NCBI GenBank assembly: GCA_965234725.1 | Contig: CBDDUX010000005.1 | Span: forward strand, 1 to 20,026 | DNA length: 20,026 bases | Direction of reading: 5' to 3' | Origin: Thermoplasmatota archaeon | GTDB taxonomy: Archaea; Thermoplasmatota; Penumbrarchaeia; Penumbrarchaeales; Penumbrarchaeaceae | Shown: positions 1 to 20,026 of the stretch, piece after piece | How positions within the stretch are numbered: the stretch's first letter is position 1 | How the letters are laid out: each line of letters begins with the position of its first letter | Made by a program: the position numbers and the translations under genes | The notes under the pieces: generated by a model | Seen by the model: the letters and a program-made list of their open reading frames with translations, nothing else | Database searches by the model: none | Told to the model about the DNA's origin: nothing

Positions 1-2
1 AT

Positions 3-47
3 TTAAAACTTGCTCTCTTAACCCTTTCAATCTTCCTAAAGGGGTAC
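3..47 (-). mobile_element. 45-bp terminal repeat, probable end of an IS/MITE lying outside the window (left copy)
   Basis: Exact reverse complement of 19982-20026. Identity stops abruptly after ...GGGGTAC. It introduces in-frame stops directly upstream of a truncated PhoU-like frame. No transposase is present in the window, so the family is not assigned. Confidence 0.6.
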
Positions 48-201
48 CAAAAAACTTGAACCCTGGATGAAAAAGGTGTTCAAGCTCCCTGCAGATGAAG
101 CTGTTGTGCTGGCATATGTTATCAACTCCATCGACCGGATAGGAGCCTACGGGGCTGATATTGCCAAGATAACCCTGAATACATACGTTCAGAAGAAGTA
201 A
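48..201 (+). pseudogene. 3' fragment of a PhoU-domain phosphate uptake regulator, cut by the terminal repeat
   Basis: Frame +1 reads KKLEPWMKKVFKLPADEAVVLAYVINSIDRIGAYGADIAKITLNTYVQKK*. SIDRIGAYGADIA resembles the PhoU xERIxDxxxNIA helix. Upstream in-frame stops at 4, 19 and 37 lie inside the repeat. Confidence 0.6.
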
Positions 202-205
202 TGGA

Positions 206-2212
206 TCAGGACCTGGTCCTTAGATAGAGGAAGACCGCAGCACCAGCTAACCCGATAATACCCAGAACGACCCAGGTTATCGAGATTCCATCGATACCCC
301 CACTCCCATCGGAACTCGATCCAACCACATTGACATCGATGAAGGAATAAAGGGACGATCCCTGGGATCCAATGGTCCTAACCATTATCCTGTGCGTCCC
401 CTTACCAATGTCTATCTTGGTGGACCATGGGTTGAATGGCCCGGTTGTTTGTTCATCCATGAGGGTCCATTCACCCTCATCGACTCTGTATTCGATCCTT
501 TCGAAATCACCTTTCTTTGCCCATCCCAATCCAGACATTTCAATTGGTGAAGTGACGTTATAATAATCGAATGGTACGATATCTCCAATCTCGGATATGT
601 TGTTGATATGGGCTTGAAGGTCAACGGAGAAATCTTCCGGCGAGGTCACGGTTTGTGCCAGCCTTACTGCATTGAAAGCATCGACCACTCCATAACCGAA
701 TTGAGGTTCCCAAAAAGGATCCAGTTCTGGATAGAAGGCTGGATTTTTCTTTTCAGCGGTATATTTCAGGATCTCCTTGACAATGTTATTCTCTCCCTCG
801 AGCTCCGGATTTGCCTCAAGGATAAGTGCAACTACCCCTGCCACAAGAGGAGTGGCATATGAAGTTCCTGACCCTCTATTACCATACCCGTTGGATGAGG
901 CATCTCCCCTGATCCTCGCGGTGTCGGGTTGTAAATTTACGATATTTGTTCCCGGAGCAGAAACATCAGGTTTCAGCTCATTGTAAGGGTCATTATCACC
1001 ATTGTCGGTCCTTGGACCCACAGAAGAATAGAAAGCGATCACATCATCCTCATGTTCCAGAGTGTTCTGGTCATCTGTCGCACCAATGATGATCGCATCG
1101 GATGATGCGGACAGTCCATTGAAACCAGTGTTGTCTGGTCCATCATTTCCAGCGGCGTTGACCACGATCACACCATGCTCCACTGCGGCATCTAATAGTC
1201 TTGAATATTGATCGGTACCATCCGAGTCCGATCCGATATCCACTCCCCATGAGATCGAGAAGATATCAATACCCCTGTATTCATCTCCGCCGTTTATCCA
1301 TTGGGAATCGCTCATCTCCGTAGCCCACCTTATCCCTCTCAGGGTTCCATCCTTAATATGAGGATCAGAGACCGCACCCACCCAGAACTCTCCAGGTGCA
1401 TATCCTATCTGAGTCCCAATCCTTACATCGACCAACCTGGTATCAGGTGCTGTTCCCTGGTATTCACCCTCACTTCCTCCAGTACCAGTTGCAATGCCGG
1501 CACAAGTGGACCCATGGCCCTGGATGTCATCTGGATTGAATGAGCCATCCTGGGGGTAGAGGAATGGAAGATTGTCAGGTTTCGTCATATCCACACCTCC
1601 AAGGAACTTTCCACTCAGAGAGGGGTGTTCATCATCTATTCCAGTATCTATGACTGCCAGGGATACTCCTTTTCCAGTGAATCCTATCTCCCAGGCTGTA
1701 TTGGGAGAATACATATCCGATTGTTTAGCCCTGACAGTGGGTGTGGCTATGTCAGAAAATAGGATTGGTACTCCCAATGGTTCAATGAAGACCACACCAT
1801 CCATCTGACCGATCTCGTACAATCTATGGGATGGTACACTGCTTAATACAACCGCATCGATAAGATCAATTACGGCAGAAACAACGTAACCTCTCGACCC
1901 AAACTCTGTGAGTGTCTTATCAGAGATATCATCTGAAAAGGATACCGTGATCTCCAGGAGGATCTGGTCTTCCGGAGAAAGCTCAGCATATCGATCGATG
2001 ACATCAGAGATCCCGTTCCTATTTTGATCCAGAGAGGTCCTTTCCCACCATGGTAGTTCTGAGATCGGTCCTTCATTATTTCCTAAGGGTGACCAATGGT
2101 TCATTTTTGCCATTATCTGTGGTTTTTCGGTCTCGGCGGATAGGTCCATTGCACCTGCAACGGAGGTAAACAGCAATACTGCGGTCAGAATTATGATGGA
2201 TGTCTTCATCAT
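206..2212 (-). CDS. Secreted, C-terminally membrane-anchored S8 (subtilisin-like) serine peptidase
   Basis: N-terminal signal peptide and prodomain. Catalytic motifs VIDTG, HGSTCAG and SGTSYATP, plus oxyanion AAGNDG. Beta-rich C-terminal domain, then a Gly/Ser linker, TM helix and basic tail. GGAGG RBS upstream. Confidence 0.93.
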   Translation of the reverse strand: MMKTSIIILTAVLLFTSVAGAMDLSAETEKPQIMAKMNHWSPLGNNEGPISELPWWERTSLDQNRNGISDVIDRYAELSPEDQILLEITVSFSDDISDKTLTEFGSRGYVVSAVIDLIDAVVLSSVPSHRLYEIGQMDGVVFIEPLGVPILFSDIATPTVRAKQSDMYSPNTAWEIGFTGKGVSLAVIDTGIDDEHPSLSGKFLGGVDMTKPDNLPFLYPQDGSFNPDDIQGHGSTCAGIATGTGGSEGEYQGTAPDTRLVDVRIGTQIGYAPGEFWVGAVSDPHIKDGTLRGIRWATEMSDSQWINGGDEYRGIDIFSISWGVDIGSDSDGTDQYSRLLDAAVEHGVIVVNAAGNDGPDNTGFNGLSASSDAIIIGATDDQNTLEHEDDVIAFYSSVGPRTDNGDNDPYNELKPDVSAPGTNIVNLQPDTARIRGDASSNGYGNRGSGTSYATPLVAGVVALILEANPELEGENNIVKEILKYTAEKKNPAFYPELDPFWEPQFGYGVVDAFNAVRLAQTVTSPEDFSVDLQAHINNISEIGDIVPFDYYNVTSPIEMSGLGWAKKGDFERIEYRVDEGEWTLMDEQTTGPFNPWSTKIDIGKGTHRIMVRTIGSQGSSLYSFIDVNVVGSSSDGSGGIDGISITWVVLGIIGLAGAAVFLYLRTRS

Positions 2213-2303
2213 GGTTATATGGCCTCCTCTTAACTAAATATTGTTCCATTTTCGGTTATATGGTCATTTGAAAAAACAGATATAGATTATGGAAGAATAA
2301 ACC

Positions 2304-2394
2304 AAAAGAAGGAGAAAGACGGGGGGGAAGTGGGGGATTAGAGAGGAGAGAGAGGTGTGAGAGAATATACAATGGTTATATTCCCCCTCGTCTT
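2304..2394 (-). ncRNA. Candidate ~90-nt stem-closed small RNA with CU-rich loop
   Basis: 14-bp inverted repeat 2316-2329/2381-2394 (one mismatch) encloses a 51-nt loop that is largely polypurine on + and polypyrimidine on -. TATATATA at 2416-2423 lies about 25 nt upstream on -, and a U-run follows the stem. Confidence 0.3.
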
Positions 2395-2557
2395 ATTATA
2401 TATATATGTCTGCTGTATATATATGGTTAGACCCTAATTGTGTACAAATCTGATAATAATATTAACTATCAGTATATATTGGATTAAATAGATCATTAAT
2501 ATAAATTTAAGAAAAACACATCCCAGATGATTAAAGGCCAGACATACGAAAAATATT

Positions 2558-3007
2558 GAAGTGCTCCCGACGGAACCTTTGCCTTAAGAAGATGATCAAC
2601 GATGATCCTAAGGCAAAGGTCAGCTGAAAAACGGTTTCTATTAGAATATAATCATTTTTCAGCGTGTAAGATCGGTTATAGTAATGGTTTTCGGATTATT
2701 ATGTGATAGACGCAAGAAAATCATTACGGGAAAGGTGGCACTTCTTGTGATCTGGATAGAAGAGTATTTGAAAGAAGTGCTCCCGACGGAACCTTTTCAT
2801 CTGGGAAAGAACCTTCGAGAATTCAGATGAAAAGGTCAGCTGAAAAACGGTTTCTATTAGAATATAATCATTTTTCAGCGTGTAAGATCGGTTATAGTAA
2901 TGGTTTTCGGATTATTATGTGATAGACGCAAGAAAATCATTACGGGAATGGGGGCACTTCTTGTGATCTGGATAGAAGAGTATTAGAAAGAAGTGCTCCC
3001 GACGGAA
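2558..3007. repeat. tRNA-Glu 3'-end-anchored tandem array, period 216 bp, four palindromic cassettes per unit
   Basis: GAAGTGCTCCCGACGGAA occurs at 2558, 2774 and 2990. The two full units are identical except for 3 substitutions and a hypervariable 34-nt window inside the first palindrome. Confidence 0.95.
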
Positions 3008-3066
3008 TTTGAATCCGTGTCGCTGGCTCGAGAGGCCAGCATGATTGGCCGCTACACTACGGGAGC
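2994..3066 (-). tRNA. tRNA-Glu (CTC)
   Basis: Minus strand reads GCTCCCG-TA-GTGTAGCGGCCAATCAT-G-CTGGC CTCTCGA GCCAG-CGAC-ACGGA TTCAAAT TCCGT-CGGGAGC-A. Full cloverleaf; CCA not encoded. TATA-like TTATAAAG at about 3105-3112 on -. Confidence 0.96.
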
Positions 3067-3130
3067 ATTCCTTGGTCTGAGCAGCACCCGAGTATGAACA
3101 AATCCTTTATAATTGTTTCTTAGAACGGAC

Positions 3131-4810
3131 CTATTGCTTCATCTGGTTCTGGATCTTTGCCCAGCTATCCCTTAATGTTGCAGTTCTATTGATGACAAGC
3201 ATCTCATTCGTAGTATCCAGATCAATGGTGAAATATCCGGTCCTCTCGAACTGGAACCTTGTTCCGATCGCAAGGTCCTTCACAGCAGGTTCTACCTTGC
3301 AGTTCTTCAAGACCTTTATGGATTCCGGGTCAATATATGACCTCCAATCTCCCTCGGAGAGGGGGTCCTCAATAGTGAAAAGCTTGTCATAGAGTCTGAT
3401 CTCGGCATTGATCGAACTATTTGCTGAAACCCAGTGCAAAGTTCCCTTGATCCTTCTTCCATCGGGGGCGGACCCTCCTTTTGATTCCGGATCGATCCTG
3501 CAAACGAGTTCCCTGATCTCATCCCCTTCCTTGATCACATCCACACAAGTTGCAAGATAAGCATTTCTCAGCCTGATCTCACTTCCGGGTGACATTCTGA
3601 AGAATTTCTTGGGGGGATCCTCCATGAAATCATCCCGCTCGATGAACAGGGTTTTTGTGAATGGGACCCTTCGAGTTCCAGCTTCAGGTTTTTCAGGATT
3701 GTTGACCAGCTCCATTTCCTCGATCCTGTTCTCATCGTAGTTCTCGATGGTAACCTTAAGGGGGTCCAAAACTCCCATGAACCTATTTGCCGTTTTGTTC
3801 AGATATTCCCTTACGCAATGTTCGAGAAGCTCAAAGGCAATGTTGGAATTCACTTTGGCTATCCCGACCCTGGAACAGAAGTCCCTGATGGCTTCCGGTG
3901 GATAACCTCTTCTTCTCATTCCGGATAGAGTTGGCATCCTGGGATCGTCCCAACTTTTGACGAGTTTCTCCTCCACCAGTTCAAGGAGCTTTCTTTTTGA
4001 CATGACGGTATAAGTCATATTCAGCCTTGCGAATTCTATCTGCTGAGGATGATATACATCATCTAACTGGTCGATGAACCAATCATACAAAGGTCTGTGA
4101 TTCTCGAATTCCAGGGTGCAAAGTGAATGAGTGATCCTCTCGATAGAATCCTCCAACCCATGGGCCCAGTCGTACATGGGGTAAATACACCATCGGTCCC
4201 CTGTGTTGTGGTGGCTCTTGTGAAGGATCCTGTACATGACCGGGTCCCTCATGTTCATATTCGGATGTGACATGTCGGCTTTTGCCCTGAGGACCTTTTC
4301 CCCATCCGGAAATTCTCCAGCCTTCATCCTCTTGAAAAGATCGATGTTCTCTTCAATGGGCCTGTCCCTGAAGGGGCTGTTCTTTCCAGGTTTTGTTAAG
4401 GTTCCTCTGGTGGCACTTATCTCCTCTGCGGTTTGCTCATCCACATAGGCTTTTCCTTTCTCAACGAGTTCCATTGCCCAATCGTAAAGCTGGTCGAAAT
4501 AATCCGATGCAAAGAAAAGTCTATCTTCCCAATCGAATCCAAGCCATTTCACATCCTCTATGATGGACCTGACATACTCATCCTCTTCCTTCGCAGGATT
4601 CGTATCATCGAATCTCAGGTTGCATTTTCCCCCGTATTCTTCAGCAATACCGAAATTCAAACAGATCGATTTTGCATGTCCGATATGGAGATATCCATTG
4701 GGTTCGGGTGGGAACCTCGTATGCACCCTGCTTTCAAACTTTCCGTTGAGGTTGTGCTCGTCGATGATCTCCCTGATGAAATCCCTGCCTGATCGTTTTT
4801 CTTCTTCCAT
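3131..4810 (-). CDS. glnS: Glutaminyl-tRNA synthetase, bacterial type
   Basis: [22 protein letters not shown] (HIGH), MSKRK (KMSKS equivalent), [14 protein letters not shown] (Cys where GluRS has Arg), QIEFARL and C-terminal beta-barrel FQFER. ATG 4810 follows an AGGTG RBS; the ORF track starts at GTG 4819. Confidence 0.95.
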
Positions 4811-4880
4811 CGAGGACACCTTCTGAAAGTGTTATGGTATCTGATTCTACTACATAATGTTGTCATATTGAGGTCATCTG

Positions 4881-5331
4881 AAATCGCAAGTAATCAGGAA
4901 CAAAATTTTGATATGCCTATGCATCAAAGATGCCCACGTGGTTCTCAGTTCTCATCTGGAGTGATTATAAGACAATAATAATCGGGACTACTTTTTTAGA
5001 TTAATTATTGATTATAAAAAAAGTAGCCCCGACCAGATTCTTGAGTTTTCCAAATTAATGATACAATGATCAGCAAAACTCAACCATCGCCACAATCGAA
5101 GATTGTGTCTGGTTCTCATCTGGAATAATTAGAATAAAATTACAATCGGGACTACTTTTTTGGATTAATTATTGATTATGAAAAAAGTAGCCCCGACCAG
5201 ATTCGAACCATCGCCAAAATCAGAGATTTTGTCTGCGTGTGCATCAAAGATGCGCACGTGGTTCCCAGTCCGAATCTGGCCAGGGATATCCATATTTTGA
5301 AGAAAAGAATTGGTAGCCCCGACCAGATTCG
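4881..5331. repeat. tRNA-Gln 3'-end-anchored modular repeat array with nested palindromes
   Basis: GTAGCCCCGACCAGATTC occurs at 5023, 5187 and 5313. There is a 93-bp duplication 4948-5040/5112-5204 and a module 4920-4949/5240-5269. Each tRNA-end copy has an inverted partner 18-19 nt away. The left boundary is degenerate and approximate. Confidence 0.9.
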
Positions 5332-5386
5332 AACTGGTGGCGGAAGATCCAGAGTCTCCCATGCTAGACCGCTACACTACGGGGCT
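5311..5386 (-). tRNA. tRNA-Gln (CTG)
   Basis: Minus strand reads AGCCCCG-TA-GTGTAGCGGTCTAGCAT-G-GGAGA CTCTGGA TCTTC-CGCC-ACCAG TTCGAAT CTGGT-CGGGGCT-ACCA. A1:U72 pair typical of archaeal tRNA-Gln; CCA encoded. Confidence 0.96.
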
Positions 5387-5526
5387 GTGGGTTCGGGTGC
5401 GGGGATATTATCATCGATATATTATCCTTTCTGTCTGCTACCCAGAAGCCTAAAATATGCATGATTTATGCCTGGAATCCTCCGATATCCTTTTAAATGA
5501 AAAGCGATATGGAGCGGTCGATCCGT

Positions 5527-5751
5527 ATGGCTGAAGAGAAACAGGTCACGTTTCCCCATTCAATATCAAAGGGGATTTTCACCTTTATTATGGTAGCAGG
5601 TATCATTCTCTTCATTACATGGACAATAGCCATGTTCATCAAATCCGGAAGGATCCTGGATTGGGGAATATATGCTGTCAGCATCATATTGGTCCTCATG
5701 GGACTTTTCGGAAGGCTTGTCCATTCAACCGAAGGAAAGCAGGATTCCTGA
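5527..5751 (+). CDS. Small hypothetical membrane protein (2 TM)
   Basis: Two hydrophobic segments (GIFTFIMVAGIILFITWTIAMF; WGIYAVSIILVLMGLFG). Fills an intergenic gap. Start is ATG 5527 or upstream (5497). Confidence 0.7.
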   Translation: MAEEKQVTFPHSISKGIFTFIMVAGIILFITWTIAMFIKSGRILDWGIYAVSIILVLMGLFGRLVHSTEGKQDS

Positions 5752-5805
5752 AAGTAACCTCGGGTAAGATTTATTTTATCTGTCCACCTTTTAGTACAAG
5801 GTCTT

Positions 5806-6447
5806 GTGATGTCGTTGAATTTTGATAGGTTCCTTCTTGAATTTCAGAAGACAGCAAAGGAACTGATCGAACATGATTGGGGTAGTTCGTTCTTCGGTAA
5901 TATCTCCCTATTGATCGATGAAGAAGATGAATTCCTCCGCTATCCGGTAATTTCATCCTTTTCTTCCCCAATCGAGGAGCCAGAGATCGAAGGCCGATAC
6001 CTGTTGATCACAAGGACCACATCCACCATGCAGGAAGTGGCCGATCACCCAGAAACTGCCATTGGCTTATACCGGATTGCAGGTGACTCTCTGGACCTTC
6101 TTTGGGGTAGAGGTCCTCCGACCAGTGAGGTCTCCACCCATCTCTTGGTCCATTCATTAGGTAAAGGCAGTGCTATAATCCATTGCCATATGCCCCTTCT
6201 TGGATCAATTTCACATGCCGATCTTGAATGGTCATTTTTTCCTGATAGCTTCTCCTATGTTGGAGAATTCGAACCGGGTTCGATCGGACTTGCTGAAGCG
6301 ACCAAGAAGTCGATGGAAAAAAACCATACTGTTATCTGGGTCGGCCATGGTGCTGTGACATATTCAGATGGACTTGGTAGATGTCTGGACAGATTGTATG
6401 TACTGGAGGACCTTTTAAAAGAGATCCATCCCTCTGGAGATTGTTAA
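5806..6447 (+). CDS. Class II aldolase/adducin family protein (rhamnulose-1-phosphate aldolase-like)
   Basis: GNIS, PTSEVSTH, metal ligands HCH and VIWVGHG, and the PGS motif. Confidence 0.85.
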   Translation: MMSLNFDRFLLEFQKTAKELIEHDWGSSFFGNISLLIDEEDEFLRYPVISSFSSPIEEPEIEGRYLLITRTTSTMQEVADHPETAIGLYRIAGDSLDLLWGRGPPTSEVSTHLLVHSLGKGSAIIHCHMPLLGSISHADLEWSFFPDSFSYVGEFEPGSIGLAEATKKSMEKNHTVIWVGHGAVTYSDGLGRCLDRLYVLEDLLKEIHPSGDC

Positions 6448-8816
6448 CCTGATCTCTGCCTGATGGCATTTACAAGTTTGATCTTTATGATATATCTCCC
6501 TGAGATATATGAAGCTGCCAGAGCAGATATGACGGCTATCATCGCTGTGACAATATATACTCCTGGACCAACCTCGATCACATAATACATCAGGTCCTTA
6601 ACCATATAGGCCATGGCCCATTTTGTTGTTATAACTCCCAAAGGAAGTCCTATTAGAAGACCTCCGACAAGGAGGATCAACGTTTCAGTCATTATCATCC
6701 ACATGACCCTACCAGGTTTTACCCCGATAGCCCTTAAGGAAATGAATTCCATTTCCCGGTCCAGGATGTTCAATACCACCGTTGTTGAAACGAAAAGGAC
6801 CTCGGCGATAACACCAAAAGCAATGAATATCAGGAACATGGAGATCAAACCCTGGAGCATATTCTCCATGCCGTTGATGACATCATCAGTATAGATGAAG
6901 GATGATACGTGGAATTCATCCCTGACCATGGTTTCTATCTGGTCCTTATCCATACCTGCTTTATTCAGGACAATGGAGTTCGCAAATTCTCCCATTCCGA
7001 ATATTGACCAAGCCTGGTCCAGAGTCATCAGGAATGAATCATCCATCAATTCGCCTGTGATCCCTGTCACTTCGGCAGATGAGGTCATATTCCCTATAAC
7101 AAAAACAACAGTGTCACCCACGGTGATCCCAAGGTCTTTTGCAAGTATCGAACCAGCAAGTATTCCCCTCTCTGGTTTGTAGTTACCTTCGATCAGATGG
7201 AATTTCCTTAGACTTGAACCATTCTCGAAAGCCTGTATCCTGGCAAAACTCAATTTATCCCCATCTTCAATAGGGATGTAATCGTCTATTGAGATCTCAG
7301 CATCCGTCCCCCGGTATTCGTTAGATCCGATTACGTTCAGTGCCTGGGATGCAGGTATGGGATCGATAAGGGTAACCTTAAGGTCCCATTTCTCATAGTT
7401 ATCATAGTTCTTCTGCAAGGGTTGGGTAAAACCGAATGTCAATGCCAGACAGGAGAATACCAGTATCAAGGATACTCCGAGTGATATCAGTGTAATTCCA
7501 GTTCTGAGCTTGTGCCTGCTCAGGTTCCTTAGTGGAATACGGGGAAGTATGGGTCTCTTGTACGCGATCAAATTAAAAAGCCTTTCCAAAAGGGGTTTCT
7601 TTGAAAAATCCTGCACAGAATACTGCGAAGTAAGTGCCTCCCTTGGACCGATCCTTATTGCTTTCAGGGAACCAAGGAATGCTCCAAGTGTCGCAATGGA
7701 GATCCCTATTATCGAAAACGCAGCTACATATTCCCAATTCACGTCCGATACCGGATCCACCATGCCGATGAAACTGGCGTATTCTGTGATCGTTAGTTTC
7801 GATATGCCAATACCAAAAGGTATACCTAAAAGGGCACCGGCAGCACCCATAAAGAAACCAAATAGGGAATAATGTATCAGAATGTCCGACATCCTCCCTC
7901 CCAAGGCCCCCATTACGCCGATATACGCTCTCTGTGTAGATATCAGCCGGGTCATTGAATTGTAGATGACCACTGCGGTAACAACAAGTATTATCGTGCC
8001 GAATATCCACCCCATTTGACCCATGGCGCCTGCATCGGTCCTGGAGAACAGATAATCGTTCTCCATCGTGCCCAGAAGTGACGTTGTAATTCGAACTCCC
8101 TTGCCTGTAAGGTAGGTCTCTAATGCTTCCTTCACTTTGCTTGCATCGTGACCATTTTCCACTGTGACAAGTAGCTCATTATAGGTGTCATTGTCAAGTC
8201 CCAATAGGTCATTTGTGATCTCATAGGTTGTGAATAATGGTAGGAGAAGCGAGGGTTCGGGCCATCCTTCATCGCTAACAACGTAGATGTACTCGGGTGA
8301 TGCCACCGATCCGGTTACTGTCAAATTGAAGGTCTTATTGGCATAGATGACCTTCAGAGTATCACCCGGTCCAATGTTGTTTGAATCAGCGAAGATATTT
8401 CCGATCAAAGCCTCCATTTCCAAAGGTCCGGAAATGTAGTCCCCATCAGTAAGCTGATATCCATTGATCAGTGAATATGGTTTCACCGGGTAATATGGTG
8501 ATGAAATCCATTGGGTCTTGAATCTCTTATCTCCTATTGCAACCTGGGTTTCGATGAATGTCCTTCCACTTGCCGTTTTGACACCATCTATATTTTCGAT
8601 CTCGGAAATGTCCAAAGAGGTCATGTTGAAATGTATGTCAATGTCTTCGTAATTTGTCACTTCCAATCTCTTATCGAATGAGTCAAATGCATTCCTGGTC
8701 GCATTTACCAGACCGATTCCGAGGCCTACTGAAAGGGATATAGCAAGGATCATGGAAATGGTCCTCAATTTGTTCCTCATGAGGTCCCTGACTGCCTTCT
8801 TCAGTAGGATGATCAT
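6444..8816 (-). CDS. ABC transporter permease, FtsX/MacB-like (duplicated)
   Basis: Two repeats of TM + large extracellular domain + 3 TM. Motifs QRAYIGVMGALG and REMEFISLRAIG. ATGA overlap with the ATPase gene. Confidence 0.9.
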   Translation of the reverse strand: MIILLKKAVRDLMRNKLRTISMILAISLSVGLGIGLVNATRNAFDSFDKRLEVTNYEDIDIHFNMTSLDISEIENIDGVKTASGRTFIETQVAIGDKRFKTQWISSPYYPVKPYSLINGYQLTDGDYISGPLEMEALIGNIFADSNNIGPGDTLKVIYANKTFNLTVTGSVASPEYIYVVSDEGWPEPSLLLPLFTTYEITNDLLGLDNDTYNELLVTVENGHDASKVKEALETYLTGKGVRITTSLLGTMENDYLFSRTDAGAMGQMGWIFGTIILVVTAVVIYNSMTRLISTQRAYIGVMGALGGRMSDILIHYSLFGFFMGAAGALLGIPFGIGISKLTITEYASFIGMVDPVSDVNWEYVAAFSIIGISIATLGAFLGSLKAIRIGPREALTSQYSVQDFSKKPLLERLFNLIAYKRPILPRIPLRNLSRHKLRTGITLISLGVSLILVFSCLALTFGFTQPLQKNYDNYEKWDLKVTLIDPIPASQALNVIGSNEYRGTDAEISIDDYIPIEDGDKLSFARIQAFENGSSLRKFHLIEGNYKPERGILAGSILAKDLGITVGDTVVFVIGNMTSSAEVTGITGELMDDSFLMTLDQAWSIFGMGEFANSIVLNKAGMDKDQIETMVRDEFHVSSFIYTDDVINGMENMLQGLISMFLIFIAFGVIAEVLFVSTTVVLNILDREMEFISLRAIGVKPGRVMWMIMTETLILLVGGLLIGLPLGVITTKWAMAYMVKDLMYYVIEVGPGVYIVTAMIAVISALAASYISGRYIIKIKLVNAIRQRSG

Positions 8817-9532
8817 TCTTCTTTCACCTTCTTGCTCAAAGGATCATTGAATCTTTGATCGGATATCATTCCATCCATAAGGTGGATCACCCTATCGGCG
8901 ACCTCCGTGATCGAAATATCATGCGAGACCACTATGAACGTGATCCCTTCTTTCTTGTTCAGATCTCTCATCAGATCCGCGATCTTCCTGCCTGTGACCC
9001 AATCCAGGTTACCTGTGGGTTCATCAGCAAGGACTATTCCTGGTCTCTTTACCAGTGCTCTGGCAATAGCGACCCTTTGTTGTTCCCCACCCGAAAGTTG
9101 GGATGGGAACATATTAGCCTTGTCTGGGATGCCCACAAGAGCAAGGGCCTCCTGGCTCCTTTTCATCATATCCTTCCTATCCCTGGCCATTTCCAGAGAA
9201 AGTGCGACATTCTCAACTGCTGTGAGGGAGGGAATGAGGTTGAAGAACTGGAATATCCATCCCACCTTTTCCCTTCTGTATTCGGAGAGTTTCCTTTCAC
9301 TTAAAGATCCAATATCCCTGCCATTTACCTTGATGGTCCCTTCTGAAGGTGAATCGATACCGCCCAAGCAGTTAAGGAGGGTCGTCTTCCCAGAACCGCT
9401 GGGTCCTAGGATCACTAGGAACTCCCCTTTTTTAACATTGAGGGAGATCCCCCTTAATGCTTTAACCTCAACCTCACCTAGTTTGAAGGTTCTCTTGATC
9501 CTATCTATTACCATGATATCATTTTCGTTCAT
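8813..9532 (-). CDS. ABC transporter ATP-binding protein (LolD/MacB-like)
   Basis: Walker A GPSGSGKT, Q-loop IFQFFNL, LSGGEQQR, Walker B VLADEPTGNLD, H-loop VSHD. Confidence 0.95.
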   Translation of the reverse strand: MNENDIMVIDRIKRTFKLGEVEVKALRGISLNVKKGEFLVILGPSGSGKTTLLNCLGGIDSPSEGTIKVNGRDIGSLSERKLSEYRREKVGWIFQFFNLIPSLTAVENVALSLEMARDRKDMMKRSQEALALVGIPDKANMFPSQLSGGEQQRVAIARALVKRPGIVLADEPTGNLDWVTGRKIADLMRDLNKKEGITFIVVSHDISITEVADRVIHLMDGMISDQRFNDPLSKKVKEE

Positions 9533-10116
9533 TTCCCGATCACCTCATCGAATGTCACATAGGTTCTAATCAGCTCATTTTTCAATGCTTCCAGATCAAG
9601 ATTGGAATCGGTCTCTCTCAGGATCGAATAGTATAATGTGATCCCATCGAGGTTTGAGAGCAGGATCAGGGCTTTCATTCTTGGATCCTTCACTCCCATG
9701 TCACGATAAGCCGATTCAACGAATGTGATATATCTCTCCAGGAACTGGATCCAGATATTCAGATCCTTTTTGTTCGTCATTGCTTCGTCGAACATCGACC
9801 AGAAGAATTTCATCAGGGAGGAATCGGCGACCATAAGCTCTATCATGGAGTCAATGAAATGAACCAGGATCTCATCAGGTTTCAATTCCACAGATCTTTC
9901 TTCAATGGACTCCGGTGACATGTGTTCATCTGCCCATTGAAACAAACAATCCCTCCCCAAAGAGTATTTGGAATCGAAATAATGGAAGAGACCTCCCTTT
10001 GAAACCCCAGCCTTTGATATCACGTCATTGAGGGAAACCTTGCTATAACCTCTGGAACTGAACAGTTCGAACGCAGCCCTCATTATCTTATCCTTGGTTT
10101 CCATTTCTGGGGTCAT
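9529..10116 (-). CDS. TetR/AcrR family transcriptional regulator
   Basis: HTH KIMRAAFELFSSRGYSKVSLNDVISKAGVSKGGLFHYFDSK. ATG 10116 (after GAAGGGA) is preferred over 10194. ATGA overlap with the ABC ATPase. Confidence 0.92.
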   Translation of the reverse strand: MTPEMETKDKIMRAAFELFSSRGYSKVSLNDVISKAGVSKGGLFHYFDSKYSLGRDCLFQWADEHMSPESIEERSVELKPDEILVHFIDSMIELMVADSSLMKFFWSMFDEAMTNKKDLNIWIQFLERYITFVESAYRDMGVKDPRMKALILLSNLDGITLYYSILRETDSNLDLEALKNELIRTYVTFDEVIGK

Positions 10117-10133
10117 TAGTTTCCCTTCAATAC

Positions 10134-10155
10134 ACAAACCGACCGGTCGGTCTGT
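10134..10155. promoter_or_regulatory. Probable TetR autoregulatory operator
   Basis: Perfect 14-bp palindrome ACCGACCGGTCGGT (10138-10151), extending to 22 bp with one mismatch. It lies between TATA-like TTTAAAAT (10176-10183, -) and the tetR start. Confidence 0.75.
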
Positions 10156-10251
10156 CATGCGAATACCCAGGTAATATTTTAAAGTTGCTACCATATTGAT
10201 GAGAAATCATTCCTGAAGTTGATCAGGTCAGATGAGAAGATCCAATGATCA

Positions 10252-10692
10252 TTACCTCGATACTCGTCTCACATTACCTGAATGTCCAGGGTATTGATCA
10301 TCGCTTTTCTTTTTTAAGATCGAGGAATCGATCCTTTCAATCAGTTCATCGATCCTTCCTCTTGGAACCTTATACACCTCGATAAGTAACTCTTTTTCTT
10401 TTTTAAGGTCCTCTCTGGATCTGATCTCAAACTCTGCGGTCAGGGATCCTTCGTCGAAGATCTCATTTAGGACTGACTTCTTGATATTCGATGCCAGTCT
10501 GGAGGAATATACCGATCTTATATGGTAAAGGTCCTGGTCCATTTTCCTCTTGAGATGGTTAAGTTCGGCCCTCTTGACCCTCATGGTCTTTTTGAGTTCA
10601 TCGGTCCTTATATCTTCTTCTGGGATCTTATCAAGGACCTCCTCAACCCCAATCGCCTTAATCTCCCTCCAGTAATCTCGTGGAGTATGCAT
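10252..10692 (-). CDS. Hypothetical charged coiled-coil protein
   Basis: 146-aa ORF with ATG start and heptad-like E/K/L-rich helices. TATA-like TTTTATAT at about 10742-10749 on -. No family recognised. Confidence 0.7.
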   Translation of the reverse strand: MHTPRDYWREIKAIGVEEVLDKIPEEDIRTDELKKTMRVKRAELNHLKRKMDQDLYHIRSVYSSRLASNIKKSVLNEIFDEGSLTAEFEIRSREDLKKEKELLIEVYKVPRGRIDELIERIDSSILKKKSDDQYPGHSGNVRRVSR

Positions 10693-10717
10693 CTTTCAAA
10701 CCTCTAGGAAACCATGG

Positions 10718-10733
10718 ACATTGACTTCAATGT
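10718..10733. promoter_or_regulatory. Candidate operator palindrome
   Basis: ACATTGA-CT-TCAATGT lies between the putative TATA box and the start of the 146-aa gene. Confidence 0.3.
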
Positions 10734-10862
10734 TTTTTCAAATATAAAAGACTTTTAAAATTATATTGTGATGATTTGGATGAGATCTTGGACATTTATT
10801 GGGGTACAACGATTATCAGCCACATTTATCCGTTCATTTTAGGAAAAATGTTAATAACTAAA

Positions 10863-10887
10863 ATCGATATCGCATATCGATATCGAT
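10863..10887. promoter_or_regulatory. Probable PadR operator overlapping the start of a likely leaderless transcript
   Basis: ATCGATAT-CGC-ATATCGAT (10863-10881) and overlapping ATCGATATCGAT (10876-10887), just downstream of a BRE/TATA-like AAAAATGTTAATAA. Confidence 0.65.
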
Positions 10888-11188
10888 GTTCGATAAAAAA
10901 TTGATCCTCGGCTTCATGAGAGTGCACATTCTTCACCATGCTTCTGAGGAGAACGGAGTATACGGATCATGGATGCTGGACGAACTAAAGGAACACGGCT
11001 ACGATATCAGTCCTGGAACCCTATATCCTATACTACATGAGATGAAGGAACAGGGTCTTCTTTCAGTGATCGATAAGACCGTTGGAGGGAAGATCCGGAA
11101 AGTGTACAGGACAACCCAGAAGGGAGATAGGACCCTAGAGCAGATGAAAGGATCCATCAGGGAGCTTTCAAAGGAGGTGTTGGATTGA
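10886..11188 (+). CDS. PadR family transcriptional regulator
   Basis: YGSWM..EL..HGYDISPGTLYPILH...G.L...GKIRKVYRTT.KG winged-HTH signature. Confidence 0.93.
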   Translation: MFDKKLILGFMRVHILHHASEENGVYGSWMLDELKEHGYDISPGTLYPILHEMKEQGLLSVIDKTVGGKIRKVYRTTQKGDRTLEQMKGSIRELSKEVLD

Positions 11189-11865
11189 TAGCGTTCAGTA
11201 TGATGGATGTAAAGAAGGTCCTTGGAAAGAACAGAGTACTTAGAGGGATAGATCTGGATATTAGAAAAGGGGAGATACTTTCTCTCGTTGGTCCTTCTGG
11301 TAGTGGCAAATCAACACTTCTTCGGACAATGAACAGATTGATAGAGATCGATTCCGGCACCATACATTTCAATGGAGCCTCAATAAAGGATATGGACCCG
11401 GTCACCCTAAGAAGAAAAGCCGTTCTTGTTCCTCAGGAATCTGTAATGCTTCCCGGAACCGTTATCGAGAATATCAGTTACGGACCAAGACTGGCTGGAT
11501 CATCCGGAAAATGCAATGTGGAAAAATGCCTGACTGATGCAGGTCTGCCAAAGGATTTCGGTGGCAAGGATGCCTCAAAGCTATCAGGAGGGGAGAAAAA
11601 ACGAGTATCACTTGCAAGGGCCCTTGCTTTGAAACCAGAGGTGCTTCTTCTTGACGAACCCACGGTTGGTGTCGATCCAAGGAAGGTCGAAAGGATGGAA
11701 AAGACCATTCTAGGATCCGCATCTTCAAGGTCGCTCACAGTAATTTGGGTGACCCATGATGTTCCTCAAGCTATGAGGGTCTCTGACAGGATCGCCAACC
11801 TTAAGAAGGGTATTGTAAAAGAGGTCAGAAATGCAAATGAGTTCGTATGGAGGGAGGCATATTGA
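11185..11865 (+). CDS. ABC transporter ATP-binding protein (FetA/YbbL-like)
   Basis: GPSGSGKS, LSGGE, LLLDEPT and VTHD. TTG start overlaps the padR stop after a GGAGGTG RBS. Adjacent to a FetB-like permease. Confidence 0.9.
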   Translation: MIAFSMMDVKKVLGKNRVLRGIDLDIRKGEILSLVGPSGSGKSTLLRTMNRLIEIDSGTIHFNGASIKDMDPVTLRRKAVLVPQESVMLPGTVIENISYGPRLAGSSGKCNVEKCLTDAGLPKDFGGKDASKLSGGEKKRVSLARALALKPEVLLLDEPTVGVDPRKVERMEKTILGSASSRSLTVIWVTHDVPQAMRVSDRIANLKKGIVKEVRNANEFVWREAY

Positions 11866-12644
11866 GCGGACTGCCATATACATGGGATGAGGGATTGATC
11901 ATCCTTGGTTTCACACTTGTCCTCTTTGTGATGGTTATCCTGATATCCATTTGGAAGAGAATAGGTATTGCCAAGGAATATGCAATAGCCCTTGCCAGAG
12001 GCAGTATTCAGCTATTCATCACCGCGGTTGTATTATTCTTCCTGTTCGAGTTCGAATGGTGGTATTATCTTATCTGGTTGATCCTGATCGCAATGATTCT
12101 GATGGGAGGTTATACGTCAGCAAAAAGGGCAGGAAGGATGCCCAAGGCATACATGGTCACGACCCCATCCATCTTATTAGGTGGATCGATAATTATTTTG
12201 ATCCTCTGGATCACTGGGGCCATGCCAGCTGAACCTCAGTTCGTCATACCACTTTCAGGAATGGTTTTCGGGAATTCAATGACCATCTGCTCCCTTTCCC
12301 TTAATAGGCTAATAAGGGAGTTCGAAACGAATAAACCTGCCCTGGAAACGATGCTTTCCTTAGGAGCAACCCCTAAGGAAGCAATGGATGAGTTCAGCAG
12401 GATGTCTGTCAAGGCAGCCCTGATACCTAACATAGACTCTCTAAAGACCCTTGGGATTATATTCATCCCCGGTGCTATGGCTGGCCTCCTCATAGCGGGA
12501 ACGAATCCGATCCTCGCCGCAGAGTATCAGATCATAGTTTATCTCATGATCTTAGGAGGTGGGATCATAACCTCTCTCATGGCAGTATATCTGGCAAGGA
12601 GATCGCTATTCACAAAAGCATATCAACTTTCTGAATGGTTGTGA
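11862..12644 (+). CDS. FetB/YbbM (UPF0014) family ABC permease, putative iron export
   Basis: ARGSIQL, PQFVIPLSGMVFGNSM, LSLGAT, AALIP.IDSLKTLG...IPGAMAGLLIAG.NPILAAEYQI. TTG 11862 follows GGAGG and overlaps the ATPase stop; the ORF track starts at 11847. Confidence 0.9.
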   Translation: MSGLPYTWDEGLIILGFTLVLFVMVILISIWKRIGIAKEYAIALARGSIQLFITAVVLFFLFEFEWWYYLIWLILIAMILMGGYTSAKRAGRMPKAYMVTTPSILLGGSIIILILWITGAMPAEPQFVIPLSGMVFGNSMTICSLSLNRLIREFETNKPALETMLSLGATPKEAMDEFSRMSVKAALIPNIDSLKTLGIIFIPGAMAGLLIAGTNPILAAEYQIIVYLMILGGGIITSLMAVYLARRSLFTKAYQLSEWL

Positions 12645-13345
12645 TCCAGGCCTTGGTCAAGTATCCGGATGACCTCTTTCATGATCTCTTTCCTATCCCG
12701 GGAAAGGTAGAACATGTGTCCCCCTCTGAAAGTATGCTTTTCAATAATCCTACCCTCAATGGCCTTGATGGAGATGACAGCATCCTTCGGACAGTAGAAG
12801 ACAACATCTTCCGGGTCTGGCTCGGGCATGTTAAACTGGGCATTATGCATCTCATGGATCGTTCTTGGGTCCACCCTTTCCGGTATCCCCAACAAGTCCT
12901 CTTCCACCGCCATGGGTCCTGCGTCTTCCATATCGAATCGTCTTTTCAAAGAAGGTGCATTGAAACCAGCCAGGATTTTAAGGACCCCTCCGAGACCTTT
13001 AATGCCCCATCTATCATTGATGCCCCAAAAAGGGCTTAAATAGACCGTTTTGATCGATCTATCAAGATAAGTTGCGGTCAAACCTCCAAGTGAAAAACCC
13101 ACGACCACATGTGGTCCAAGATCTGACTGGACATCCTGAACGGGTTGAAGGATGTCCTTGTTGAAATCGGAGATAATGGTTGGAAGCTGCACATAGGTGA
13201 CCGTGTAACCCGCTTCATTGAACCTCTCCATGGTCCATTTTACACCTGGCTGGTCAAGGTTGCCTCCATATCCATGGATGAAGAGCATTTCTTTTGACCC
13301 TCCATCTATCTTGACATTCTTGAATTCAAGAGAGCCCTCTTTCAC
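12623..13345 (-). CDS. Alpha/beta-fold hydrolase
   Basis: FIHGYGG, nucleophile elbow GFSLGG, Asp (KDAVI) and His (GGHM). Confidence 0.85.
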   Translation of the reverse strand: MKEGSLEFKNVKIDGGSKEMLFIHGYGGNLDQPGVKWTMERFNEAGYTVTYVQLPTIISDFNKDILQPVQDVQSDLGPHVVVGFSLGGLTATYLDRSIKTVYLSPFWGINDRWGIKGLGGVLKILAGFNAPSLKRRFDMEDAGPMAVEEDLLGIPERVDPRTIHEMHNAQFNMPEPDPEDVVFYCPKDAVISIKAIEGRIIEKHTFRGGHMFYLSRDRKEIMKEVIRILDQGLDHNHSES

Positions 13346-13442
13346 AAAAGCCGTATCCGGTTCTTCTGATATTGAGATTGTGATACTTACACCAAACCCT
13401 CCATCTGCTGTCCTTTATATCGAATGTGTGCCATAAGGTGTC

Positions 13443-14591
13443 GTGAACCGAATGAATGTCCTGCATTCAACATGGTACGGTACCTTTGTGATCGATGTCA
13501 AAGATGGGTCGCAGGAAGTAATTGATAGTATACTACCAGAGAACGACACTATGTCCATTGCCAAGGATCTTTTTCAGATCACTAACGGAGAGATAATTGA
13601 GAGGGAAAGGAAGCTGGCAAACGAACATGAGATTACCGGTGTCGCAGACCCAAGGCTACTTCCTCTAACATCTAACAAAGTAGTGATACCACCGCGGGAA
13701 CTCAACCTTCCGGATCCTGCCTCCTTGGGTTTCTCGACATCCCTCCTTTCAGAGGCTACGATCCTCCTATCCGGGATGGCAGTAAATGACGGACCGGATG
13801 ATTCTACCATCATGTCCGCGGTAGGTGCCCTTACAGATATTGATTCCTCTTTGAATCTGATCACCGAAAGAATGAGGGAATGGTACTCCAAGTATTGGGA
13901 AGAAGCCTCCCCCCTTCTGGAAGACCTTGATGTCCTAGAAATGATCGGGGAGGATCCAGATCCCACAAGCCTCTTTGCAAGATTGGAGCGAAATGATCTT
14001 CCCCCTCCGAAACCTGATGCTCCCGACCTTCAGGGCATGTCAGCTCTTGCCAGGGCTGCACGGTCCCTATGGAAGTCAAGGGAGAGTATGGAGGCTTATC
14101 TTGAGATTGAGATGGCCCAGGTGGCACCCTGCCTTTCCGAGGTATCTGGACCCTTGATCGGAGCCAGGCTGATTCACAATGCGGGGGGTTTGAGAAGGCT
14201 GGCAAAGCTCCCCTCTTCCACCGTTCAGGTCCTTGGAGCCGAGAAGATGTTCTTCAAGTTCCTCAAGGAGGGAGGAAAACCTCCAAAACATGGTGTCCTT
14301 TTCCAGCATTCCTGGGTACATTCCCTGCCCGTTTCGAAAAGAGGGAAGATGGCAAGGGCACTGGCCAATGCTGCATCCATAGCATCCAGGATCGACTTCT
14401 ACGGATCAGGGGATGCAGGACCTCTTAAAACCAGATTGGAGAAGAGGAGGGAGGAGATATTGAGGTCCGAGGAGAGCAAGAGGGTCGGAGGGGGTAGACA
14501 ACCTCCTTTCAGAGAGGGTTGGTGGTCAGACAAACCCCTTCCAAATAGGAGTAGGGGAAGAAGGACCCATGGAAGGGGCAAGAGGAAATGA
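13443..14591 (+). CDS. nop5: Nop5/Nop56/Nop58 family C/D box RNP protein
   Basis: ERMREWY, APCLSEVSGPLIGARLI..AGGL.RLAKLPSSTVQVLGAEK, PPKHG.LFQH, RGKMARALA...RID, and a basic C-tail. The start may be ATG 13452. Confidence 0.9.
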   Translation: MNRMNVLHSTWYGTFVIDVKDGSQEVIDSILPENDTMSIAKDLFQITNGEIIERERKLANEHEITGVADPRLLPLTSNKVVIPPRELNLPDPASLGFSTSLLSEATILLSGMAVNDGPDDSTIMSAVGALTDIDSSLNLITERMREWYSKYWEEASPLLEDLDVLEMIGEDPDPTSLFARLERNDLPPPKPDAPDLQGMSALARAARSLWKSRESMEAYLEIEMAQVAPCLSEVSGPLIGARLIHNAGGLRRLAKLPSSTVQVLGAEKMFFKFLKEGGKPPKHGVLFQHSWVHSLPVSKRGKMARALANAASIASRIDFYGSGDAGPLKTRLEKRREEILRSEESKRVGGGRQPPFREGWWSDKPLPNRSRGRRTHGRGKRK

Positions 14592-14592
14592 T

Positions 14593-16806
14593 ATGAGTGG
14601 CGTTGAACTCCCGGAAGGGATGCATCCCAGGGTCCAGGAAGCATTGGAACTATGGGGAATAGATTCCCTTTATCCACCCCAGAAGGATGCAATGGGTCCG
14701 ATCGCGAGGGGAGAGAACCTTGTAACGGCAGTTCCAACAGCCGCTGGAAAATCTCTGATAGCATATATTGCGATCCTCAACCAGGTTCTCAGGAAGGGAA
14801 AGGCCTTATATGTCGTTCCATTAAAAGCACTCGCCAGTGAAAAATATCGAGAACTTAGGGAGCTATCAAAACTTGGGATCCGTGTTGGACTATCTTATGG
14901 AGACTACGATGATGATGACCGTAGGCTCGAATCCTATGATGTTGTTGTGGCGACTTCGGAAAAAGCTGACTCCCTGCTCAGACACAGGTCCAAATGGTTG
15001 ATGGACCTGAAAGTGATAGTCTCCGATGAGGTCCATCTCCTAAATGATACTGGGAGGGGTCCAACCCTTGAAGTGATCCTCACCAGGTTCAAACAATTGA
15101 ATCCCAAAGCCCAGCTGATCTGTCTGTCCGCCACGATAGGTAACTCTGATGAGATCGCAGGTTGGCTTGGAGCTACCCTGATCTCCTCCGATTTCAGACC
15201 GGTGGACCTCAGGGAAGGTGTCCTTAGTGAGGGTGGTATCACATTTTCCGATATGTCCTTCAGGGAGATCGGGTCAAGGACCGGTAATCCCCTATTCGAT
15301 GGGATCTTAGATGGTTTGAAGGATGGGGAAGGACAGGTCCTGGTCTTTGTTAACACCCGGAGGTCTTGTGAAAGTTCCGCAGTTGAGATGGCCAAACTAC
15401 TCAGGGATCATCTTTCACCCAGAGATCTATCAGAACTGAACGAGACCTCGAATCTCCTTGGACGGTCCGACGCTGTGATGGCCAAGAGGTTGATCAGGTC
15501 TGTAAAAGGAGGGGCCGCATTCCATCATGCGGGTCTCTCCAATGAACATCGTGGAGTGATCGAGACCTCTTTCAGAGAGAGGAAGATCAAGGTCCTCTTT
15601 GCAACCCCCACGCTTGCTGCAGGTATCAATCTTCCAGCACGCAGGGTTATTGTAAGGGACTGGACCCGGTTCGAAGCCTGGAATCCAAGGGCGCCGATCC
15701 CCATTCTGGAGATCAAGCAGATGTTCGGAAGGGCCGGAAGGCCAAGGTATGATCCTAATGGTGAGGCTTTCATCCTTGCCCGAAAACCGGAGGAGCAGGA
15801 TGTTCTGATGGAACGGTATGTGTGGGGGAAGCCCGAGGAGGTGATCTCCAAACTTGGTTCCAGACCTGCACTTAGAACCCATCTTCTTTCATCGTTCGCA
15901 ACCAACTATGTCAGGGACCTTGACGAGATGTGGGAATTTATCAGGTCCACTTTCTATGCGTACCAGAATGACACATGGAAGATCTCAGGTGATGTGGAGG
16001 ACATTCTGGATTTTCTCAAGGAAGAGGGTTTCCTCGAGGAAATTGATGGAAAGATGTCGGCAACTGATTTTGGGAAGAGAGTGGCAAGGCTTTACATCGA
16101 CCCCCTTTCAGCAGTTGTCCTCAGGGATGCAGTGAAGGCTGACCCCAAGGAACTCACAACATTTTCCATCCTCCAGGCGATCTCTCTTACACCGGATATG
16201 AAACCACTCTTCGTCAGGGGAAAGGACCACGATCAGGTAACAGAGTTCATGTATTCCAGGGAGGAGCAGCTGCTTGCACCGATACCTGAAGAACAGGTGG
16301 ATTATGATTGGTACCTCAATTCAGTGAAAACGGCTATGTTCCTCATGGAATGGATAGGTGAGAACGAAGGCTCCATCGAAGCTTCCGAAGAAAGGATAGA
16401 ATCATTGTACAATCTTGGACCGGGAGACATCCATTCCAGAGTTGAGAATGCCGTTTGGATGCTCTATGCCATGAGGGAGCTTTCCAGATTGTTCGGTTCA
16501 GGTAAGGCGAAGATGATCGATAAAGTGTCATTGAGGGTGGAAAAAGGGATCAGAGAGGAGCTGATCCCGTTGATCGCCTTGAAGGGGATTGGACGTGTGA
16601 GGGCCAGGAGGTTGTTCTCATCAGGATTGAAGACGACAGACGATCTGAGAAAGGCCACAGTTGACAGAATCGCCTCCATTGCAGGGATCGGCAGACAGAT
16701 AGCCTTCAAAGTAAAGAATGAATTGAGCTCTGACGGTGAGATCATTGAGGAGGAGGATGACGGGTTGAACGGACCAAAACAATCCCTTCTCTTTGATTTC
16801 AACTGA
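14593..16806 (+). CDS. hel308: Ski2-like SF2 DNA helicase Hel308/Hjm
   Basis: LYPPQ, PTAAGKS, DEVH, LSAT, TPTLAAGINLP, QMFGRAGRP, HhH domain with GRVRAR, and C-terminal QSLLFDF. ATG 14593 lies just after the nop5 stop. Confidence 0.94.
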   Translation: MSGVELPEGMHPRVQEALELWGIDSLYPPQKDAMGPIARGENLVTAVPTAAGKSLIAYIAILNQVLRKGKALYVVPLKALASEKYRELRELSKLGIRVGLSYGDYDDDDRRLESYDVVVATSEKADSLLRHRSKWLMDLKVIVSDEVHLLNDTGRGPTLEVILTRFKQLNPKAQLICLSATIGNSDEIAGWLGATLISSDFRPVDLREGVLSEGGITFSDMSFREIGSRTGNPLFDGILDGLKDGEGQVLVFVNTRRSCESSAVEMAKLLRDHLSPRDLSELNETSNLLGRSDAVMAKRLIRSVKGGAAFHHAGLSNEHRGVIETSFRERKIKVLFATPTLAAGINLPARRVIVRDWTRFEAWNPRAPIPILEIKQMFGRAGRPRYDPNGEAFILARKPEEQDVLMERYVWGKPEEVISKLGSRPALRTHLLSSFATNYVRDLDEMWEFIRSTFYAYQNDTWKISGDVEDILDFLKEEGFLEEIDGKMSATDFGKRVARLYIDPLSAVVLRDAVKADPKELTTFSILQAISLTPDMKPLFVRGKDHDQVTEFMYSREEQLLAPIPEEQVDYDWYLNSVKTAMFLMEWIGENEGSIEASEERIESLYNLGPGDIHSRVENAVWMLYAMRELSRLFGSGKAKMIDKVSLRVEKGIREELIPLIALKGIGRVRARRLFSSGLKTTDDLRKATVDRIASIAGIGRQIAFKVKNELSSDGEIIEEEDDGLNGPKQSLLFDFN

Positions 16807-16835
16807 AGGGATAGCCTTTTTAGACTATTGCTTCC

Positions 16836-17882
16836 TTGCAGATAGCAATGGTCATCCAGGGTTTCACAAAGAAGGCCAAGGCCGCGATCCGGTTCTTTTC
16901 TCCAGTGATGGGCGTCATTCTCTTTGCATCGTTCTTGGCTTTATTTGCAACTCTTTCCGAGACCCAGGTTGAGGCTGCAGTTTTTACAGCGGAAGAGGAG
17001 TCCGGAACGGTTGGTAATGCTGGGGCCGGTTTGGGCAACACACTTCTATTCATCCTTCCGGCTGTACTTGGAAGCTTCGGGATCGTTTATATCGTAAGGA
17101 GCGGAAAGAGAAAGCTGCTGAAATATATCTTCAGAGGGGCTTTGACATTCACCACCGGGATAATCCTTGCATTCTTCCTTTTCAAATTGTCAGAGACCCT
17201 TTCCGAGCGAGCCTGGTATATACTCTGGATACCCCAGTTGAAAGCTCCGGTCCTGACAATTCCCTACGGTGATCTGGACCTCCTCGGTTTCCTCATATGC
17301 GGAATGTTCACCGGATATATTGTGACATCAATGATCTTTTCAAGGGGTTTCAGAAGGAAGGACCGAAATGGTTCTCTGATCGTAATTAGCTCTCTCATGG
17401 GGGCCTTCATGGCAGTGATACTTCCAACCTGGACCGTGGTATTCCTGCTGATCGCCCTCGCCTTATGGGATATCTATGCTGTGTTCAAGGGGCCCATCAA
17501 AGATATGGTCGAGATGGAGATGAACGGTCAGATCATGGTCAGATGGGACCCGCTTGGTGATAATTCCGACCAATTCCCCTTCGAGAACATGACCTATGAT
17601 GCTGGCAGCTGGCAGCTGGGGATAGGAGACCTTGTATTCTATTCCATGCTGGCAGCCCACGCTCTTTTCTATTCAACGTTATATGTTGCAGATAAAGGAT
17701 GGTGGATGCTTCCGTTCTTCTTTGTTCCAGTGGTGATCGCCATCCTGGTAGGTTTCTCCTATACGATATATCGACTCACCAGGGGAGATGGAGATTCCAT
17801 CCTTCCCGGTCTGCCGATACCCATGTTCTTGGGTGTTGGAGTGTTCGCCATCATGATGGCAATTGCACGATGGGCCATATGA
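16836..17882 (+). CDS. Presenilin-family intramembrane aspartyl protease (GxGD)
   Basis: Multi-TM protein with catalytic ALWDIYAVF and LGIGDLVFY, and a PAL-motif variant LPGLPIP. Start uncertain (16836-16888). Confidence 0.88.
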   Translation: MQIAMVIQGFTKKAKAAIRFFSPVMGVILFASFLALFATLSETQVEAAVFTAEEESGTVGNAGAGLGNTLLFILPAVLGSFGIVYIVRSGKRKLLKYIFRGALTFTTGIILAFFLFKLSETLSERAWYILWIPQLKAPVLTIPYGDLDLLGFLICGMFTGYIVTSMIFSRGFRRKDRNGSLIVISSLMGAFMAVILPTWTVVFLLIALALWDIYAVFKGPIKDMVEMEMNGQIMVRWDPLGDNSDQFPFENMTYDAGSWQLGIGDLVFYSMLAAHALFYSTLYVADKGWWMLPFFFVPVVIAILVGFSYTIYRLTRGDGDSILPGLPIPMFLGVGVFAIMMAIARWAI

Positions 17883-17908
17883 TCTAGACCTATATTCTTG
17901 CTGTAAGC

Positions 17909-18535
17909 TCATTCCTTCTTTTTCGAGGAGGGAAATCCAGCTAGGAGAGGTTCGCAGGTGTGAATTCTGTCAAGTGGCCATGAACCAGATAATGAGAGGA
18001 GTTCCTCTCCGGAAAGCACTCCAATACCAAGATCAACCATTCCATTCCTAAGTGAGGTTGTTAGATCCCCCCTCATAGATGAACCCGATATGTGCAATCC
18101 TCCTAAACTTAATCCCTCAATATATTCCTCGGAGATGTTCCTGTATCTTTCTTCGTATACAGCTGAAGGTTTATCAGGAATACTATCCCAAAATGGTCCA
18201 TGTGTGGATAGTAAGCTAAGGGTAGGTCTACCGAAAACACTTTTCCGGTCATAATAGCTGATCTTACCCTTGACTTCCAGTCCCAGATCGTTTCCGAATT
18301 CCTCCATATCGACGCTCCAAAGGAGGACCAAAGGGTCCCTTCCCTCGGAGGTCAACAGTTCAATGGCCGATCGTAACCCTCCTCTGTCAGTTAAAATTGG
18401 AGGCCCTGTTTCAAGGTCATCGGTAATCCTGGTACCAATATCCTGCAGTCTCGGATCGTCTGACAGTACGATTATTGATTCACGTCCGGTTCTTCTTTCC
18501 CTCATTTTATCCAGCGTTAGTTCTAACTCGATCAT
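17909..18535 (-). CDS. Divergent ATP-phosphoribosyltransferase (HisG short form)-like protein, possibly catalytically dead
   Basis: The C-half aligns by eye with HisG: EERYRNISEEYI ~ ATKYPNIAxxYF, RGDLTTSLRNGMVDLGI ~ GSVELAPxxGLADAIV, PLDRIHTCEPLL ~ VIEEIxxSxAVL. ATG 18535 follows GGAGG. Confidence 0.5.
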   Translation of the reverse strand: MIELELTLDKMRERRTGRESIIVLSDDPRLQDIGTRITDDLETGPPILTDRGGLRSAIELLTSEGRDPLVLLWSVDMEEFGNDLGLEVKGKISYYDRKSVFGRPTLSLLSTHGPFWDSIPDKPSAVYEERYRNISEEYIEGLSLGGLHISGSSMRGDLTTSLRNGMVDLGIGVLSGEELLSLSGSWPLDRIHTCEPLLAGFPSSKKKE

Positions 18536-18772
18536 CTCACATCCTCCACAAAAATACATGGATTTCGATGGAAATGACCGCCTTCCTCTAGCACTTACAC
18601 CTATGGAACATGCGCTTCATGCGCATATGGTGGTATATGCCGGGGATGGGGTCATGTGCTACCATCGTTTCAGCCAAATGACCGTTAGGACAGGATACTA
18701 TTTCAATCTAATCTACATAAATAGATCTTGAAGAGACCTTTCATATGACGTCCCATAGGTGAGGAATTGGGA

Positions 18773-19738
18773 TCATAGCAATCTTTCAGAAAGCTTCTCT
18801 ATCATATCCTTGGTCATGGAGGAGATGTTGTAGGATGGTTCCCATCCCCACTCCTTCCTTGCAGCTGTATCGTCGATGGACTGGGGCCATGAGTCAGCGA
18901 TCGCCTGTCTGAAATCAGGCTTATATGTGACACTCAATTCGGGAATATGCTTTCTGATCTCATCAGCAAGGTCCTTGACAGAAAATGACATGGATGCCAG
19001 GTTGAAATCACAATGATGTTCAAGTTTGTCCACAGGAGCCTCCGCAAGATCGATGATTCCCTTCAATGCATCAGGCATGTACATCATTGGAAGGACCGTA
19101 TCCTCTCTGACAAAGCATTCATATTTCTTGTGCTGGATGGCCTCATAATAGATCGCAACAGCGTAATCTGTAGTCCCCCCTCCAGGAAGGGTTTCAGATG
19201 AGATGATACCTGGGTATCTTACTCCTCTTACATCCACTCCGAACTTTCTGAAATAATAATCTCCAAGGAGTTCTCCCGCAACTTTTGTCACTCCGTACAT
19301 TGTCCTCGGCTTCAGGACCGTCTCCTGAGGAGTGTCAAATCTTGGTGTCTCGGGTCCGAATGCTGCGATAGAGGATGGGTTCATTATTCTGACCAATTCC
19401 TTTTCTCTTGCACATTCAAGTACATTATGGAATCCATCCATATTGACTTTCCAGGCAAGTAGTGGTTTCTGTTCTCCGACACCAGAAAGAATTGCGGCCA
19501 TGTTGTAAATGGTGTCGATATCATACTTGTCAACAGTTCCATAGAGTTGTTCCTTGTTTGTGATATTGCATACCTCAACAGGTCCTGAATCGACGATCCT
19601 CTGTGAGGGTGGTGTCCTGTTCGTTCCAGCTACGACGTTATCGTTCCCGTATTTCTCCCTGAGGACCATAACAAGTTCTGATCCTATCTGTCCTGCCGAA
19701 CCGGTAACCAGTATCCTTTTCATCGTTCTATCCGACAT
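18773..19738 (-). CDS. L-threonine 3-dehydrogenase (extended SDR, GalE-like)
   Basis: GSAGQIG, PSSIAAFG, YGVTK, and family-typical PGGGTTDYAV, LPMMYMPD, RQAIADSWP. ATG 19738 follows GGTGA. Confidence 0.88.
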   Translation of the reverse strand: MSDRTMKRILVTGSAGQIGSELVMVLREKYGNDNVVAGTNRTPPSQRIVDSGPVEVCNITNKEQLYGTVDKYDIDTIYNMAAILSGVGEQKPLLAWKVNMDGFHNVLECAREKELVRIMNPSSIAAFGPETPRFDTPQETVLKPRTMYGVTKVAGELLGDYYFRKFGVDVRGVRYPGIISSETLPGGGTTDYAVAIYYEAIQHKKYECFVREDTVLPMMYMPDALKGIIDLAEAPVDKLEHHCDFNLASMSFSVKDLADEIRKHIPELSVTYKPDFRQAIADSWPQSIDDTAARKEWGWEPSYNISSMTKDMIEKLSERLL

Positions 19739-19855
19739 TTTTCTCACCGCTTTACGGGGGTATCCAATGGACCGATTTCAAGATTTCGCAGGTAAAGCAA
19801 TTTGAAATGGGAAAAGGTTTTATTTGAATGGATATTGGGGGATTGCTAACATCCG

Positions 19856-19929
<74 letters not shown>

Positions 19930-19981
19930 CTTTCATTTAAGTTCAAGTCGCTTTTGTTAAGGATTTCATTAAAATATTTTT

Positions 19982-20026
19982 GTACCCCTTTAGGAAGATT
20001 GAAAGGGTTAAGAGAGCAAGTTTTAA
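19982..20026 (+). mobile_element. 45-bp terminal repeat, probable end of an IS/MITE (right copy)
   Basis: GTACCCCTTTAGGAAGATTGAAAGGGTTAAGAGAGCAAGTTTTAA is the exact reverse complement of 3-47. It begins 52 nt after tRNA-Val in an AT-rich tract. Confidence 0.6.

Follow-up and report, generated by a model that had tools for sequence, protein, structure and literature searches.

Casposons are Cas1-solo transposons that carry terminal inverted repeats and make a fixed duplication of 14-15 bp. In the attP(+) of CTX phage, in IMEX and in the attC sites of integrons, the substrate is a folded single strand, in which inverted target-like stretches mimic a duplex target. In these systems the structure is kept while the sequence varies, folding is strand-specific, and the target is regenerated, giving rise to tandem arrays. 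Integron cassettes are further marked by R''/R' core sites (GTTRRRY) and by an adjacent intI with attI. Casposons target the tRNA 3' end, where they duplicate about 15 bp according to the available part of one report (PMC5137440). Tycheposons, according to the available part of the preprint describing them in Prochlorococcus, insert at the 3' part of tRNA genes and leave the tRNA intact, with a direct repeat of the tRNA's 3' part on each flank; tandem stacking pushes older inserts outward, and cargo-only members exist (10.1101/2020.12.28.424599). Finally, the palindrome CGTTA-N9-TAACG lies downstream of half of the tRNA genes of Methanopyrus kandleri, as given in the part of the source that was accessible (PMC5217627).

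Here we describe an array of two 216-bp units next to a tRNA-Glu(CTC) gene, in a window of 20,026 nt from a Thermoplasmatota genome (G000). Its units belong to a family of modules that share features with each of the systems above. Like tRNA-integrating elements (tycheposons, archaeal tyrosine-recombinase elements), the module comes with repeats of the 3' part of the tRNA, an intact tRNA, and tandem stacking. Unlike integrase-type elements, however, it measures only 165-216 bp, is gene-less and has no integrase inside its repeats; the repeat starts at tRNA position 60 rather than at a crossover in the T-loop or anticodon loop; and one module family uses many tRNAs, with covarying hairpins, the last of which forms its stem together with the target. 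The hairpins resemble integron attC in their conserved structure, variable sequence and one-strand bias. This likeness is by analogy, with no link to Xer or IntI seen: the module has three or four hairpins with loops of ~23 nt, its host is archaeal, and its target is the tRNA 3' end, not dif or attI. The module can also be likened to MITEs and PATEs, which are small structured elements without genes that occur in many copies and depend on enzymes acting in trans, but it differs from them in lying strictly at the tRNA end, in fixed orientation and with a long flanking repeat. Compared with casposons, it has a duplication of 14-19 bp and no terminal inverted repeats. With the M. kandleri palindrome it shares the position of a palindromic motif just 3' of many archaeal tRNA genes; that motif, in the accessible part of its description, is a single 19-bp stretch of conserved sequence, with no tRNA-end duplication, multi-hairpin unit or tandem copies.

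Arrays of partial tRNAs from repeated integration, and small site-specific insertions at tRNA genes, are already known; what appears to be new is the gene-less multi-hairpin design. Searches of open full texts, restricted to the main text, turned up no such unit. The module looks like an undescribed miniature mobile element at tRNA ends.

The array at tRNA-Glu(CTC)

The features of the array are listed in Table 1. Its repeated 18-mer, GAAGTGCTCCCGACGGAA, consists of the last bases of tRNA-Glu read on the + strand. It runs from tRNA position 60 to the discriminator plus three trailer nucleotides, and thus spans one T-loop base, the 3' strand of the T-stem, the 3' strand of the acceptor stem, the discriminator and three trailer bases. 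The repeat search recovered three copies, 100% identical and spaced by 216 and 216 bp, exactly as proposed in an earlier note on this DNA, which had been made from the letters alone. The four hairpins that it described in unit 2 are likewise all present, by inverted-repeat search for H1, H2 and H4 and by direct reading for H3, which the automated repeat search, with its seed of 7 exact bases, missed. The note had called them unrelated palindromes: they are indeed inverted repeats, but the description is incomplete, with H1-H3 forming a conserved, covarying architecture and H4 being built from the tRNA end.

Table 1. Features of the array within the window.
Feature	Position	Strand	Basis
tRNA-Glu(CTC)	2993-3066	-	ARAGORN; Rfam RF00005, 60.4 bits
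DR1, distal direct repeat, antisense copy of tRNA-Glu 3' end	2558-2575	+	repeat search, 100%
DR2, middle direct repeat	2774-2791	+	repeat search, same repeat family as DR1
DR3, proximal direct repeat, the tRNA-Glu gene's own 3' end	2990-3007	+	ARAGORN and repeat search
Unit 1 module core (H1-H2-H3)	2572-2743	+	covariance model R1, 153.7 bits, E 3e-40
Unit 2 module core (H1-H2-H3)	2788-2959	+	covariance model R1, 148.9 bits, E 7e-39
H1, unit 1	2575-2620 (arms 2575-2589/2606-2620)	+	inverted repeat, 15 nt, 93%
H1, unit 2	2791-2836 (arms 2791-2803/2824-2836)	+	inverted repeat, 13/13 complementary
H2, unit 1, GCTGAAAAA ... TTTTTCAGC	2623-2663	+	inverted repeat
H2, unit 2	2839-2879 (arms 2839-2852/2866-2879)	+	inverted repeat
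H3, unit 1, GTAATGGTTTTC/GAAAATCATTAC, one G.T on + strand, TAGACG in loop	2681-2727	+	direct reading
H3, unit 2, 12 bp with one G.T, TAGACG in loop at 2923-2928	2897-2943 (arms 2897-2908/2932-2943)	+	direct reading
H4, unit 1, internal arm copying the tRNA end in sense, pairs with DR2 plus 2 nt	2734-2784	+	inverted repeat, 9/9
H4, unit 2, GGGGGCACTTCTT versus AAGAAGTGCTCCC	2950-3000 (arms 2950-2962/2988-3000)	+	inverted repeat, 13 nt, 92%

The arm AAGAAGTGCTCCC in H4 of unit 2 is trailer plus the 3' end of tRNA-Glu itself. Tandem Repeats Finder reported a period of 216 with 98% matches from position 2615 onward; over the full 216 bp the two units are 90% alike, because their H1 regions (2575-2620 and 2791-2836) differ in sequence. 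These regions are wholly different and nevertheless both form hairpins of 13-15 bp. The H1 of unit 2 matches the H1 in the single unit of a congener, G004.

The unit is structured beyond chance: when 2774-3007 was folded as RNA, z was -4.9 for both strands; folded as DNA, it was -4.8; and 0 of 200 dinucleotide shuffles folded as well. The possibility of an assembly artefact, which the earlier note had raised, was assessed with data from two runs. Run X1 contains 0.94 of the words sampled from the stretch, and its unitigs cover the flank and H1 of unit 1 (2300-2643), the junction of the two units with the second H1 (2739-2859), and unit 2 with the tRNA (2955-3066), at a depth equal to that of the flanks and carrying both H1 variants; because the assembly probably derives from X1, this support is not independent. 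In data of a different study (X2), one contig spans DR1, unit 1 and DR2 (2558-2791) with 6 differences. As far as contigs and unitigs can show, short of a spanning long read, the array is not an assembly artefact. The genes neighbouring the array are an S8 peptidase and a GlnRS-like gene, with no integrase among them, in line with the note's statement that no enzyme is encoded locally.

Copies of the module and their junctions with tRNA genes

A BLAST search of the array against its own genome placed the H2-H3 part on other contigs, at ~72-74% identity. The module core (H1-H2-H3) is ~170 nt long, and an nhmmer profile identified 12 full copies in G000. We built a covariance model (R1) from 29 module copies, which yielded 20 matches in G000, with 12 scoring over 130 bits. 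Matches to R1 were present in all 24 genomes of the taxonomic family, across 7 genera, with 4-28 matches per genome. In all, R1 matches number ~330, and sequences were retrieved for ~60 of these. Across the class, 28 of 37 genomes were matched, and nine had no match at the same threshold. Convincing cases outside the family were confined to two genomes, each from a different family: G025, with 3 matches (best E 3.9e-23), and G028, with 4 (best 4.2e-13); the matches in G027 and G035 were weak, near 1e-4. The copies in G025 and G028 are also located at tRNA 3' ends (tRNA-Gly, tRNA-Leu and tRNA-Glu). They have H1, H3 and the loop motifs as in the family; their H2 is different, without the A5:T5 core that is near-invariant within the family, and there is no T-run after CCA. 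According to run records, the carrier family consists of marine-sediment organisms. When the window was searched with Rfam, only two tRNAs passed the gathering score, the best of the other matches in the array having 20-25 bits and E of 0.4-1.8. A search of viral contigs with one strict H2 pattern returned 0 stretches.

The modules carry a consistent signature at tRNA 3' ends. Counting copies with at most 1 mismatch within 2.5 kb of the 40 ARAGORN tRNAs of G000, we found 1-4 downstream copies of the tRNA's own last 14 nt at 12 of the 40, and upstream copies at none. All 12 full modules in this genome are flanked by tRNA 3'-end repeats. Eight lie less than 1 kb from a tRNA (two at Glu-CTC, two at Leu-GAG, and one each at Gly-GCC, Gly-CCC, Arg-GCG and a Ser-like tRNA on C2 missing from the ARAGORN calls), and the other four, with tRNA-Ala repeats, mark the distal boundary of gene-carrying islands or lie on contigs that stop short of the tRNA (C28, C38 twice, and C12). 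Across genomes, the right repeat matched the left 12-mer with at most 2 mismatches in 55 of the 59 modules having both flanks. By hand count, 32 of the 59 right repeats continue into an antisense T-loop (ATTYG), that is, a tRNA or tRNA fragment on the opposite strand; ~18 lead straight to the next module, and the other 9 have a different continuation. The module is always antisense to the tRNA, which is left intact, and wherever the left junction was read, it fell at tRNA position 59/60. On its outer side the repeat reaches anywhere from the discriminator to 3 nt past CCA, resulting in an identity block of 14-19 bp whose outer edge is blurred by A/T-rich flanks. The same unit was found behind at least 12 different tRNA ends. 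In keeping with an idea of the earlier note, the units behave as small non-coding elements inserted at the tRNA end, and tRNA-matched direct repeats surround the module at many tRNAs and in many genomes.

Copy number, which the note had suggested comparing between strains, differs between congeners. At Glu-CTC, where G000 has two units, G004 has a single one with the H1 of unit 2, 92% alike, and the sequence beyond its distal repeat is unrelated. At Gly-GCC there is one module in G000, one in G004 and two in G003; at Leu-GAG, two in G000 and three in G004. The Ala-TGC locus has four modules in G004, and in G000 this tRNA is at the start of contig C103, its downstream region being unassembled. 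Sequence also varies within modules. Between G000 and G004 orthologues the H2 loop is swapped, ten of its ~18 bases being different while the rest differs at ~8 positions, and in the C38 and C28 copies H3-H4 are identical while H1 and H2 differ. In the Gly-GCC locus of G004, the interval from CCA+TT to the module is filled exactly by ~375 bp of other inserts. The arrays also harbour further small inserts: four 143-bp partial tRNA-Arg units, a 1.4-kb cassette with a single gene, and an element whose inverted ends resemble a T-arm. Unlike the modules, whose repeat starts at position 60, other inserts in these arrays do include the T-loop.

Target duplication, fixed orientation, the use of many tRNAs, tandem trains and copy-number differences between congeners are the marks of site-specific insertion. 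With no near-identical copies observed at different tRNAs, recent jumps are undemonstrated. An empty site conserved on both flanks was not found (at tRNA-Gly-GCC, 3 of the 3 congeners having the flank also carry the module), and no excised or circular form of the module was seen.

Fold, strand and terminal hairpin

Along the antisense strand (relative to the tRNA), the elements follow one another as direct repeat, H1, (C/T)(C/G)AG, H2, linker, H3, and next repeat. H1 has a stem of 10-14 bp and a ~23-nt loop with (T)TGACG/ACGAT. H2 has a 9-bp stem, GATGAAAAA..TTTTTCATC in the taxonomic family, with a loop of the form CGGT...ATCA, and is joined by a conserved, CGTGTGTAATCAATTTGTA-like linker to H3, a 12-bp stem whose ~23-nt loop has TTGACGA(N)A at its end. 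The 55 modules with a matched right repeat comprise 24 of a short and 31 of a long form. In the short form (~165 bp), the outer end of the repeat, TGGTGC (complement of GCACCA), doubles as the 3' arm of H3, whose 5' arm is GCACCA plus 6-7 nt. In the long form (~195-216 bp), which includes the window units, H3 is self-contained and H4 pairs with the tRNA end. In the last hairpin (H4, or H3 in short forms) the tRNA end is paired with an internal arm, and this arm varies with the tRNA: the 5' and 3' arms are GGGGGCACTTCTT and AAGAAGTGCTCCC at tRNA-Glu, GGTCCACTCTCC and GGAGAGTGGACC at tRNA-Ala, and GGGGCGCGCTT and AAGCGCCCC at tRNA-Arg. The longest paired run of the terminal arm had a median of 9 with its own junction and 6 with the junctions of modules at other tRNAs, and runs of at least 9 were seen in 36 of 57 own versus 283 of 2586 cross pairings, a comparison limited by GCACCA being common to many tRNAs.

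The stems are maintained by compensatory change. In a MAFFT alignment of 29 copies, which does not lean towards the model, RNAalifold predicted 33 pairs in three helices, with compensatory double changes in 28 of the 33. When 71 distinct copies were aligned to R1, an alignment biased in favour of the model to which it was fitted, 97.7% of 2244 cells were standard pairs versus 68.0% in shuffled data, with both-side changes in 31 of 33 pairs; sliding the partner by 1-3 columns brought pairing down to 45-55%. Among the non-Watson-Crick cells, excluding the two inner H2 pairs, GT and TG amounted to 54 and AC and CA to 6; an alignment-free count with symmetric scoring over distinct stems pointed in the same direction, 16 versus 6, although the copies are related and neither pairing nor wobble counts are independent events. 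The minimum free energy of unit 2 was -73.9 kcal/mol for the + strand and -60.8 for the - strand. The wobble asymmetry and the folding energies indicate that the folding strand is therefore the strand antisense to the tRNA, which argues against a structure in the pre-tRNA trailer and against a symmetric cruciform. The alternative offered by the earlier note, a structured RNA co-transcribed with the tRNA, is disfavoured by these same G.T wobbles. From the strand-specific, compensated fold and the conserved loop words, we infer that a single-stranded form is recognised.

A host function in cis of the tRNA genes, in which the module would be a bidirectional terminator or insulator or a 3'-processing signal, also has to be considered. 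The taxonomic family has T5 placed directly after CCA, and the A5:T5 core of H2 gives T5 on both strands; a maturation signal was also the guess made for the palindrome downstream of M. kandleri tRNAs in the accessible part of that report (PMC5217627). We consider this very unlikely, however: modules accompany a minority of tRNAs (8 full modules at less than 1 kb versus 40 ARAGORN tRNAs in G000), the G028 and G025 versions lack both the A5:T5 core and the T-run after CCA, the wobbles favour the strand that is not the pre-tRNA, and tandem copies, or copies kilobases away from a tRNA (C38, C12, C28), make no sense for processing.

Alternatively, the module could be the gene for, or a processed part of, a structured small RNA antisense to the tRNA trailer and 3' end, with the repeats as a by-product of its spread. 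The target of such an RNA might, for example, be the tRNA, the pre-tRNA or the tRNA gene. The strong covariation of the stems, wobble pairs favouring one strand and the conserved loop and linker motifs would all be expected of it, as would the presence in 24 of 24 family genomes, including those without a detectable full integrase, and a + strand with 17-20 nt complementary to the tRNA 3' end. We nonetheless regard it as rather unlikely, although it is the strongest competitor of the mobile element. Rfam returned no match beyond snoRNA-like noise at E>0.4, the unit contains no conserved promoter, and the upstream flanks of single-unit loci are unrelated. Within the family, T5 tracts, which are archaeal terminators, occur in the arms of H2 and H3 on both strands. 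Furthermore, an RNA gene alone leaves the flanking duplication of the tRNA end unexplained. The tRNA promoters of G000 have a AAAGNTTTTAWAATA-like box, which the AT-rich H3 loops resemble in some copies only. In the RNA-library run X7, one contig covers 2989-3159 (the tRNA and upstream), diverging before the module and so carrying no weight for or against its transcription.

Two further structural readings were discarded. A C/D-box RNA has conserved C (RUGAUGA) and D (CUGA) boxes with a terminal stem; the box-like words that would make H2 or H3 a K-turn or C/D-box RNA (on the - strand of H2) lack conservation from copy to copy, and the Rfam snoRNA matches are below threshold. Loop 13-mers from H1, H2 and H3 of 12 modules matched only other modules in G000, which speaks against loops as guides or spacers; nothing spacer-like was found that would fit the proto-array imagined in the earlier note.

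Candidate enzymes and the proposed mode of insertion

The units contain no ORF, and we searched the genomes for enzymes that could mobilise them. G000 has 7 tyrosine-recombinase matches, 2 Cas1, 1 RT and 1 IS110 transposase, none of them beside a module, and 0 matches to the Y1 transposase (PF01797), in an assembly that is 97.65% complete. Among the 23 family relatives, tyrosine recombinases were detected in 15, the misses being mostly incomplete genomes, and RT in 5. G001 (95% complete), with 18-19 R1 matches, has only a 104-aa integrase fragment. Two of the loci that we inspected have integrase ORFs abutting the array, G008:C33 (242 aa) and G009:C108 (270 aa, Xer-like); in both (L162, L178) the ORF lies outside the outermost repeat and not within a repeat-bounded unit. 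The earlier note had named tyrosine integrases and casposases as enzymes known to duplicate tRNA 3' ends. The former exist in the genome but never inside a unit, and the latter find no support, as terminal inverted repeats are absent and the Cas1 genes, on C106 and C59, are not near modules. A casposon derivative was rejected for the same reasons. A MITE fits poorly as well, the left end (H1 start) and the right end (before the repeat) being unrelated and no terminal inverted repeats seen. An IS200/IS605 PATE does not fit a genome without Y1 (HUH) transposase and a module with a duplication; a tRNA-primed retroelement, whose PBS would be 18 nt complementary to the mature tRNA with its CCA, does not fit a repeat that copies the gene's CTTC, not CCA, nor the sporadic RT; and for an IS110 bridge RNA there is a single transposase on another contig, with no loop-target complementarity seen.

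We also considered the modules as leftover att-proximal ends of larger integrase-borne elements that have lost cargo and integrase by deletion, the hairpins being an old arm or regulatory region incapable of self-movement. Arrays of partial tRNAs from successive integration are known, as described in the available part of the tycheposon preprint (10.1101/2020.12.28.424599). Modules with tRNA-Ala repeats mark the far ends of gene islands (e.g. C28:5474-5670, 8.7 kb from tRNA-Ala-GGC), and two arrays are abutted by integrase ORFs. This origin is nevertheless quite unlikely, given that modules are self-contained 165-216-bp units with repeats on both sides even at island ends, and that no copy was found joined to an integrase without a repeat between them. 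Decay would not maintain 97.7% pairing through compensatory change, and at least 12 different tRNA ends would be unusual for one integrase. Overall, the remnant and the host-signal explanations fit fewer facts than a mobile element or an antisense RNA.

The explanation that we tentatively prefer, at slightly less than an even chance, is a non-autonomous element specific for tRNA 3' ends that moves in trans through a strand-specific folded intermediate, formed by the antisense strand. Each 216-bp unit would be one copy of a miniature non-coding element consisting of H1, H2, H3 and, in the longer form, H4. Insertion would occur somewhere in the stretch that begins at tRNA position 59/60, the 3' edge of the T-loop, and reaches to the gene end, placing a 14-19-bp stretch of the tRNA on both sides of the insert and leaving the tRNA intact. 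The last hairpin would combine the duplicated tRNA end with its internal inverted copy, so that the antisense strand, once single-stranded, may fold into a short duplex imitating the target. A putative trans-acting recombinase would recognise the folded strand and the TTGACG-type loops and join the strand to the tRNA end, following a logic of single-strand recombination analogous to that of CTX phage and integron attC. Further insertions, possible because the target is regenerated, or unequal crossing-over, would give tandem trains such as the two units of the window. Several points weigh against a mobile element. Among them, no recombinase is tied to the module, a fold kept by all genomes of the family might just as well reflect a host function, and the variable repeat length (14-19 bp) is at odds both with a strict target-site duplication and with a defined att core.

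A more specific, and doubtful, proposal is that the elements are gene-less and self-aiming. The internal arm complementary to the tRNA 3' end would let the folded antisense strand, as ssDNA or RNA, mimic the target, a host or helper recombinase would join the two, and a change in the arm would retarget the element. This would represent an archaeal insertion system guided by structure and base pairing without a dedicated gene.

If the non-autonomous element is real, a whole archaeal family carries 4-28 uncatalogued structured elements per genome, only at tRNA 3' ends. They would join the elements known to land at tRNA genes, as a member without genes and with strand specificity whose target recognition is achieved partly by pairing, and would account for contig breaks and stray tRNA fragments at the tRNA loci of these MAGs. 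At ~170 nt, the module would also be a compact, testable substrate with which to look for the archaeal recombinase or RNA-binding protein behind it.

Two minor observations concern other genes of this genome. It encodes Nop5/56 and an archaeal Hel308-type helicase, which mark the host as an archaeon; the closest Nop5 cluster of the atlas is commonest in Thermoplasmatota, which serves as a lead only. The 562-aa synthetase neighbouring the array had only bacterial relatives among those returned by the scan, at 58-68% identity, with no archaeal locus context.

Small elements in tRNA-end arrays

The arrays at tRNA 3' ends also house a second small element, distinct from the module (the non-coding hairpin unit). 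Its ends are inverted and T-arm-like (GGGATTTGAACCC ... GGAATCAAATCC), its interior holds a hairpin, GGTTGAGCA..TGCTCAACC, with TTGACGATA in the loop, as well as a further hairpin, GCAAAAT..ATTTTGC, and the repeat that flanks it includes the T-loop. Behind tRNA-Arg(GCG), every tandem unit (4/4) finishes with the tRNA's final ~22 nt and carries a hairpin, CTGGAACCGC..GCGGTTCCAG, together with an antisense T-arm-like word. The tRNA-Gly(CCC) gene reads ...CCGCACTA, but ...CCGCACCA stands in all three repeat copies downstream of it; either one change removed the gene's encoded CCA, or the copies stem from a CCA-bearing form.

Locations of the elements and genes described (contigs, C, of genome G000, that of the window; L, loci)
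Feature	Location	Strand	Context
Second small element	C109:20300-21250; C26:23100-23800; C63:68169 region; C2:90820-91000		
Second small element	L183:935-1160		
143-bp units, four in tandem	C20:24830-25415 (L050)		downstream of tRNA-Arg(GCG)
tRNA-Gly(CCC)	C109:21115-21188		three repeat copies downstream
1.4-kb cassette	C28:12851-14247		single SAM-methyltransferase-like ORF
Module with tRNA-Ala repeats, then large ORF	C38:77445-77660, then 77935-83325	same	
Module with tRNA-Ala repeats, then large ORF	C28:5470-5690, then 5894-9151	same	
Module with tRNA-Ala repeats, then large ORF	C12:9180-8965, then 8677-4463	same	
Tyrosine recombinase ORFs, 320 aa	C102:6823-7296; C44:20287-20766		paralogous
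Class I Glu/Gln-tRNA synthetase, 562 aa	window 3131-4819	-	Pfam
tRNA-Gln	window 5311-5386		flanks synthetase
tRNA-Glu	window 2993-3066		flanks synthetase
Inverted repeats	window 2316-2329/2381-2394; 2390-2406/2416-2432		spacer between S8 peptidase gene and array

Genes at tRNA-Ala and tRNA-Thr

The methyltransferase-like cassette is bounded by tRNA-Ala 3'-end repeats, T-loop included, and gene cassettes therefore share their landing site with modules. Very large ORFs (1085 to >1796 aa) start 200-300 bp downstream of three modules with tRNA-Ala repeats, on the shared strand. Their sequences are secreted-looking; a Pfam search with the first 393 aa of one of the three gave no match.

Each tyrosine recombinase ORF lies ~1 kb downstream of its own tRNA-Thr gene, on the same strand, and no tRNA-Thr end repeats were found within 2.5 kb at either locus.

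Surroundings of the window array

Positions 2316-2432, in the gap that separates the array from the peptidase gene, hold a stretch rich in purines, GGGGGGGAAGTGGGGGATTAGAGAGGAGAGAGAGG, and, with the inverted repeats listed above, an (AT)n palindrome; neither belongs to the module family. Bacterial homologues from many phyla are 58-68% identical to the synthetase, which looks like a bacterial-type GlnRS taken up by the archaeon and now located between tRNA-Gln and tRNA-Glu.

Follow-up and report, generated by a model that had tools for sequence, protein, structure and literature searches.

Two tandem units behind a tRNA gene in this archaeal genome are close to identical except for one hairpin, in which much of the sequence has changed and the pairing has been kept. 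What kind of element has such a build, and is the variable hairpin a dedicated, exchangeable part of it? The window analysed here is a stretch of 20,026 nucleotides from a Thermoplasmatota archaeon whose genome assembly (G000) consists of 3.54 Mb in 114 contigs, with 45% G+C, and is 97.65% complete. A first-pass annotation of the sequence proposed that the hairpin, H1, is a hypervariable cassette, resembling a spacer, a guide or a recombination-specificity module, set in a constant scaffold.

The repeat has a period of 216 nt and occupies positions 2558-2773 and 2774-2989 of the + strand, downstream of a tRNA-Glu(CTC) gene, toward lower coordinates. The two units differ at 22 positions. Nineteen of these are within H1, which is 46 nt long in both copies (2575-2620 and 2791-2836), and the other three are at 2733, 2736 and 2769, so that the first description of a near-identical unit around two divergent hairpins was correct. 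The arms of H1 measure 15 nt (93% complementary) and 13 nt (100%), and folding as DNA gave -13.0 and -10.5 kcal/mol with z values of -7.8 and -3.7. The outer 6 bp are constant, and the reported swaps, G-C to T-A, C-G to A-T, T-A to C-G and A-T to T-A, can be read directly off the sequence. As was also claimed, the hairpin starts where tRNA identity ends. On the + strand the 18 nt preceding each H1 are the 3' end of tRNA-Glu(CTC) plus 4 trailer bases, a sequence present three times when the tRNA gene itself is counted. An origin by reverse transcription of the mature tRNA was rejected for the window, since the copies of the tRNA end carry the genomic trailer, not CCA.

All parts of the array are read on the minus strand. 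It is anchored by the tRNA-Glu(CTC) gene at 2993..3066 (ARAGORN; 60.4 bits with the Rfam tRNA model), the last 15 nt of which, 2993-3007, are the first copy of a 15-nt block. The tRNA-adjacent unit, unit B, extends over 2777..2992 and scores 153 bits with R1, a covariance model built from an alignment of 12 such units in this genome. It consists of hairpin S (2950..3000, with a 25-nt loop), whose 5' arm is formed by the tRNA block's end and the trailer and whose 3' arm is an inverted copy of it, followed by hairpin A (2897..2943; a 12-bp stem with one A.C mismatch and a 23-nt loop), hairpin B (2839..2879, with a conserved A5/T5 stem) and H1, which is hairpin C (2791..2836; a 13-bp stem and a 20-nt loop). 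The second block copy, 2777..2791, corresponds to tRNA positions 60-74 and closes the unit. The distal unit, unit A (2561..2776, 158 bits with R1), repeats this order. Its hairpin S (2734..2784) has the same build and stands on the second block copy, and hairpin A (2681..2727), hairpin B (2623..2663) and H1 follow (2575..2620; a stem of 12+2 bp, with the family motif in the loop). The third and last block copy, 2561..2575, leads into host flank, without a hairpin S. The predicted fold of a whole unit contains the four hairpins S, A, B and C, at -60.8 kcal/mol and a z value of -4.9.

Contigs of the probable source run contain two versions of 2648-2732 at equal depth (~2400 each). The first is the window sequence and the second has three substitutions and one insertion. 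The window units may therefore differ at about seven positions outside H1, not three, which suggests that assembly made them more alike than they really are. Comparison of contigs showed the H1 of unit A unchanged in a related population. In one contig, from run X2, 2676 is joined directly to 2892; the path then holds a single unit, with the H1 of unit A, and since a 111-nt identical repeat is spanned, this may be an assembly path rather than a true allele; copy-number polymorphism within the population cannot be proved from contigs. Between the array and the start of a subtilase gene (206-2212, minus) there is a purine-rich tract with G runs, AG repeats and (TA)n runs (2300-2435), which has two inverted repeats, 2316-2329 with 2381-2394 and 2390-2406 with 2416-2432.

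The units belong to a family, F1. An nhmmer profile of the units found 13 copies in G000, and 12 of them align into one architecture which, on the tRNA-sense strand, runs from hairpin A (about 12 bp with a 23-nt loop) through a linker, hairpin B with its conserved A5/T5 stem and hairpin C to a tRNA 3' part. By this alignment and its predicted fold, H1 is hairpin C of a non-coding element of three or four hairpins and 165-216 nt. RNAalifold predicted 35 pairs from the MAFFT alignment of the 12 copies and 29 of them show compensatory changes. R1, built from the same alignment, has matches in all 23 other genomes of the window's family, which represent seven genera (5-27 matches per genome). Of 37 genomes that lie farther away in the phylum, 6 have matches. 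Among 71 distinct F1 sequences every one of the 35 pairs has changed on both sides, and 94.9% of the cells at paired positions are paired; shuffling lowers this figure to 63.2%, and sliding the partners lowers it to 42-52%. The 71-sequence alignment leans to structure because it was fitted to the model; the MAFFT alignment is free of that bias.

Hairpin C taken alone has both-side changes in 12 of 12 pairs, with 94.8% of cells paired, in the 71 distinct sequences, so the covariation of H1 that the first-pass annotation had expected in homologues is found. Its sequence is not wholly free. A conserved motif lies at the base and in the loop of H1, and the same short motif is found again in the loop of hairpin A, so that the loop motif is present in direct orientation in both end hairpins. 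Free variation in hairpin C is confined to the middle of the stem.

Scans with an F1 pattern gave 13 stretches in genome contigs, four of them true F1 from MAG records with names beginning Thermoplasmat, and 17 in metagenome contigs, three of them true F1 by the model. The named carriers are uncultured Thermoplasmatales and Thermoplasmatota MAGs. The IMG/VR scan returned no exact match to the pattern, and no excised or free form of F1 was seen.

The position of F1 is highly specific. In G000 it follows tRNA-Leu(GAG), Ser(GGA), Gly(CCC), Glu(TTC), Arg(GCG) and other tRNA genes, and each unit terminates in the 3' end of its own tRNA. In the relatives a tRNA gene is immediately upstream and in the same orientation at 19 of the 27 loci with an F1 match. 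Altogether at least a dozen tRNA species are occupied, and the core matches each of them. Thirteen arrays with three or more copies were used to define this core. The sequence common to all copies of an array is exactly 15 nt in seven arrays and 16-18 nt in five; the remaining array, interrupted by N, has 14 nt. The block begins at the last base of the T loop (position 60), continues through the 3' strands of the T stem and the acceptor stem and the discriminator, and ends one base beyond it (position 74). These limits are the same whatever the tRNA or the unit family. F1 insertions are thus bracketed by a direct repeat of tRNA positions 60-74, typically 15 bp, and, as at attachment sites, the tRNA gene and the distal end of the insert share an identical core.

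The hairpins are built onto this block from both sides. Hairpin C abuts its left edge, the first base of the block being the end of the hairpin. The right part of the block forms the 5' arm of hairpin S, or of hairpin A in the shorter form of F1. A perfect hairpin of at least 7 bp starts inside the block in 28 of the 42 copies that precede a unit, mostly with a loop of 23-25 nt, and in 7 of the 23 terminal copies. The 3' arm of hairpin S lies inside the element and matches tRNA-specific bases, over as many as 11 nt wholly within the block. Most units thus carry an inverted copy of part of their own target.

F1 shares its arrays with unrelated small unit families, F2, F4 and F5 (126-200 nt), and these have the same 15-nt junction. 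A second array in the window, on the minus strand at 5024-5386, lies behind tRNA-Gln(CTG) (5311-5386) and has two more copies of the 3' block at spacings of 126 and 164 nt. Its units are F2-like and F5, and the second incorporates the block in a T6/A6 hairpin. About 20 of 32 tRNA genes tested in G000 have one or more extra exact copies of a 13-nt segment of the tRNA 3' end elsewhere in the assembly; tRNA counts in this genome are lower bounds, since ARAGORN with the intron option missed at least tRNA-Leu(CAG). Larger segments also occur between blocks. At L010 (G000:C28, 4500-15500) and L005 (G000:C38, 72500-78500), gene-sized segments of 1.5-3.7 kb lie between tRNA-Ala blocks, each with one or two genes, in a layout that resembles a cassette array. 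The genes encode a lectin/papain-like secreted protein, an FG-GAP repeat protein, a methyltransferase and a 751-aa protein, the last accompanied by an 83-aa ORF similar to a casposase C-terminal domain.

Comparison of the same site between genomes showed both occupied and empty states. At tRNA-Glu(CTC), beside the GluRS gene, four genomes of one genus have no unit (G001, G003), one unit (G004) or two (G000). Other genera have F2 plus F1 at this tRNA, or alternating pairs. In G010 the flank past the last block copy matches the empty-site flank of G001. Unit B of the window is orthologous to the single unit of G004, and between these two H1 is identical at 45 of 46 positions and hairpin B at 32 of 41. 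Between orthologs, then, H1 is not the hypervariable part that it had been taken for.

The exchange of parts is not restricted to H1 either. In the tRNA-Ala array of G004 one unit matches its neighbour in hairpin A (46/47), linker (17/18) and hairpin B (38/41), and its hairpin C matches a different unit (44/47). A mosaic in G016 (L018) is identical in A (47/47) and diverged in B (28/41) and C (19/47). The reverse is found on contig C38 of G000 (L005), where C is conserved (46/47) and A is not (31/47). Hairpins A, B and C are therefore exchanged independently, and H1 is one shuffled module among others, not a dedicated cassette. The constant scaffold with an exchangeable part holds to the extent that F1 is modular and tied to the junction; a uniquely hypervariable H1 does not. 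The identical body and different H1 of the window units are read here, from these comparisons, as module shuffling, or as gene conversion that stopped at the diverged hairpin. Gene conversion between older, diverged copies had been named as the competing explanation, and it fits the data at least as well as exchange of a cassette. As was argued at the outset, the pattern is more than simple drift after duplication. H1 keeps its structure where its sequence is free, it sits exactly at the junction, and modules pass from copy to copy.

The interior of the unit (linker, hairpin B and hairpin C) was used to measure similarity. It averaged 0.551 for pairs from different tRNAs of one genome and 0.498 for pairs that share the tRNA but come from different genomes. 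When the closest unit was sought in the other genomes, the tRNA type agreed in 26 of 57 cases, where 6.1 would be expected, with related genomes counting as non-independent samples. The likeness within genomes together with the match of tRNA type across genomes points to long residence combined with exchange within the genome.

Weighing these features, we consider it rather probable that the F1 units are non-autonomous insertion elements whose placement at tRNA 3' ends depends on an enzyme acting in trans. F1 would be unable to move alone, and a recombinase encoded elsewhere would insert it at the 3' ends of tRNA genes, with the 15-bp block as either the crossover or the duplicated target. The hairpins would be recognition structures, in which the stems need only pair and the loops carry the common motif. 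They probably act in DNA, possibly as a folded single strand, and in such a strand the tRNA target would be restored in duplex form by hairpin S. The covariation of the hairpins and the presence of an inverted target copy would both be accounted for if the recombinase worked on folded single-stranded DNA. The H1 difference in the window would then have arisen when hairpin modules of diverged F1 members recombined, the remainder of the unit having been homogenised or recently copied. The candidate enzymes are a tyrosine recombinase or the casposase homologue of G000. Some points count against mobility. In a tblastn search with the seven G000 recombinases, no recombinase gene was found within ~1.5 kb of the F1 loci examined in relatives, and the tie to an enzyme is indirect. 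A free circle of 165-216 bp is physically awkward. Units that keep to the same tRNA types in different genera could also be long-established residents with a function for the host.

Elements mobilised by tyrosine integrases target tRNA genes, and their non-autonomous derivatives include cis-mobilisable elements. Like F1, they show a direct repetition of the tRNA's 3' part, beginning at the T loop, and they accumulate in tandem at one tRNA. Recombinases of this type are also encoded in G000; there are seven, all under the curated cut-offs of the named families, and one of them adjoins a block copy, starting 57 nt from the tRNA-Lys block on C68 in the manner of a classical integrated element. 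An integrase beside its attachment site is thus found for a different insert, at tRNA-Lys, and not at the F1 loci examined. F1 further differs from the integrase elements in that a single family is spread over at least a dozen tRNA species, in having the size of a bare attachment site and in having hairpins that covary. Two 320-aa XerA-like tyrosine recombinases with the same gene layout, L098 (G000:C102) and L099 (G000:C44), are each encoded ~1 kb downstream of a tRNA-Thr gene. Elsewhere in the genome a reverse transcriptase gene with a 469-aa frame is located at G000:C47, 14930-15550.

The attC sites of integrons and the attP of CTX phage offer a second comparison. Their hairpins likewise vary in sequence, keep structure and mark cassette boundaries, and a stem that rebuilds the target duplex and tandem arrays are also features of F1. 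F1 differs in its archaeal host and its tRNA gene target; no G000 recombinase reaches the integron-integrase cut-offs (best scores at most 54.7 bits, cut-offs at least 265). A further bold reading would be an archaeal system of the integron or CTX-phage kind, in which folded single-strand hairpins rebuild the tRNA target for an Xer-like recombinase of the host. MITEs and REP/BIME-type repeats are, like F1, small, non-coding, multi-copy and hairpin-rich, with the enzyme acting in trans. F1 is set apart from them by its strict location at one tRNA position, its 15-bp repeat and its direct ends, and no match to the Y1 transposase (PF01797) was found in G000.

The other candidate enzyme leads to a more specific proposal, in which the casposase (Cas1-solo) itself builds the arrays: it would recognise the T arm, cut the next 15 bp with a stagger and duplicate them, and insert F1, F2 and other short non-coding modules successively, in a spacer-like manner. 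This is possible but on balance unlikely. The Cas1-solo of G000, 407 aa long, can be aligned from end to end with 6OPM (E 1.3e-117), which PMC6977970 identifies as the structure of the Methanosarcina mazei casposase. Its gene is ~200 nt beyond the 3' end of tRNA-Leu(CAG). In the tRNA-Ala block array the 83-aa ORF has 49% identity over 79 aa to the C-terminal domain of Cas1-solo. The uniformity of the 15-nt block across tRNAs and unit families is also as expected, and the published behaviour of casposases at tRNA 3' ends is strikingly similar. As described in PMC6977970 and PMC4779613, casposases make uniform duplications of 14-15 bp and favour tRNA genes, at their 3' end, as targets. They depend on tRNA sequence lying upstream, can use single-stranded ends, and leave tandem insertions that share one duplication. 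The casposons of M. mazei and Aciduliprofundum boonei resemble F1 arrays in target, in duplication length and in the sharing of one site copy between tandem insertions.

Several observations speak against this proposal. F1, at 165-216 bp, is devoid of genes, with neither a casposase nor PolB, and terminal inverted repeats are absent from its left and right ends. Its inverted copy of the target would be left unexplained by a pure target duplication. According to the same papers, the M. mazei duplication consists of the last 4 bp of the tRNA and 10 bp downstream, and so does not start at position 60 as the F1 repeat (60-74) does. Casposases or their remnants were found in 5 of the 23 other genomes of the family, F1 in all 23. 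No PolB gene lies beside the G000 Cas1-solo gene, and no tRNA was found in the examined flanks of three other casposase loci. The casposase gene of G012 has no terminal inverted repeats or duplications around it. The G000 Cas1-solo gene itself (L106, G000:C59, 6-1229) stands at the start of its contig, and both it and the 315-aa ORF that follows it (together 6-2456) lie close past the 3' end of tRNA-Leu(CAG). If the casposase were the enzyme, the arrays would be informative about the route by which Cas1 went from transposition to the building of ordered arrays.

Leaving the enzyme aside, F1 could be a tRNA-linked sequence that serves the host, either as a structured RNA transcribed from a promoter in the loop of hairpin A or as a two-way terminator or insulator, with the tandems arising by local duplication. 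Such a role fits the occurrence of F1 in each of the 23 family genomes, its place at the same tRNA types in different genera, and the strong structural covariation. The hairpin A loop has the conserved motif followed by an A/T-rich, TATA-like stretch. Runs of T5-T6 are found on both strands in hairpins A, B and S, the A5/T5 stem of hairpin B placing a T5 run where it can be read from either strand, and a single T.G pair, as read on the tRNA-sense strand, has been kept in 40 sequences. T5 runs inside an element should end archaeal transcription early, which counts against a structured RNA. When that conserved T.G column is left out, 2205 helix cells contain 24 G.T and 55 A.C on the tRNA-sense strand. 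The wobble enrichment usual for structured RNAs is seen on neither strand, although a count of mismatch types is weak evidence. A role of F1 in DNA rather than RNA is for now favoured from this pattern, and loosely held.

Nor did known RNA families account for the units. In a scan of 2200-3200 against Rfam 15, with E up to 10, only tRNA passed its gathering score. Matches to C/D-box snoRNA and microRNA families were far below their thresholds, and C/D boxes, a kink-turn, a hammerhead core, a tRNA-like cloverleaf, split-tRNA halves and a bulge-helix-bulge, sought by eye, did not fit across F1 members. The empty tRNA-Glu(CTC) of two genomes of the same genus, the 15-nt junction common to unrelated unit families and the gene-sized segments bounded by the same block also argue against a host role. 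Taken together, we regard it as improbable.

The boldest use of the casposase homologue would make the arrays a natural "proto-CRISPR", in which Cas1-solo takes the conserved T arm of whichever tRNA gene as leader, duplicates the 15-bp repeat and inserts short non-coding modules serially. In F1 arrays, as in CRISPR arrays, a short repeat alternates with inserts beside a fixed upstream sequence. However, CRISPR repeats are 24-48 nt and their unique spacers ~30-40 nt, whereas the repeat here is 15 nt and part of a tRNA, and the inserts, at 126-216 nt, fall into a few families instead of being unique. The chance that this is correct appears small; if it were, the arrays would show, in a living organism, a stage between the integration of transposons and the acquisition of spacers. 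The genome also has a CRISPR-Cas locus of GSU0053/GSU0054 type (L105, G000:C106) with a Cas4-Cas1 fusion and Cas3, and with tRNA-Ser block copies.

Finally, the first proposal, in which a constant scaffold holds H1 as a cassette that can be swapped to set specificity (as a guide, as a spacer or for recombination), is very improbable: the strong difference in the window is confined to H1, and one G004 unit joins the body of one neighbour to the H1 of another, but exchange affects hairpins A and B as well, H1 is conserved at 45/46 between orthologous units of two genomes, the H1 of unit A is identical in a related population, and the variable 34-mers gave no significant match to the host genome by blastn-short (best 16 nt, E 0.023) and no exact match in IMG/VR, so that nothing supports a spacer or guide role.

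The non-autonomous insertion element thus remains the preferred reading of F1. No description of such elements was found in a limited collection of publications, searched in their main texts. The units have a practical consequence, since many contigs, among them C102, C103, C4, C68 and C69, end at or within tRNA genes or block arrays: repeats of the F1 type break assemblies at tRNA genes and create false tRNA fragments. They also provide a natural system for asking how an integrase reads a tRNA gene. If F1 is mobile, it would add to the archaeal insertion sequences a class that is very abundant and has not been described before, one that targets a single exact position in many tRNA genes and builds arrays there.

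Follow-up and report, generated by a model that had tools for sequence, protein, structure and literature searches.

In the sections of reviews up to 2022 that treat this question, archaea are described as lacking glutaminyl-tRNA synthetase (GlnRS), as the preliminary description of this locus had stated, and the indirect route is given as the only archaeal one. In that route a non-discriminating archaeal GluRS acts together with GatDE, and the end product is Gln-tRNA-Gln, the same as that of GlnRS; however, the chemistry is unrelated, as the tRNA is first misacylated and the amino acid on it is then amidated. According to review sections, archaeal tRNA-Gln is also not recognised by the GlnRS of bacteria or eukaryotes. 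This statement and the absence of GlnRS from archaea have textbook standing and have been used to argue how glutamine codons and their enzymes evolved. Otherwise the literature search found only passing mentions of an archaeal GlnRS. Direct and tRNA-dependent routes are found together in bacteria, as in the archaeal genome reported here: PMC4206432 describes GlnRS and an amidotransferase co-occurring in one genome in Deinococcus, Thermus and Bdellovibrio.

The window, that is, the whole stretch of DNA analysed, is an entire 20026-bp contig of a 114-contig metagenome-assembled genome (MAG) of a Thermoplasmatota archaeon with an estimated contamination of 2.54%. The preliminary description had reported an intact glnS co-oriented between tRNA-Gln(CTG) and tRNA-Glu(CTC), and all three genes are indeed on the minus strand. 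ARAGORN places tRNA-Gln(CTG) at 5311-5386 and tRNA-Glu(CTC) at 2993-3066, the latter 64 nt 3' of the glnS stop, and a single open frame of 562 aa from a GTG (3131-4819) lies between them. The likely start is the ATG at 4810, which has GGTG 8 nt upstream; because the N-termini of relatives match this ATG, the likely coding sequence is 3131-4810 (559 aa). The Rfam tRNA model confirms tRNA-Glu(CTC) and tRNA-Gln(CTG) with 60.4 and 54.5 bits, and these two were all that passed in an Rfam scan of 2200-5800, C/D-box and miRNA matches being far under thresholds. The tRNA-Gln, the sole tRNA-Gln(CTG) found in the genome, has an A1-U72 pair and A73 as its discriminator, and its CCA is encoded.

The protein matches the GlnRS equivalog model TIGR00440 over its full length (profile positions 1-524 of 524) with 724.9 bits (cut-off 425.8), whereas it fails the archaeal gltX model TIGR00463 (353.1 bits, cut-off 401.75); the bacterial gltX model gives 75.9 bits. 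Grouping with archaeal GluRS, which had been named as a possible refutation, is contradicted by these scores and by the nesting of the protein in bacterial GlnRS described below. Pfam assigns a catalytic Rossmann domain (PF00749, residues 32-341) and two beta-barrel anticodon-binding domains (PF03950, 344-443; PF20974, 460-533). These are the same three domains as in Escherichia coli GlnS (PDB 1gtr, 1qrs), to which residues 11-556 align on chain positions 7-551 with 685.9 bits. The class I motifs HIGH and VMSKR, the latter presumably the GlnRS form of KMSKS, stand at residues 45 and 272 in the numbering of the 562-aa frame, and a ten-letter motif singled out in the preliminary description was also found. 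The gene is intact, and compared with a same-genus genome (G190) it has a dN/dS of 0.079 (dN 0.048, dS 0.604), which indicates strong purifying selection. The protein is thus classed by its sequence as a true GlnRS of bacterial type, and it is predicted to charge tRNA-Gln with glutamine because of this selection and of the losses of GatE and GatD in genomes with the same GlnRS clade. Unlike the E. coli enzyme, it has an archaeal host, its gene is flanked by tRNA genes, and the tRNA-Gln has A1-U72, C3-G70 and A73.

The best NCBIfam model is the Deinococcus-type GlnRS-YqeY fusion (NF011291; PDB 2hz7), with 828.2 bits against a cut-off of 681, and NCBI names the archaeal relatives GlnRS/YqeY fusions. 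However, only positions 6-562 of the 769 of this profile are matched, the protein ends there with no YqeY domain, and the Deinococcus chain scores 511.6 bits, below the E. coli chain. From the missing domain and the lower score, the fusion name is misleading for these archaeal proteins.

All archaeal GlnRS form one clade, with starred branch values of 99 in one tree (51 rows) and SH-aLRT 97 in another (32 rows), and with eukaryote-type sequences as the root this clade falls within bacterial GlnRS. Because all archaeal copies are one clade inside bacterial GlnRS, the trees point to a single old transfer from a bacterium to archaea, and the horizontal gain proposed in the preliminary description, together with the phylogenetic placement of the protein in GlnRS and not GluRS, is borne out. 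The homologues of one sister representative come from Euzebya, Acidimicrobiia and Sporichthya. In a library of 50%-identity representatives the best ones are only ~55% identical to the query, a level at which close relations are not resolved, and a search of genome contigs for related loci gave bacterial ones alone (58-68% identity), with none from archaea. The tree of tRNA-Gln(CTG), with 71 columns and no starred branch, gives a hint only.

Since the contig is one of 114 in a MAG, with repeats on either side of glnS and a product that scores so well against the E. coli enzyme, the gene could belong to a bacterium from the same sample through mis-binning or a chimeric assembly, which we regard as extremely improbable. 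The contig is archaeal: as first described, it also carries nop5 and hel308, which encode, at 13443-16806, a Nop protein (152.7 bits) and a helicase of Hel308 type that includes archaeal helicase domain 4; among named entries, those nearest to the Nop protein (46-55% identity) all come from Thermoplasmatota MAGs, and the tRNAs read as archaeal-type. From run X1 there is a Logan contig that covers 3037-5131 without a single difference. A second study supplies contigs across 2985-3557, 3041-4053, 4617-4968 and 4682-4997, which bridge both gene junctions, and depth is flat at ~2355 outside the repeats. No RNA run was among those listed as containing the stretch. In relatives, glnS is found together with gatE on contigs of 232,820 and 353,290 bases, and also on larger ones (3.2 and 4.2 Mb) under the NCBI names of Methanomassiliicoccales and Thermoplasmata archaeon MAGs; glnS and gatE share a single contig in two same-genus genomes (C17 of G190 and C1 of G119). 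Membership of the contig in the genome is based on binning together with this evidence from junctions, synteny and relatives, and, within what contigs are able to reveal, a chimera at the repeats or mis-binning is already refuted. The gene could also be the recent cargo of an integrative element inserted at a tRNA 3' end, with the repeats as its att scars. This is improbable. The repeats themselves are real, and both tRNA genes have exact 18-22-nt copies of tRNA 3' ends beside them. The 18-nt 3' end of tRNA-Glu occurs three times at a spacing of 216 nt (2558, 2774, 2990) and bounds two tandem four-hairpin units (2558-2773 and 2774-2989; 2558-3007 overall, minus strand), one of which is lacking in a strain from another study (joint 2676 to 2892). 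The 22-nt 3' end of tRNA-Gln occurs at 5023, 5187 and 5313, the partial copies in the spacer between tRNA-Gln and glnS being at 5187-5208 (22 nt, 100%) and 5023-5044 (82%), both on the minus strand; two 93-nt minus-strand units (4948-5040 and 5112-5204, 90% alike, 164-nt spacing) each end in such a fragment, which is able to pair with a downstream complement (hairpins drawn by eye). However, all partial tRNA-Gln copies lie between tRNA-Gln and glnS and all partial tRNA-Glu copies beyond tRNA-Glu, so no pair of copies brackets glnS and the repeats do not mark its insertion. They belong instead to a family of small elements, with units of 214-234 nt that share four co-varying hairpins, and a number of copies are remote from any tRNA gene that they match. 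As in tRNA-targeting integrative elements and their integrase-less remnants, the direct repeats match a tRNA 3' end, the units are in tandem and copy number varies between strains, but the units here are small and share the four hairpins, and no integrase match was found among 17 window ORFs scanned with Pfam or among 7 large ORFs near other copies (contigs C28 and C38). The repeat units, being 90% alike, are far younger than the spread of glnS, and the GC content across glnS (0.45-0.48) is close to the genome value (0.454).

The distribution of the locus also bears on such an insertion. The order S8 peptidase, tRNA-Glu, glnS, tRNA-Gln, orf84, aldolase, FtsX is kept in the family of this archaeon (f1), where the block of tRNA-Gln(CTG), glnS and tRNA-Glu(CTC) is present at 7/7 loci. 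Synteny in related MAGs, which had been put forward as a check, is held across six genera of the family while GlnRS identity runs from 92% down to 72%, and the copies of this family group together in the GlnRS tree, all of which argues against recent cargo. In its favour, the presence of glnS is variable within the family and within genus g2; in another family (f21) the GlnRS-positive genomes carry a tRNA-Gln(CTG)-glnS-tRNA-Gln(TTG) block on top of other tRNA-Gln genes, whereas in GlnRS-negative genomes of that family the tRNA-Gln genes are dispersed and stand alone. An ancient insertion beside tRNA-Gln(CTG) is possible, because glnS adjoins this tRNA gene across many families. Among the 23 other genomes of family f1, GlnRS is found in 13 and missing from 10, and one genome (G053) has a 97% identical tRNA-Gln(CTG) in a different neighbourhood with no glnS within 1.5 kb. 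From this patchiness it follows that glnS is dispensable in close relatives.

The genome studied here has kept the indirect route. GatD (514.1 bits), GatE (443.9 bits) and an archaeal GluRS (554.2 bits), the latter encoded by a separate gene on contig C109, are all intact, and gatE has a dN/dS of 0.117 against a same-genus genome. No match to GatA was found in the genome, and the GatB model matched only gatE itself. A survey of gatD, gatE, gatCAB and the GluRS type, suggested at the outset, therefore ends with GatDE and an archaeal GluRS, and direct and indirect routes coexist in this genome. In Deinococcus, Thermus and Bdellovibrio, GatCAB serves Asn-tRNA-Asn. GatDE, unlike that enzyme, is Gln-specific according to the review sections concerned, so the redundancy of GlnRS and GatDE here is real.

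The very probable explanation is that this is a functional bacterial-type GlnRS, captured once from a bacterium by an ancestor within the Thermoplasmatota and inherited chromosomally, with the GatDE route kept beside it. In family f1 the gene would have been passed on as a chromosomal gene adjoining tRNA-Gln(CTG), and the enzyme most likely attaches glutamine directly to both tRNA-Gln species, which are of archaeal type (A1-U72, A73). The older route of non-discriminating GluRS and GatDE is retained, probably because GluRS still makes Glu-tRNA-Gln that must be converted. Given GlnRS and retained GatDE, this genome would stand at the point where old and new pathways coexist, in a replacement that has run to its end in other lineages of the phylum through loss of GatDE. 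Against this explanation weigh the full redundancy with GatDE within one cell, the review statements on tRNA recognition, an alignment in which no archaeal signature residue was found, and the patchy presence of glnS in family f1. GlnRS could also have been kept for a job other than the general supply of Gln-tRNA-Gln, serving the adjacent CUG isoacceptor only, acting conditionally or being a relaxed enzyme with a regulatory or moonlighting role, with GatDE as the main route. The intact and constrained GatDE and GluRS of this genome, the absence of glnS from relatives and its physical tie to tRNA-Gln(CTG) would fit this, but we consider it unlikely in view of the full-length equivalog match with catalytic motifs, the low dN/dS of glnS, and members of the same clade in 29 sampled genomes without GatE, a sign that this clade can meet the full demand by itself.

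Among 401 sampled genomes of the phylum, GlnRS was over the cut-off in 74, and GatE was lacking in 29/75 GlnRS-positive genomes compared with 7/326 GlnRS-negative ones; these genomes are all MAGs, whose completeness limits what an absence means, and relatives among them do not count independently. Among GlnRS-positive genomes lacking GatE, GatD was over the cut-off in 0 of 5 tested. Two closed genomes (G324 and G396) have only 58-bit C-terminal fragments of gatD, and the fragment in G324 contains three stop codons. Judging from this gene content, replacement of GatDE by GlnRS did occur in other lineages of the phylum. The suggestion in the preliminary description that GlnRS replaced transamidation is therefore contradicted for this genome, in which GatDE is intact, and holds elsewhere in the phylum.

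A broader reading, which we put forward tentatively as having a little less than an even chance, is that Thermoplasmatota captured a bacterial GlnRS once, linked to tRNA-Gln genes in a block of tRNA-Gln(CTG), glnS and a further tRNA gene, and are now at every stage of replacing the supposedly universal GatDE route. The genome studied here would then be at plain coexistence, one family would possess two parallel sets of tRNA-Gln, with G73 beside glnS and A73 elsewhere in the genome, and other genomes without GatDE would be left with gatD relics and decaying A73 tRNA-Gln. The E. coli tRNA-Gln identity set consists of U1-A72, G3-C70 and G73. Four GlnRS-positive genomes that lack GatE (G015, G142, G170 and G077) have A73 on the tRNA-Gln(CTG) adjacent to glnS, which suggests that A73 is acceptable to this GlnRS clade. 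G73 was considered as a mark of GlnRS-bearing genomes and rejected in part: a pattern scan detected it on tRNA-Gln in 58/401 genomes, 42 with GlnRS and 16 without, and 12 of these 16 belong to three families without any GlnRS. In family f1, every tRNA-Gln that was read carries A73, and none of the 23 other genomes showed G73 in the scan. The best PDB match of the query is the E. coli D235N mutant (1qrs). Asn at the position equivalent to E. coli 235 was considered as an adaptation to C3-G70 and rejected, as it occurs in 30/32 archaeal and 22/96 bacterial rows. In no alignment column did conservation reach 90% among archaeal rows while staying at or below 10% among bacterial rows, so no archaeal signature residue was found that would account for altered tRNA recognition.

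About one fifth of the sampled species in one archaeal phylum break the rule that archaea have no GlnRS, and ~7% (29/401) appear to be without GatDE altogether. In practical terms, public annotation mislabels these archaeal proteins as GlnRS/YqeY fusions. If the broader reading is true and not already in print, it would overturn the rule and would make available naturally occurring GlnRS able to use archaeal-type tRNA-Gln. These genomes would offer a graded set of natural cases in which to follow the exchange of an essential decoding pathway while the cell stays alive, and would allow tests of how A73 or G73 lets GlnRS and GluRS/GatDE share or divide the tRNA-Gln pool.

The window carries on its minus strand a real, constrained, bacterial-type glutaminyl-tRNA synthetase (GlnRS) gene of a Thermoplasmatota archaeon. 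The open frame spans 4819-3131, and the coding sequence was taken as 3131-4810 (559 aa) because the proteins of relatives begin at the position of the ATG at 4810, a codon preceded by GGTG at a distance of 8 nt. The product shows the domain layout of the GlnRS/GluRS family, a catalytic domain with two beta-barrel anticodon-binding domains, and also HIGH and VMSKR motifs. It scored 724.9 bits with the glnS equivalog model (cut-off 425.8) and only 353.1 bits with the archaeal GluRS model (cut-off 401.75), which bears out the preliminary description of a bacterial-type GlnRS in an archaeal genome. Among solved structures, E. coli GlnRS aligned end to end with the product at 685.9 bits, followed by Deinococcus (511.6), human (454.7) and yeast (420.5) GlnRS and by GluRS at 256 or less. 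The best NCBIfam match was a GlnRS/YqeY fusion model, aligned at profile positions 6-562 of 769 only; that alignment gave no YqeY tail, so NCBI's fusion name for the archaeal relatives is misleading. Compared with the same-genus genome G190, glnS has a dN/dS of 0.079 (dS 0.604).

On the same strand, glnS is preceded by tRNA-Gln(CTG) (5311-5386), with a 490-nt spacer to the open frame, and followed after 64 nt by tRNA-Glu(CTC) (3066-2993). A CCA end is genomically encoded in this tRNA-Gln(CTG) (5311-5313) and in those of three other parsed loci of the window's family, f1 (L021, L025, L027); in the same four loci the tRNA-Glu(CTC) has no encoded CCA. The locus is not an assembly artefact. A chimeric join at the repeats, which the preliminary description had held up against its own proposal, is contradicted by contigs of a related strain from a different study, mostly 90-95% alike, that bridge 2985-3557, 3041-4053, 4617-4968 and 4682-4997 and thereby cross both glnS gene junctions. 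Additionally, a Logan contig from run X1, possibly the source sample, covers 3037-5131 with zero differences, and depth stays flat near 2355 except for a rough doubling over the repeats. All four runs compared with the window are labelled marine sediment metagenome. Synteny in related genomes agrees: tRNA-Gln(CTG)-glnS-tRNA-Glu(CTC) was found in 7/7 f1 loci (window, G119, G190, G065, G019, G094, G039), and the order S8 peptidase, tRNA-Glu, glnS, tRNA-Gln, orf84, aldolase, FtsX recurs in this family. In G190 and G119, both of the window's genus, about 33 kb separates glnS from the transamidation gene gatE on one contig (353,290 and 232,820 bases, respectively). Outside the glnS locus, the window's contig is a typical stretch of archaeal chromosome, with genes for an S8 peptidase, a class II aldolase, ABC/FtsX transporters, TetR and PadR regulators, Nop5, a Hel308-type helicase with archaeal helicase domain 4, a presenilin-like protease and tRNA-Val. 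The nearest named relatives of Nop5 (46-55% identity) are all from Thermoplasmatota MAGs, with weaker named matches lower in the list including Euryarchaeota, Thermoprotei, Methanomassiliicoccales and Thermoplasmatales MAGs. The window makes up one entire contig (C5, 20026 bp) of the host MAG, whose 114 contigs total 3.54 Mb (completeness 97.65%, contamination 2.54%).

The repeats beside glnS had been read tentatively as att scars of its insertion. They are real and equal tRNA 3' ends: the 18-nt end of tRNA-Glu has two further copies downstream at 216-nt spacing (units at 2558-3007), and the 22-nt end of tRNA-Gln has two further copies in the spacer before glnS. However, none of these copies bracket glnS, and their reading as scars of its insertion is not supported. 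Relatives of the Glu-side unit occur elsewhere in the genome (C38:77433-77663, C28:5459-5688, C12 about 8900-9190, C20:24643-24859), each copy of the family being 214-234 nt long. Every copy examined is flanked by direct repeats, which equal the tRNA-Glu 3' end for the copies in the window, a tRNA-Ala or tRNA-Arg(GCG) 3' end (15/15 nt each) for those on C38, C28 and C20, and are Ala-type by pattern on C12. Five copies share a fold of four hairpins and 51 pairs, 27 of which are changed on both sides. No integrase was found near the copies, and Rfam gave no match. Similar partial tRNA-end repeats occur in same-family genomes, and one of the Glu units is missing in a related strain. The copies resemble small non-autonomous elements flanked by att sites, or remnants of such elements, and are younger than the glnS acquisition and unrelated to it. 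For some copies the nearest matching tRNA gene is kilobases away. The two units in the window, 98% alike over their aligned part (tandem repeat finder), differ wholly in one 44-nt hairpin.

The window's GlnRS belongs to a widespread monophyletic archaeal clade. At least 120 protein-database clusters are related to it at 70-92% identity; the named ones among the matches listed are Thermoplasmatota, Thermoplasmata, Thermoplasmatales or Methanomassiliicoccales MAGs, and two named relatives sit on contigs of 3.2 and 4.2 Mb. In an evenly drawn sample of 401 Thermoplasmatota genomes, 74 had GlnRS above the cut-off, and a further one (G158) had a partial GlnRS (376.7 bits over 219 profile positions). 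Within f1, 13 of the 23 other genomes have GlnRS. The match in another genome, G210, fell under the cut-off and was taken for GluRS. A FastTree analysis of 181 rows placed 51/51 archaeal GlnRS rows in one clade (support 99), as did a quick IQ-TREE search (LG+G4; 133 rows, 79 of them named bacterial sequences) for 32 archaeal rows (SH-aLRT 97). When the latter tree was rooted on eukaryote-type sequences, the archaeal clade was nested among bacteria, in line with the horizontal acquisition first proposed. No donor is named because support is only 86 for the sister group, a mixed set with Actinomycetota, Methylomirabilota, Verrucomicrobiota and Planctomycetota. The simplest reading is one old transfer of GlnRS from Bacteria.

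It had also been suggested that GlnRS replaced transamidation, and for the window's genome this does not hold. Archaeal GluRS (554.2 bits), GatD (514.1 bits) and GatE (443.9 bits) are all present there without internal stops, and gatE has a dN/dS of 0.117 (dS 0.418) against G190. These intact genes and the low dN/dS of both glnS and gatE indicate that both routes to Gln-tRNA are maintained. GatA had no match in this genome, and the GatB model gave weak matches only, all on gatE itself. tRNA-Gln is encoded just twice in the genome, with anticodon CTG next to glnS and with TTG on contig C77; both genes have A1-U72 and A73, the archaeal type according to a review passage. The same-genus genome G119 has a second GatE-like gene (C47:2578-4482, L160; 457.3 bits with the gatE model), whose product shares only 30% identity with the orthologous GatE.

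In some other genomes of the phylum the indirect route appears to be lost. GatE was found in 365/401 genomes; the negative set combines 20 genomes listed negative and 16 missing from the positive list, crossed by hand with counts checked. GatE was found in 46 and not found in 29 of the 75 GlnRS-positive genomes, compared to 319 and 7 of the 326 GlnRS-negative ones, counts that come from MAGs and related genomes and hence are not independent events. Four of those 7 belong to f21, another family in which the glnS block is common. Since three of the four have a G73 tRNA-Gln of the kind found in the block, their glnS may just be missing from the assembly. GatD was above the cut-off in 0/5 GatE-lacking, GlnRS-positive genomes tested. 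All that is left of gatD in G324 and G396, both single-contig genomes, are C-terminus fragments of 58 bits each (G324:C1:2113069-2113290, with three stop codons inside, one TGA and two TAA; G396:C1:536851-537003), which are likely pseudogene relics because both genomes otherwise have neither GatD nor GatE. One single-contig genome of the window genome's class (G146, 3.6 Mb, rated 78% complete) gave neither GlnRS (E <= 1e-100) nor GatE (E <= 1e-40).

Of 30 glnS loci retrieved from across the phylum, 24 have a tRNA-Gln or tRNA-Glu gene inside the retrieved flank (up to 1.5 kb), 14 of them in the order tRNA-Gln(CTG)-glnS-tRNA-Gln(TTG); some of the other six are truncated by contig ends. In f21, the tRNA-Gln beside glnS has G73 in 28/29 parsed cases, whereas 6/6 GlnRS-negative f21 genomes have A73. 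In GlnRS-negative genomes of this family the CTG and TTG genes are solitary and sit at separate sites. The GlnRS-positive f21 genomes G375 and G321 also retain A73 tRNA-Gln elsewhere. In the closed genome G396 an A73 tRNA-Gln(CTG) at C1:382533 looks decayed, with an acceptor-stem mismatch and a broken T stem, both judged by eye. Examples of two tRNA-Gln sets in f21 genomes are L133/L136 (G375), L132/L137/L140 (G321) and L134/L139 (G396). The G73/A73 split in f21 is a lead, not a rule. G73 as an exclusive mark of GlnRS-positive genomes was ruled out, since 16 of the 58 genomes with G73 tRNA-Gln are GlnRS-negative. Twelve GlnRS-negative genomes with GatE in three other families (f41, f42, f36) carry it, so the review statement of A73 on archaeal tRNA-Gln is not universal. 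Conversely, A73 is found on the glnS-adjoining tRNA-Gln(CTG) of the GatE-lacking, GlnRS-positive genomes G015, G142, G170 and G077 and in every f1 tRNA-Gln gene read, including those of the window's genome, and a pattern scan found G73 tRNA-Gln in 0/23 other f1 genomes. From these gene sequences, we infer that the archaeal GlnRS clade probably accepts A73.

Passages in reviews from 2021-2022 state that GlnRS is missing from all known, or almost all, archaea, that archaea make Gln-tRNA by the indirect route in every case, and that bacterial and eukaryotic GlnRS do not use archaeal tRNA-Gln with A73 and A1-U72 (PMC9499178, PMC8762117, PMC8007984). A 2016 survey reports no GlnRS in the archaeal genomes it analysed (PMC5388404), a 2022 essay speaks in passing of GlnRS transferred to Archaea and Bacteria (PMC8879553), and a 2024 preprint mentions GlnRS next to cox genes in Heimdallarchaeia. 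Our literature search, supplements aside, found no paper describing GlnRS in Thermoplasmatota; Di Giulio 2020, on the phylogenetic distribution of GlnRS, may list archaeal cases. As an enzyme, this GlnRS is a typical representative of a known family; what makes it interesting is its place of occurrence, together with the stages of pathway replacement that can be seen across the Thermoplasmatota.
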